Source: Bacteroidales bacterium (GTDB taxonomy: Bacteria > Bacteroidota > Bacteroidia > Bacteroidales > VadinHA17). From it: 55,898 nucleotides of DNA. Position 1 is the stretch's first letter, and each line of letters begins with the position of its first letter. Positions 1 through 55,898 of this stretch are shown in pieces. The notes under the pieces were generated by a model. That model searched no databases and was not told the origin of the DNA. It saw only the letters and a list, made by a program, of their open reading frames with translations. The translations under genes were made by a program, and so were the position numbers. Location of the stretch: NCBI GenBank assembly GCA_012519515.1, contig JAAYQC010000052.1, forward strand, positions 1 to 55,898, in the 5' to 3' direction.

Positions 1-2
1 AA

Positions 3-248
3 AATAATTATTTATTGGTTTCACGCCTTGTAACATTTCCCGATAAGAAAACAGATGTTGCGATTACACTGCCTTTTGATCCTTCCGGAACAAAATTAAT
101 GATCTGTGCATATGATCAAAATATGGCGGCATATATTGGCAATTCGAATATTTCACTGAACTTCAACAAATACCGGACTACAATTTCTACATTGATAAGC
201 GGATTTGGCGTATTCGGATCGATGAATTTTTATGAAATGGAATTATAG
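3..248 (+). CDS. 3' end of a CDS truncated by the window edge; hypothetical, C-terminus resembles DUF4249-type lipoproteins
   Basis: Frame +3 is open from base 3 to TAG at 246-248; ends ...ISGFGVFGSMNFYEMEL; AT-rich. Family guess rests only on the GxGVFG ending. Confidence 0.4.
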   Translation, partial: NNYLLVSRLVTFPDKKTDVAITLPFDPSGTKLMICAYDQNMAAYIGNSNISLNFNKYRTTISTLISGFGVFGSMNFYEMEL

Positions 249-391
249 GGAGAATAAATTAAGAATTCATGCCATGGAATAACCTGATGAATACGACCTG
301 ATTCTGCTTTCCGAAAAGGTATTTCCCATAGAAGTCACGCTCTCCGCCAAAGCGGGGCAGGCTCTTCGGAGCATGTCCCGGCACACCAGGG

Positions 392-1252
392 TCAGGTGGG
401 CTCCACATGAATCGTGACCGTCAGATTGGCATAAATATCTTTGAGCTTTTCTTCAATACTATCGCAGTAAGAGTGTGCATTTCCGACCGATTCATTCGCG
501 GGTAGCTCGATATGGACATCCACGAACCTGTAATTGCCTGCCACACGTGTTCTCAGGTCATGAAAGTTTACATCCATTGAGTTGAGGTGCTTTTCAAGCT
601 CTTCAACCTCCTGCTCCGACCATGAAGTATCCAGAAGAGGCGAAAACGCCCTGGCTATAAGGTTGTAGGATTCCTTTACTATGAAAAGAGCCACCAGGAT
701 AGCTATCACCGGATCGAGCCATTCAATTCCCGTGAAATAGATGACAGCGAGGCCGGCAGCAACACCGAGGGATGTGTATACATCTGTCTTCAGGTGCAGG
801 GCATCAGCTTCAAGGGCAAGTGAGCCGGTTTCGCGGGCAACTTTGTACAATCGGCGCGACACTATAATGTTGACAATACCCGAAACAACCATTACAAGAG
901 CCCCTATCCCTACTGCCTGAGGCAGCGAATGACCACCAAGAAGCTTCTTTACTGATTCAACTATAATAATGACAGCCGCTATCAGGATTAAAATCCCTTC
1001 TATCACCCCGGATATGTTTTCAATCTTGCCATGGCCATAGGGATGTTTCGAATCGGGGGGAGTGTCTGATATCCTGACGGCAAAAAAAGCAATAATGGCC
1101 GCCACCAGGTCCATGGAAGAATGAATGGCTTCAGACAGGATACTTACCGATCCGCTTATGATGCCCACGATCAGCTTCATGGCTATCAGCAGCGAATTTG
1201 AGATCACCGATAACCTGGCAACCATTATCTTTTTGTTCTTTTTCGACTTCAT
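392..1252 (-). CDS. Cation diffusion facilitator (CDF/FieF-like) transporter
   Basis: SEAIHSSMD, HPYGHGKIE and ADALHLKTD motifs; C-terminal dimerisation domain ending TIHVEP. Confidence 0.92.
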   Translation of the reverse strand: MKSKKNKKIMVARLSVISNSLLIAMKLIVGIISGSVSILSEAIHSSMDLVAAIIAFFAVRISDTPPDSKHPYGHGKIENISGVIEGILILIAAVIIIVESVKKLLGGHSLPQAVGIGALVMVVSGIVNIIVSRRLYKVARETGSLALEADALHLKTDVYTSLGVAAGLAVIYFTGIEWLDPVIAILVALFIVKESYNLIARAFSPLLDTSWSEQEVEELEKHLNSMDVNFHDLRTRVAGNYRFVDVHIELPANESVGNAHSYCDSIEEKLKDIYANLTVTIHVEPT

Positions 1253-1262
1253 ATAGCTGAGT

Positions 1263-2144
1263 TTATTCCACGATCATCCGGATATAATCCTTTACCTGGC
1301 TGATAAGCCATCTGGGTGTTGATGTTGCTCCGCATATCCCTACCGATTCCTTGTCTTTAAACCACGATTTGTCTATTTCTTCAACCGATGAAATGAAATA
1401 AGTACAGGGGTTGATGCTTTTGCACGCGGAGTAAAGTATTTTGCCGTTTGAGCTGTCTTTGCCGCCAACGAATATCACCGTATCATGTTCTGCTGCAAAT
1501 TCCATGAGAGCGGGCTTCCTCCCTGAAAGCTGACCGCAAACAGTGTTGAAAACAATCATGTCATGTTCGGGATCCTTTACTCCCTTTTCTTTCATCCTGT
1601 CGCAGATCAGCTGCCTGATTCTTTCGTATTCGTTTATCTCCATGGTGGTCTGCGAGAACAAGGCAAGCGGACGGGAAAAATCAATTTTCTCGATATCTTC
1701 TTCTTTTGAAACCAGCAATCCTTCATTGCCGGTCTGACCAAGCAAGCCTATTACCTCCGGATGTCCGGGTTTTCCGTAAATCACAACCTGTCCGTTGGTC
1801 TTTTTCATGTCAATCCAGGCCTTCTCTATCTTCGCCTGAAGTCGTTTTACAATAGGGCAGGTTGCCTCAATTATCGTTATGTTGTTTTCAAGGGCCAGCC
1901 GGTATGTTTCCGGAGGTTCTCCATGCGCCCTGATAAGAACCTTGCAGTTTTTAAGTGTCCTGAACCTGTCGTGGCCGATAGTTATCAACCCGAGAGATGA
2001 TAATCGCTTCATCTCCATATCGTTATGCATGATCGAGCCGAGCGAATAGACGGTCTCTCCTTCACGAAGGGCATTCTCAGCGATCTCTACCGCGTTGTGA
2101 ACCCCGAAGCAGAATCCCGATTCCCGGTCAATTTCAATCTTCAT
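1263..2144 (-). CDS. ispH: 4-hydroxy-3-methylbut-2-enyl diphosphate reductase
   Basis: SGFCFGV, IRAHG, ATCP, NTVC, SSN and GATSTP motifs; start moved to MKIEID (2144), overlapping the cmk stop. Confidence 0.95.
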   Translation of the reverse strand: MKIEIDRESGFCFGVHNAVEIAENALREGETVYSLGSIMHNDMEMKRLSSLGLITIGHDRFRTLKNCKVLIRAHGEPPETYRLALENNITIIEATCPIVKRLQAKIEKAWIDMKKTNGQVVIYGKPGHPEVIGLLGQTGNEGLLVSKEEDIEKIDFSRPLALFSQTTMEINEYERIRQLICDRMKEKGVKDPEHDMIVFNTVCGQLSGRKPALMEFAAEHDTVIFVGGKDSSNGKILYSACKSINPCTYFISSVEEIDKSWFKDKESVGICGATSTPRWLISQVKDYIRMIVE

Positions 2145-2829
2145 CGATCTTTTTCCTGATAATTTCCATAATCCAGTCCATCTGCTGATCAACAGTCATC
2201 CTGCTGTTATCCAGTATAATTGCATCATCAGCCCTTCTCAGGGGACTTATATCCCTGTTCTCATCGGCTATGTCACGGGAAATAATGTTCATTCTGACCT
2301 CTTCCAGATCAGCTTCGATATTCTTTCCCCTGAGCTCATCATAGCGTCTTTTGGCCCGGATATCAACCGATGCCGTCATGAATATCTTCAGGTCGGCATC
2401 GGGAAATACAACGGTACCAATATCCCTGCCATCCATCACAATACCTTTGTTAATACCTATCTGGCGCTGCAGCTCGACCATCCTGGTCCTGACCTGATGG
2501 ATCCGGCTGATACGGCTCACATGTGAGGAAACTTCAAGGCTCCTTATTTCCCTTTCAACGTTTTCGGAGTTCAGGAAAGTTTCATGTATGCCAATGTCGG
2601 GATTATATACAAAGGAGATGTCTATTTCGCCGAGATCCCCGATAATATCTGTTGTTCTGACATCTCCCACGCCAATATATCCCTTTCTGATGCAATAAAG
2701 CGTTACGGCACGGTACATGGCACCGCTGTCGATATAAATGTAATCGAGCTCTTCTGCAATTGCCCTGGCAAAAGTGCTTTTACCACATGAGGAGTATCCG
2801 TCGATGGCTATTATCAGTCTTTTTCCCAT
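2134..2829 (-). CDS. cmk: Cytidylate kinase
   Basis: IAIDGYSSCGKST, IDSGAMYRA and MDGRDIGTVVFPDA motifs. Confidence 0.97.
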   Translation of the reverse strand: MGKRLIIAIDGYSSCGKSTFARAIAEELDYIYIDSGAMYRAVTLYCIRKGYIGVGDVRTTDIIGDLGEIDISFVYNPDIGIHETFLNSENVEREIRSLEVSSHVSRISRIHQVRTRMVELQRQIGINKGIVMDGRDIGTVVFPDADLKIFMTASVDIRAKRRYDELRGKNIEADLEEVRMNIISRDIADENRDISPLRRADDAIILDNSRMTVDQQMDWIMEIIRKKIDED

Positions 2830-2940
2830 TTTCCTTCCTTGTCGCTTTTTGCTGCTTCACTCATACCCAAGGGCTTAATCCATTAAGATGGATCATTCCT
2901 GAATTCGTTTTCGACCAGCAGATTATATAATCCGTGGGCT

Positions 2941-2948
2941 CAAAGTTA
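2941..2948 (-). promoter_or_regulatory. Bacteroidota -7 promoter element for cmk-ispH-CDF
   Basis: TAACTTTG on the minus strand, about 110 nt upstream of cmk. Confidence 0.5.
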
Positions 2949-2978
2949 TCAAATTTCTTATCAATAATCCTGCCTGAG

Positions 2979-4007
2979 CTAAAGCTGCTTTCTGTTGAAC
3001 ATTTTTCCGGGTACAAGGATTACCGAAATGTTATTTGATGCAGAGGCAAGGTGAAAGGAAGCCCTTCCGAATTCAATCCTTGCCACGGTGGAATTAATTC
3101 CAAAACCCCACGCAAGTCCTGTGCCTGAAGACTTGATATCTGACTGAAGCTCACTTCTCCGCTGGTGGTTGTACCCGAAACTAAGCCAGAAGTTTTTATG
3201 AGGGATTATTTCAACACCGGCTACAACATGGCGCAGTATGTTTTCGCCTATATTCTGCTTATTGTACTCATCGGTAGTGTAGTGGTGGGTGAGCTTGAAT
3301 TTCTCGAGATGCCTCATGGTCAGCGAGAAGCGGAAAGGAGCATGCCTGAGCCTCGCGGAGAAGCCTGCAATGATCTCAAGAGGAAGGCTGCTTTTCGGTT
3401 CTCCGGCGTAGGAGCTTACCTGGATCCCGAGGTTCCGTATTGCAAGACCTGCAGAAAGATAATTGTCGCGATTGTGCCACGAAGCTCCCAGGTCGAAGGC
3501 AAGGCCGAAAGAGTTGTACTTCTCAAGCTGCGAGACAAGGGGTTTGAAGTTGATGCCGGCTGAAAACATCGAGTCGGGGTGAAAAGAATACATCAGGGCC
3601 AGGGCTATTTCCGATGCGCTGAATGAGCCGGTAATCGCTCCTGTTTCATCCGCTTCGGTGAATGAACCGTAATTCAGGTATGACACTCCTCCTCCGATCG
3701 CTGCCGATTTTCCCGAAGTACGCGAGTACAACGCCATCCCGTAATTTACCCCCGCCAGATAGTTTGTAAAGTTAAGGGCCACATTCCCCGACATGCTCCT
3801 TGAAAGAAGTGCAGGATTGGTCCAGGCAAGGCTGAGGCTGCTGCCGGCAAGCGAAACGTTCGATCCTCCAAGCGATGATTCGAGGCCCGATTGAGTGAGA
3901 TTCAGAAATTCATACACATTGTCTCCTCCCGTCTGGGCTATCCCTCCAACAGCCGGCAGCAGAAACAACGATATGACGCGAATCCATTTTGCCATTTCAG
4001 ACCCCAT
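2979..4007 (-). CDS. porQ: Type IX secretion system protein PorQ
   Basis: Signal peptide then QTGGDNVYEFLNL...SLGG...NPALL; beta-barrel pattern; GYNHQRRSEL; adjacent to cmk as commonly seen in Bacteroidota. Confidence 0.82.
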   Translation of the reverse strand: MGSEMAKWIRVISLFLLPAVGGIAQTGGDNVYEFLNLTQSGLESSLGGSNVSLAGSSLSLAWTNPALLSRSMSGNVALNFTNYLAGVNYGMALYSRTSGKSAAIGGGVSYLNYGSFTEADETGAITGSFSASEIALALMYSFHPDSMFSAGINFKPLVSQLEKYNSFGLAFDLGASWHNRDNYLSAGLAIRNLGIQVSSYAGEPKSSLPLEIIAGFSARLRHAPFRFSLTMRHLEKFKLTHHYTTDEYNKQNIGENILRHVVAGVEIIPHKNFWLSFGYNHQRRSELQSDIKSSGTGLAWGFGINSTVARIEFGRASFHLASASNNISVILVPGKMFNRKQL

Positions 4008-4035
4008 GATGTAAATATAGGATATTGCAGGAATC

Positions 4036-4959
4036 TCAGGCTGTCTTTCCGGTCAGGATATGAGTGTCGCCGGTCTTTTTCGGACGACCGTTCATCTGCG
4101 ACATGATAAGCCCGGCTATGACCACTGTCATTCCCATCATGTTCCGGGCAGTCAGCTTGTCGCCCAGGATCATAAACGAAAATATGGCTGTAAAAACAGG
4201 GATGAAATTGGTGAAAACATTAGCCCTGGTTATGCCTAGATTCCTTACGGAAAACGCGTACAGGATAAAGGCTCCGCAGGATGCAAACACTGCAAGTTCA
4301 ATGACTGGAATGAAATCCTTCAGGCTTAGCGCCGTATCGCCGAGATGACCGGCTTCAAATATAAGAAAGACAGGCAGAAAGAGAATAACCCCCAGGATAT
4401 TCTGAACATTGACAATGAAAACAGGTCCGTAATTCCCGACCAGCCTGCTGAGCGTAAGGTTGTAGCCTGAAGCAGAAAAAACTGCAAGCATAAGCAGGGC
4501 CAGTCCTTTGGTGTTATACGACAGCGATCCGTTACGTTCTATTATAAAGATGAGAACCCCGATGAATGACAGAACTATTCCTGCATAATTGATCAACTTC
4601 AGCCTCTCCTTCAGGAATATCCACGCTCCGATAGTAGCTACAACCGGGATTGTTGATATAAGAACCGATCCGACGGTTGCTGATACATAGGTGAGACCGA
4701 AACTCTCGCCAAGAAAATAGAGAAAGGGCTCAAACAAAGCCAGCATAATGAACAGCTTCCTGTCTTCCCTCCTGATCTTTACAAACTTCTTTTTGATAAA
4801 AAGATAACTTGTAAGTATGATCACCGCGATGACAAGCCTGAAAAAAACTATGGTGATTGGCAGAAACTTTTCATTGGCCATTTTGAACCATACAAAGGAA
4901 AATGCCCAGAAGATCATCGCAAGGAAAATAGCTCCGTATATCCTTATCCTTTTTTTCAA
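4036..4959 (-). CDS. DMT/EamA family transporter
   Basis: About 10 TM helices in two EamA repeats (AMIFWAFSF, FLKERL, ILGDKLT); TTG start. Confidence 0.9.
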   Translation of the reverse strand: MKKRIRIYGAIFLAMIFWAFSFVWFKMANEKFLPITIVFFRLVIAVIILTSYLFIKKKFVKIRREDRKLFIMLALFEPFLYFLGESFGLTYVSATVGSVLISTIPVVATIGAWIFLKERLKLINYAGIVLSFIGVLIFIIERNGSLSYNTKGLALLMLAVFSASGYNLTLSRLVGNYGPVFIVNVQNILGVILFLPVFLIFEAGHLGDTALSLKDFIPVIELAVFASCGAFILYAFSVRNLGITRANVFTNFIPVFTAIFSFMILGDKLTARNMMGMTVVIAGLIMSQMNGRPKKTGDTHILTGKTA

Positions 4960-5173
4960 TTGGCTCCTTGATATATTTTAATTTATGGCCTGCGAATTTA
5001 ATCTTTAAAATCATAGTTTATCAATTCTGAAGTAAATTTACCTTTATACAGGAATTACAGCAGTCTTTCGAACGTAACAGGGAAATGTTTGTCAGATGAT
5101 TTGTAAAGAGCAGCAGTACAGGCTGATGCGATTGGGGTTATTTCGAACAGCCCTGGAATTAAAATGTTTTTGA

Positions 5174-5204
5174 TTTGTAGTTGAAGCTATAATTATTATA
5201 TTTG
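5174..5204 (+). promoter_or_regulatory. Bacteroidota primary-sigma promoter of the etf operon
   Basis: TTTG (5174-5177), 19-nt spacer, TATATTTG (5197-5204): full consensus. Confidence 0.75.
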
Positions 5205-5267
5205 ACGCTTTTAATATAAAAACATTCAATAAAGATTTCTTCTGATGAAATCCACATGTATCAGGCT

Positions 5268-5285
5268 TATAAACACGTGTTTATA
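5268..5285. promoter_or_regulatory. Perfect 18-bp palindrome, candidate operator
   Basis: TATAAACACGTGTTTATA lies between the promoter and the etfB start. Confidence 0.5.
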
Positions 5286-5322
5286 TAATTTCCAGGCTAT
5301 TCGACCTTTAAAATAAAACTAT

Positions 5323-6078
5323 ATGCGGATGAAAATAGTGGTCTGTATCAGCAATGTTCCGGATACTACAACCAGGATAAAATTCCTGGAAGGAAATGCT
5401 TCGATTGATACTTCGGGAATTCAGTGGGTAATTAATCCCTGGGATGAGTTATCTCTTACAAGGGCTCTTGAACTCAGGGATGATCCTGCCAGCGGAGTGA
5501 AGACAGTGACGGTGGCCCATGCCGGCCCTGCATCTTCAGAGCCTACGATCCGAAAGGCTCTGGCGATAGGCGCCGATGATGCCATCAGGGTAAACTGTGA
5601 ACCCGCGGATGCTTTCTTTACTGCATCCCAACTCGCGGCCGCGATATCCAAAGAAGGCTTTGACATTATTATTTGCGGAATTGAATCGAGTGACTTCAAT
5701 GGTTCGGCAGTGGGTGGAATGATTTCCGAGTTCCTCGGTATCCCTTCAGTATCATCAGTCTCCGGTCTGAGTATTGAAAACGGGGCACCCGTCTTTACCC
5801 GAGAGATTGACGGCGGCAGGGAAAGCTTAAAAGTGCCTGTTCCTTGCGTGGCAATTGTTCAGAAAGGTATCGCGAAGGAGCCAAGGATTGCATCTATGCG
5901 CGGCATTATGGCAGCCAGGACCAAACCTGTAAGGGTTTATGAAACTGTTGATACCGATTGTCTTACGGAGATCGCGGGCTTTGAAAAACCTGCTCCCGGG
6001 GCTGCATGCAAATACATTGATCCGGACGATCCTGCCAGGCTGATTGAACTGCTTCAGAACGAAGCCAGGGTTATTTAA
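5323..6078 (+). CDS. etfB: Electron transfer flavoprotein beta subunit
   Basis: VCISNVPDT, INPWDE, ALAIGADDA, REIDGG and EPRIASMRGIM motifs. Confidence 0.95.
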   Translation: MRMKIVVCISNVPDTTTRIKFLEGNASIDTSGIQWVINPWDELSLTRALELRDDPASGVKTVTVAHAGPASSEPTIRKALAIGADDAIRVNCEPADAFFTASQLAAAISKEGFDIIICGIESSDFNGSAVGGMISEFLGIPSVSSVSGLSIENGAPVFTREIDGGRESLKVPVPCVAIVQKGIAKEPRIASMRGIMAARTKPVRVYETVDTDCLTEIAGFEKPAPGAACKYIDPDDPARLIELLQNEARVI

Positions 6079-6101
6079 GTGTAAATTGAAAATCAAGAAA
6101 T

Positions 6102-7070
6102 ATGTCAGTTCTCGTATTTACTGAAAACTGGGACGGCAAATTCAAGAAGCTGTCCTATGAGTTGGTTTCCTATGCATCAGCCATTGCAGGCATGATGAAT
6201 AGGAAGCTAACAGCTTTTACCATCGGCAGGACCGGTGAAGAGGAACTTAAGGAACTGGGCCGCTACGGCGCCGACAGGATACTGAGTCTTGTCAATCCGG
6301 CCCTGGAAGTGATGGATAACCGTGCCTGGGCAAAGGTCATTGCCGATCTTGCAGAAAAAGAGGGTTCCAAAGTAGTTGTTTTCTCGAATAACATGACCGG
6401 CAAGGCGCTGGCACCAAGGGTCTCGGTACGACTGAAAGCCGGGATCGCCTCCGGAGTCAGCCGGCTGCCAGTCAGCACCGAACCTTTCACGGTTTATAAA
6501 AGAGCCTACTCGGGAAACGCTTTTGCCGGTGTCGTTATCAAGTCGGAAGTAAAAATACTCAGCCTGGCCCAGAATTCTTATGAAATAATTGAAAAGCCCA
6601 CGGGCGCTATCCCTGAAACGGTCGAAGTGGAAGTGGATCCTTCACTTGCAGTTACAACAATCACGGAGACACATAAACAGACTGGAAAAATATTGCTGAC
6701 TGATGCGGAAATAGTTGTTTCGGGAGGCCGTGGTATGAAATCGGCCGACAACTGGGCACCACTTGTGGAGCTGGCATCTCTTCTCAATGGTGCAACAGCC
6801 TGTTCAAGACCGGTTTCGGATGAAGGCTGGAGACCTCACGAAGAACATACAGGGCAAACCGGAAAAATAATAGCTCCAAACCTTTATATTGCGGTAGGCA
6901 TCTCGGGAGCCACCCAACACCTTGCAGGAGTGAGCTCGTCAAAGTATATCGTTGCCATAAACAACGATAAGAATGCGCCGATTTTCGAAGCGGCTCAGTA
7001 TGGAATTGTAGGTGACGCTATGAAGGTCCTTCCAAAACTGGTGGATGCAGTAAAGACATTAAAGAAATAG
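6102..7070 (+). CDS. etfA: Electron transfer flavoprotein alpha subunit
   Basis: [33 protein letters not shown] and [11 protein letters not shown] motifs. Confidence 0.96.
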
Positions 7071-7142
7071 ATTTCCCACTAAGACGCCAACACTTCGCGC
7101 TTTGCGCCTTTGTGGCATAAAGACAACAAGTTACTTTTTCCT

Positions 7143-9224
7143 ATGCTGAAACAATTGATTTTTATCATTGCCCTTGCTATTACCCTTGCTGTTTTCGCTT
7201 ATACGGTAAGCAGGCTGATTAAACTCTTCAGCCTTACAAAGCCCGCATTTCCCCTGAAGGACTGGGGAAAAAGGTTTTGCCTGCTGTTAAAGGTGGCTTT
7301 CGGACAGACCAAGATCTTCAGGCGTCCTGTTGTGGGATTACTTCATGCCCTGGTGTTCTGGGGGTTTTGCATAATACTTTTCGGAAGCATCGAGATGGTA
7401 ATTGACGGTGTCTCCGGGAGCGAAAAATCACTCAGTTTTCTGGGACCAGTACATGATGTGCTGATGGCTGCAGGAGATATTTTTGCCCTGCTCGTTGGTA
7501 TCCCGATCATTGTTTTCACAATCCGCCGGAGCCTCATGAATGTGAAAAGATTCAGCGGAACGGAAATGAAAGCCAAATCTCATATCGACGCTATCGTGTC
7601 CTTGTCGCTCATTCTGCTGCTGATGGTCTCCCTCCTGCTTATGAATACCGGCTACCTGGGATTTCACCGGCTTTCGGGAACAGAAATCAAGGGAAGCTAC
7701 CCGGTAAGCAGTTTCATTGCCGGCCTGCTGCCCGGTTTTTCCGTGTCCGGTTTCCATACTCTCTATGAGATAAACTGGTGGTTACATATTCTGACAATAT
7801 TCTTTTTTGCCAACTACCTTCCGTATTCGAAGCACTTCCATGTATTCATGTCGATACCGAATGTTTTCCTCTCAAGGCTCGATCCTCCCGGAAAACTCGA
7901 CAATATGGAAAGCATTAGCAATGAGGTCAGACTGATGCTCAATCCTGAAACTGCCTTTTCACAGGTACCCGCAGGCCCCGCTCCGGAAAGATTCGGCGTA
8001 AAGGATGTGACGGATGTAACATGGAAGAATTATTTTGATTCCCTGTCATGCACCGAATGCGGACGTTGCACATCGGTATGTCCTGCAAACCTTACCGGAA
8101 AAATGCTTTCTCCCAGAAAGGTGATGATGAACCTCAGGGCAAGGATGAAGGAGATAGGACCACGTTTGGTGAAGAACGGGAAGCTCTTTTCCGACAACAA
8201 ATCGCTCCTTGGGGATTATGTTTCCGAAGAAGAGATATGGGCATGCACCACCTGCAATGCTTGCGTGCAGGAATGCCCTGTAAACATAAACCAGCCCTCA
8301 ATTATAGTCGATATGCGACGCTACCTGGTACTTGAGGAGGGTAAGGCTCCCGGTGAACTTAAAAGTGTTTTCAGCAATATCGAAAATAACGGGGCTCCAT
8401 GGCAGTATTCTTCTGAAGACAGGCTTAACTGGACAAAGGATCTTGATTTTGAAATTCCCGTGTTCGCGGAACTGCCGGCCGGAACGAAGCCAGAATACCT
8501 TTTCTGGGTCGGTTGCGCGGGAGCTTACGACGATCGTTATAAAAAGGTGGTAAGGGCTTTCGCCGCTATTCTGAACAGATTGAATGTCAGCTATGCCGTT
8601 CTCGGAAAGGAAGAAACCTGCACGGGCGATCCTGCACGAAGGGCGGGAAATGAGATGCTCTTCCAGATGCAGGCGATGCAGGTTATTGAGACAATGAAAA
8701 AATATGAGGTCAAAAAGATAATAACCACATGTCCTCACTGCTTCAACACTTTCAGGAATGAATATCCCGACCTCGGGGGAAATTATGAGGTTGTCAGTTA
8801 CCTGCAGTTTATCGAAAGTTCAATTTCCGAAGGTAAACTCCGGCTGAACAGCGGAAAACTGAAGGGTTTGGGAATAACATTCCATGATCCCTGCTACCTG
8901 GGAAGGGCAAACAACATCTATTCCGAACCCAGGAAAATAATCGGGGCCATCTCAGCGGGAACAGTTGAGATGAAAAGGAACAAAAGCTTTGCATTGTGCT
9001 GCGGGGCTGGCGGCGGACAGATGTTCAAAGAGGCCGAAAAGGGAGATAAGGAGATATTTATTGAGCGAACCGAAGAAGCACTGGAAACGGGTGCTGAGAT
9101 TATAGCAACGGCCTGTCCGTTCTGCATGACCATGATTACCGATGGCCTGAAGTATAAAAATAGGGAAGAAGACATTCGGAACCTCGATATTGCCGAGCTG
9201 GTTATGGAAACTATGGAAATATAA
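7143..9224 (+). CDS. Membrane-bound Fe-S oxidoreductase (FadF / ETF:menaquinone oxidoreductase-like; DUF224-type heme b domain, two [4Fe-4S] sites, two CCG domains)
   Basis: N-terminal TM helices with His (LLHAL, WLHIL, SKHFH); CTECGRCTSVCP and CTTCNACVQECP; WVGCAG, CTGD, HDPCYLGR and CCGAGGG; ATG start at 7143. Confidence 0.88.
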   Translation: MLKQLIFIIALAITLAVFAYTVSRLIKLFSLTKPAFPLKDWGKRFCLLLKVAFGQTKIFRRPVVGLLHALVFWGFCIILFGSIEMVIDGVSGSEKSLSFLGPVHDVLMAAGDIFALLVGIPIIVFTIRRSLMNVKRFSGTEMKAKSHIDAIVSLSLILLLMVSLLLMNTGYLGFHRLSGTEIKGSYPVSSFIAGLLPGFSVSGFHTLYEINWWLHILTIFFFANYLPYSKHFHVFMSIPNVFLSRLDPPGKLDNMESISNEVRLMLNPETAFSQVPAGPAPERFGVKDVTDVTWKNYFDSLSCTECGRCTSVCPANLTGKMLSPRKVMMNLRARMKEIGPRLVKNGKLFSDNKSLLGDYVSEEEIWACTTCNACVQECPVNINQPSIIVDMRRYLVLEEGKAPGELKSVFSNIENNGAPWQYSSEDRLNWTKDLDFEIPVFAELPAGTKPEYLFWVGCAGAYDDRYKKVVRAFAAILNRLNVSYAVLGKEETCTGDPARRAGNEMLFQMQAMQVIETMKKYEVKKIITTCPHCFNTFRNEYPDLGGNYEVVSYLQFIESSISEGKLRLNSGKLKGLGITFHDPCYLGRANNIYSEPRKIIGAISAGTVEMKRNKSFALCCGAGGGQMFKEAEKGDKEIFIERTEEALETGAEIIATACPFCMTMITDGLKYKNREEDIRNLDIAELVMETMEI

Positions 9225-9282
9225 AAGGAAGCGGGATTGTCCGCCCTGAAAAAGATATTGATGAATTTAAAATGCATTGAAT

Positions 9283-11061
9283 ATGGAAAGCAGAAAACTC
9301 TTGAAAAGCGGTGAATTCCTTGTAAGTTCAACAGAAGCGGCGGATGTCTTTATTCCCGAGGAGTTCTCCGAGGAACAGAAGATGATAGCCCAGACCTGCA
9401 GCGACTTCCTCGAAACAGAGGTGATGCCCAGAATGAACGATCTTGAAAAATGCGACAGGGTACTTATGAAGAACATTCTCAGGAAGTCGGGGGAGCTTGG
9501 TATGATGGGAATCTCAATCCCGGAGGAGTACGGCGGATTCGGACAGGACTTCATCACCCAGATGTTGGTGGCTGAAACAACGGGCGCCGGTGCTTCCTTT
9601 TCAGTTGCTTTCATGGCTCACTGCGGGATAGGTACCCTTCCGGTTATGTATTACGGAAACGAGGACCAGCGCCAGCGTTATGTTACAAAGCTGGCCACGG
9701 GAGAATTGATAGGAGCCTACTGTCTTACCGAGCCGGGAGCAGGCAGCGACGCCAATGCCGGCAAGACAGGCGCCACACTGTCTGATGACGGAAAACATTA
9801 TATCATCAACGGCCAGAAAATGTGGATTACCAATGCCGGCTTTGCCGACACTCTTGTTGTCTTCGCAAAGATCGATAACGACAGGGTGCTGAGCGCCTTC
9901 ATAATCGAGACAGCCTATCCGGGAGTGGTGATCGGCGCCGATGAACATAAAATGGGTATAAAGGGCTCGTCGACGGCCCAGATTTATTTCAACGATGTCA
10001 GGGTTCCTGTCGAAAATCTTCTCGGGAAAAGAGGAGAGGGATTCAGGATAGCACTCAGCATTCTCCATATGGGTAGGATAAAACTGGGAGCCAATGTACT
10101 CGGTGCAGCTAAAAAGGCTATTAACGACTCGGTTAAATATGCAAATGAACGCAAGCAGTTCGGAGTGCTGATATCCTCATTTGGCGCTATCAAACAAAAA
10201 CTGGCGGAACAGGTTGTAAGACTCTTCGCTTCTGAGTCGGCGGTGTATCGTGTCAGCAAGGATATCGACGATCTTATGAACAGCTACAAGTCGGAATACA
10301 GCGACAAGGGCAGGGCGGCAATTGATGCCATAAGTCATTACGCGGTGGAGGCAGCCCTCCTGAAGGTGGCTGGTTCAGAGATGCTTGACTTCGTGGTCGA
10401 TGAGGCTGTCCAGATACACGGGGGAATGGGTTATTCGGCCGAAATGGATGTCGAGAGAGCATACAGGGATTCGCGTATCAACAGGATATTCGAGGGAACA
10501 AACGAGATAAACAGGCTGCTTGTGTCCGACACTGCAATGAAAAGGGCCATGAAGGGCGATTTTGACCTCTTCGGAGAAGCAGAAAAACTTTTTGCCGGAA
10601 TTGAAAAGCTGAATGACGGCAAAAAGGAAGGCGAAAGCTGGCACGACGAGAAGAAAAGATACCTGGAGAATTTCAAAAAGCTGACACTCATCTGTATGCA
10701 CGGGGCAGTAAAGAAATTTGAAAAGCGTCTCGTACACGAACAGGAGGTTATGAACAATATCGCCAATATGATGATGGAGACCTATCTCTCGGAATCACTG
10801 GCGCTTAGGGTCGAGAAGCTGGAAAGCATAAAGGGTGAGCTTCCCGTTTACAGGGATATCCTTGATGTAAATATCTGGGAAACCGCATGCCTTGTCAGGA
10901 CGGAAGCCATGGATGCCGCCTGTGCATTCGCTTCGCCCGAAATGCTGCCGGTACTTTCAAGAGCTGCCGAAGAACTTTCACGCGTGAGCTTCGTAAATGT
11001 TAAGGATGCCAGAAGAAGGATAGCAGATAAGCTGATAGAGGACAATAGCTGGAAATTCTGA
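9283..11061 (+). CDS. Acyl-CoA dehydrogenase (long, FadE/AcdA-like with C-terminal extension)
   Basis: YCLTEPGAGSDA, INGQKMWITNAG, QIHGGMGY and RIFEGTNEINR motifs. Confidence 0.95.
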   Translation: MESRKLLKSGEFLVSSTEAADVFIPEEFSEEQKMIAQTCSDFLETEVMPRMNDLEKCDRVLMKNILRKSGELGMMGISIPEEYGGFGQDFITQMLVAETTGAGASFSVAFMAHCGIGTLPVMYYGNEDQRQRYVTKLATGELIGAYCLTEPGAGSDANAGKTGATLSDDGKHYIINGQKMWITNAGFADTLVVFAKIDNDRVLSAFIIETAYPGVVIGADEHKMGIKGSSTAQIYFNDVRVPVENLLGKRGEGFRIALSILHMGRIKLGANVLGAAKKAINDSVKYANERKQFGVLISSFGAIKQKLAEQVVRLFASESAVYRVSKDIDDLMNSYKSEYSDKGRAAIDAISHYAVEAALLKVAGSEMLDFVVDEAVQIHGGMGYSAEMDVERAYRDSRINRIFEGTNEINRLLVSDTAMKRAMKGDFDLFGEAEKLFAGIEKLNDGKKEGESWHDEKKRYLENFKKLTLICMHGAVKKFEKRLVHEQEVMNNIANMMMETYLSESLALRVEKLESIKGELPVYRDILDVNIWETACLVRTEAMDAACAFASPEMLPVLSRAAEELSRVSFVNVKDARRRIADKLIEDNSWKF

Positions 11062-11088
11062 AACATTTCATAATTTAGCGCTCCGGCA

Positions 11089-11110
11089 GTTAAAGGCACA
11101 GACCTTTAAC
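11089..11110 (+). terminator. Hairpin after the acyl-CoA dehydrogenase (weak terminator or stabiliser)
   Basis: GTTAAAGG-cacaga-CCTTTAAC with no strong U tract. Confidence 0.35.
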
Positions 11111-11133
11111 CGGTAATATAATAATTCCATCGA

Positions 11134-14100
11134 GTGAAAATCCTGAAATTCCTTATTTCCCCGGTTTTCATGGGGATGTTGTTTGTCATCTTCGCAGCTT
11201 CGATGGCAGCAGCTACATTCATTGAAAATGACTACGGTTCTTCAGCCGCCTATAACTTTGTTTATGATACCAGGTGGTTCGAACTCATTCTCCTCCTTCT
11301 GGCAGTAAACCTTACCGGTCAGCTTATTGCATACAAACTGTACCGGAAACAGAAACTGACGGTAGCCCTGTTTCATCTCGCGTTCCTACTGATCCTTGCC
11401 GGAGCCGCCATAACCCGCTATACAGGCAGGGAAGGAACGATTCATATACGAGAGGGAAAAGAACAGGATAAATACTATTCATCCGACAGTTACATCGGCT
11501 ATAAACTTATGGATGCTTCGGGTGAGGTCATTGACGAAGGTTCATCCAAATATTATATGAGCATGAAATCGGCCGGTAAGTTCAGCAGGAAAATACGGGC
11601 CGGGGAAGCCGATTACGAAATTGTCCTGGCAAGAATCGCGGTGAATGCCGCTGAAGTTATTGATAAGAATTTAAGCGGCAAGGGAGCAATAATATCGTTT
11701 ATGGCAGCCGATAGCCTTACAAGACAGAACTATATCCTGAGGGAGGGAGAATCGGTCACGACAGGAGAGCTCAGAGTCGGGTTTTGCTCACCAGATCCTT
11801 CCGACGTGTCAATAACTTACGATTCATCATCCTTTTACCTTACATCAACCCGGTCATTCCTGCGCGAAGGTATGATGGCAGGCGAATCAGTTTCATTCGC
11901 GGAAGGGGAAAGCAGCCCTTTCGAACAGATGAATATATTTAGGATCAACAATATAAGCATAGTTCCCCAACAGCTGGAAAGGAAGGGTGATACCAGGATA
12001 ATTTCAGCCGACATGGAGACCAGGGAAACGGGGGAAAATGCCATCATGTTCAACATCCTGGCAGGAGGCAGACCTGCAGGAGAGATCATCCTGTGGGATA
12101 AACATAATCAGCCTTTCTCATCGGGCTCGGCTGTGGTCGACGGCAATACCATTGAAGTTTCTTTCGGATCGCGGGAGATAACTCTTCCGTTCTCTCTTTA
12201 CCTGAATGATTTCATTCTCGACAGATATCCCGGATCCAACAGTCCTTCGGGATACAAAAGCGATATAGTCCTTTATGACAGGAACGCCGGCGTAGAGAAA
12301 CCCTTCAGCATTTTCATGAACAACATCCTCAAATACAAGGGATACAGGTTTTACCAGTCATCCTACGATGAGGATGAATTGGGTACCATACTTTCAGTAA
12401 ACCATGATCCTGCAGGAATGTTTGTGACCTATTCCGGTTATGGTGTACTTATCCTGTTCATCCTGCTCTCGCTGTTAAACAGGAAATCGGTATTCCATAC
12501 TGTCCATGCGGGATTCTGGACCTCGGCAATAAGGAGAAAGACAGCAGCGGCTGTATTGCTGTTTGCAGTTGCAGGAACGGTGAACGCCTGGTCCCAGAAG
12601 CTTGTTCCCGACAGGAAGATGGCCGGGGAATTCGGTAATGTGCTTGTTCAGGATCAGAAAGGACGCACTGAACCTCTTTCCACCCTCAGCTACGACATCC
12701 TCAGAAAGGTAACAAGAAAAAACAAATTCCGCGGCATGACTCCCATGCAGGTCTTCCTGGGAGTTTACCTCGACTTTGACCATTGGCGGGAAGAACAGAT
12801 AATCAAAGTCTCAAGCCGCAACCTGCAGAAGTTTATCGGCATCTCAGGTTCCTATGCTTCCTTTTCTGACCTTATCGACCTGCAGACAGGAAATTACAAA
12901 CTCGCGGAAACTGTAGGAGATGCCTATTTAAAACCGGCCGGCTCACGAACAAAAACCGACAAGGAACTTATCAGGGTTGACGAGAGGGTGAATATTATTT
13001 ACATGATCTACAGGGGAGGATTTACCAGGATATTTCCCCTGCACGATGGAACAACGAACTGGGGATCGCCCGAAGAAGCCCTGAAAACTGCCATGAACAG
13101 GGACGATTCGGTGTTTGTTGAGAATGTGATTCCTGTATTGTCTGATGCCCTGAGAAGCGGAAATGCTTCCATTGTAAAACAGATAAGCAACTCGGTGAAG
13201 GAATACCAGAAAAGGTTTACTGCATACGAGTTACCGCCACAGTCGAAGATCAAGGCGGAATCGCTCTATTACAGGATGATGATTTTTGAACGCTTGTTTC
13301 CTTTCTATCTTGCCATAGGTGTACTGCTGCTTGCCGGGCTTATTGCAATGGTAATGAAGGGAAAAAAATCAGTTCTGCTGTTTACAAGAATACTTGGATG
13401 GATTCTCTTTGCAGGATTCCTGTTGCATACGCTGGGGCTCGGATTGAGATGGTATATTTCAGGTCATTCCCCGATGAGCAATGGCTATGAATCAATGATA
13501 TTCATCTCATGGGTAACACTCCTTGCCGGGTTTGTCTTCAGCCGCAGATCGTCGTTTGTACTGCCGGCAACTGCCGTCCTTTCAGGCCTGACACTGCTGG
13601 TGGCCCACCTGAGCTTCATGGATCCTGAGATTACCAATCTCGTTCCGGTACTTCAGTCATATTGGCTTACCCTCCATGTATCTGTTATCACCTCAAGCTA
13701 TGGTTTTCTTGGGCTGGGGGCAATACTCGCGATCATAGTAATGATACTGCTGTCGCTGTCCGGTAAAACAAACCTGGAAAGGATCTCGTCAACAATCGAC
13801 GAACTTACGGTTATAAACTACAAATCGCTTACCATAGGCTTGTATATGCTTACCATAGGCACATTTCTCGGTGCAGTGTGGGCAAATGAATCGTGGGGCC
13901 GGTACTGGGGCTGGGATCCCAAGGAGACCTGGTCGCTTATAACCATTATTATATACAGCTTCGTTATTCATTCAAGGATGATACCGGGGATGAAGGATAT
14001 ATACACATTCAACCTGCTTTCGCTGTTTGCTATTTCGTCGGTGCTTATGACTTATTTCGGGGTTAACTATTACCTCACCGGACTTCATTCCTATGCCGGA

Positions 14101-14205
14101 GGCGATCCGGTACCGGTTCCTTTCTTCGTCTATGTCGCCATTGCCGTTCTTGTGTCGCTTGCTGTAATGGGCTGGGTGAAATACAGAAAATGGGAGAGGA
14201 AGTAA
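11134..14205 (+). CDS. ccsA: Cytochrome c biogenesis System II fusion protein CcsBA
   Basis: ResB-like N-terminal half (ATFIENDYG, LFHLAF, MNNILKYKGYRFYQSSY); C-terminal WWD domain WANESWGRYWGWDPKETW; GLHSY; GTG start. Confidence 0.93.
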   Translation: MKILKFLISPVFMGMLFVIFAASMAAATFIENDYGSSAAYNFVYDTRWFELILLLLAVNLTGQLIAYKLYRKQKLTVALFHLAFLLILAGAAITRYTGREGTIHIREGKEQDKYYSSDSYIGYKLMDASGEVIDEGSSKYYMSMKSAGKFSRKIRAGEADYEIVLARIAVNAAEVIDKNLSGKGAIISFMAADSLTRQNYILREGESVTTGELRVGFCSPDPSDVSITYDSSSFYLTSTRSFLREGMMAGESVSFAEGESSPFEQMNIFRINNISIVPQQLERKGDTRIISADMETRETGENAIMFNILAGGRPAGEIILWDKHNQPFSSGSAVVDGNTIEVSFGSREITLPFSLYLNDFILDRYPGSNSPSGYKSDIVLYDRNAGVEKPFSIFMNNILKYKGYRFYQSSYDEDELGTILSVNHDPAGMFVTYSGYGVLILFILLSLLNRKSVFHTVHAGFWTSAIRRKTAAAVLLFAVAGTVNAWSQKLVPDRKMAGEFGNVLVQDQKGRTEPLSTLSYDILRKVTRKNKFRGMTPMQVFLGVYLDFDHWREEQIIKVSSRNLQKFIGISGSYASFSDLIDLQTGNYKLAETVGDAYLKPAGSRTKTDKELIRVDERVNIIYMIYRGGFTRIFPLHDGTTNWGSPEEALKTAMNRDDSVFVENVIPVLSDALRSGNASIVKQISNSVKEYQKRFTAYELPPQSKIKAESLYYRMMIFERLFPFYLAIGVLLLAGLIAMVMKGKKSVLLFTRILGWILFAGFLLHTLGLGLRWYISGHSPMSNGYESMIFISWVTLLAGFVFSRRSSFVLPATAVLSGLTLLVAHLSFMDPEITNLVPVLQSYWLTLHVSVITSSYGFLGLGAILAIIVMILLSLSGKTNLERISSTIDELTVINYKSLTIGLYMLTIGTFLGAVWANESWGRYWGWDPKETWSLITIIIYSFVIHSRMIPGMKDIYTFNLLSLFAISSVLMTYFGVNYYLTGLHSYAGGDPVPVPFFVYVAIAVLVSLAVMGWVKYRKWERK

Positions 14206-14447
14206 GCTTCGCTCATTCGGGCTTTGTTTTTCCAGCGGCTTATGAAAGCAGAGCTTTCAACGCGCCTTTCAGGGGAGGGATTGCCTCCTTCGCTGCGCTT
14301 TGTCGGCGATCCCTGAGGATTGCCTCCTTCGCTGCGCTTCGTCGGCGATCCTTGAGGGGGGGTATCCATCCAGCTTGCCTTTCATTCGCTTCGCTCATTT
14401 GGGCTTTGTTTTTCCAGCAGCTTATGAAAGCAGAGCTTTCAACGCGC
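14206..14447. repeat. 60-bp direct repeat pair enclosing two tandem 39-bp hairpin units
   Basis: 14206-14265 versus 14388-14447 (2 mismatches); 14278-14316 versus 14317-14355 (2 mismatches), each GGATTGCC...GGCGATCC. Confidence 0.9.
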
Positions 14448-14498
14448 TAGAAAAACAAAGCCCTTCCCGCCTGGGGGCGGGAAAGGCAAGCTGGATGG
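14366..14498. repeat. Nested inverted-repeat (REP/MITE-like) element abutting the tRNA-His 3' end
   Basis: Perfect 18-bp IR 14366-14383/14481-14498; inner IR 14401-14418/14446-14463 (1 mismatch); smaller internal hairpins. Confidence 0.8.
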
Positions 14499-14573
14499 GG
14501 TGGAAGATGGGATTCGAACCCACGACCTTCGGAACCACAATCCGACGTTCTAACCAGCTGAACTACATCCACC
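14496..14573 (-). tRNA. tRNA-His(GTG)
   Basis: Minus strand reads GGTGGATGTAGTTCAGCTGGTTAGAACGTCGGATTGTGGTTCCGAAGGTCGTGGGTTCGAATCCCATCTTCCACCCCA: GTG anticodon, G-1/C73, TTCGAAT loop, encoded CCA. Confidence 0.96.
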
Positions 14574-14741
14574 GTATCTGGGCTGCAAAATAAGCCGAAA
14601 AATTCCGATTAGCAAAATTTTCATTTTATTTTATGCCACTTTGATCCAATTGTTAACTTTGCTGTTCAAAAATCGGGAAGGCACCCGGCAATTTTTAAGG
14701 AACACGCTTGTTATCTGATGTAGCCTGACTATTTTTTATAG

Positions 14742-16091
14742 TTGAGAAAGATAAAACTGATAGACAATATAAAGGGACTGCAGCTATTCCAGCTGATGAA
14801 GTTCGTCGTCTTCCTCATTATCAGCATTGTATTTACCAAAAGCCATCTTACCCGATCCGAGATTGGAGCATGGGAGATGTTTCTCTTTATCTCGGGACTT
14901 ATCAGCTTCTTCTGGGTAACGGGAATTATCCAGTCGCTGCTTCCTCTTTATCACAGAAACCGGACCTATCGCAAAACAGGTGATAACGGAAGCGGAAAAT
15001 CACCCGAGATATTCAATGCATTCCTGCTGCTGAGCTTCTTCAGCCTTATGGTATTTGCAATTGGCCATGCCTTAAAGAGCAACTTCTCGGTATTCCATAT
15101 GAGCGGCAACGTTCCTTACCTGAACCTGCTGCTTCTGTACGTGCTGCTCAGCAGCCCGGTCTGCCTTATTGAATATATCTACCTGCTTAACAACCGTTCG
15201 TACAGGATCTTCCAGTACGGGCTCTATACATTCGGCGTTCAGCTGATATTTGTCCTGGCACCCATCCTTATGGGAAAGGATATTATATGGGGGGTATACG
15301 GACTTCTTGCAGTCACGGGAGTCAGATGGATCTGGCTGATAGTGCTTCTGAGACGATATGCCGAAATAAAGATCTCGGCGGAATTCATGAGGGAGCATTT
15401 CTACCTCGGGCTTCCCCTTATTATCACCACGCTGATAAGCGGCTCGGCCCAGTATATTGACGGTATAATTGTCTCTGCAGTATACCGCGATCCCGGATGG
15501 TTCGCGTGGTTCCGCTACGGTGCAAAAGAGTTCCCGCTGGCCGTCATGCTTGCCAACGGGCTGAACAATGCCATGCTGCCCGAATTCTCCACGCGAACAC
15601 AGATGAAGGAGTCACTTGCAAAAATTAAGGAGAAATCAAGAGGCCTGATGCATATCTGCTTCCCTTCAACAATGCTGATAATGCTGTTGGCCAGGTGGAT
15701 ATACCCCAGGATGTTTACCCCTGAATTCCAGAAAAGCGCCGATATCTTCCTGCTTTATTCATTGCTTGTTATACCAAGAATGGTCTTTCCACATACAATA
15801 ATAGTGGGAAGGAAAAAGACACATATCACAATGATAGCAGCCATCCTGGAGATAGGACTTAACATACCTTTCAGCCTCCTCATGATAAAATGGGGATACA
15901 ATATTGTCGGTGTGGCTCTGGCAACTTTTGTGGTCTACCTCATCAGCAGGCTGTACCTGATAATCTATGTTTGGGTTAAGATGAAGATCAGACCTTCAGA
16001 ATACATACCCATCAAAATTTTCATGCTTTACAGCTTCCTCCTGGGATTGTTGTTTGTTTTGATTGACCACAGGATAATAGATATACACTAA
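14742..16091 (+). CDS. Wzx/MATE-like (MOP superfamily) oligosaccharide flippase family protein
   Basis: About 12 TM segments; YIDGIIV..., FRYGAKEFPL...NAMLP and GVALAT patterns; TTG start. Confidence 0.75.
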   Translation: MRKIKLIDNIKGLQLFQLMKFVVFLIISIVFTKSHLTRSEIGAWEMFLFISGLISFFWVTGIIQSLLPLYHRNRTYRKTGDNGSGKSPEIFNAFLLLSFFSLMVFAIGHALKSNFSVFHMSGNVPYLNLLLLYVLLSSPVCLIEYIYLLNNRSYRIFQYGLYTFGVQLIFVLAPILMGKDIIWGVYGLLAVTGVRWIWLIVLLRRYAEIKISAEFMREHFYLGLPLIITTLISGSAQYIDGIIVSAVYRDPGWFAWFRYGAKEFPLAVMLANGLNNAMLPEFSTRTQMKESLAKIKEKSRGLMHICFPSTMLIMLLARWIYPRMFTPEFQKSADIFLLYSLLVIPRMVFPHTIIVGRKKTHITMIAAILEIGLNIPFSLLMIKWGYNIVGVALATFVVYLISRLYLIIYVWVKMKIRPSEYIPIKIFMLYSFLLGLLFVLIDHRIIDIH

Positions 16092-16115
16092 GCGGCAGTG
16101 CTCTTATCCTGCCGG

Positions 16116-16148
16116 CTTGTCCGATATTCGAAAATCTGATTATATTTG
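16116..16148 (+). promoter_or_regulatory. Promoter of the GNAT gene
   Basis: CTTG, 21-nt spacer, TATATTTG. Confidence 0.5.
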
Positions 16149-16168
16149 CTGAACTAATCAGGAGCTTG

Positions 16169-17392
16169 ATGCAGATCGCGGAAGTTATTACCAAAAATGA
16201 CAGGAAGGAGTTTCTGAACCTGCCGAAAATCCTGTACAGGGATGATCCCAACTGGGTATGCATGCTCGATTCCGAACTTGAAGGAATATTTGATCCTTCT
16301 GTAAACAGGACATTCTCAAGAGGTGAGGCGATAAGATGGATACTCAGGGATGAAAAAGGAACTGTTATCGGGAGGATAGCCGCATTTTACGACAACCAGC
16401 GATCGTCGGCCTACAAACAGAAAACCGGCGGAATCGGTTTCTTTGAGGTCATAAACAGCAGGGAGGCGGCTTTTACACTTTTTGATACAGCCAGGGAATG
16501 GCTCGCATCAAAGGGGATGGAGGCAATGGACGGGCCGGTAAACTTCGGTGAGAATGACAGCAACTGGGGCCTTCTGGTCGACGGATTCATGCAGCAGGGA
16601 TACGGTATGCCCTACAATATGAAGTATTACCGTGAACTATTTGAGGCATACGGGTTTGAAAATTATTACGAACAGTATTCCTATCACAGGGATGTCCGCG
16701 GACCCGACGGCAAAATAGTCGAGTTCCCCCCGAGGATAATGAAAATAGCCGAGTGGCTCTCGAAAAGACCAGGATATGAATTCAGGCATTTCGAAATGAA
16801 GGACCGGCAAAAATTCTACAACGATTTTGTTGAGGTTTATAACTCGGCCTGGTCCGTTTTCAAGGAGGATTTCACCCCGGTTGGAACAGAGGTTCTCGAA
16901 ACAACATTCCGGAAGGCTAAACCCATAATCGACCAGGAACTGATATGGTTTGCATATCACAACGGGAAACCGGTTGCCTTCTTTATTCTTTTCCCCGACC
17001 TTAACCAGATCATAAAACCTTTCAGGGGAAAACTCAACCTCCTGAATATATTAAGGTTCGTCTGGGCTAAAGCCAACCATAAAATGACAAGGATAAGGGG
17101 ACTGGTGGGGGGAGTCCATCCTTCATACCAGAACAACGGTGTGGAATCGGCTATCTTCCATAATCTTTACCGGAAGCTGAAGTTCAAACCCTGGTACAAG
17201 GAACTTGAACTGTCGTGGGTGGGAGATTTCAACCCCAAAATGATAGCTATCTATGAAGCCCTCGGCGGAAAAAGGGCTAAAACCCATATCACCTTCCGCT
17301 ATATGTTTGACCGGGAAAAGGAATTCATCCGGTATAAGGATGAAATGGCGCTTCACGGCAAACCGGAAACAAGCCCGGGAAATGCGGTATAA
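16169..17392 (+). CDS. Double-GNAT acyl-CoA N-acyltransferase (YghO-like / bacterial ceramide synthase family)
   Basis: LPKILYRDDPNWV, IGRIAAF, GGIGFFE, GPVNFGE..WGLLVDGF, PYN..YY and ELSWVGDFNPKM motifs. Confidence 0.72.
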   Translation: MQIAEVITKNDRKEFLNLPKILYRDDPNWVCMLDSELEGIFDPSVNRTFSRGEAIRWILRDEKGTVIGRIAAFYDNQRSSAYKQKTGGIGFFEVINSREAAFTLFDTAREWLASKGMEAMDGPVNFGENDSNWGLLVDGFMQQGYGMPYNMKYYRELFEAYGFENYYEQYSYHRDVRGPDGKIVEFPPRIMKIAEWLSKRPGYEFRHFEMKDRQKFYNDFVEVYNSAWSVFKEDFTPVGTEVLETTFRKAKPIIDQELIWFAYHNGKPVAFFILFPDLNQIIKPFRGKLNLLNILRFVWAKANHKMTRIRGLVGGVHPSYQNNGVESAIFHNLYRKLKFKPWYKELELSWVGDFNPKMIAIYEALGGKRAKTHITFRYMFDREKEFIRYKDEMALHGKPETSPGNAV

Positions 17393-17409
17393 TATTTTTT
17401 TCGTTCCGG

Positions 17410-17440
17410 TTTGCTTTTCAAATAATCTTGATTAATTTTG
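17410..17440 (+). promoter_or_regulatory. Primary-sigma promoter of rpmE2
   Basis: TTTG, 19-nt spacer, TAATTTTG. Confidence 0.7.
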
Positions 17441-17493
17441 CGAACCCTAAACAAGGGATATTTTTTAACAATAAGGAATAAAACAAGATAGAA

Positions 17494-17757
17494 ATGAAAC
17501 AGGGTATACATCCGAAAAATTACAGGCTGGTAGTTTTTCAGGACATGTCAAACGGACATTCATTCATTACCAGGTCAACCGCCCCTTCAAAAGAAACAAT
17601 CAAATGGGAGGACGGAATTGAATATCCGCTTATAAAGCTCGAAATATCAAATACATCCCACCCGTTCTACACGGGCAAGATGAAACTTGTAGATACGGCC
17701 GGAATGGTGGATAAATACATGAACCGGTACAAGGATCACATGGGTAAGAAGAAATAA
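17494..17757 (+). CDS. rpmE2: 50S ribosomal protein L31 type B (no Zn-ribbon cysteines)
   Basis: [17 protein letters not shown]...[13 protein letters not shown]...DTAG. Confidence 0.95.
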
Positions 17758-17765
17758 GTCAACTT

Positions 17766-17797
17766 AATCCCGGGCTGCAACGACCGGGATTTTTTTT
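17766..17797 (+). terminator. Rho-independent terminator after rpmE2
   Basis: AATCCCGG-loop-CCGGGATT followed by a T run. Confidence 0.8.
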
Positions 17798-17822
17798 GCC
17801 CGAAGCTGTCACTGTCTTTTTC

Positions 17823-17838
17823 CGGCATAAAGATTGCT
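17823..17838 (+). promoter_or_regulatory. Candidate sigma54 -24/-12 promoter of lon
   Basis: cGGCATAAAGATTGCT fits GG-N10-GC; a TAAATTTG -7 element also lies at 17875-17882. Confidence 0.55.
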
Positions 17839-17898
17839 TAATACCGTGCCGGGATCATAGTTAAAAATAATATGTAAATTTGTCAGCTCTATTGACTG

Positions 17899-20361
17899 AT
17901 GGAAATGAGATTCAGAAAACCTGTCCGCGAATTCCTGCTGCCCGACATCATTGACGGAGAAGGCGATATTGTTCCCATTATTGCCGACGGAGAGGACGGA
18001 GACCTGGAGGATATAGACGTACCTGATTCAATCCCCATCTTATCGCTCCGGAATACTGTTCTTTTCCCGGGTGTGGTGCTTCCCATAGCCATCGGACGAC
18101 CACGGTCGGTTCAGCTGATCAAGGAAGCCTATCGTACCGACAAAATAGTGGGAACAGTTGCCCAGAAAGATCCCGATACCGATAATCCTTCATTCGACGA
18201 GCTTCATACTGTCGGTACCATCGGACAGATAGTGAAATTGCTCGAGATGCCCGACGGCTCAACAACAGCGATAATCCAGGGAAGGAAAAGAATGGTTCTC
18301 AACGAGCTTATAACCGATTCTCCCTACTTCATTGCCCGTGTGAGAACTATCCCGGAGATAAAACCCGAATCGCCAAGCAAGGATTTTGATGCAATAGTCG
18401 GATCGCTTAAAGACCTCTCACTCAGAATCATCAAGATTAATCCAACCATCAGTCCCGAGGCTTCCTTTGCCATCAAGAATATTGAGAACAATACATACCT
18501 GATTAATTTCATCTGTTCAAATACCGATATAAAGGTTCAGGACAAGCAGAGGCTTCTTGAAATTAACAGTTTGAGAGACAGGGGATATTCGCTTATGGAG
18601 CACCTTGTACAGGAGATACAGCTTCTTGAACTGAAGAATGAGCTGCAGTCGAAGGTGAAAAGCGATCTCGACCAGCAGCAGAGGGAATTCCTCCTTCACC
18701 AGCAGATGAAGACAATACAGAATGAACTGGGGGGAAACCCTCTTGAAAAGGAAATAGAGGAATTCAGAAAAAAGGCCGAAGCAAAGAGCTGGCCGAAAGA
18801 GGTCGCCGCAACTTTCGGAAAAGAGCTTGGAAAACTCAGCAGGCTCAATCCCGCGGCATCCGAATACTCGGTCCAGATAAACTACGTCCAGACACTTCTC
18901 GATCTTCCCTGGGAATCTTACACAGAAGACAATCTCGACCTTAACAATGCACGGAAAGTCCTCGACGATGACCATTTCGGCCTCGACGAGGTGAAGGAGA
19001 GAATACTCGAACATCTGGCGGTTCTTAAGCTCAAGGGCGACCTGAAATCTCCAATCCTTTGCCTTTACGGCCCTCCCGGTGTCGGAAAAACCTCGCTGGG
19101 AAGATCGGTGGCCAAAGCACTTAACAGAAAATATGTCAGAATGTCACTCGGCGGGCTTCATGATGAAGCTGAGATCAGGGGACACAGGAAAACATATATC
19201 GGGGCAATGCCGGGACGGATAATCCAGAACCTTAAAAGAGCAGGATCATCCAATCCGGTTTTCATACTCGATGAGATTGACAAGGTAGGGCAGGACTTCA
19301 GGGGAGATCCCTCTTCAGCCCTTCTCGAAGTACTTGATCCTGAACAGAACAGTACCTTCTTCGATAATTTTATCGAAATGGAATATGACCTTTCAAAAGT
19401 CCTTTTCATAGCCACTGCCAACACCCTTTCCACTGTCGGCCCCGCACTGAGAGACAGGATGGAGCTTATTGAGATAACCGGTTACCTGGTCGAGGAAAAA
19501 CTCGAGATCGCCAGGCAGTACCTTCTTCCCAAACAACTCGAAAACCATGGGGTAAAGGCTGATCAGCTGATCATAGGCAAGCAGGTTCTGGAAACAATTA
19601 TAGATAAATACACCCGCGAATCGGGTGTCAGGGAACTTGATAAGAAACTGGCAAAGATAGTCAGGGTGACAGCCAAAAACATTGCCTCCGAAATCAATTA
19701 CAATCCCGAACTGTCGGATGAAATGCTGACACAAATACTCGGTCCGCCTAAGTACATCCGCGATCTCTATGCCGGGAACGAACAGGCCGGTGTTGTGACA
19801 GGTCTTGCATGGACGGCAGCGGGAGGCGAGATTCTGTTTGTAGAGACCAGCCTCAGCAGGGGCTCCGGCAAACTGACACTTACGGGAAATCTCGGCGAGG
19901 TAATGAAAGAATCGGCTATCATTGCCCTCGAATACCTGAAGTCGAATGCCGAACTGCTCGACCTGCCCGATAATTTCTCCGAAAAATGGAACATCCATAT
20001 CCATGTGCCAGAGGGAGCCATTCCAAAAGACGGCCCGTCGGCAGGAATAACCATGGCAGCTTCAATAGCCTCGGCATTCACACAGCGTAAAGTGAAGAAA
20101 CACCTTGCCATGACCGGCGAAATTACCCTGAGGGGAAAAGTGCTTCCGGTCGGAGGAATAAAGGAGAAAATTCTTGCTGCCAAGCGTTCAAGCATCAGGG
20201 AAATAATCCTTTCGGAAGATAACAGGAAGGATGTTGAGGATATCAAGCCCATCTATATAGAAGGACTTAAGTTCAACTATGTCAACACCATCATGGAAGC
20301 TCTAAATCTTACGCTTCTCAGGCAAAAAGTAAAAAACCCCAAAAAAATCACATTTGAATGA
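17899..20361 (+). CDS. lon: ATP-dependent protease La
   Basis: LON N-domain; Walker A GPPGVGKTS; catalytic PKDGPSAG; GGIKEK. Confidence 0.98.
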   Translation: MEMRFRKPVREFLLPDIIDGEGDIVPIIADGEDGDLEDIDVPDSIPILSLRNTVLFPGVVLPIAIGRPRSVQLIKEAYRTDKIVGTVAQKDPDTDNPSFDELHTVGTIGQIVKLLEMPDGSTTAIIQGRKRMVLNELITDSPYFIARVRTIPEIKPESPSKDFDAIVGSLKDLSLRIIKINPTISPEASFAIKNIENNTYLINFICSNTDIKVQDKQRLLEINSLRDRGYSLMEHLVQEIQLLELKNELQSKVKSDLDQQQREFLLHQQMKTIQNELGGNPLEKEIEEFRKKAEAKSWPKEVAATFGKELGKLSRLNPAASEYSVQINYVQTLLDLPWESYTEDNLDLNNARKVLDDDHFGLDEVKERILEHLAVLKLKGDLKSPILCLYGPPGVGKTSLGRSVAKALNRKYVRMSLGGLHDEAEIRGHRKTYIGAMPGRIIQNLKRAGSSNPVFILDEIDKVGQDFRGDPSSALLEVLDPEQNSTFFDNFIEMEYDLSKVLFIATANTLSTVGPALRDRMELIEITGYLVEEKLEIARQYLLPKQLENHGVKADQLIIGKQVLETIIDKYTRESGVRELDKKLAKIVRVTAKNIASEINYNPELSDEMLTQILGPPKYIRDLYAGNEQAGVVTGLAWTAAGGEILFVETSLSRGSGKLTLTGNLGEVMKESAIIALEYLKSNAELLDLPDNFSEKWNIHIHVPEGAIPKDGPSAGITMAASIASAFTQRKVKKHLAMTGEITLRGKVLPVGGIKEKILAAKRSSIREIILSEDNRKDVEDIKPIYIEGLKFNYVNTIMEALNLTLLRQKVKNPKKITFE

Positions 20362-20840
20362 GAAGAATTGCCGTTTTTCCGGGCTCCTTCGATCCTTTCA
20401 CCATAGGCCACGAAGGAATAGTAAAAAGAGCTCTCGTTCTATTCGATGAGATAATCATTGCTGTGGGAGCTAACGCTCTTAAAAAGAACTATTACTCACT
20501 GGAAACGAGGAAAAAGATGATTGCCGCGACATTCAGGGATGAACCTAGGATCACTGTCGATCATTATGAAGGCCTGACTGTCGATTATTGCAGGAAAAAA
20601 GGCGCCGGATACCTTCTCAGGGGATTACGGACCGCTGCCGACTTTGAGTTCGAAAGAGCCATTGCCCAGATAAACCGGACAATAATGCCGGACGTGGAAA
20701 CTGTCTTCCTTCTGACGGTGCCGGAACATACCTCAGTGAATTCGACAATAGTACGAGATATCATCAGAAGCGGGGGAGATGCCTCAAGGTTTGTCCCTGC
20801 CGTGATAAACATAAACGATTACAAGGGAGAGGACCTCTGA
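20358..20840 (+). CDS. coaD: Pantetheine-phosphate adenylyltransferase
   Basis: FPGSFDPFTIGH and LRGLRTAADFEFE motifs; 4-bp overlap with lon. Confidence 0.96.
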   Translation: MRRIAVFPGSFDPFTIGHEGIVKRALVLFDEIIIAVGANALKKNYYSLETRKKMIAATFRDEPRITVDHYEGLTVDYCRKKGAGYLLRGLRTAADFEFERAIAQINRTIMPDVETVFLLTVPEHTSVNSTIVRDIIRSGGDASRFVPAVININDYKGEDL

Positions 20841-20881
20841 GGATCGCAAACCTTGCAAACTCCTGTGAAAAGACAGGCGAA

Positions 20882-21493
20882 TCAGGTCTTTAGAACGGAT
20901 GAATTTATAAGATCCATCAGCGAGAGCCAGGCTTTTGACTTGATAGAACTCAGTTCTTCGGGCGACAGCCATTCCACCCGGGTTATGCCTTCCTCAACCT
21001 GGGGTTCCATTATCATCTCTCCGTCATAATCCATCAGGAACCAGTTTGTTTTTTTAAGATATGAAATGCCTTCCCAGCTGTAGGTGTGGTAGCTTGGGTT
21101 AAGGGTTTTTACAATATATTGCCCAATGATGCCGCATTCTTCCGAAACCTCCCTCAGCGCGCATGCTTCAGGCTTTTCGCCCGGCTCCATATGGCCCTTG
21201 GGCAGATCGAGCATTCCCTTCTTTTCAATGAAAAGATACTTGCCTGAAGTGTGCCTTACCAAACCGCCTGCCGCTCCGACTTCAGTGAAATAGATCCTGA
21301 ACATTTTCCAGATGTGGGTTATGTTAGTACCATATACATTGACTGAATGAAGGGAGCTGTCGGCCTGGAATCCGGCTATAAGCTTATAAAGTTCTTTTGT
21401 CGTATAAAACTTATGGAATAAGGAGTATTTTTGCAGACGGTCAGGTTCGGGACTGATCATTATGAACCGGTTCTCAAAATGAACTTTATACAT
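20882..21493 (-). CDS. NUDIX hydrolase
   Basis: AAGGLV and Nudix box LPKGHMEPGEKPEACALREVSEECG. Confidence 0.9.
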   Translation of the reverse strand: MYKVHFENRFIMISPEPDRLQKYSLFHKFYTTKELYKLIAGFQADSSLHSVNVYGTNITHIWKMFRIYFTEVGAAGGLVRHTSGKYLFIEKKGMLDLPKGHMEPGEKPEACALREVSEECGIIGQYIVKTLNPSYHTYSWEGISYLKKTNWFLMDYDGEMIMEPQVEEGITRVEWLSPEELSSIKSKAWLSLMDLINSSVLKT

Positions 21494-21499
21494 CACGAA

Positions 21500-22135
21500 A
21501 TGGATAATAGCGCTAAAAAGATTGCCGAATATCTCTTACAAATTAAAGCAATTAAATTGCAACCGTCAAATCCTTTTACATGGGCTTCGGGGTGGAAATC
21601 ACCGATTTATTGCGATAACCGCCGCACTCTTTCTTTTCCTGAAGTAAGATCTTATATAAGGGATTCCTTTGCAACAGCCATAAGTATGTACTATCCTGGT
21701 ACAGAGCTTATTGCCGGTGTTGCAACCGGGGCAATAGCCCACGGAGTCCTGGTTGCTGAAAAGCTTGGCCTGCCTTTTATCTATGTCAGGCCGGAGGCAA
21801 AGGGACACGGTCTTGGAAACCGGATAGAAGGTTTCTTTGAAAAGGGACAGAAGCTTGTAGTCATTGAGGATCTTATCTCCACGGGAGCCAGCAGCCTTGG
21901 AGCCGTCAAAGCCCTGAGGGAAGCCGGTTGCGCGGTCCTTGGAATGGCTGCCATCTTTACCTACGAATTCGCCAGATCAGCCGACGGATTCAAAGAAGCA
22001 GCCTGCGAACTGCATGCACTCAGTAACTATACAACACTTGTCTCAACAGCTGTTGACACAGGTTACATAACTGACGATGATGTTGAAACACTGAAAAAAT
22101 GGAGGCTCAATCCGGCTGGATGGGGCATAGGATAG
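21500..22135 (+). CDS. pyrE: Orotate phosphoribosyltransferase
   Basis: FTWASGWKSPIYCDNR and VVIEDLISTG motifs; start placed at MDNSAKK (21500). Confidence 0.95.
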   Translation: MDNSAKKIAEYLLQIKAIKLQPSNPFTWASGWKSPIYCDNRRTLSFPEVRSYIRDSFATAISMYYPGTELIAGVATGAIAHGVLVAEKLGLPFIYVRPEAKGHGLGNRIEGFFEKGQKLVVIEDLISTGASSLGAVKALREAGCAVLGMAAIFTYEFARSADGFKEAACELHALSNYTTLVSTAVDTGYITDDDVETLKKWRLNPAGWGIG

Positions 22136-22137
22136 TT

Positions 22138-22566
22138 ATGGCAGCACTGTCAAATTTTGAAAGCCGTAAGGGCAGCCTTTCATGCACTCCTTCCGAGATT
22201 TTTGATTTTGTAAGCGATATACGGAATCTCAGGCAGTTCGTTCCTGAAAATGTGGTGGAGGATCTTGTGATTGAAGAGAATGCCTGCAGCTTTAGTGTTC
22301 CGGCAATGGGAAAGGTAATTATAAGACTCTCGGAAAAAGAGCCGGTGAAAAAGCTGGTTTACAGCGGTAATGCATTGCAGTCGAATGACTTCTCCCTTGT
22401 GCTTGACATAATGGAAACAGCCGGGGGAAAGGCAGAGGTTATGCTAAGGCTTGCAGCATATATGAACCCTGTTATGAAGATGATGGCTTCCGGTCTTGTT
22501 TCCGACTTCCTTGAGAAACTGATTATGGAGATGGAAAGATTCCGTAACTGGAAACAGAAAGCTTAA
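22138..22566 (+). CDS. SRPBCC/CoxG-like family protein
   Basis: EIFDFVSDIRNLRQFVP...MNPVMKMMA; the usual gene downstream of pyrE in Bacteroidota. Confidence 0.7.
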   Translation: MAALSNFESRKGSLSCTPSEIFDFVSDIRNLRQFVPENVVEDLVIEENACSFSVPAMGKVIIRLSEKEPVKKLVYSGNALQSNDFSLVLDIMETAGGKAEVMLRLAAYMNPVMKMMASGLVSDFLEKLIMEMERFRNWKQKA

Positions 22567-22593
22567 ATTCTGCAATAGCCGTTCTCCCGGTCT

Positions 22594-23334
22594 TTAAATG
22601 ATGAACCCGATTTCCTTGAAGGCGAATTCATTGGCCTTTCCGGCCCTGTTTTCTATCCTTAGACAGCCGGATTCGCTCACTGCCACGATCCTGCCGTTTA
22701 TGATGCCTCCAGACGTCATGTAATCATGCCATTCGCCAAAACGGTAAAGCAGGGCAACATAGTCATCCCTTATCTGATCCCACTCGCCGGTGATCAGTTT
22801 TTTATAGCGCATGTCAAGGCATTTTAAAAGTTCTTTCAGACACAGATCTGTGTCGTAATTTATACCTGTGATCATCTTCAGGGAAACCGGGTTGGGGATT
22901 TGCTCAGGGAAAACCTCCTGGTTGATATTGAGTCCGATGCCGGCAACACTGCTGGTTATTGCATTTCCGGCTATTGAATTTTCAATCAGAATACCTGCTA
23001 TTTTGTCATCCCCTGCATAAATATCATTTGGCCATTTTATTTTACATCCGGAGATGATCGTGTTCAGATAATCGTGGATACCCAGGGAAATGAATTCACA
23101 AAGTAAAAACTGCTCAGTGGCTGCCAACATGTTCGGGAATAGTATGATGCTGAATAACAGGTTTTTCCCGTCTTCGCTCTCCCAGCTGTTTCCCAGTTGT
23201 CCCTTTCCTGCCGACTGATAGCCTGCACGAATGACCATGCCCTCACGTGTCATACCCGATCTTATATAATCCGCGGCCGTGGTATTCGTTGATACAACAT
23301 TACTCAAAAAGATGATTTCAGATCCTATTATCAT
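22594..23334 (-). CDS. birA: Biotin--[acetyl-CoA-carboxylase] ligase (no HTH)
   Basis: STN, QSAGKGQ..NSWES, KWPNDIY..KIAGILIE and GIGLNINQ motifs. Confidence 0.93.
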   Translation of the reverse strand: MIIGSEIIFLSNVVSTNTTAADYIRSGMTREGMVIRAGYQSAGKGQLGNSWESEDGKNLLFSIILFPNMLAATEQFLLCEFISLGIHDYLNTIISGCKIKWPNDIYAGDDKIAGILIENSIAGNAITSSVAGIGLNINQEVFPEQIPNPVSLKMITGINYDTDLCLKELLKCLDMRYKKLITGEWDQIRDDYVALLYRFGEWHDYMTSGGIINGRIVAVSESGCLRIENRAGKANEFAFKEIGFII

Positions 23335-23392
23335 TTCACGATTTCCCTCTGGCCACTGCCAGATTTGCTGAAGGACAGAGACAAACTGACGA

Positions 23393-23408
23393 TGGCACTG
23401 TTATTGCA
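23393..23408 (+). promoter_or_regulatory. Candidate sigma54 -24/-12 promoter of rsfS-ftsH
   Basis: TGGCACTGTTATTGCA matches TGGCAC-N5-TTGCA; a TACTTTTG -7 element also lies at 23450-23457. Confidence 0.65.
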
Positions 23409-23484
23409 CATTATGGAACGAAAGCGGCAAAAATACAGATAAAAGTTTGTACTTTTGCAACTTGATGTTTAACGAATCTCTTTG

Positions 23485-23859
23485 ATGAAGAAAGGACAGG
23501 ACGGGACGGAATTACTTCTGAAATCTATAGCAAAAGGTATTTTTGAGAAGAAAGGAAAAGATGTTCTTAAAATTGACCTGAGGAAACTGGATAACCGGAT
23601 ATCCGATTACTTCATAGTTTGCCATGGTTCGTCGGTCAGTCAGGTCGATGCAATATGCGACGCGGTTGAAGACACCGTTATCCGGGATACAGGAGAAAGA
23701 CCGTCGCATGTCGAGGGACTGGAAAATTGTTTCTGGGTCCTGCTCGATTATGGAAATGTTGTTGTTCACATATTCCTTGAGGAGTACAGGCATTTCTACA
23801 ACCTTGAATCATTGTGGGCCGATGCTTCCATGGAAGAGATAAGTGATAACTTAAGTTAA
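23485..23859 (+). CDS. rsfS: Ribosome silencing factor
   Basis: EKKG..DYFIVCHG.S..QV; WVLLDYGNVVVHIF...FYNLESLWAD. Confidence 0.95.
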   Translation: MKKGQDGTELLLKSIAKGIFEKKGKDVLKIDLRKLDNRISDYFIVCHGSSVSQVDAICDAVEDTVIRDTGERPSHVEGLENCFWVLLDYGNVVVHIFLEEYRHFYNLESLWADASMEEISDNLS

Positions 23860-23869
23860 GATTTTATTT

Positions 23870-26026
23870 ATGGCTGAAAACGAAAATAAAAACAAAGGTC
23901 CGGTTAAAGCTCCGGAACCAAATATGAAACCAAAGTTCAATTCGAACTGGATTTTCGCCATTCTTATCATATCATTCCTTGCCATTAACCTGATCTACGG
24001 CGGTAAGACAACTCCAAAAATTCAGACCAGGCAGTTGAAGGAAATGATCAGCAATAAGGAGATTGAAAGAATAGTACTGGTTAACAAGGAATATGCTGAG
24101 ATTTACCTGAAGAAAGAGGTGCTGGAGTCGGGAAAATATACCGATATTCTGAAACCCGGCAGCGGACCAATGAATTTCGGGGTGCAGAAACCGCACTATA
24201 CCCATAATATTGGAGACCTTGCCACTTTCGAGGAATTCCTTCAGAAGGAACAGGAAAATGCCGGTTACGCCGATAAGGAGATTATTTATCCCGAAACAGA
24301 GACGCGCCGCAATTATATAGGTGAGATACTCGGATGGACACTTCCCTTCATACTGCTTATCTTCCTCTGGATCTTCATGATGAGACGAATGACCGGTGGA
24401 GCCGGAGGTGCTGCGGGAGGCATTTTCAGCGTTGGCAAATCAAAAGCCCAGATCTTCGACAGGGAATCAAACGTAAAGATCAATTTCAGCGATGTTGCCG
24501 GTCTCGAGGAAGCCAAAACGGAAGTAATGGAGATAGTTGATTTCCTCAAGAATCCGAAAAAATACACGGCACTTGGCGGTAAAATACCCAAGGGAGCTAT
24601 TCTGATAGGCCCTCCCGGAACGGGTAAAACTCTTCTGGCCAAGGCGGTGGCCGGCGAAGCAAACGTTCCTTTCTTCTCAATCTCCGGTTCCGATTTCGTT
24701 GAAATGTTCGTCGGCGTCGGAGCATCCAGGGTAAGGGACCTGTTCAAGCAGGCAAAGGAAAAAGCTCCATGCATTGTGTTTATCGATGAGATTGACGCGG
24801 TCGGCAGGGCAAGGGGTAAGAATGTGAACTTCGGATCGAATGACGAAAGGGAAAACACCCTGAACCAGCTCCTTACAGAGATGGACGGCTTCGGTACAAA
24901 TATGGGCGTAATAATTCTCGCCGCCACTAACAGGGCCGATATCCTCGACAGAGCACTTCTAAGGGCAGGAAGATTCGACAGGCAGATCCATGTTGAACTA
25001 CCCGAACTTACTGAGAGGGAAGCAATATTCAAGGTACACCTCCGGCCTATTAAACTCGAAAAGGATTTTGATGTGAGCTTCCTGGCAAAACAGACACCGG
25101 GATTCTCAGGAGCTGATATCGCAAATGTTTGCAATGAGGCTGCACTTATCGCGGCAAGAAAGAATAAGAATGTAGTCGAAAAGCAGGACTTCCTTAATGC
25201 TATCGACAGGATAGTGGGCGGACTGGAACGCAAAAGCAAGATCATCTCAATGGATGAAAAGCGAACCATCGCGTACCACGAGGCCGGTCATGCCACAGTG
25301 AGCTGGCTGCTCGAACATGCAAGCCCGCTTGTAAAGGTTACAATTATTCCCAGGGGAAGAGCTCTCGGGGCAGCATGGTACCTGCCGGAAGAAAGACAGA
25401 TAACTACCAGGGAACAACTACTCGATGAAATGGCCTACGCACTCGGAGGAAGAGCCGCGGAACAGATTATATTCGGGAAAATATCAACAGGAGCCCTGAA
25501 CGACCTCGAAAAGGTGACAAAACAGGCATATGCTATGGTCTCCTACTTCGGTATGAGCGAAAAGATAGGCAATATAAGCTTTTACGACTCATCGGGACAA
25601 TCGGATTACGGATTTACAAAACCCTATAGTGAAAGGACTGCCGAATTGATCGACCAGGAGGTTAAAAAAATTATTTCAGAATCCTTCGATCGGGCTGTTG
25701 AGCTTCTGGAAAAACACAAGGAGGGATTGACTGAGCTGGCAGAACTGCTTCTTGAAAAAGAGGTCATATTCAGCGAGGATGTGGAAAAAATCTTTGGCAA
25801 GAGGAAGGCGGATATTATAAAGGAACAGAAGGAACGTGAAAAAGAAACTCAGACAGGTAATGAAACGGAGCCGGAAGTATCTGAACCTGAAAAGGAAATA
25901 AGTGATCCTTCTCCTTCGGATGCACAGGAAACGGGCAGTAGTGACGGTCCGGAGACCGGCGGAGATCAAGGATCCGTCAGGCAGGAAGGGAATAATACAG
26001 CTTCACAACAATCTGCCAAAGACTAA
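23870..26026 (+). CDS. ftsH: ATP-dependent zinc metalloprotease FtsH
   Basis: Two TM helices; GPPGTGKT; HEAGH zinc motif; acidic low-complexity C-terminal tail. Confidence 0.98.
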   Translation: MAENENKNKGPVKAPEPNMKPKFNSNWIFAILIISFLAINLIYGGKTTPKIQTRQLKEMISNKEIERIVLVNKEYAEIYLKKEVLESGKYTDILKPGSGPMNFGVQKPHYTHNIGDLATFEEFLQKEQENAGYADKEIIYPETETRRNYIGEILGWTLPFILLIFLWIFMMRRMTGGAGGAAGGIFSVGKSKAQIFDRESNVKINFSDVAGLEEAKTEVMEIVDFLKNPKKYTALGGKIPKGAILIGPPGTGKTLLAKAVAGEANVPFFSISGSDFVEMFVGVGASRVRDLFKQAKEKAPCIVFIDEIDAVGRARGKNVNFGSNDERENTLNQLLTEMDGFGTNMGVIILAATNRADILDRALLRAGRFDRQIHVELPELTEREAIFKVHLRPIKLEKDFDVSFLAKQTPGFSGADIANVCNEAALIAARKNKNVVEKQDFLNAIDRIVGGLERKSKIISMDEKRTIAYHEAGHATVSWLLEHASPLVKVTIIPRGRALGAAWYLPEERQITTREQLLDEMAYALGGRAAEQIIFGKISTGALNDLEKVTKQAYAMVSYFGMSEKIGNISFYDSSGQSDYGFTKPYSERTAELIDQEVKKIISESFDRAVELLEKHKEGLTELAELLLEKEVIFSEDVEKIFGKRKADIIKEQKEREKETQTGNETEPEVSEPEKEISDPSPSDAQETGSSDGPETGGDQGSVRQEGNNTASQQSAKD

Positions 26027-26054
26027 ACATTCAAACAGTTAAAAGCTTGTTAAA

Positions 26055-26897
26055 TTGGGTAATTTCTCCACCAGGACACTGACTGCGGTCTGGATAGTGA
26101 TTTTTATACTTGGAGGCTTTTGGCTCCATCCTGTTTCGTTTTTTGTAACCGGATTTCTTCTGCTTTGCGGGGCCATGTACGAATACTACCTGATGGTAAA
26201 AAGCACGGGCGTGAGACCCCAGGTAATAACCGGCATCATCACCGGAGCTGCAATGTATTCCATCGCCACTCTTGTAGCGGCAGGGATTATCGGTAATGAG
26301 TACTTCCTGCTGCTTGTGATCCCTGCCCAGATCATCCTGGTTACCCAACTTTACCGCGAACAGGATAGACCTTTCGATTCTCTGGCACATACCTTCTTCG
26401 GGATATTCTACGTGGGAATACCATTCTCCTTCTTCCCTTTTGCAGCCTTCTCAAGAACAGGTTTCAGGGCAATCCTTCCACATCCCGATATAGTGTTTTC
26501 ACCTGGACTGGTTATAGGATTCCTGATTCTTCTGTGGACCTACGACACGGGTGCATATCTTACCGGCGTCGCCTTTGGCAAACACAGGCTTATGGAAAGG
26601 ATATCCCCGAAGAAATCGTGGGAGGGTTTTTTCGGAGGCCTGCTGCTGGCTGTCGCTGTCGCATGGCTTCTCTCAGGCTGGTTCGGGATAACAAGTACCG
26701 CGGGCTGGATGGTTATTGCACTTATTATTGCAGTTGCCGGTACCTACGGCGACCTTACCGAATCAATGCTCAAGAGGAGCAGCGGAGTGAAGGATTCCGG
26801 TTCCCTGCTGCCGGGGCATGGTGGACTGCTCGACCGGTTTGACAGCGCACTGTTCTCGTTTCCTTTGGTTTATCTTTTTATCACTCTTTTTGGTTGA
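26055..26897 (+). CDS. cdsA: Phosphatidate cytidylyltransferase
   Basis: DTGAY, ISPKKSWEG and KDSGSLLPGHGGLLDRFDS motifs; TTG start. Confidence 0.95.
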   Translation: MGNFSTRTLTAVWIVIFILGGFWLHPVSFFVTGFLLLCGAMYEYYLMVKSTGVRPQVITGIITGAAMYSIATLVAAGIIGNEYFLLLVIPAQIILVTQLYREQDRPFDSLAHTFFGIFYVGIPFSFFPFAAFSRTGFRAILPHPDIVFSPGLVIGFLILLWTYDTGAYLTGVAFGKHRLMERISPKKSWEGFFGGLLLAVAVAWLLSGWFGITSTAGWMVIALIIAVAGTYGDLTESMLKRSSGVKDSGSLLPGHGGLLDRFDSALFSFPLVYLFITLFG

Positions 26898-26920
26898 TTG
26901 GCAAGTGTTGATTAGTTTTG
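26889..26920 (+). promoter_or_regulatory. Promoter of psd
   Basis: TTTG, 20-nt spacer, TAGTTTTG. Confidence 0.6.
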
Positions 26921-26942
26921 CGGAAATTTATTCATTTAAGGA

Positions 26943-27599
26943 ATGGCCATTCACAGGGAAGGATACAAAATAATTGCTGTCGGGTTTATTATTCTGCTGA
27001 TTATTAACATAATAGCGGGAATAATGTTGCCCGATAAGTCTTTTCTGAAATGGATGGTACTTCTCCTGTCGCTTTCATTATATGTTTTCATACTCTTTTT
27101 CTTCAGACTTCCATCCAGGCAGCTCCAGCCGGATCCCGGACTGATCTATGCACCGGCCGACGGAAAAGTGGTTGTTATAGAGGAAACCGTGGAAAATGAA
27201 TATTTCAAAGACCAGCGTCTCCAGATATCGATATTCATGTCGCCTTTCAATATGCACAGCAACAGGTATCCGGTGTCGGGTTCAGTGAAACAGGTATATT
27301 ACCATCCCGGGAAATACATGGTGGCCTGGCATCCAAAATCATCGGAACTGAACGAAAGAAGCAGCGTGGTAATCGAAACTGAAAACGGAACAGAGATACT
27401 GGTCAGACAGATTGCCGGAGCTGTGGCACGGCGGATCGTGACATATGCCAAACCGGGACAAAAGGTAACCCAGGGAGGAGAACTTGGTTTTATAAAGTTC
27501 GGTTCGAGGGTGGATGTTTTCCTGCCGCTCGGAACTGAAATAGAAGTGCCTATCCTGCAGCAGGTTAAGGCAAACAAAAGCATTATAGCAAAAATCTGA
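26943..27599 (+). CDS. psd: Phosphatidylserine decarboxylase proenzyme
   Basis: APADGKV, IFMSPFNMH, QIAGAVARRI and GFIKFGSRVD self-cleavage motif. Confidence 0.95.
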   Translation: MAIHREGYKIIAVGFIILLIINIIAGIMLPDKSFLKWMVLLLSLSLYVFILFFFRLPSRQLQPDPGLIYAPADGKVVVIEETVENEYFKDQRLQISIFMSPFNMHSNRYPVSGSVKQVYYHPGKYMVAWHPKSSELNERSSVVIETENGTEILVRQIAGAVARRIVTYAKPGQKVTQGGELGFIKFGSRVDVFLPLGTEIEVPILQQVKANKSIIAKI

Positions 27600-27612
27600 A
27601 AAAACCTGATTC

Positions 27613-28842
27613 ATGGAAAAAACTGACAACAGGGTAATTGACATTGCTCCGGATGTGAAATGGATTGGAATACTTGATTATGATATCACGACATTTGATA
27701 TCGTGATGACTACGGAATACGGAACAACCTATAACTCTTTCTTTATAAATACTTCTAAAAAAGCCCTGATAGAAGTTGCAAAGGAGAAGTTTTGGGATGT
27801 CTATTTCAATAAAATTCAGCAGGTAACCGATCCTTCGGAAATTGAATACATCATTCTCGATCATACAGAGCCCGACCATTCAGGCAGCCTTGGCCGCCTG
27901 CTCGAACTGGCGCCTGACGCGACCGTGGTTGGAAGCGGAAATGCAATAAGATACCTGGGCGACATTGTAAACAAACCTTTCAAATCCCTGACAGTTAAGG
28001 ACGGAGATACCCTCGACCTTGGAAACAAGACGCTGAGATTCATCTCGGCCCCGAATCTCCACTGGCCCGATTCAATATATACCTGGCTGGAGGAAGACAG
28101 GATCCTGTTTACCTGCGATTCCTTCGGTGCCCATTATTGCAGCGAAAAGCTCTTCAGCGAACTGACCCCCGATTATCTCGACTCTTTCAAATACTATTTT
28201 GACGTTATCCTTAAACCCTTCAGCAAATTCATGTTGAGGGCAATTGATAGAATCAAAGGGCTTGAGCCTGTCCTTATTTGCCCCGGCCATGGCCCGCTTC
28301 ACAGGGATAATATTGATGAAGTCGTAGCTCTCAGCGCTAAGCTCTCGGAAGAGTACCTAAAGCTTACTGCCGGAGCTGATGTAAAAAGAGTGCTTGTTGC
28401 CTATGTCTCGGCTTATGGATTCACCGGAAAGGCAGCTGAGTATATTGCAGAAGGGATAGGAGAGGAAAGCGGCTGTGTAGCCGATGTCGTTGATATTGAG
28501 CATATCTCTGCCGCCGAACTCGACCTGAAGATCTCCTCAGCCGATGCCATTATCGCGGGATCTCCCACTATCAACCAGAATACCCTGCTGCCGGTCTATA
28601 CCCTCTTTGCACTGATAAATCCCCTGCGCGACAGGGGAAAACTTGCCGGAGCATTCGGATCATACGGATGGAGCGGTGAAGCACCAAAAATCATTCTGGA
28701 TAACTTCAGAAACCTTAAACTGAAAACCTTCGACGAAACAGCCGGATTCAAATTTGCCCCGGGTGGGGAAAAGAAGGAAAGCCTGGTCGAATTCGGAAAA
28801 AAATTCGCCCGCGAGGTGACGGGGGAAGCATCGAAGGAATAG
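27613..28842 (+). CDS. fprA: FprA family flavodiiron protein (O2/NO reductase)
   Basis: GTTYNS, HTEPDHSG, LHWPD, CDSFGAH and PGHG motifs; flavodoxin domain GSPT, FGSYGWSGEA. Confidence 0.93.
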   Translation: MEKTDNRVIDIAPDVKWIGILDYDITTFDIVMTTEYGTTYNSFFINTSKKALIEVAKEKFWDVYFNKIQQVTDPSEIEYIILDHTEPDHSGSLGRLLELAPDATVVGSGNAIRYLGDIVNKPFKSLTVKDGDTLDLGNKTLRFISAPNLHWPDSIYTWLEEDRILFTCDSFGAHYCSEKLFSELTPDYLDSFKYYFDVILKPFSKFMLRAIDRIKGLEPVLICPGHGPLHRDNIDEVVALSAKLSEEYLKLTAGADVKRVLVAYVSAYGFTGKAAEYIAEGIGEESGCVADVVDIEHISAAELDLKISSADAIIAGSPTINQNTLLPVYTLFALINPLRDRGKLAGAFGSYGWSGEAPKIILDNFRNLKLKTFDETAGFKFAPGGEKKESLVEFGKKFAREVTGEASKE

Positions 28843-28891
28843 ATATAAGGTTGGCAGCAGGCCACATGGCACACGCGGCTTGAAAATTGCA

Positions 28892-28961
28892 TATCGTTTT
28901 GGGTAAAAAAATTGTCGTAAAACAATAAGCCAGTTATCGTTTTGGGTAAAAAATTTGTTGT
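28892..28961. repeat. Imperfect 27-bp direct repeat, period 43 bp
   Basis: TATCGTTTTGGGTAAAAAAattgtcgt at 28892 and TATCGTTTTGGGTAAAAAAtttgttgt at 28935; first 19 bp identical. Confidence 0.85.
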
Positions 28962-29066
28962 TCTTTTCAGGTTATAGCGAAGACTCCACTATGTTTGAGC
29001 AACAAAAATTTAGCATTTGTAAATTTTCTGATTAGATTTGTATATATACATTGAAAAGACCCTTTG

Positions 29067-30287
29067 ATGAAGACCTCTATTAGGAACATCCTGATTATTC
29101 TGGGCGTTATTCTTTTTCTGTTTTTGTTATGGTCTTTCAGGATTATAGTAGTTTATGTGCTTGTCTCCGGAGTGCTGTCGGTCATGGGAAGGCCGCTGGT
29201 CGACCTGCTGAGACGGATCAAAATAGGAAAATGGCAGTTTCCGCGGGCTCTATGCGCGTTGCTTACCCTGATAGTGATCTGGGGCCTGATAACTCTTTTC
29301 TTCTATATCTTCATACCTCTTATTACCAGGCAGATTAATTACCTGTCAACAATCGATGGCTCTAAAATTGTGGAGCTGGTCGAGGGTCCGGTAAAGAAAA
29401 TCGAAGAGCTCATTACCCTTCTGAATCCGGAGATTTCAGGAAAACTTTCAGTCACCGATTACATAACTTCCAAGGTAGAAGGCATTCTTAACATAGAAGG
29501 GGTACAGAAATTTATGGGATCGTTGGTTGGTGTCCTGGGAAATATAGCCATTGCAGTATTCTCAATCTCCTTTATAACCTTTTTCTTCCTCAAGGACAAG
29601 CATCTTTTCTTCGAATCAATCCTGATGTGGATCCCCGACAAGTACGTGGAAAACGTTACCAGGGCCCTCAATTCAATCAAGCACCTTCTTACAAGATACC
29701 TTATAGGGATTGTCATCCAGAGTACATGTATAATGATACTGATCACACTTGGAATGACTATAGCAGGGATTGAATTCCAGCAGGCTCTGGTGATGGGACT
29801 GATTTTGGGAACACTTAACATTATACCCTACGTGGGCCCATGGCTCGGCTTTTTCATAGTGATGATAATGGGCATAGCCACGCATATCCAGTACGATTTT
29901 TCAACAGTGGTGGTTCCGTTGGTGATGTACATGATGATCGTGGTGGCTATAACGCAGCTCATAGATAATATTATTTTCCAGCCTGTCATTTTTTCCAGCA
30001 GCGTAAGGGCGCATCCGCTCGAGATTTTTATTGTCGTCCTTGCAGCCGGCTTTGCTGCCGGAATACCGGGAATGCTTCTCGGAATACCGACTTATACTGT
30101 TCTCAGGGTGTTCCCCCGGGAGTTCTTCTACGGATTCAAAGCCATCCAGAAAATAACATCAAGTCTGTCGGACGAGGATCAGGACGGGAAAAAATTGCTG
30201 ACATCCGGCCCGCAAGGCATTGTCATCAAGAGGAAACAAAGAAGAAAACCCCGGAGACCTAAAGAAAACAAGCAGGAAATACTATGA
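29067..30287 (+). CDS. AI-2E family transporter
   Basis: Multi-TM; NIIPYVGP and QLIDNIIFQPVIFSSSVRAHPLEI motifs. Confidence 0.92.
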   Translation: MKTSIRNILIILGVILFLFLLWSFRIIVVYVLVSGVLSVMGRPLVDLLRRIKIGKWQFPRALCALLTLIVIWGLITLFFYIFIPLITRQINYLSTIDGSKIVELVEGPVKKIEELITLLNPEISGKLSVTDYITSKVEGILNIEGVQKFMGSLVGVLGNIAIAVFSISFITFFFLKDKHLFFESILMWIPDKYVENVTRALNSIKHLLTRYLIGIVIQSTCIMILITLGMTIAGIEFQQALVMGLILGTLNIIPYVGPWLGFFIVMIMGIATHIQYDFSTVVVPLVMYMMIVVAITQLIDNIIFQPVIFSSSVRAHPLEIFIVVLAAGFAAGIPGMLLGIPTYTVLRVFPREFFYGFKAIQKITSSLSDEDQDGKKLLTSGPQGIVIKRKQRRKPRRPKENKQEIL

Positions 30288-30511
30288 ATTCATTCGTTTC
30301 TTTGCTTAAAAGGATATTCAGGTTCTACTATGAAGGCTTCACCACAATGTCGTGGTGGGGCAAACGAATCTGGACAATTCTGCTTATCAAATTGTTTATC
30401 ATTTTCCTCATCCTGAAGCTGTTCTTTTTTCCCGATTTCCTCAAAAAGAATTACCGGACAGATAAGCAGCGCAGCGAACATGTACTGGAACAACTAACAA
30501 AACAACATTAA
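30284..30511 (+). CDS. DUF4492 small membrane protein
   Basis: RIFRFYYEGF...GKRIWTILLIKLFIIFLILKLFFFPDFL; immediately upstream of cydA. Confidence 0.88.
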   Translation: MNSFVSLLKRIFRFYYEGFTTMSWWGKRIWTILLIKLFIIFLILKLFFFPDFLKKNYRTDKQRSEHVLEQLTKQH

Positions 30512-30515
30512 GCCT

Positions 30516-32072
30516 ATGTTTGAGAGTTTTGACTTATCCCTCGTGGACTGGTCGCGGGCTCAATTTGCCCTCACGGCTGTTTACCACTGGCTTTTCGTTC
30601 CCCTTACACTCGGCCTTTCATTCATTATTGCAATAATGGAGACTATCTATGTAAGAACCGGCAATGAGGAATGGAAGCGTATGACCAAATTCTGGATGAC
30701 TCTTTTCGGGATTAATTTTGCAATAGGCGTGGCAACCGGACTGATCCTTGAGTTTGAATTCGGCACCAACTGGTCAAACTACTCCTGGTTTGTCGGGGAT
30801 ATCTTCGGAGCACCCCTTGCAATAGAAGGCATTCTTGCCTTCTTCCTTGAATCGACTTTCGTTGCCGTTATGTTTTTCGGGTGGGAAAAGATCAGCAAAA
30901 GAGCCCATCTGATATCCACCTGGCTGGTGGCGATAGGAGCCAACCTTTCAGCATTATGGATACTGGTCGCCAATGCCTGGATGCAAAACCCCGTAGGAAT
31001 GGTCTTTAATCCCGAAACTGCCAGAAATGAAATGATAAGCTTCTGGGAAGTCCTTTTCAATGAGGTGGCTGTCTCCAAGTTCCTTCACACCATCTCATCG
31101 GGCTTCCTTCTGGGATCAATGTTCGTGGTGGGAATAAGTGCGTATTACCTCCTTAAAAACCGCGAGATACTTCTTGCAAAAAGAAGTATACTGATCGCGG
31201 GCATCTTTGGCCTGCTCTCATCCCTCCTGGTGATTTATACCGGCGATATTTCGGCAAGAACCCTGGCAAAGGCTCAGCCAATGAAATTCGCTGCTTTCGA
31301 AGCCCTCTATGAGGGAAAGGAGAGGGCGGGACTGGTTGCCGTGGGAGTGCTCAGGGAATCGGACAGGAAAATCGGGGATAAAGCCGTGAATGATTTTGTG
31401 TTCAGGATTGAAATTCCGGGATTCCTTTCAGTGATGACAGGCGGCAGCCCGGAAACCTTCGTACCGGGGATCAGCGATCTTGTAAACGGAAATCCCGAAA
31501 GGGGCCTGCTTTCCGTATCGGAAAAGATGGAGAGAGGAAGAATTGCCCGGGATCTGCTGATCGAATACAAGGAAGCCAGAAAAATCAACGACACAGAGAT
31601 AGCTGAAAGCATTGCAGCGACATTCAGAGACAGAAAATTCAATGAAGAATTTTTCAGGTATTTCGGCTATGCCTCCATTGATAAGCCGGAAGAAGTGATC
31701 CCCGGCGTTAAAGTGTCATTCTACACTTTCCATGTGATGGTAATGCTGGGATTCCTTTTCATCCTTATATTCTCCCTCGCGCTGCTGTTCCTCTTCCGCG
31801 GAACTCTCAGAAAGAACAAATGGTTCCTGTGGATAGCCCTCTTCTCAATCCTGCTTCCCTATGTCGCGAGCGAACTCGGTTGGGTGCTCGCTGAAATGGG
31901 CCGCCAGCCCTGGATAATACAGGACCTTATGCCCGTGACAACTGCAGTTACCCATGTAAGCACCGGATCGGTAATAACAACATTCATACTCTTCGCGGTT
32001 TTGTTTACAATCCTGCTTATTGCAGAAGTTTCGATTATGATAAGGCAGATTAAAATAGGACCAAAAAATTAG
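30516..32072 (+). CDS. cydA: Cytochrome bd quinol oxidase subunit I
   Basis: SRAQFALTAVYH, EFEFGTNWS, QPMKFAAFE and GWVLAEMGRQPW motifs. Confidence 0.97.
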   Translation: MFESFDLSLVDWSRAQFALTAVYHWLFVPLTLGLSFIIAIMETIYVRTGNEEWKRMTKFWMTLFGINFAIGVATGLILEFEFGTNWSNYSWFVGDIFGAPLAIEGILAFFLESTFVAVMFFGWEKISKRAHLISTWLVAIGANLSALWILVANAWMQNPVGMVFNPETARNEMISFWEVLFNEVAVSKFLHTISSGFLLGSMFVVGISAYYLLKNREILLAKRSILIAGIFGLLSSLLVIYTGDISARTLAKAQPMKFAAFEALYEGKERAGLVAVGVLRESDRKIGDKAVNDFVFRIEIPGFLSVMTGGSPETFVPGISDLVNGNPERGLLSVSEKMERGRIARDLLIEYKEARKINDTEIAESIAATFRDRKFNEEFFRYFGYASIDKPEEVIPGVKVSFYTFHVMVMLGFLFILIFSLALLFLFRGTLRKNKWFLWIALFSILLPYVASELGWVLAEMGRQPWIIQDLMPVTTAVTHVSTGSVITTFILFAVLFTILLIAEVSIMIRQIKIGPKN

Positions 32073-32084
32073 GAGGACCACCAA

Positions 32085-33215
32085 ATGACATTAATGATAT
32101 CACATATGTTCCTGCAGGCCTACTGGTGGATCATCATCTCCCTGCTTGCCGGCCTTCTGGTATTCCTCATGTTTGTCCAGGGCGGACAATCGATGATCTT
32201 TTCCCTTCCGAAGACAGAGCTCCAGAAAGCTATGCTTGTCAATGCAATGGGAAGAAAATGGGGATTTACCTTTACCACCCTTGTTACTTTCGGAGGAGCT
32301 TTCTTTGCTTCATTCCCGCTCTTTTACTCTGTAAGTTTCGGAGGCGCCTACTGGATGTGGATCGCTATACTGTTCAGCTTCATCATTCAGGCCGTTGCAT
32401 ACGAATACCGCTCAAAACCATCCAACGTCCTTGGTCAGAAGACTTTCGACACTTTCCTTTTCATAAACGGATCACTTGGACCCTTCCTGATAGGAACAGT
32501 TGTGGGTACTTTCTTTACAGGTTCACAGTTCAGTCTCAATGAGCTTAACCAGGTAAAATGGGGAACACCATGGCATGGACTTGAGGCGCTTCTCAATGTC
32601 CGAAACCTGGCGCTCGGACTGGCTGTCCTCTTCCTGGCAAGGACTAACGGACTGCTTTATCTGATGAACACTGTTGACGACGACGATCTTTTCGAGAGAT
32701 CAAGGAGGAAACTGTCCATGGATTCTATTTCATTCCTGGTGTTCTTCCTGTTCTTCGTTATTGTGCTGCTGTTGTCGGAGGGATTTGCATACGACCGCGC
32801 TACGGGAACAGTCAGCATGGAGAAGTTCAAATATCTTCATAACCTGCTGCAAATGCCTCTTGTTATGGTGATCTTCCTCGCGGGAGTGATCAGCGTACTT
32901 TACGGGATAGGGGCAGCCCTGTTCAAAGCAAAGCGTTCGGCAATATGGTATACGGGCGCCGGAACGATTCTGGCCGTGATGGCTCTCTTTTTTATAGCCG
33001 GCTTCAACGGCACTGCATTCTACCCGTCGGTATCAGACCCCGGAAGCTCCCTTACCATCGACAAGGCATCTTCAAGCTTCTTTACATTGAAAACCATGAT
33101 GTACGTGTCGTTCTTCGTGCCTTTCGTGATTGCATATATCTGGTATGCCTGGAAAGCTATAAACAGGAAAAAAATTACCGGCGATGAAATAATGAAAGGA
33201 AGGCATTTGTATTAG
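32085..33215 (+). CDS. cydB: Cytochrome bd quinol oxidase subunit II
   Basis: FVQGG, GRKW.FTFTTLVTFGGAFFASFP, SLTI..ASSS and PFVIAYIWY motifs. Confidence 0.95.
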   Translation: MTLMISHMFLQAYWWIIISLLAGLLVFLMFVQGGQSMIFSLPKTELQKAMLVNAMGRKWGFTFTTLVTFGGAFFASFPLFYSVSFGGAYWMWIAILFSFIIQAVAYEYRSKPSNVLGQKTFDTFLFINGSLGPFLIGTVVGTFFTGSQFSLNELNQVKWGTPWHGLEALLNVRNLALGLAVLFLARTNGLLYLMNTVDDDDLFERSRRKLSMDSISFLVFFLFFVIVLLLSEGFAYDRATGTVSMEKFKYLHNLLQMPLVMVIFLAGVISVLYGIGAALFKAKRSAIWYTGAGTILAVMALFFIAGFNGTAFYPSVSDPGSSLTIDKASSSFFTLKTMMYVSFFVPFVIAYIWYAWKAINRKKITGDEIMKGRHLY

Positions 33216-33323
33216 GCACGGGGCACGGGGCACGGGGCGCAGGGCACAGGGCACAGAGCACAGGGCACAGGGCGCAGGGCACAGGGCTCAGGGCTCAGGG
33301 CTCAGTGCACGGGGCACGGGGCA
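33214..33323. repeat. Heptameric tandem repeat (GGGCACA variants), about 15 units
   Basis: gggcacg, gggcgca, gggcaca and gggctca units begin at the cydB stop. Confidence 0.95.
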
Positions 33324-33463
33324 AGAAGATGTATACTGCTAACCGTGCGTTGCATGCCACACGCTGCAAAATTAGAAATTTGATAAACAGTAAAATATGT
33401 ATCTATCCGGAATCCTGCACTACCTTATATGGCCGGCTTTTATTATACTGAGCTGGTTCGTGA

Positions 33464-34231
33464 TCAAGGCTGCTTTGAAGTACTACGAGAAGAAGTATCC
33501 TCCCGAGAGGGAGGAGAGCTGAAAGGCAGATAAAAAGCGGCAAGCGACATCAGTATATAAAGCGGTATTATCAGGGGAGCCGAGGCGATGCCGAAGATGA
33601 CAAGCATTGCAAGCACTGCTCCGGCAAATATGAATCTCCATTCATTACCGCTGAAACTGAATCCTTTGAATTTGTTTGAAATCAGGGGGATCCGGGTTAC
33701 CATCAGCAGCGACAGTGTCACGGAGTAGATTGCCAGGGCAACAGGAGAAGCTGTAAATGAAGCTATGAGAGGCGATCGAGAGTATGCGGCAGCCAGAACA
33801 ATGGAAATGACTGCAATGGCATTCCCCGGTGTAGGCAATCCCCTGAAAACAGCAGACTGTGTGCTGTCAACATTGAATATCGCGAGCCGCAGTCCGGCAA
33901 GAACCGGCATCAGTATGGTAACAAATGGCAAAACATCTGACATGAATACTGAAGTGCCGTGGCCTGTTCCGGCAGCTGCTTTTATCATTTCATGAATGAT
34001 GATGGCCGGGGAAACTCCGAAGCTTACTATATCAGCCAGACTGTCGAGTTCTTTCCCGATTTCGGAGAATGCATGCAGCAAACGGGCTGAAAAACCGTCG
34101 AGGAAATCAAATATCATAGCGGCAAGGATAAGCCATGATGCCACTACGAGAGAACCGGAGGAGGCAAAGATCACGGAAGTGAATCCGGCAGCCAGATTGA
34201 GACAGGTTATGAAATTCGGAATGTGCTTCAT
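33464..34231 (-). CDS. pssA: CDP-diacylglycerol--serine O-phosphatidyltransferase (CDP-alcohol phosphatidyltransferase family)
   Basis: IPNFITCLN, FDFLDGFSAR...GKELDSLADIVSFGVSP and LRLAIFN...FRGLPTP; start MKHIPN at 34231. Confidence 0.9.
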   Translation of the reverse strand: MKHIPNFITCLNLAAGFTSVIFASSGSLVVASWLILAAMIFDFLDGFSARLLHAFSEIGKELDSLADIVSFGVSPAIIIHEMIKAAAGTGHGTSVFMSDVLPFVTILMPVLAGLRLAIFNVDSTQSAVFRGLPTPGNAIAVISIVLAAAYSRSPLIASFTASPVALAIYSVTLSLLMVTRIPLISNKFKGFSFSGNEWRFIFAGAVLAMLVIFGIASAPLIIPLYILMSLAAFYLPFSSPPSREDTSSRSTSKQP

Positions 34232-34265
34232 GTCGTTCAGTTCATGCCATTGTGATGACGGCAAG

Positions 34266-34312
34266 CAAAATTATTATAAATTTCACATGATTGGGAGAAA
34301 TTATTAGATTTG
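34266..34312. promoter_or_regulatory. Back-to-back -7 elements for pssA (-) and the HAD gene (+)
   Basis: TAATTTTG on minus (34266-34273) and TAGATTTG on plus (34305-34312). Confidence 0.5.
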
Positions 34313-34332
34313 CATCATTTATTACTGCCTTG

Positions 34333-34785
34333 ATGATCAGTTTAAAGAATATACGGATTGCAGTGGATTTTGACGGAACCATTGTGGATCATGAATATCC
34401 CGGTATCGGCAAGGAGAAACTGTTCGCGTTTCAGACTCTCAAAGAACTCGAGAAGCTGGGAGCAAGACTTATTTTGTGGACCTTCAGGGCAGGACCTGAA
34501 CTTGAACAGGCTGTTGAATACTGCAGGAAGAACGGGATCGTGTTCTATGCAGTGAACCGGAATTATCCCGAGGAAGTATATGATGAATCAATCAGCCGGA
34601 AGATTGATGCTGATGTTTTTATTGACGATAAGAATGTAGGCGGCTTTCCCGGCTGGAGCGAGATATGGCAGATCCTTGTTCCCTTCGATCTCCACCAGAA
34701 AGAGATGGAAAGGCAGATAGCCAATGCAAGAAGGAACAGTCTGCGGCGTTTGTTCGGAAGGAGAGACAGGCAGAATGAAGGCTAA
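34333..34785 (+). CDS. Small HAD-superfamily phosphatase (BT0820-like)
   Basis: IAVDFDGTIV, LILWTFR and RKIDADVFIDD motifs. Confidence 0.88.
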   Translation: MISLKNIRIAVDFDGTIVDHEYPGIGKEKLFAFQTLKELEKLGARLILWTFRAGPELEQAVEYCRKNGIVFYAVNRNYPEEVYDESISRKIDADVFIDDKNVGGFPGWSEIWQILVPFDLHQKEMERQIANARRNSLRRLFGRRDRQNEG

Positions 34786-35893
34786 GATTCTGACATCTAC
34801 AATTGCGGTCATTCTGACTGCAGCCGCACTCCTTGCAGGCGCATGCTCGAACAGGGCAGGAAATGCAGTGAAATCCTCCACTGAAACCAGAGCCAAAAAG
34901 CAGGAACCTGCAGCCAGCCTTATAAGAATGAAATCACCTGCTGAAAATGCAAAGCACAAGTTAAACGACCAGATAAAAATCTCCCTCGATCCGGATACTG
35001 ATGCCGGAATCCCCGACTCCGTAAAGGTGTTTTTTGACGGTAAACAGGTGGCAGTACTGTTTTCTGCTCCATGGGAATACACTGTTTCAGGCGACCTTAC
35101 CGGAATGACCGGACGAAAGCCTGTCAGGGCCGTAGCATACACATCCGACCTTAACCAGTCGGTGACAAGATTTGTTATTATCTATTCGGATTCAGCTCCC
35201 AAACGGCTTGGTTACAGACTGATAAATACATACCCCCATGATTCGGGCGCCTTTACGCAGGGACTGTTTTTTCACGAAGGGCTACTTTATGAAGGTACAG
35301 GCCAGGAGTCAGGTTCGAGCTTAAGGACAGTTGAACTTAAAACAGGAAAGGTAATCAGGCAGGTTAACCTCGATGCATCACTTTTCGGAGAAGGAATAAG
35401 CCTTTACAACGACAGGATATTCCAGCTTACCTGGCAGAATAAGGTTGGATTTGTTTACAACCTTTCCGATTTCAGGCTGATCAACAAGGTCTACTACCAG
35501 GGAGAGGGATGGGGGCTTACCACAATAGACGACAGGATTGTCAGAAGTGATGGAACCAATATCCTGTATTTCCATGAGCCTGAAATGTTTGATGCTGTAG
35601 CGCGTCTCGAGGTTTACGACCACGAAAAGAAAGTTGACCAGCTCAATGAGCTCGAATATATAAACGGTGAGATATGGGCTAATATCTGGATGACGGACCT
35701 TATTGCCCGTATCGACCCGAAAAGCGGCAAGGTGAATTCCTATATCGATCTCTCACGCCTTTTTCCTGAGTCAAAACGACAGAAAGTCAACGCGGATGTC
35801 CTTAACGGGATAGCCTGGGATCAGAAAGGCGGCAGGATATTCGTAACCGGTAAACGATGGCCCAATCTCTATGAGATAGAAGTCATTGAATAA
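34775..35893 (+). CDS. Glutaminyl-peptide cyclotransferase (type I, beta-propeller), lipoprotein
   Basis: Lipobox LLAGAC; YPHD..AFTQGL, FGEG, QLTW, EGWGLT, LNELEY, ANIW, VLNGIA and VTGKRWP motifs. Confidence 0.93.
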   Translation: MKAKILTSTIAVILTAAALLAGACSNRAGNAVKSSTETRAKKQEPAASLIRMKSPAENAKHKLNDQIKISLDPDTDAGIPDSVKVFFDGKQVAVLFSAPWEYTVSGDLTGMTGRKPVRAVAYTSDLNQSVTRFVIIYSDSAPKRLGYRLINTYPHDSGAFTQGLFFHEGLLYEGTGQESGSSLRTVELKTGKVIRQVNLDASLFGEGISLYNDRIFQLTWQNKVGFVYNLSDFRLINKVYYQGEGWGLTTIDDRIVRSDGTNILYFHEPEMFDAVARLEVYDHEKKVDQLNELEYINGEIWANIWMTDLIARIDPKSGKVNSYIDLSRLFPESKRQKVNADVLNGIAWDQKGGRIFVTGKRWPNLYEIEVIE

Positions 35894-36836
35894 GCTTCTT
35901 CGCGTAAATGATATTTATTGCAGAAGGGATAATGCTGAATTCTGCCGGTGTATGCCCCAGCGATTCCCCGTCGGCTTCAATTAACAGCTTTGATTCAGAG
36001 CTTACCTTAAGCCCCTTGCTCCTGTATCCGTCAACCTTCCGGTGGCTCAGTATGGTTCCGTCATAAAGCATGCCCAGGCTTCGTATTATTTCAAACTTCC
36101 CCATTTCCTTTATCACGGTGATGTCGAACAGGCCATCGTCAGGCAATGCATCGGGTGTCTGCCTCATCCCGCCACCGCAATACCTCCCGTTGCCGATATT
36201 GATCGAGAATATTTTTGCATTGCTGGTGATCCCGTCTATTGTGATTTCAACAGGCGTATTCCTGTATGTGATAAGACTGCGAAGAAGGTTGAAGAGATAG
36301 ATAGCCTTGTTGCTTCTGCCTTTTTCCTTCTGCCTGTTGGTCCTTAAAATAACCACCGCTTCAAAACCTGTTCCGGCGATGTTTATAAAGTAGGTCCTGT
36401 GTTTTGCACTTCCGATGTGATAGTCTATAACACCAATGTCATGAAGCAGCGTCTTTCCTTCTTTTATCACAGATACAGCTCCTTCATAAACCAGCGGGAT
36501 ACCGAACATCCTGCCCCAGTCGTTCCCCGTTCCCACAGGTATCAGTCCTATCGTAACCTCCGACGGAAGGCAATGAGTCTGTGTGAAAACCCCGTTGATG
36601 ATCTCGTTAAGAGTCCCGTCGCCACCAACAGATATGATCTTCCTGTATCCTTCAGCCAGCATGGTCCTTGTAAATTCGGTTGCGTCGCCTTTACCGGTCG
36701 TGGTGAGGGCGTTGAAGTTTATGCCATTCTTTCTCAGAATGTCTGATATCCTGCCACTATCTTTTGAACCTTTGGCATTGCCGGCATTGGGATTAAAGAT
36801 AGCACACCATTCAGGCCTCATTATTGTTTCTTCCAT
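35883..36836 (-). CDS. Diacylglycerol kinase family lipid kinase (YegS/DagK-like)
   Basis: NPNAG, GGDGTLNE, PVGTGND, NGRYCGGG and EADGE motifs; start uncertain (36836 or 36821). Confidence 0.92.
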   Translation of the reverse strand: MEETIMRPEWCAIFNPNAGNAKGSKDSGRISDILRKNGINFNALTTTGKGDATEFTRTMLAEGYRKIISVGGDGTLNEIINGVFTQTHCLPSEVTIGLIPVGTGNDWGRMFGIPLVYEGAVSVIKEGKTLLHDIGVIDYHIGSAKHRTYFINIAGTGFEAVVILRTNRQKEKGRSNKAIYLFNLLRSLITYRNTPVEITIDGITSNAKIFSINIGNGRYCGGGMRQTPDALPDDGLFDITVIKEMGKFEIIRSLGMLYDGTILSHRKVDGYRSKGLKVSSESKLLIEADGESLGHTPAEFSIIPSAINIIYAKKLIQ

Positions 36837-36959
36837 CGCGATCGTTTTGGACAAATATCTGAATAAATGAAGAATAAAAGCTTCCCGGAGAAGTTTAAAA
36901 TCGCGATATTACAGAAGTCGCTAAAGATGAGAGCTCAACGAGGTTCAGAAAGGCAGCAT

Positions 36960-37000
36960 TGTTAATAAGATGTTGATAAGGACATATAAAATGTTTACAA
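36960..37000. promoter_or_regulatory. DnaA-box-like 9-mers upstream of parA
   Basis: TGTTAATAA (36960), TGTTGATAA (36971) and TGTTTACAA (36992), compared with TGTGGATAA. Confidence 0.45.
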
Positions 37001-37004
37001 TTAC

Positions 37005-37030
37005 ATTGTTGGCTCCCGGGAGCCAACAAT
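37005..37030. repeat. Perfect 26-bp palindrome in the parA promoter
   Basis: ATTGTTGGCTCCC|GGGAGCCAACAAT; -7 element TACATTTG at 37041-37048. Confidence 0.9.
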
Positions 37031-37086
37031 TCATAAGTAGTACATTTGTAGCTCGAAATCAGTAAGGAATTTCAATCTGTAATCAC

Positions 37087-37863
37087 ATGGGAAGGATCAT
37101 AGCTATCGCGAATCAGAAGGGTGGGGTAGGGAAGACGACAACGGCAATAAACCTGGCGGCCAGCCTGGCTGCCCTTGAAAAGAAAGTCATAATAATTGAT
37201 GCTGATCCTCAGGCTAATGCCACTTCGGGGATGGGCATCGACAACCGTTCGTTAAAGGCGACTGTTTATGATTGTCTCGTTAATGGAAGGGAGCCTGCTG
37301 ATACAATAATAGCGAGCAGCATTGAGAATCTTTCATTGATGCCGTCGAATATCGATCTGGTCGGAGCCGAGATAGAAATGCTTGATATGCCTGAAAGGGA
37401 GAAAATTCTCAAGCGGGTTCTTTCAAAGATTTCCGGGAATTACGATTATGTGATCGTCGACTGCTCTCCCTCGCTCGGCCTTCTCACTGTAAACGCGCTC
37501 ACTGCAGCCAACTCGGTGATCATACCTGTTCAGTGCGAATATTTTGCCCTTGAGGGGCTGGGCAAGCTTTTGAATACAATAAAGATAATTCAGGGCAACC
37601 TGAACCCTGATCTCGAGATAGAAGGCTTTTTGCTTACCATGTACGATTCGAGGCTAAGGCTTTCAAACCAGGTTGCAGAAGAAGTGAACAAACATTTCCA
37701 GCAGATGGTATTCAAGACTATCATTCAGAGAAATGTAAAGCTTTCGGAAGCCCCCAGCTTCGGACAGCCTGCAATACTGTATGATGCAGATTCGAGGGGG
37801 ACCGTCAATTATCTTAATCTGGCCAAGGAGATTATAGAAAAACATAATCCCGACGGCAATTAA
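37087..37863 (+). CDS. parA: Chromosome partitioning ATPase ParA/Soj
   Basis: [30 protein letters not shown] and LSEAPSFG motifs. Confidence 0.97.
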
Positions 37864-37882
37864 CCTGTTAACCTAACTGACG

Positions 37883-38764
37883 ATGACAAAGAAGCAAGCA
37901 TTAGGAAGAGGGCTCGGAGCGTTGATCGATGGTGTTGAAAAAGAAGTTCTGGAGAGAAAAGTAGAACCCAATATGGATATTGCAATCGATTCGATAGATG
38001 GCAATCCCTTTCAGCCAAGAAGTCATTTTGATGAACAGTCGCTTGAGGAACTTGCTGCATCAATAAGGCAAGTGGGAATTGTTCAGCCGCTGACAGTAAG
38101 GGAAACTGCCGGAGGACGTTACCAGCTTATAGCCGGCGAAAGACGGCTCAGGGCCGCACGACTGGCCGGGCTTAGCCATGTGCCCGCCTATATCCGGACA
38201 GCCGACGACCAGGCTATGCTCGAACTTGCCCTGGTGGAGAACATCCAGCGCGAAGACCTCGACGCCATGGAAGTGGCAATAACCTTCCAGCGACTGATCG
38301 AAGAGTGCCGGCTGACTCAGGAACAACTGAGCGACAGGGTGGGAAAACAACGTTCGACAATTTCAAACTACCTCAGGCTCCTGCGCCTTCCCGCGGAAAT
38401 ACAGCTCGGGATACGAAACAAAAGTATAATGATGGGACATGCCCGAACCCTCGTCAATATAGAGAACCCGAAAACCCAGATGGATGTCTATTACCGTATT
38501 ATCGACGACGATCTGTCGGTGAGACAGGTAGAGGAACTGGTCAGATCACTTCAATCAAAAAAAATAAAGGATCCGGCAAAAATCGAAAGAAAAAAGAAAC
38601 TGAACGAGGATTTTAAACAGCTCTCGGAACACCTTAACCGGATCTTCTCAACAAAGGTCAACTTCAGGATTAACGAACAGGGAAAGGGAAAGATAGTGAT
38701 CCCTTTCGATAATCCGGAAGAGATGGAACGCATTTTGGGCCTCTTTGACCGTCTTAACTACTGA
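37883..38764 (+). CDS. parB: Chromosome partitioning protein ParB/Spo0J
   Basis: ALGRGLGAL, NPFQPR, AGERRLRA, ENIQREDL and HTH. Confidence 0.97.
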   Translation: MTKKQALGRGLGALIDGVEKEVLERKVEPNMDIAIDSIDGNPFQPRSHFDEQSLEELAASIRQVGIVQPLTVRETAGGRYQLIAGERRLRAARLAGLSHVPAYIRTADDQAMLELALVENIQREDLDAMEVAITFQRLIEECRLTQEQLSDRVGKQRSTISNYLRLLRLPAEIQLGIRNKSIMMGHARTLVNIENPKTQMDVYYRIIDDDLSVRQVEELVRSLQSKKIKDPAKIERKKKLNEDFKQLSEHLNRIFSTKVNFRINEQGKGKIVIPFDNPEEMERILGLFDRLNY

Positions 38765-38827
38765 AATTAATTATATTTGTCGCTCCGGTCCCGCCGGCAA
38801 TGGGGAAAAAACCGGATTCTGTTGGTT

Positions 38828-39463
38828 TTGAGAACAATTGAAAAAATAAAAATTATTCTCATCGGCTTAATTTTTTGTGTCCCGGCTGTTTTACCGGCAC
38901 AGGATTCAATTGTTGTTGCAAAGCCGGCCAGAAGAGTATTCCGCCCCGAACCGATGAAAGCGACAATGCTTGCAGTTGCTTTCCCGGGCTTCGGCCAGGT
39001 TTACAACAGGAAGTACTGGAAGATACCGTTTGTTTACGCCGGATTCGGCGGACTGGCCTATAGCGTGGGTTTTAACACCGGCAAATACAATGAGATGATG
39101 AAGGCATATCAGGATTTCACAGATAAAATACCTGAAACCGACAGCTATATCGGACTGATAAAGGGAGCTGATCCCTCTGAGTATGACCCTGTCCTTCACC
39201 CCGATACCTATAACCCGTCTTCCAAATCGTGGGTTGAAGATAACCTCCTCAGAGCCGTGGATTATTATAAAAAATACCGCGATCTCAGCTATATCGGCGT
39301 AGCTGTATGGTACCTGATAACCGTCCTTGATGCAAATGTCGATGCCAGCCTGGCAAACTTCGACGTTTCCGATCAGCTCGACCTCCAGATTGCCCCCCTG
39401 GGGATGCCTGTCCCCGGTGTTTACGGTGCAGGCATTAACATGAGTCTTGTTTATAATTTTTAA
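38828..39463 (+). CDS. DUF5683 domain protein
   Basis: PMKATMLAVAFPGFGQVYNRKYWKIP...DANVDA; TATATTTG at 38772-38779 argues for a start downstream of 38777 (TTG 38828 chosen, uncertain). Confidence 0.8.
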   Translation: MRTIEKIKIILIGLIFCVPAVLPAQDSIVVAKPARRVFRPEPMKATMLAVAFPGFGQVYNRKYWKIPFVYAGFGGLAYSVGFNTGKYNEMMKAYQDFTDKIPETDSYIGLIKGADPSEYDPVLHPDTYNPSSKSWVEDNLLRAVDYYKKYRDLSYIGVAVWYLITVLDANVDASLANFDVSDQLDLQIAPLGMPVPGVYGAGINMSLVYNF

Positions 39464-39468
39464 TTCAA

Positions 39469-41022
39469 ATGACCGGAAAAAAGATGATATTTAAGAAATC
39501 AGTTGTCGGATTCCTCCTGACTCTCCTGTTAACGAACCTGTACGCGATAAACGACACCATAATACTGAAATCAGAAATATACACCGAAAAAATTTCCGCC
39601 GACCTCGACAGCCTCGTCAACAGCTGGTACGTCAGACTGGCAATGGAGGGACATATAGATGACTTCATCAGTGATTCAGTGGGAATAGAATATCCCGATA
39701 CCGTGTACAAGGAGAGAATAGGCAAAATCTATTCCCTGATGAAACTTCCCTACAATAGCATAATCAGAAATCATATTCATGTTTATACCATAAAGCAGAG
39801 GAAACAGTTCAGCGCCGTTCTTGGCCTGTCCGATTATTATTTTCCCCGGATAGAGGATATCTTTGATTCCTACGGCCTTCCCGCCGAGTTGAAATATATG
39901 GCAGTCATTGAATCAGCCCTTAATCCGAACGCTGTCTCACGAGCTGGAGCCACCGGCCTGTGGCAGTTCATGTACAGCACGGGGAGAAGCTACGGACTGA
40001 CCATCAACTCGCTGGTCGACGAGAGACGCGACCCGATAAAGGCCACTCATGCAGCTGCAAAATACATAAAGGATCTATATCAGATTTACAACGACTGGAT
40101 ACTGGTTATAGCAGCCTACAACTGCGGTCCAGGAAACGTGAACAAGGCTATCAGACGTTCGGGAAACAAAAAGGATTACTGGGCTATCTACTACAGGCTT
40201 CCGCGCGAGACAAGAGGCTATATCCCGCAGTACGTGGCCGCCGCCTATGCTATGAATTACTATGCAGAACACAAAATCAAGCCTCTGCCACTGAACATTC
40301 CCGTTGCAACCGACACTATAATGGTAAGTACCGATATACACCTTACCCAGATATCGGAGGTAATGGGAATTCCCATAGGTGAACTGAGAGCCCTCAATCC
40401 ACAGTACCGGACAGGACTTGTACCCGGTTCTTCAAAACCTTTCTCACTGACACTTCCGATGAATCACCTGGGCGATTTTATCGACCTTAATGATACCATC
40501 AGAAACTATAAAGCCGATGTGTACCTGACACGGGTCAACCAAACGGCCGACCCCTCACGCTCAACATATGTTCCCCCTGATGTAAAGGGGAAAACCCGGC
40601 TGATATACACTGTAAAGGACGGAGATAACCTGGGATTCATCGCGGAATGGTATAGGGTCAGCCTGTCCGACCTCAGGTACTGGAACAATATCTACAGGAA
40701 TCTGATCAGGGTGGGCCAGAAACTGTCAATCTATGTCGATCCTTCCAGGGCAAGCCAGTACGAGAAAATCAATGACATGACTTTCGCACAGAAACAGGCG
40801 ATGATAGGAAAAACAAGTCCTTCAGCCCCGACGGCCAGTATCATGCAGCCGGTACAGGACGGGGATTTTATCACATACACTGTCAGACCGGGTGATACGA
40901 TATGGGAAATAGTAAAGAAGTACGATAACGTCAGCACAACAGACGTGCTTCAGTTGAACAATATCAGCGATCCGTCGAGGATAAAAGTCGGACAAGTGTT
41001 GAAAATTAAGAAGAAGAGCTGA
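39469..41022 (+). CDS. mltD: MltD-like lytic transglycosylase with two LysM domains
   Basis: VIESALNP, AGATGLWQFM, AAYNCG and LPRETRGY motifs; LysM YTVKDGDNL and YTVRPGDTI. Confidence 0.92.
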   Translation: MTGKKMIFKKSVVGFLLTLLLTNLYAINDTIILKSEIYTEKISADLDSLVNSWYVRLAMEGHIDDFISDSVGIEYPDTVYKERIGKIYSLMKLPYNSIIRNHIHVYTIKQRKQFSAVLGLSDYYFPRIEDIFDSYGLPAELKYMAVIESALNPNAVSRAGATGLWQFMYSTGRSYGLTINSLVDERRDPIKATHAAAKYIKDLYQIYNDWILVIAAYNCGPGNVNKAIRRSGNKKDYWAIYYRLPRETRGYIPQYVAAAYAMNYYAEHKIKPLPLNIPVATDTIMVSTDIHLTQISEVMGIPIGELRALNPQYRTGLVPGSSKPFSLTLPMNHLGDFIDLNDTIRNYKADVYLTRVNQTADPSRSTYVPPDVKGKTRLIYTVKDGDNLGFIAEWYRVSLSDLRYWNNIYRNLIRVGQKLSIYVDPSRASQYEKINDMTFAQKQAMIGKTSPSAPTASIMQPVQDGDFITYTVRPGDTIWEIVKKYDNVSTTDVLQLNNISDPSRIKVGQVLKIKKKS

Positions 41023-41035
41023 TCTATATCCCCAG

Positions 41036-44023
41036 ATGCGTCCATTAAGGTCATTTTTGCTTTTGCTGATATATCTGATCTGTTTTACAGGTCTGGCCTG
41101 GATTTTGCCCTGGAACCCCGGCTTCCCCACTATCAGTAACTTCCTGCCGGAGAAGCTTTTTCAGCCTGCTTCAAATGACCTGCCTGAGCTTAACGGAGAT
41201 GTAAATGACGATTATCATGATACTGTTATCGCTCCTCCGCTGATCACAGTTGAAGCCGATTCCTCAGCAGCCGATACCATAGCCCCGCCACGCGATCCGA
41301 TGTCGGTGTTCTTCGACGGACTGAAGCGTTCTCGTGCAGAACAGATCAGAATACTTTACTACGGTGATTCCCAGATAGAGGGCGACAGAATAACTTCAAG
41401 CATAAGGAGATACCTGAGAAGGGAACATGGTGGAACAGGCCCCGGACTGATGCTTCCCGTAATGCCGGTAAGCTATACCCGGTCATTCTATATCAGGGCT
41501 TCATCGAACTGGAAAAGATACAATTACCTTTCATACCGTAACGCTGAGATAAGTCATAAGGACCTTGGCCCTTTCATGGCCTTCTGCAGGTACATGCCCG
41601 AAGGATCAGTATCAGCATCAAAGGTTAAATCGTGGATAAGAATAGTTCCCTCTGTCCTTGCCGATCCTGCCGAATCGCAGTTCGAATATCTTAGAATATT
41701 TTACAGGAACAGCCAGGGCGATGTGAGTATTGGGGTAAAAGCCGGTGACAACCCCCTCATCTCAGATACATTAAAATCGTCCGGAGAACTTATGGAGTAT
41801 GTATGCCCTCTCAACAATGCATCCAATATCCTTATCGATTTCTCCGGCAATACAAGTCCCGATATTTACGGCATCAGCATCGAAAGCAAGACAGGAGTCG
41901 TGGTCGACAATATCCCGCAGAGGGGCAGTGCCGGGCTTGAGTTTACAATGGTGGATAAGAACAACATCGGGAAAGCCTTTGAACTCCTGAAACCCGACTT
42001 GGTTGTAGTGCACTATGGCCTGAACCTGGCAACAACAATCAGGAGCGATTATTCATACTATGAAAAGGGTCTTGCCAGACAGCTGGATCTTATCAGGGAG
42101 ATATCGCCGGAAGCCGGCCTGCTGGTCATCGGTATGACCGATATGGCCCGTCAGGTTGATGGCCAGGTAAAGTCATATCCCAATATCCCAAAGATTATCA
42201 ATGCACAGAGAAATGCTGCTGCCGGATCGGGAGCTGTTTTCTGGGATGCCAGAAAAGCTATGGGAGGACAGTCATCCATTGTGCATTGGTTCAATATGAA
42301 TCCTCCCCTGGCCAAACCCGACTATGTTCATCTTACCGACCTGGGCGCCGACAGACTTGCACAACTGATGGTAAATGACCTGTTTACACCGGAAACTCCC
42401 GATCCGGTGGTAATGACACCTCCTATGGTGCAGATCGATACATCTGCCCTTGAAAAGGCCGAAACAGTTGTCTCTGCTGTTGAACCCCAGCCTCAGCAAT
42501 CAATTGTAAAGACTGTTGTCTCTGAAATTTTCAGCTACGATCCTGACAGGATATTCGTTTTTACTTCAGCGGCTTTCTGGATTTTCTTCCTTGTGGTACT
42601 GGCAGGTTTCAGCCTGTTTTACAGGAAATTGTTTGCAAGGAACTTCTACCTCCTGCTGATGAGCCTGTTCTTCTACTACAAAGCCGGAGGTCTTTTTCTC
42701 TTCGTTCTGGTTTTTGTTACCATTATCGATTATACCTGTGGCCGCCTGATCCACAGGTCGGATACAAAGGCCGGAAAACGCTTCTTTCTTATCCTGAGCA
42801 TCATTTCCAACATAGGGCTCCTTGTTTATTTCAAGTACACCGGTTTTATTGTTCAGATAATAAATGATCTGTTTGGCACTGAGATCATTGTCAGGGATGT
42901 ACTTGGCGCCCTCTCCAACAGTCTTCTCGGAACAGATTTCAATATAGACTCAATCGTTCTTCCGGTAGGAATCTCTTTCTTCACCTTCCAGTCGCTCAGT
43001 TATACAATCGACATGTACAGGATGAAACTTGAGCCGGTTAGGAATATATTGGATTTCGGATTTTATGTCTCATTCTTTCCGCAACTTGTTGCAGGCCCAA
43101 TTGTGAGGGCATCGGAGTTTATACCACAGCTTTACAGGGAATACAACGTTTCAGCAAGGGAGTTCAGCCATGCCGTGTTCCTGATAATTAAGGGACTTAT
43201 TAAAAAGATAATAATCTCCGATTTCATTGCTGTCAATTTCATCGACAGGGTATTTGAGGTTCCCACCGTTTACTCGGGATTCGAAAACCTGATGGCTGTT
43301 TACGGATACGGCCTTCAGATCTACTGCGACTTCTCGGGATACACCGATATAGCAATAGGATTAGGGCTTATCCTCGGATTCAGGCTTCCTTTCAATTTCA
43401 ATTCACCTTACAAGGCAACTGATCTTTCCGATTTCTGGCGGAGATGGCATATTTCCCTCTCACGATGGCTCAGGGACTATCTCTATATACCTCTTGGAGG
43501 AAACAGGAAAGGCAAGTTTAGAACCATCTTCAACCTCTTGGTTACCATGCTTGTAGGAGGCCTGTGGCATGGAGCAAACATGAGATTCGTGATATGGGGC
43601 GGACTCCATGGCATCGGATTGACCATAAACAAAATAAAGGATTACATCTTTAGAAAACCTATCCGTAAAAGCCGGTTGGCAACAGCGCTTTCAGTTTTCC
43701 TGACTTTCAATTTCGTAAGCTTCTGCTGGATATTCTTCCGGGCCCGGGATATGCACAGCGTTGAACTGATGCTGCGGCAGATATTCAACGATTTCGTGCC
43801 GGCTTCATTTGAAACGGTCTTAAGTGCATACAGCGGAGCCTTTGCCCTGATGGCTGCAGGGTACATAATGCATTTTCTGCCCGCTAAATTCAAGGAATGG
43901 TACAGGGGAATATTCATCAACACCCCGCTTGTCATTCAGTTTATCCTGGTTCTGATTGCCGGATTTCTTATTTTCAGGATGAGCAGTTTTGCCAGCATGC
44001 CGTTTATCTACTTCAGATTCTAA
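41036..44023 (+). CDS. SGNH/GDSL domain fused to an MBOAT O-acyltransferase (PatB-PatA / AlgJ-AlgI-like fusion)
   Basis: N-terminal anchor; GDSQ (41363), RGSAG, YGLN, DYVH (42320); Pro-rich linker; LPVGISFFTFQ, FFPQLVAGPI, QIYCDFSGY, FWRRWHISLS, GLWHGA; C-terminal PFIYFRF. Confidence 0.9.
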   Translation: MRPLRSFLLLLIYLICFTGLAWILPWNPGFPTISNFLPEKLFQPASNDLPELNGDVNDDYHDTVIAPPLITVEADSSAADTIAPPRDPMSVFFDGLKRSRAEQIRILYYGDSQIEGDRITSSIRRYLRREHGGTGPGLMLPVMPVSYTRSFYIRASSNWKRYNYLSYRNAEISHKDLGPFMAFCRYMPEGSVSASKVKSWIRIVPSVLADPAESQFEYLRIFYRNSQGDVSIGVKAGDNPLISDTLKSSGELMEYVCPLNNASNILIDFSGNTSPDIYGISIESKTGVVVDNIPQRGSAGLEFTMVDKNNIGKAFELLKPDLVVVHYGLNLATTIRSDYSYYEKGLARQLDLIREISPEAGLLVIGMTDMARQVDGQVKSYPNIPKIINAQRNAAAGSGAVFWDARKAMGGQSSIVHWFNMNPPLAKPDYVHLTDLGADRLAQLMVNDLFTPETPDPVVMTPPMVQIDTSALEKAETVVSAVEPQPQQSIVKTVVSEIFSYDPDRIFVFTSAAFWIFFLVVLAGFSLFYRKLFARNFYLLLMSLFFYYKAGGLFLFVLVFVTIIDYTCGRLIHRSDTKAGKRFFLILSIISNIGLLVYFKYTGFIVQIINDLFGTEIIVRDVLGALSNSLLGTDFNIDSIVLPVGISFFTFQSLSYTIDMYRMKLEPVRNILDFGFYVSFFPQLVAGPIVRASEFIPQLYREYNVSAREFSHAVFLIIKGLIKKIIISDFIAVNFIDRVFEVPTVYSGFENLMAVYGYGLQIYCDFSGYTDIAIGLGLILGFRLPFNFNSPYKATDLSDFWRRWHISLSRWLRDYLYIPLGGNRKGKFRTIFNLLVTMLVGGLWHGANMRFVIWGGLHGIGLTINKIKDYIFRKPIRKSRLATALSVFLTFNFVSFCWIFFRARDMHSVELMLRQIFNDFVPASFETVLSAYSGAFALMAAGYIMHFLPAKFKEWYRGIFINTPLVIQFILVLIAGFLIFRMSSFASMPFIYFRF

Positions 44024-44050
44024 GCCGGACTGGATAAGGAAAGAACAATG

Positions 44051-45229
44051 CTATAGTATGTTTGATCCCGAAACCGGACGGGCATAAGCCAGTACGTCGG
44101 CGCCTGTTATTTCATCCCTGCACAGGATGATAAGCCTCTCCAGTACATTCCTGAATTCCCTTATGTTCCCCGTCCATTCAATCTTCTGCAGTTCAGCGAT
44201 CGCATCCCTGGTTATAGTTTTCTTGCTCATGCCGTACTCTCTGCATATCATGGTGTTGAAATGTTCGGCAAGGATGGGGATATCATCCACACGCTCGTTG
44301 AGGGTCGGGACATGTATTATTATCACGCTCAGCCTGTGATACAGGTCCTCCCTGAAGGTGTTGCCCTCTATTTCCTTCCTTATGTTCTTGTTGGTTGCTG
44401 CTATAACTCTTACATTGACATGTATATCCTTGTCGGATCCCACCCGGGTGATCTTGTTCTCCTGAAGGGCCCTCAGCACTTTGGCCTGGGCGGAAAGACT
44501 CATGTCGCCGATTTCATCCAGGAACAAAGTGCCACCGTTTGCCTGTTCGAACTTGCCTATTCTTTGCTTGATGGCCGAGGTAAACGATCCCTTTTCGTGT
44601 CCAAACAGTTCACTCTCAATAAGTTCTGAGGGTATTGCCGCACAGTTCACCTCCACAAAGGGGCCTTTTGCCCGGTTGCTCTTCTCGTGTATCTGGTGAG
44701 CAACAAGCTCCTTTCCTGTTCCGTTTGCGCCGGTAATCAGCACCCTGGCTTCAGTGGGCGCTACACGGTCGATCATCTCCTTTACTTTCATGACAGGCTC
44801 CGATTCACCAACTATCTCATACATCTTGCTTACCTTGTTCTTAAGCGCCTGTGTCTGCGTGATCAGAGTAGACTTGTCGGTGGCATTGCGAATGGTGATC
44901 AGTAGCCTGTTCAGGTCAAGGGGCTTTTCCAGAAAATCGTAGGCACCTTTCTTTATGGCATCAACAGCCGTGTCGATATTGCCATGACCCGATATCATTA
45001 TAACCGGAACATCGGAAGAGGTCTCAAATATTTTCTGAAGTACCTCAATGCCGTCCATCTTTGCCATCTTGATGTCGCACAGCACAATATCGTATGAATT
45101 GCTGCCGAACATCTCAAGCCCCGCCGGCCCGTCCTCTGCAAGGTCGACCTCATGTTTTTCATATTCCAGAACTTCTTTCAGGGTGTTCCTTATCGCCCTT
45201 TCATCATCAATAACCAGAATTTTTGACAT
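44051..45229 (-). CDS. Sigma54-interacting (NtrC/NtrX-like) response regulator with no C-terminal HTH
   Basis: REC domain (ILVIDDE, LCDIKM); AAA+ [37 protein letters not shown]; ends 392 aa without a Fis HTH. Confidence 0.92.
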
Positions 45230-45307
45230 AACTTGTATTATTTGCGGTTCCGGTGCGTACAGCCGGACTTTCTTTTACCACTGTGTTTTTCAGCTGCCCA
45301 AACCAGT

Positions 45308-46666
45308 TTAACCCGAGTATCTCAGCCATTTCCACATCTCCTTCCAGGATGTTTTCTTCCCGTACATCAGGATGCCCGTCCGGTAGATCTTGGCTGCCAT
45401 CCAGACGAAAGCAATGAAGGTAACAACCATCAGCGCCATTGAAAGGATTAGCTGCCAGGCCGGAACCCCGAAGGGGATCCTTGCCGCCATTACTATTGGT
45501 GAAGTCAGAGGGATTATGGAGCACCAGAACGACAGAGAGCTTTCCGGATTCTGCATGGTGCCGATCGCGACCATCAGGGCCAGGATGATGGGTATGGTCA
45601 CCGGAAGCATAAATTGCTGGGTTTCAGTTTCGTTATCAACCGCTGATCCTATTGCCGCGAAGATAGAGGCATATAGAAAGTAACCCGTTATAAAATAGAA
45701 AATAAATGAGAATATGATCAGTCCCCATGGCTGGTTCATGGCACTTTCAAACATTTTAGTGAACTCCGAAATTTGCGAACTTGTCTGTACCATCTGTTCC
45801 TGCACGGCAGCCTGCTGATCCTTATCCATAAGGTTCTGTGGAACAGTCTGGGAGATCTCAGTGATATTCTTGTCTTTCAGTACGGTCGTTTTTAAAACGC
45901 CAACTATTGCAAAAGTCAGCAATACCCAGATAAGGAACTGGGTTAGTCCGACAAGGGCAATGCCTATGATCTTTCCCATCATCAGCTGAACCGGTTTTAC
46001 AGATGATACTATCACTTCCACTACACGGCTGGTCTTTTCCTCGATTACGCCTCTCATAACCTGAGCGCCGAACATGAATACAAGCATGTACATCAGAAAA
46101 CCTCCGAAATAAGCAAGAAACATGGCAATTCCGGTGCTGGTGTCCTTGATCTGCCCTGAATCGTCTATCTTCTGCGTCTGGATTGAGACCTTCGTTTCAA
46201 CCTTCTTCATTATCTCGTCGAGGTTCTCAATGTTGTAAGCCATCAGTTTCTGCTTCTCGATCTCATTCTTGAGCGAGTTCTCCATGTACTGCAGATCAGC
46301 TATCGGAGGCTGTTTCTTCGAGATGAGCTGAACGGCATTGGGGGTGTTTACCAGTTCGGATGAAATGTACAGGATGCCATAATATCCCGCTTCTTCGAAT
46401 GTCTTCTTGAGATCATTCACATTTACACCATCAAGATATACGAACTCAAGGGTTTTGGTGTTCTTCAGGACTCCCCGGAACAGATCGGCTTCATCCCCGA
46501 TAACCGCGATCTTCTTGTAGTCCATTTCCTGGTTTAGCATCACGACTGTCGGGAGAATGATCAGTGCGGCCATGAGAATGGGGGCAAGGATGGTCATCAG
46601 GATAAATGACTTCTTACTGACCCTGGTAATGTATTCCCTGTTTATTATTATGGAAATCTTATTCAT
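45308..46666 (-). CDS. ABC transporter permease (NatB/YhaP-like)
   Basis: REYITRV, VMRGVIEEKTSRVVEV..SSV.P.QLMMGKI and AKIYRTGILMYGK motifs. Confidence 0.92.
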   Translation of the reverse strand: MNKISIIINREYITRVSKKSFILMTILAPILMAALIILPTVVMLNQEMDYKKIAVIGDEADLFRGVLKNTKTLEFVYLDGVNVNDLKKTFEEAGYYGILYISSELVNTPNAVQLISKKQPPIADLQYMENSLKNEIEKQKLMAYNIENLDEIMKKVETKVSIQTQKIDDSGQIKDTSTGIAMFLAYFGGFLMYMLVFMFGAQVMRGVIEEKTSRVVEVIVSSVKPVQLMMGKIIGIALVGLTQFLIWVLLTFAIVGVLKTTVLKDKNITEISQTVPQNLMDKDQQAAVQEQMVQTSSQISEFTKMFESAMNQPWGLIIFSFIFYFITGYFLYASIFAAIGSAVDNETETQQFMLPVTIPIILALMVAIGTMQNPESSLSFWCSIIPLTSPIVMAARIPFGVPAWQLILSMALMVVTFIAFVWMAAKIYRTGILMYGKKTSWKEMWKWLRYSG

Positions 46667-46702
46667 GCTTAAGAGGTTAAATCATTGAGTTATTGTCTGG
46701 AC

Positions 46703-47611
46703 TTAACTGCGGGTTTCAACTACCCTGATGAAAATGTCGTTCATGGAAGGTAGGGCAGGATTGAATGAAATCACTTTCCCGCGTTTGACTGCTTCCGAAA
46801 GGATAAGGTTGGTGTCCTTCTCATGTCCGGCCTTGAATTTTATGGTACTCCTGTTATTTTCAAACTGTCTGTCAAGGATCGAAATATTCCCGTTGCCACT
46901 CAGTGTTGCATCCCCTTCGAACACTATCTCGTACTCATCACCTGCCCACTGCATTCTTATGTCATCAACCCTGCCTTCAAGGATGGTTTTTGCCTTGTTT
47001 ATCAGGGCTATATTGTCGCAAAGTTCCTCAACCGATGCCATGTTGTGCGTTGAAAGAATAACCGTGGCGCCTCTTTCCCTCAGAAAAAGGATCTCATTCT
47101 TGATAATATTTGTATTTACCGGGTCGAAGCCTGAAAAAGGTTCATCAAGAATGATCAGCTTCGGTTCATGGAGGATTGTGGTCACAAACTGGACCTTTTG
47201 CTGCATACCCTTTGAAAGTTCCTCCACCTTTTTTCCCCACCAGTCGACCATGTCGAGTTTACGGAACCAGTATTTTAGACGTCTCATGGCTTCAGCCTTT
47301 GAGAGCCCCTTCAGCCGTGCAAAATACAGGACCTGCTCTCCGACTTTCATTTTCTTGTACAGACCTCTTTCTTCCGGGAGATAGCCTATTGACAAAACAT
47401 CTTCCGGTTTTAGTTTTCGTCCGTCAAGGAACAGTTCTCCGGAATCGGGGCCCGTGATATGGTTTATTATCCTGATAAGCGTAGTCTTACCGGCTCCGTT
47501 CGGCCCAAGCAACCCGAAGATCGACTGTTCGGGAACCGATATGCTTACTTTGTTTAAAGCGTAAAGCGATCCGAACTGCTTTGTGACGTTTCTTGCTTCA
47601 AAAAGTGCCAT
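46703..47611 (-). CDS. ABC transporter ATP-binding protein (NatA/YhaQ-like)
   Basis: GPNGAGKTT, YLPEERGLY, LSKGMQQK and ILDEPFSGFDP motifs; start MALFEA at 47611. Confidence 0.94.
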   Translation of the reverse strand: MALFEARNVTKQFGSLYALNKVSISVPEQSIFGLLGPNGAGKTTLIRIINHITGPDSGELFLDGRKLKPEDVLSIGYLPEERGLYKKMKVGEQVLYFARLKGLSKAEAMRRLKYWFRKLDMVDWWGKKVEELSKGMQQKVQFVTTILHEPKLIILDEPFSGFDPVNTNIIKNEILFLRERGATVILSTHNMASVEELCDNIALINKAKTILEGRVDDIRMQWAGDEYEIVFEGDATLSGNGNISILDRQFENNRSTIKFKAGHEKDTNLILSEAVKRGKVISFNPALPSMNDIFIRVVETRS

Positions 47612-47774
47612 ATTAATATGAGGTATGGATAAAACAGAGATGTAAATATAGGAAACTCTCAAGAACTACAGCGGTTTCGGCAAAGCATATTTTAAACAGT
47701 GAAGATCTCCTAAAAAATCAGCGTACAGCCGGTGAAACGGGGGCATTCCGTTTATGGACACAGCTTAGCGGCGG

Positions 47775-48929
47775 CTACTGAAAATAGCCTCTCATCCTTT
47801 CAAAGAATCCCTTGTCATCCTTGTCGGGCTTAGGGACAAAAGACTCGCTGTCCTTAAGCTTTTCAATAATTCTCGATTCTTCCCTTGTGATATTTTTCGG
47901 GATCCAGACATTGACGTTAACAAGCAGATCGCCTTTCCCGTAGCCGTTTACTTCAGGCAATCCCTTGCCCCTGAGCCTTAGTATTTTCCCGGGCTGGGTG
48001 CCGGGCTCAATCTTTATTTTTACCCTGTTATCAACGGTCGGGATTTCCACGTGGGATCCCAGGATTGAATCGGGTATGCTGATAAAGAGATTGTGGATAA
48101 GGTCCTTGCCTTCCCTTATGAGTTCGGGGTGTTCTTCCTCGTCGATGACCACGATGAGATCACCGTTGATGCCTCCGCGTCGTGCCGCGTTGCCCTTTCC
48201 CTCAAGGTTCATCTGCATACCCCGGGAGACACCGGCAGGGATATTGATTTTTATTATCTCATCCTTCCGGACAATTCCCTCACCGTAGCAAGAAGAACAC
48301 TTTTTGGTGACGGTCTTTCCCTCGCCGTTGCACGAGGGGCATACCGAGGTGGTTTGCATCTGCCCCAGAAGCGTGTTGGCAATACGGGTGACATGCCCCG
48401 ATCCGCGGCATGTGGTGCAGGTCGTAATGCTGTTTGCATCGGCCGCACCTGAACCGCCACATTTGTTACAGCTTACATATTTGCTTACCTTAATCTTTTT
48501 TTCGGTGCCTGTCGAGATTTCCTTAAGATCGAGTTTTACCCTGACCCTTAAATTGGTGCCTTTGTTTACCCTTCTTCCACTGCTTCTTCTCGAAGATCCG
48601 AATCCTGCAAATCCTCCGAAGGCATCACCGAAAATATCCCCGAATGACGAAAAGATATCCTCCATGGTCATACCTCCCGGACCGCCGAATCCATCCCCGG
48701 CTCCGCCCACTCCGGCATGTCCGAAGCGATCGTACCTGGCACGCTTTTCATCGTTGCTCAGTACTTCGTATGCAGCTGCAGCCTCCTTGAATTTCTCCTC
48801 GGCAGCCTTGTCGCCGGGATTCTTGTCGGGATGATATTTCAATGCCTGCTTGCGGTAGGCTTTCTTTATTTCCTCTTTAGTAGCCTCCTTCGATACACCA
48901 AGCACTTCATAATAATCTCTTTTTTCCAT
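47775..48929 (-). CDS. dnaJ: Chaperone DnaJ
   Basis: J domain with HPD; G/F region; four CxxCxGxG repeats. Confidence 0.98.
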
Positions 48930-48983
48930 CCCAACTCCTTTGTTTCATTTCCTGTTCAACAGGAATTATAACAGCATTACTTA

Positions 48984-49628
48984 TTATTCTCCTATAACAA
49001 CCTTTGAATGTCTGAGTACCTTATCTTTAAGGTAATAGCCGTTCAAAAGCACTTCCACCACCTTGCCCTTCTTTTCTTCTTCCTCAACCTGGACCTTCGC
49101 GGCGGCATCATGAATGTCTACATTGAATACTTCATTCAGCGACTCTATCTCTTTAATTCCCTGGCGCTTCAAGTAATCAATAAATTTATTGTAGATCAGG
49201 TCAATGCCTTCCTTGATCCCTTCACAATCAGGAGATGATTCCATGTGCTTCAGAGCCCTGTCGAAATCGTCAATAATCGGAAGGATGTCTTTCATTATTT
49301 CTTCTCCGGCATATTTGGAGATATCCATTTTTTCCTTTAGGGTGCGTTTTCTGTAGTTGTCAAACTCGGCTGAAAGCCTCAGATACTTGTCCTGCATCTC
49401 TGCCAGTTTTTCCAGCATTACCCTGTCTTCGTCTTTCCTTTTGTCAGCTTCTTCCCTGGCTACAGTTTCCGGCTCAGACTGACCTGCCTTTGGTTCCTCT
49501 TCAACGCCTTGCTTTGATGCTTCGGCGGCCTCAGTATCATGAACCTTCGTATTATCTTTGTTCTCAGATGTTTCAGGGTGGGTTATATCTTTATCCTCGC
49601 CGTCCTGGATTTTTCTTTTCTTGACCAT
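48984..49628 (-). CDS. grpE: Nucleotide exchange factor GrpE
   Basis: YLRLSAEFDNYRKRT, LPIIDDFDRA and GYYLKDKVLRHSKV motifs. Confidence 0.97.
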   Translation of the reverse strand: MVKKRKIQDGEDKDITHPETSENKDNTKVHDTEAAEASKQGVEEEPKAGQSEPETVAREEADKRKDEDRVMLEKLAEMQDKYLRLSAEFDNYRKRTLKEKMDISKYAGEEIMKDILPIIDDFDRALKHMESSPDCEGIKEGIDLIYNKFIDYLKRQGIKEIESLNEVFNVDIHDAAAKVQVEEEEKKGKVVEVLLNGYYLKDKVLRHSKVVIGE

Positions 49629-49663
49629 TAAGCAATAGTTTTTCTAATTTACACTTCTTGTCA

Positions 49664-49704
49664 ACAAATAATCTGCCAACACCCGCTGTTTGCCAATTTG
49701 ACAG
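49664..49704 (-). promoter_or_regulatory. Candidate sigma54-type promoter with upstream TGTCA-N4-TGGCA motif for grpE-dnaJ
   Basis: Minus strand: cTGTCAaatTGGCA, 12 nt, TGGCAGATTATTTGT (GG-N10-GT, imperfect -12). Confidence 0.45.
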
Positions 49705-49836
49705 TATAGCTTAAGCGGGAGGTCAGGAAACAATTGTTGTCAGGATGATTTCCCCCCGCCAGTCCTATTAATGTATGCACGGCCGGCGGAAAGAAAAGGG
49801 AATTATCTTAGCCCTGAGCTACTATAAAACTGCCCC

Positions 49837-50484
49837 TTAATGGCGGTTATGCATTTTCTTCCTGTTGAAAGGCTTGTTCTGCCTGTTACCCTGCGACTTG
49901 CCCGACTGCGGCTTCTTCTTGACGGGCGGGATAAGTTCCTTGACCTCGAGAATCCTGATGCCTTCGGTTATTTTCAGCTTTCCGCGCGAAAGGAATTTGA
50001 GGTCGCTGATGATTACCTCATCACTTACCTGGCTGCGGTTCCAGGTAATGTATGATTTCTTCATCTGGTTCACGATCAGATTGGTGAGATATTCCTTTTC
50101 CTTGCCTTCCTCCATCTCTATGGCTGCATCTATCATCAGCTCAATGATCCGTCCGTAGTGAAGAAAACGTATGTCACCCTGAGGATAGGGTACCTTCCGG
50201 GGCTTCTCGGTGAATCTTTCGCGTTCCGGGGGAGGATAGGGCGAATCGATGTCGAGGTTGAAATCGGCAATGATAGCAAGGTGATCCCATAACTTGTGCT
50301 TGAAGTCGCCTGTATCCCGGATCTGGGGATTCAGATTCCCCATGATCTGAATTATGGTCTTTGCCGCACGGTTCCGTTCCTCCCTGTCTTCAATGGTCTT
50401 TATATGATCAACCATCTTCTGGACATTCCTTCCATATTCAGGCAATGCCATACTCTTCCGTTGTGTATTGTAATCGTAATTCAT
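49837..50484 (-). CDS. DUF4290 domain protein
   Basis: YNTQR...PEYGRNVQKMV, KLWDHL and MKKSYITWN motifs; TAGCTTTG -7 element at 50503-50510 supports start 50484. Confidence 0.88.
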   Translation of the reverse strand: MNYDYNTQRKSMALPEYGRNVQKMVDHIKTIEDREERNRAAKTIIQIMGNLNPQIRDTGDFKHKLWDHLAIIADFNLDIDSPYPPPERERFTEKPRKVPYPQGDIRFLHYGRIIELMIDAAIEMEEGKEKEYLTNLIVNQMKKSYITWNRSQVSDEVIISDLKFLSRGKLKITEGIRILEVKELIPPVKKKPQSGKSQGNRQNKPFNRKKMHNRH

Positions 50485-50577
50485 CAGGACATCAGTTTTA
50501 TGCAAAGCTAATAAAATATATAAAAAGTCCGCTAGCTCAAAATCATAATAGATTCGGGGATCGAAGCGTTTAGGGTT

Positions 50578-50616
50578 TAGGCGATGTATTTATAGGCGAT
50601 GTATTATAGGCGATGT
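50578..50616. repeat. Three copies of TAGGCGATGT (period 14-15)
   Basis: Copies at 50578, 50593 and 50607. Confidence 0.85.
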
Positions 50617-50629
50617 GCCGCTTTAGAAG

Positions 50630-50690
50630 AGACCGCAAGACCGCAAGACCGCAAGACCGCAAGACCGCAAGACCGCAAGACCGCAAGACC
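50630..50690. repeat. Perfect octameric tandem repeat (GACCGCAA) x7.5
   Basis: Read directly from the sequence. Confidence 0.97.
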
Positions 50691-50698
50691 TGCACCAT

Positions 50699-50733
50699 AT
50701 TACTAATTACTAATTGCCAATTGTTAATTGCAA
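50699..50733. repeat. Degenerate AT-rich heptamer repeat x5
   Basis: attacta attacta attgcca attgtta attgcaa. Confidence 0.7.
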
Positions 50734-50742
50734 CACCGTTGC

Positions 50743-51453
50743 CTACAGCCCCAGAAACTGTATTCCTATCCCCGATAACAATATCGTGGCTCCGGCAATC
50801 ACATTGCTGTACTTTTCAACAGGCTTAAGATTTATTTTACTGAAGCCCAGCTTGAAGGCAAGAACAACTGCCATCATGGTGGCGATGGTGACTATCGAGA
50901 AAAGAAGAGCAACAAGCACAGCACCCGGTATATTGTTACTGGCTGCCGGGTACATAAGAACCGGGATAAGGGGCTCACAGGGGCCGAATACAAAAATCAG
51001 GAAAAGGATCCATGGGGTGGTTTTGGCAGCGGCAGATTCATGAACATGAGCGTGATCGGAAAAATGGTCGTGTTCATGAACATGGCTGACACCGTCTGCA
51101 TGAAAGTGAGGATGGGTATGCTTTTTACCGCGGTACAGGTTCCTGACACTGATTACCGTGTATACAAGCCCGAATGCAATGAAAAGCCAGGCCGCGATAT
51201 TACCCCTGAACGACTCGACCGACACGAGACGGTTGACCGAGATGCCGATGGCTATTCCGGCTAATCCCAGCACAACCGAACTAAGGACATGCCCCAGCCC
51301 GCAAAGGAATGTGATCAGCATCGTTTTCCTGAGACTCCATTTCCGTGCCTCGCTCAGCACTATGAAAGGAAGGTAATGATCGGGTCCGAGTATGGTGTGA
51401 ACGAAACCCAGCGTTATTGCTGTTACTGACAGTATAGCAATGGAGTTTTCCAT
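50743..51453 (-). CDS. His-rich nickel/cobalt transporter-like membrane protein (UreH/RcnA/DsbD_2-like)
   Basis: GFVHTILGPDH, GLGHVLSS, His-rich loop HTHPHFH...HVHEHDH, and GPCE. Confidence 0.78.
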   Translation of the reverse strand: MENSIAILSVTAITLGFVHTILGPDHYLPFIVLSEARKWSLRKTMLITFLCGLGHVLSSVVLGLAGIAIGISVNRLVSVESFRGNIAAWLFIAFGLVYTVISVRNLYRGKKHTHPHFHADGVSHVHEHDHFSDHAHVHESAAAKTTPWILFLIFVFGPCEPLIPVLMYPAASNNIPGAVLVALLFSIVTIATMMAVVLAFKLGFSKINLKPVEKYSNVIAGATILLSGIGIQFLGL

Positions 51454-51512
51454 AAAACAAATATATTATAACCCGCTTATTTTTGCTTAAAGCTACAATG
51501 ATAGGAATTAAT

Positions 51513-52646
51513 TCAATATACCCAGCCTTCTTCCGTGCAAATAATCTCCCCGATCCCAGTATTCAACGTGTTGAGCAGCCTACGGGAATTACGTATGAAA
51601 AGTTTCATTTTCTGATAATCCGATGGTCGGGAAAAGTATTCCGGCCTGTTTTCGTATACCGAACAAGGGAGTACATAAAACTTTTTCCTGCCGTTCTCAA
51701 CAGGAGTGTAAACCCAGGTGAGATAGTAACCTGCACGTGAAACCCTGGTGATGCTGTCTGCTTTTTCAAGTTCAATTCTTACCATCGACCCTCCGTCCCT
51801 TCTTATGGTTCGCTGATTCGAGACAAAATTGCCAAGTGAATATACAACAAGATTGTCGCCACGGCACGAATCAGCCGGTGTCCATTCCATCTGCTGAAGT
51901 ACATGGGGATGTGAACCGATGATCAGATCAGCTCCCTTGCTGAAAAAAAAGCGGGCAAGCCTTTTCTGTTCGGCCGACGGCAGTGTATCATATTCTATAC
52001 CCCAGTGTACAAAGGGGATTATAACATCGGCATTGAGGGCAAGGGCCTTTTTAATGTCGGAGCTGATAACTGCAGTATCGAGCATGTTTACTATTGTCGG
52101 CGGCGGCACTTTAAGCCCGTTGGTTCCATATGTATAGTTCAGAATTGCAATAGAGATACCGTTCTTTTCAATGATAAGCGGACTGAGGCTGTCCCTCGCG
52201 GCACTGTCGGCAAATGTGCCTGTATGCATTATGCCCAGGCTGTCGAGCCGCTGAATGGTGCTGAGGATTCCTTTCTTTCCCCTGTCAACCGAGTGATTGT
52301 TGGCTGTAACCAGAACATCAATCCCTGCATTACTGCAGGCTGCTGCAAGAGAGGCCGGAGAACTGAAAGCAGGATAACCCTTGTAGGGAGGTCCGCCTAA
52401 GGTGACTTCCAGATTGCCGATAGCTATATCGGCTTCGGATATCTCATCCCTTACATAACTGAAAACATCATCATATTCATAATTGCCGGTCCCGGGATTA
52501 AATGCCGAAGCAATCTGCTCATCATGTCCCATAATGTCACCAATGAAAAGGAGGGAGAGACGGTTGATGTTGACACTGTCCTCCTGGGCGCCAAGCATTA
52601 ATGCAACCGGTATCAGGCAGATAATGAGCAAAAATTTTCTTAACAT
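51513..52646 (-). CDS. CapA family metallophosphatase-fold protein
   Basis: GDIMGH, NLEVTL, TANNHSVD, HWGIEY, GSHPHV and YSLGNF motifs; signal peptide from MLRKF (52646). Confidence 0.92.
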   Translation of the reverse strand: MLRKFLLIICLIPVALMLGAQEDSVNINRLSLLFIGDIMGHDEQIASAFNPGTGNYEYDDVFSYVRDEISEADIAIGNLEVTLGGPPYKGYPAFSSPASLAAACSNAGIDVLVTANNHSVDRGKKGILSTIQRLDSLGIMHTGTFADSAARDSLSPLIIEKNGISIAILNYTYGTNGLKVPPPTIVNMLDTAVISSDIKKALALNADVIIPFVHWGIEYDTLPSAEQKRLARFFFSKGADLIIGSHPHVLQQMEWTPADSCRGDNLVVYSLGNFVSNQRTIRRDGGSMVRIELEKADSITRVSRAGYYLTWVYTPVENGRKKFYVLPCSVYENRPEYFSRPSDYQKMKLFIRNSRRLLNTLNTGIGEIICTEEGWVY

Positions 52647-52736
52647 AAAATTATCCTGAATAAAGAATTCATAAAAATAAGAATTATTAAATTTGCCGGC
52701 TTTATTTTCGTGATCCAAATACTGATTACTTAATCC

Positions 52737-54695
52737 ATGAGCTTCTCTGTTAAGCGTCCGGATATTAAAAAACTCTCTCTTCTGGGAGTTATTGTAACGA
52801 TGGGGATAGTGTTCGGTGATCTGGGCACAAGTCCTCTCTATACAATGAGAGCTATCCTGATAGGCGGAAGGGATAACTTTTCAGAGCTTCTTGTTTACGG
52901 TTCCCTGTCGTGCATTTTCTGGACACTCACTTTATCAACTACCATCAAGTACGTCATTATCGCGCTCAGAGCCGATAACAACGGCGAGGGAGGTATCTTT
53001 GCACTCTTTGCCCTGCTGAGAAAGAAGTCATCATGGGCAGCCATACTGACCATGATCGGAGGGGCGGCATTGCTTGCCGATGGTGTGATTACTCCATCAA
53101 TCACAGTTACATCAGCTGTTGAGGGATTAGGTATGATAAACAGCGATATCCCGGTAGTTCCCATTGTGATAGTGATACTGGCAGCCCTGTTTTTTATTCA
53201 GCAGTTCGGCACAAACCTCGTCGGATCATACTTCGGCCCGATAATGCTGATCTGGTTTTTCATGCTCGGAGCCATAGGGATATCCCAGCTGATCCGTCAT
53301 CCTTTCATTCTTGAGGCGGTGAATCCTGTTTATGCCGGTAGGTTTCTTACCGAGTACCCCGGAGGATTCATACTCCTGGGTGCGGTCTTCCTTTGCACCA
53401 CCGGAGCCGAAGCGCTGTATGCCGACCTCGGTCACTGCGGAAGATCCAATATAAGGGTATCGTGGATATATGTCAAGCTCTGTCTGTTGCTTAATTACTT
53501 CGGACAGGGAGCATGGCTTATCCTGAATTATACACAAGGATCCGATATAAACCCCTTCTTTGAAATTATGCCGGGCTGGCTGCTTCTGCCCGGGATAATA
53601 CTGGCAACAGCAGCTGCCATAATTGCCAGCCAGGCTATAATAAGCGGCTCTTTCACCCTGGTTAGCGAGGCTATCTCACTGAACTTCTGGCCAAAGCTTA
53701 ATGTGCTGAACCCAACGAGAATAAAGGGACAGGTCTACCTCCCTGTAGTGAACTGGTTCCTCTGGATCGCCTGCACAATTGTGGTGCTTTCTTTCAAAAA
53801 GTCGGATAACATGAGTGCAGCATACGGACTGGCAATCACAATTACCGAATTGATGACGACCGTCCTGCTTTCATACTACCTGTTGCAGAAGGGAGTAAAC
53901 CACAGGCTCATACTGCTGCTTCTGATGGTCTACCTGACAATTGAGGGAAGCTTCCTGATAGCCAACCTGCATAAATTTGTAAACGGTGGCTGGTTCACTC
54001 TCCTTGCAGCTTCGTTTTTCTTTGTGATCATGTATGGATGGTATTTCGGGAGGAAGCTGAAGAACAGGTATGTTACCTTTACAAACCTGAATAAATATAC
54101 CGATATGTTCAGGGATCTGGTTATGGATGAATCGGTTCCGAAAACTGCCACAAACCTGGTCTATATTATAAAGGCAAACAGGATCGACCAGGTTGAGTCA
54201 AAGGTGATTCATTCCATTTTCCTTAAACAGCCCAAGAGGGCGGAGACATACTGGCTGCTTCATGTTGACAAGACAGATGAGCCCGACAGGATGGATTACA
54301 AGGTGACTCACATAATCCCCGGAATACTGATCAGGGTCGACTTCCACATCGGTTTCAAGGTTGAACCCAAAATCAATCTGTTTTTCAGGGAGGTCCTTGA
54401 AGATATGACAGAATCGGGGGAAATAAAGCTGGAAAGCAGTTACGACTCCCTGAAGAAGCATCAGATTCCCGCCGACTTCAGGTTTATCCTGATCGACAGG
54501 GTCATGCCGCGCGATTACAAATTATCAAACCTTGATACACTGACACTGACGCTTCACAGTTTCTCCAGGCTCATCTGCATTTCGGATGTCAGGGCGCTTC
54601 AGCTCGATACTGTAAATACCATCGAGGAAAAGGTTCCCATTACAATCGATCAGCCTGTGGGGCGACGGATCAGAAGGATGGCTACACCTGAATAG
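52737..54695 (+). CDS. kup: KUP/HAK/KT potassium transporter
   Basis: GIVFGDLGTSPLY, ADNNGEGGIFAL, TGAEALYADLGH, IIASQA and AAYGLA motifs. Confidence 0.96.
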   Translation: MSFSVKRPDIKKLSLLGVIVTMGIVFGDLGTSPLYTMRAILIGGRDNFSELLVYGSLSCIFWTLTLSTTIKYVIIALRADNNGEGGIFALFALLRKKSSWAAILTMIGGAALLADGVITPSITVTSAVEGLGMINSDIPVVPIVIVILAALFFIQQFGTNLVGSYFGPIMLIWFFMLGAIGISQLIRHPFILEAVNPVYAGRFLTEYPGGFILLGAVFLCTTGAEALYADLGHCGRSNIRVSWIYVKLCLLLNYFGQGAWLILNYTQGSDINPFFEIMPGWLLLPGIILATAAAIIASQAIISGSFTLVSEAISLNFWPKLNVLNPTRIKGQVYLPVVNWFLWIACTIVVLSFKKSDNMSAAYGLAITITELMTTVLLSYYLLQKGVNHRLILLLLMVYLTIEGSFLIANLHKFVNGGWFTLLAASFFFVIMYGWYFGRKLKNRYVTFTNLNKYTDMFRDLVMDESVPKTATNLVYIIKANRIDQVESKVIHSIFLKQPKRAETYWLLHVDKTDEPDRMDYKVTHIIPGILIRVDFHIGFKVEPKINLFFREVLEDMTESGEIKLESSYDSLKKHQIPADFRFILIDRVMPRDYKLSNLDTLTLTLHSFSRLICISDVRALQLDTVNTIEEKVPITIDQPVGRRIRRMATPE

Positions 54696-54835
54696 TTTCG
54701 CGGCTTGTTGCTTTTCTGTGAATGCCGGCCCACCGGAGACATTTCTGCAAATCCGTGATTTAGAATACCTGTTCAAAGCTTAAATATGCTATTTTTGCCG
54801 CGATTATTTGCAATGAAAATATAATTCAGTTCATT

Positions 54836-55898
54836 ATGAGAAAGATTCTTTCCTGCATGTTAATGATGTTTGCCCTGACTTTACTGACAGGCACAGCCCA
54901 GGAAAGCCTCCGGATTGTTGTTCAGGCCGATAAGCCGGGAGCTGAGATCCAGCCCACCATGTGGGGTGTTTTTTTTGAGGATATCAATTTTGCAGCCGAC
55001 GGTGGTGTTTATGCCGAGCTTGTCAAAAACCGTTCCTTTGAATTTGAGTTTCCGTTAAGCGGCTGGAGGCAATTATCGCAGCAAAACGGAACGGGGAGGA
55101 TAGTCCCCGGCTTTTATTATCCATACAATCCCGGAAACCCTCATCACGTAAGTATATTTCTTGATCCGGCTGTAGAATCTTTCGGAATTACAAACGAAGG
55201 TTTCCGTGGAATGGGTATCAGAAAGGATGCTCAATATAACTTTTCAGTAAAGGCAAGGCTTCATGAAAGCTCTGACATAAAAATGAAGGTGGAACTGCTA
55301 AGCGCCTCCGGTCAGATTATTGGAACTGCAGTGATCTCAGGCTTTACAGCTGATTGGACAAATCACAAGGTGTCATTTGCAGCCTCAGATACCGAGCTCA
55401 AAGCCCTGTTGAGAATCACTCTCGAAGGAAAGGGAGCCATCGACCTCGATATGATTTCTCTTTTTCCGGCAGATACCTGGAAAGAACGCGAAAACGGACT
55501 CCGAAAGGATTTGGTTCAGATGATAGCTGACCTGAAACCCGGTTTCCTGAGATTCCCGGGGGGCTGTATAGTTGAGGGCAGAACACTTGAGAACCGCTAC
55601 CAGTGGAAAACAACGGTGGGGCCCGTTGAGGACAGGAAGTTGATCATGAACCGCTGGAACCTTGAGATAAGAAACCGCCAGACTCCGGATTATTTCCAGT
55701 CGTTCGGACTGGGATTTTATGAGTATTTTCTTCTTGCTGAAGATATTGGAGCAGAGCCCCTGCCTATTGTCAACTGCGGAATGTCGTGCCAGTACAATGC
55801 TGCTGAAGTGGTGCCTCTCGAGGAACTCGACAGCTATATTCAGGATGCACTCGACCTTATTGAATTTGCCAACGGTGAAACATCAACCCGCTGGGGAG
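54836..55898 (+). CDS. Alpha-L-arabinofuranosidase, GH51 (partial, runs off the window; not in the ORF track)
   Basis: Own translation: MRKILSCMLMMFALTLLTGTAQ...MWGVFFEDINFAADGGVYAELVKNRSFE...FLRFPGGCIVEG...GLGFYEYFLLAEDIGAEPLP...DALDLIEFANG; TATTTTTG at 54790. Confidence 0.92.
   Translation, partial: MRKILSCMLMMFALTLLTGTAQESLRIVVQADKPGAEIQPTMWGVFFEDINFAADGGVYAELVKNRSFEFEFPLSGWRQLSQQNGTGRIVPGFYYPYNPGNPHHVSIFLDPAVESFGITNEGFRGMGIRKDAQYNFSVKARLHESSDIKMKVELLSASGQIIGTAVISGFTADWTNHKVSFAASDTELKALLRITLEGKGAIDLDMISLFPADTWKERENGLRKDLVQMIADLKPGFLRFPGGCIVEGRTLENRYQWKTTVGPVEDRKLIMNRWNLEIRNRQTPDYFQSFGLGFYEYFLLAEDIGAEPLPIVNCGMSCQYNAAEVVPLEELDSYIQDALDLIEFANGETSTRWG

Follow-up and report, generated by a model that had tools for sequence, protein, structure and literature searches.

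The window analyzed here, a stretch of 55,898 nucleotides from an uncultured Bacteroidales bacterium, contains on its forward strand a gene for a 995-residue protein made up, in order, of a membrane anchor, a disordered tether, an SGNH domain, a linker, a PatA-like MBOAT domain, and a FIYFRF end. The frame starts with ATG, with just 11 open codons upstream of the start, and the ORF listing recovers it intact, as the single uninterrupted frame of the preliminary description. The features of the locus are:

37087..39463 (+), parA, parB, and the gene for a DUF5683 protein, preceding the transglycosylase gene
39469..41022 (+), MltD-like lytic transglycosylase gene (SLT and two LysM domains), 13 nt upstream of the fusion gene
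41036..44023 (+), the whole SGNH-MBOAT fusion ORF, 995 codons plus stop (ORF listing, full-length homologs, spanning contigs)
41042..41104 (+), N-terminal membrane anchor, residues 3–23, a helix with a hydropathy peak of 2.42 and MRPLR before it
41111..41296 (+), poorly conserved tether (residues 26–87) that links the anchor to the SGNH domain
41297..42385 (+), predicted Ape1-fold SGNH domain, residues 88–450 (AlphaFold, Foldseek, phmmer)
41369..41371 (+), codon of Ser112, predicted nucleophile in the block I GDS, aligning with the Ape1 GDS serine
41444..41917 (+), β-sandwich lobe, about residues 137–294, an insertion that separates SGNH block I from block II
41924..41935 (+), block II, G297-S-A-G300, with both glycines retained
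42023..42025 (+), codon of Asn330 in the block III GLN
42320..42331 (+), block V, D429-Y-V-H432
42386..42535 (+), interdomain linker, residues 451–500
42536..44020 (+), PatA-like MBOAT domain, residues 501–995 (Pfam, DltB structures, model helices)
43448..43450 (+), codon of His805 in FWRRWH
43568..43570 (+), codon of His845 in GLWHG, the universally conserved MBOAT histidine, aligning with the DltB GFWHG
44003..44020 (+), C-terminal acyl-shuttle motif (FxYxxF), F990-I-Y992-F-R-F995

Since the SGNH and MBOAT genes abut in close relatives (gaps of −54 to +9 nt), one error could in principle produce such a fusion, i.e., two neighboring genes joined in assembly or sequencing, or else a decaying pseudogene. 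Two related loci, L012 and L074, do resemble fragmented copies; at L012 the match runs over residues 1–995 across 3006 nt, with an SGNH piece 71% identical, and looks like a broken-up version of the fused gene. Against an artefact, all 120 homologs among the matches listed are 881–1014 residues long (58–99% identity), with 116 covering 100% of the query, their catalytic residues are invariant, and the fusion is found on three complete chromosomes (loci L004, L005, and L009). Two contigs from DNA runs span 41000–44100, one with 0 and one with 5 substitutions, both free of indels, a contig from an RNA library runs gapless across 42348–42940, and the junction is present in 14 DNA runs from 7 studies. 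The linker (42390–42540), to which the preliminary description had pointed as the place to look at coverage, is crossed by these independent DNA and RNA-library contigs without indels, and none of the four variants seen there in spanning contigs (T451T, T461I, L472F, V482A) is a stop. So far as sequence data allow, an artefactual origin is already refuted, with a negligible residual probability, and the gene is real and apparently expressed; DNA carry-over is possible in RNA libraries, and transcription is thus not strictly proven.

In Pfam the SGNH half scores just below the cut-off (Lipase_GDSL_2, 31.7 versus 32.9 bits), and its identity was therefore established by phmmer (Ape1 4k3u, E=9.4e-17) together with AlphaFold and Foldseek. 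The domain was modeled with a pLDDT of 92.5 and a pTM of 0.90, and the nearest solved structural relatives of this model are two O-acetyl-peptidoglycan esterases, namely Ape1 4k3u (E=5.4e-24) and 8gkd (E=1.1e-22); the next match after the Ape1 structures (1.9e-8) is 14 orders of magnitude weaker and PatB (8tlb) ranks only 49th. With the Ape1 structures (PDB 4k3u, 8gkd, 8gld) the model shares a two-lobed fold (about 370 columns, with a TM-score of 0.70 when normalized to the model and of 0.79 when normalized to the target) at a sequence identity of 17–20%. The inserted lobe is all-strand and lies within the 370–374 columns over which these structures align, so that on the model it is the counterpart of the lobe inserted in Ape1, which is named CBM35 in the available portions of PMC12148441 and PMC9487903. 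Judged from the model, then, the outer domain is folded like the esterase Ape1 and not like PatB, and the PatB family DUF459 (PF04311) has no match to the fusion protein at E-values up to 0.01.

The complete SGNH catalytic set reported in the preliminary description is present (GDSQ 110–113, RGSAG 296–300, GLN 328–330, DYVH 429–432), and S112, G297, G300, N330, D429, and H432, along with H805 and H845 of the MBOAT domain, are invariant in 121/121 full-length homologs. Against 4k3u, S112 aligns with the GDS Ser, N330 with the GTN Asn, and D429 and H432 with the Asp and His of DGVH, while the GING Gly aligns with G300 (or with G297 in a MAFFT alignment); we take the Ape1 residues at these five catalytic and oxyanion positions to be 80, 236, 268, 366, and 369. 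The motif VII Dx(V/T)H defined for Ape1 by Weadge and colleagues in 2005 is matched by DYVH, but in place of their motif I GDS(H/F) the fusion has GDSQ, with GDSH retained in a middle-gene paralog considered below; block III likewise reads G-L-N-L against G-T-N-E in Ape1. The free periplasmic state of Ape1 is also not matched, the fused domain being anchored by the helix 3–23 and joined to the MBOAT. This anchor, followed by a long unstructured tether (pLDDT <50 over residues 46–82), is instead of the kind that precedes the SGNH domain in PatB. The accessible text of PMC12148441 proposes that substituting the Gly of block II with Ser or Asn is a mark of transferases (PatB, OatA); such a replacement is not seen in the fusion, where RGSAG keeps both glycines in 121/121 homologs, and by this yardstick the motif makes the fused domain look like an esterase. 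The retention of this glycine, unlike in PatB and OatA, and of the fold, the lobe insertion, and each of the five catalytic and oxyanion positions of Ape1 favors an alternative in which the MBOAT acts as PatA and the domain with the Ape1 fold genuinely works as an O-acetyl-peptidoglycan esterase or else has both transferase and esterase activity, with transfer carried out by another protein or with one domain both adding and removing acetyl groups.

The relatives of the fusion bear on this alternative. Among 80 loci of species-representative genomes, four are fused, 35 encode the SGNH homolog (SGNH-A) as a separate ORF, and 41 have the MBOAT alone within the locus DNA examined; the 35 include the likely fragmented fused copy L012, and the SGNH match at L068 is weak (E=3e-6). 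SGNH-A abuts the MBOAT gene, with the gaps given above, in 10 of the 35, and in 20 the two lie 1.2–1.4 kb apart. Most relatives have two or three separate genes in an unchanged parA-parB-DUF5683-lytic transglycosylase context, which is common to fused (L004, L005, L007, L009, L099) and split (L017, L018, L019) loci. Ten order-level matches with open frames of 900–1200 residues were rejected as further fusions by ORF and BLAST analysis because all ten resolve into two or three separate genes. In a quick tree with SH-aLRT support the fusions form a single clade, including L074, whose branch length of 2.8 makes for an unsure placement. The split relatives have exactly the arrangement of the ape1b-ape1c-pat cluster of Bacteroidetes described by Weadge, Pfeffer and Clarke in 2005 (PMC1199599, partial text), with which the fusion shares the phylum, the motif VII Dx(V/T)H, and the placing upstream of pat of an SGNH protein whose motif I is followed by an insert, a second SGNH protein lying between the two in some cases. 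The fusion is a lineage-specific joining of adjacent genes of this O-acetyl-peptidoglycan cluster, differing from it in that the first SGNH gene and pat form one ORF and the middle SGNH gene is absent from the genome.

The middle paralogs (SGNH-B), some of which carry LysM, have signal-peptide-like N-termini and Ape1-like motifs (GDSH, GVNGA, GTNE), whereas SGNH-A has a PatB-like uncleaved anchor and long tether and different motifs (GDSQ, RGS(S/A)G, G(V/L)N(V/L)). Based on gene order and the insert, SGNH-A would be the 'ape1b' type. Both SGNH proteins of the cluster are treated as putative esterases in the available part of PMC1199599. A search with SGNH-B found no Ape1-family domain beyond the fused one in 6/6 fused genomes; with this separate secreted paralog missing from the fused clade, any de-acetylation would fall to the fused domain or an unrelated enzyme, which again favors an esterase or bifunctional domain. 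Conversely, a pure esterase would leave the PatA-like MBOAT without an acceptor enzyme, as neither a second homolog of the SGNH domain nor PatB was found in the window's own genome (97% complete), where DUF459 has one sub-threshold 19-bit match on a 258-residue Tat-signal protein. The divergence of SGNH-A from the Ape1-like SGNH-B in motifs and membrane anchoring, and the occurrence of two-gene SGNH-A plus MBOAT clusters in several phyla, also argue against it. A transferase role of SGNH-A is further favored by its presence elsewhere in 2/2 genomes where the cluster has only SGNH-B and the MBOAT, and by the same 6/6 fused genomes in which the fused domain is the one Ape1-family domain recovered with SGNH-B. 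Taken together, we consider an esterase or bifunctional role for the fused domain unlikely, if worth keeping in mind, and a transferase role the better account.

The N-terminal region is well conserved (0.84 over residues 1–25). The linker varies between 55 and 70 residues among homologs, with a mean column conservation of about 0.4 against 0.7–0.98 in the domains and a pLDDT <50 over residues 456–485. Of the roughly 50-residue Pro-rich linker in the preliminary description, the linker itself stands, but it is only mildly rich in proline (7 in residues 450–490, i.e., 17% versus 5.2% overall) and is better characterized by its poor conservation and low model confidence. As the N-terminus of PatA is stated to be periplasmic (PMC12148441, partial text) and an N-terminal anchor precedes the SGNH domain, the latter is placed outside the cytoplasm by analogy, a predicted topology consistent with that assumed in the preliminary description.

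The MBOAT half is matched by Pfam MBOAT (PF03062) over residues 670–895 with 104.8 bits (cut-off 27, E=7.6e-30) and by DltB structures (E about 1e-26), and it has the FWRRWH (800–805), GLWHG (842–846), and FIYFRF (990–995, the last six residues) expected from the preliminary description. MBOAT and MBOAT_2 are the sole membrane-domain families matched in Pfam, with AT3 (PF01757) not found. Homologs are named 'AlgI' or 'DltB' at JGI; for the fusion itself, identity with DltB was rejected because it scores 161 bits against the equivalog cut-off of 375 of the NCBIfam DltB model (TIGR04091). The terminal motif, kept in 120/121 full-length homologs, is the FxYxxF acyl-shuttle motif defined in the available text of PMC12148441, and it sits on extra helices absent from DltB (model helices 906–983, beyond residue 902, where the alignment with DltB stops). 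A complex prediction of the MBOAT half (495–995) with the SGNH half (85–450), run without controls, scored 0.00 against a mark of 0.32, a result that carries no weight for or against docking.

The genes upstream are tightly packed (gaps of 19, 12, and 5 nt from parA through parB and the DUF5683 gene to the transglycosylase gene) and probably form one operon with the fusion gene. A promoter and terminator scan of 36700–44300, uninformative for Bacteroidales, gave 20 promoter-like (12.2 in shuffles) and 7 terminator-like (7.3) matches. This setting bears on a further alternative, namely that the same acyl relay serves capsule, exopolysaccharide, lipopolysaccharide, or a lipid-linked intermediate: the acceptor is not readable from sequence, and the 'AlgI' and 'DltB' names of homologs would be compatible with another glycan, but the operon has no genes for polysaccharide synthesis or export, its members being parAB, the DUF5683 gene, and a LysM-bearing lytic transglycosylase. 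The specificity of the fold match for peptidoglycan esterases and an additional, separate MBOAT pair in the same genome, which could serve another polymer, likewise count against it, making such an acceptor quite improbable. The envelope-glycan O-acetylase of the preliminary description accordingly keeps its self-contained three-part chain, but its substrate narrows, given the Ape1 fold match, the adjacent transglycosylase, the LysM domains of some SGNH-B paralogs, and the O-acetylated peptidoglycan of Bacteroides species with ape1b-ape1c-pat clusters, to what is most likely peptidoglycan.

With the architecture, the fold, the conservation of catalytic residues, the synteny, and the single fusion clade shown, we propose that the fusion is probably a single-chain peptidoglycan O-acetyltransferase, in which a membrane-anchored Ape1-like SGNH-A gene has been joined to the adjacent patA-type MBOAT gene; the topology, the acetyl-CoA donor, the Tyr-to-Ser relay, the transferase rather than esterase chemistry, and the peptidoglycan acceptor are what we infer. 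In this relay the N-terminal helix would anchor the chain so that its SGNH domain lies in the periplasm, and the linker would lead to an MBOAT starting outside, as in PatA. The MBOAT would take acetyl from cytoplasmic acetyl-CoA and, using His845, acetylate Tyr992 of FIYFRF at its periplasmic mouth, from which acetyl would pass to Ser112 in the SGNH domain on its tether; this domain, guided by its inserted β-sandwich lobe, would set it on the C6-OH of MurNAc. Such O-acetylation would regulate the lytic transglycosylase encoded directly upstream. The relay follows that of PatA, which according to the text available from PMC12148441 auto-acetylates the Tyr of its C-terminal FXYXXF, with the conserved His required, and for whose SGNH partner an acetyl-Tyr peptide is the donor.

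The PatA/PatB/Ape1 system of Neisseria and Campylobacter (PMC12148441) shares with the fusion an MBOAT with the conserved His and C-terminal Tyr motif, a periplasmic SGNH partner that is anchored in the membrane through a long disordered tether, and a functional tie to lytic transglycosylase control. Here, in contrast, the partner belongs to the same covalent chain, N-terminal to the MBOAT, and has the Ape1 fold, the inserted β-sandwich lobe, and the block II Gly in place of the DUF459/PatB fold and block II Ser/Asn of PatB, and a separate esterase gene was not found. OatA of Gram-positive bacteria similarly combines a transmembrane acetyl carrier and an extracytoplasmic SGNH transferase in one polypeptide, and its acetyl-Tyr intermediate (PMC12148441, partial text) parallels the relay proposed here, but its membrane domain is an AT3 unrelated to MBOAT, its order is reversed with SGNH at the C-terminus, and its Tyr lies in a loop rather than a C-terminal motif. 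DltB-DltX-DltD shares the alignable MBOAT core and FxYxxF as the shuttle motif; there, DltX is a separate microprotein and the donor is D-alanyl-DltC. The preliminary description had all three parts in one chain, SGNH first, and this order is conserved; it also held the architecture to be uncharacterized, and indeed we found no description of an MBOAT-SGNH fusion in the literature searched, as far as the text of those sources was available, yet databases hold many examples of the arrangement, which represents a clade-specific fusion of neighboring genes from a cluster already described in 2005. In the corresponding portions of PMC12148441 and PMC9558356, MBOAT systems use a separate SGNH protein and AT3-SGNH is the fused kind named.

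The fusion thus unites the two halves of a cell-wall acetylating machinery that exist as individual proteins in the bacteria covered by these sources, the outer half having the fold of an acetyl-removing enzyme, and a widely conserved natural MBOAT-SGNH chain blurs the two-way division, as drawn in the available text of PMC12148441, into MBOAT with separate SGNH and AT3-SGNH. It also offers genomic evidence for which Ape1-like protein of the Bacteroidetes clusters partners PatA; these clusters are found in gut Bacteroides, and species carrying them have 27–69% peptidoglycan O-acetylation (PMC1199599, partial text). We see an even chance that the fusion is a Rosetta stone, with PatA's acetyl-accepting partner in Bacteroidota and several further phyla being a membrane-tethered Ape1-fold enzyme, not a PatB-type one, with a hydrolase-type canonical oxyanion hole and a glycan-binding lobe. 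If so, members of the 'Ape1b' subfamily, classed since 2005 as esterases, would in fact be transferases, the block II Gly to Ser/Asn signature of transferases would not be general, and in the fused clade, which has lost the secreted paralog, one tethered domain might serve as both writer and eraser of O-acetyl groups. A single polypeptide would also be a handy object for capturing the entire acetyl relay (His, Tyr, Ser) by cryo-EM or trapping; with separate proteins, reconstitution of PatA-to-PatB transfer was confounded by non-specific labeling (PMC12148441, partial text). A same-genus genome (G245, 98% complete) has no homolog, indicating that the function is dispensable. In itself the fusion gene is unremarkable, a housekeeping-type envelope gene from an environmental anaerobe.

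The window carries an SGNH-MBOAT fusion in the single uninterrupted frame that the preliminary description had reported, and every motif it named is found in the 995-residue product, at the positions listed below. The start is well defined, since the stop-to-stop frame comprises just 1006 codons.

41036-44023, + strand: SGNH-MBOAT fusion ORF, 995 aa, uninterrupted
Residues 110-113 of the fusion protein: GDSQ
Residues 296-300: RGSAG
Residues 328-330: GLN
Residues 429-432: DYVH
Residues 800-805: FWRRWH
Residues 842-846: GLWHG
Residues 990-995, terminal: FIYFRF

The Pfam MBOAT model scores 104.8 bits (cut-off 27), Lipase_GDSL_2 falls slightly below its cut-off (31.7 versus 32.9 bits), and NCBIfam DltB at 161 bits lies far under its cut-off of 375. 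The linker, previously termed Pro-rich, is only mildly so (7 of 41 residues, against 5.2% Pro overall), and no other part of the protein is as poorly conserved or modelled with as little confidence.

A homologue search with the fusion protein, in which 7983 of 8000 candidates scored at E ≤1e-3, listed at least 120 homologues of 881-1014 aa with 58-99% identity, 116 of 120 at 100% query coverage. Across the 121-row alignment of these with the query, S112, G297, G300, N330, D429, H432, H805, and H845 are invariant, FIYFRF forms the sequence end in 120 rows, and the linker spans 55-70 residues. All sampled words of 41800-43000 are present in 14 DNA runs from seven studies, and a fraction of 0.54-0.89 of them in six RNA-library runs from four studies, with the caveat that such libraries can contain DNA. 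Among contigs compared from four runs, two DNA contigs, one of which may be the source of the window DNA, cover 41000-44100 without indels, one with no substitutions and the other with five. RNA-library contigs likewise cross the linker gap-free, where the contigs' variants comprise one synonymous and three missense changes. Sequence databases contain many proteins of SGNH-MBOAT architecture, generically named; no description of such a fusion was found in the main texts of the full-text literature covered, which takes in few subscription journals and includes PMC12148441, PMC1199599, PMC9487903, PMC9558356, PMC6174289, PMC2824669, and PMC12423673. The MBOAT partner is stated to be separate or unfused in the main texts of PMC12148441 and PMC9558356.

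Residues 638-902 in the C-terminal half align with DltB structures (E ~1e-26), and H845 coincides with the conserved histidine of MBOAT proteins. In sequence, the N-terminal half is similar to Ape1, the O-acetyl-peptidoglycan esterase of Neisseria meningitidis (chain 4k3u, E 9.4e-17), whose Ser, Gly, Asn, Asp, and His all align with it. An AlphaFold model of residues 81-480 (74 sequences; pLDDT 92.5, pTM 0.90) places a large all-beta lobe, as an insertion following block I, in an SGNH core, and its best Foldseek matches in the PDB are two peptidoglycan O-acetylesterases, Ape1 from N. meningitidis (E 5.4e-24, TM 0.70/0.79) and Ape1 from Campylobacter jejuni (E 1.1e-22), followed by a match at 1.9e-8; C. 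jejuni PatB (8tlb) ranks 49th (E 6e-5) and is confined to the SGNH core. In the full-length model (pLDDT 87.6, pTM 0.73), residues 3-23 form a helix, confidence is low at 46-82 and 456-485, and a helical bundle between about 512 and 983 precedes the terminal motif.

We surveyed 80 loci from species-representative genomes, sorted by script into three groups: fused (4 loci, L004, L005, L007, and L009, all Bacteroidales MAGs), with a separate SGNH-half homologue (35), and with the MBOAT alone within the DNA examined (41, some on short contigs). In 30 of the 35, the separate SGNH gene precedes the MBOAT gene on the same strand, adjoining it in 10 (-54 to +9 nt between the two) and standing 1.2-1.4 kb away in 20, of which 16 hold an intact 409-492-aa ORF in the gap. 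This middle ORF encodes a second SGNH protein (Lipase_GDSL_2 in 5/5 tested, LysM in one), which matches Ape1 more strongly than the SGNH half does (E 5e-20 in one stretch). The order of SGNH, middle SGNH, and MBOAT genes in split relatives is the ape1b-ape1c-pat arrangement, described from Bacteroides and Porphyromonas in the main text of Weadge et al., 2005 (PMC1199599). Some relatives in Flavobacterium and Bacteroidales have a secreted, Ape1-like middle protein into which a LysM domain is inserted, ahead of the C-terminal part of the SGNH.

L029:7143-8564, + strand: middle protein with LysM
L096:2937-4310, + strand: middle protein with LysM

In three Acidobacteriota MAGs (L057, L063, L064), the MBOAT gene comes first with the homologue of the fused SGNH half downstream, indicating that the pairing is kept and the order is not.

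Upstream of the fusion lies a run of genes with gaps of 5-19 nt, which also precedes it in fused relatives and the corresponding genes in split ones (L017, L018, L019); this kept context ties chromosome-partition genes to wall-remodelling genes in Bacteroidales.

37087-41022, + strand: parA, parB, a DUF5683 gene, and a lytic transglycosylase gene (SLT+2xLysM)

Searching residues 81-480 against 1.84 billion representatives recovered 4373 clusters at E ≤1e-3, the best 150 of which comprise 135 stand-alone proteins of 421-594 aa, 11 shorter fragments, and four of at least 662 aa, including three of at least 800 aa. Within the order, 261 of 301 genomes match at E ≤1e-10; among the 150 matches listed of these 261, only the window's genome and the same-genus G125 give stop-free cover of residues 1-995. 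Ten same-order candidates with long reported frames proved on inspection to be split genes. Neither half of the protein finds a match in another same-genus genome, G245 (98% complete), showing that members of the genus can do without the system. A quick maximum-likelihood tree built from 52 MBOAT halves places all 18 fused rows in one clade (SH-aLRT 99), which also takes in L074, a two-gene row on a long branch; a single origin is likely, although unproven. Two MAG loci hold fragmented- or frameshifted-looking copies of the fused gene, which may reflect either assembly error or genuine decay.

L074:5533-8570: overlapping frames
L012:6001-9006: several short ORFs

The SGNH type of the fusion (SGNH-A) differs consistently from that of the middle gene (SGNH-B), which is like Ape1.

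Block I: GDSQ in SGNH-A; GDSH in SGNH-B
Block II: RGS(S/A)G in SGNH-A; GVNGA in SGNH-B
Block III: G(V/L)N(V/L) in SGNH-A; GTN(D/E) in SGNH-B
N-terminus (by eye): ~20-residue hydrophobic anchor, then ~100-residue tether, as described for PatB, in SGNH-A; short and signal-peptide-like in SGNH-B

In two genomes, the cluster shows SGNH-B and the MBOAT alone, and SGNH-A is encoded at another place. An SGNH-B query on six fusion genomes, three of them complete chromosomes and one the genome of the window itself (97% complete), returned in all six either nothing or the fused domain only, and the remaining SGNH proteins of the window's genome are three small GDSL_2 proteins without a PatB-level match. 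The fused domain would therefore be the only plausible acceptor for acetyl-Tyr. As it keeps the block II glycine, the replacement of which is proposed in the main text of PMC12148441 to tell transferases from esterases, it might instead be an esterase or bifunctional, which we regard as less likely. For a transferase, a relay modelled on PatA/PatB homology (PMC12148441) would pass acetyl from acetyl-CoA to Tyr992 with the assistance of His845, from there to Ser112, and finally to MurNAc O6. Because the PatA N-terminus is stated to be periplasmic in the same text, the fusion would be topologically simple: anchor in, SGNH out, and the MBOAT beginning from outside. The adjoining lytic transglycosylase gene would fit in with O-acetylation being known to block these enzymes, as given in the abstracts of PMC1199599 and PMC6627197.

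The window's own genome additionally encodes a second, unfused MBOAT of 473 aa with an FxYxxF end (FIYEMF), followed by an ORF without a Pfam match at E ≤0.001.

L002 (contig C32) 1180-2601, - strand: unfused MBOAT, Pfam E 1.9e-16
L002 (contig C32) 146-1174, - strand: 342-aa ORF, hydrophobic N-terminus

These two probably constitute another MBOAT-plus-partner acylation pair acting on a different polymer.
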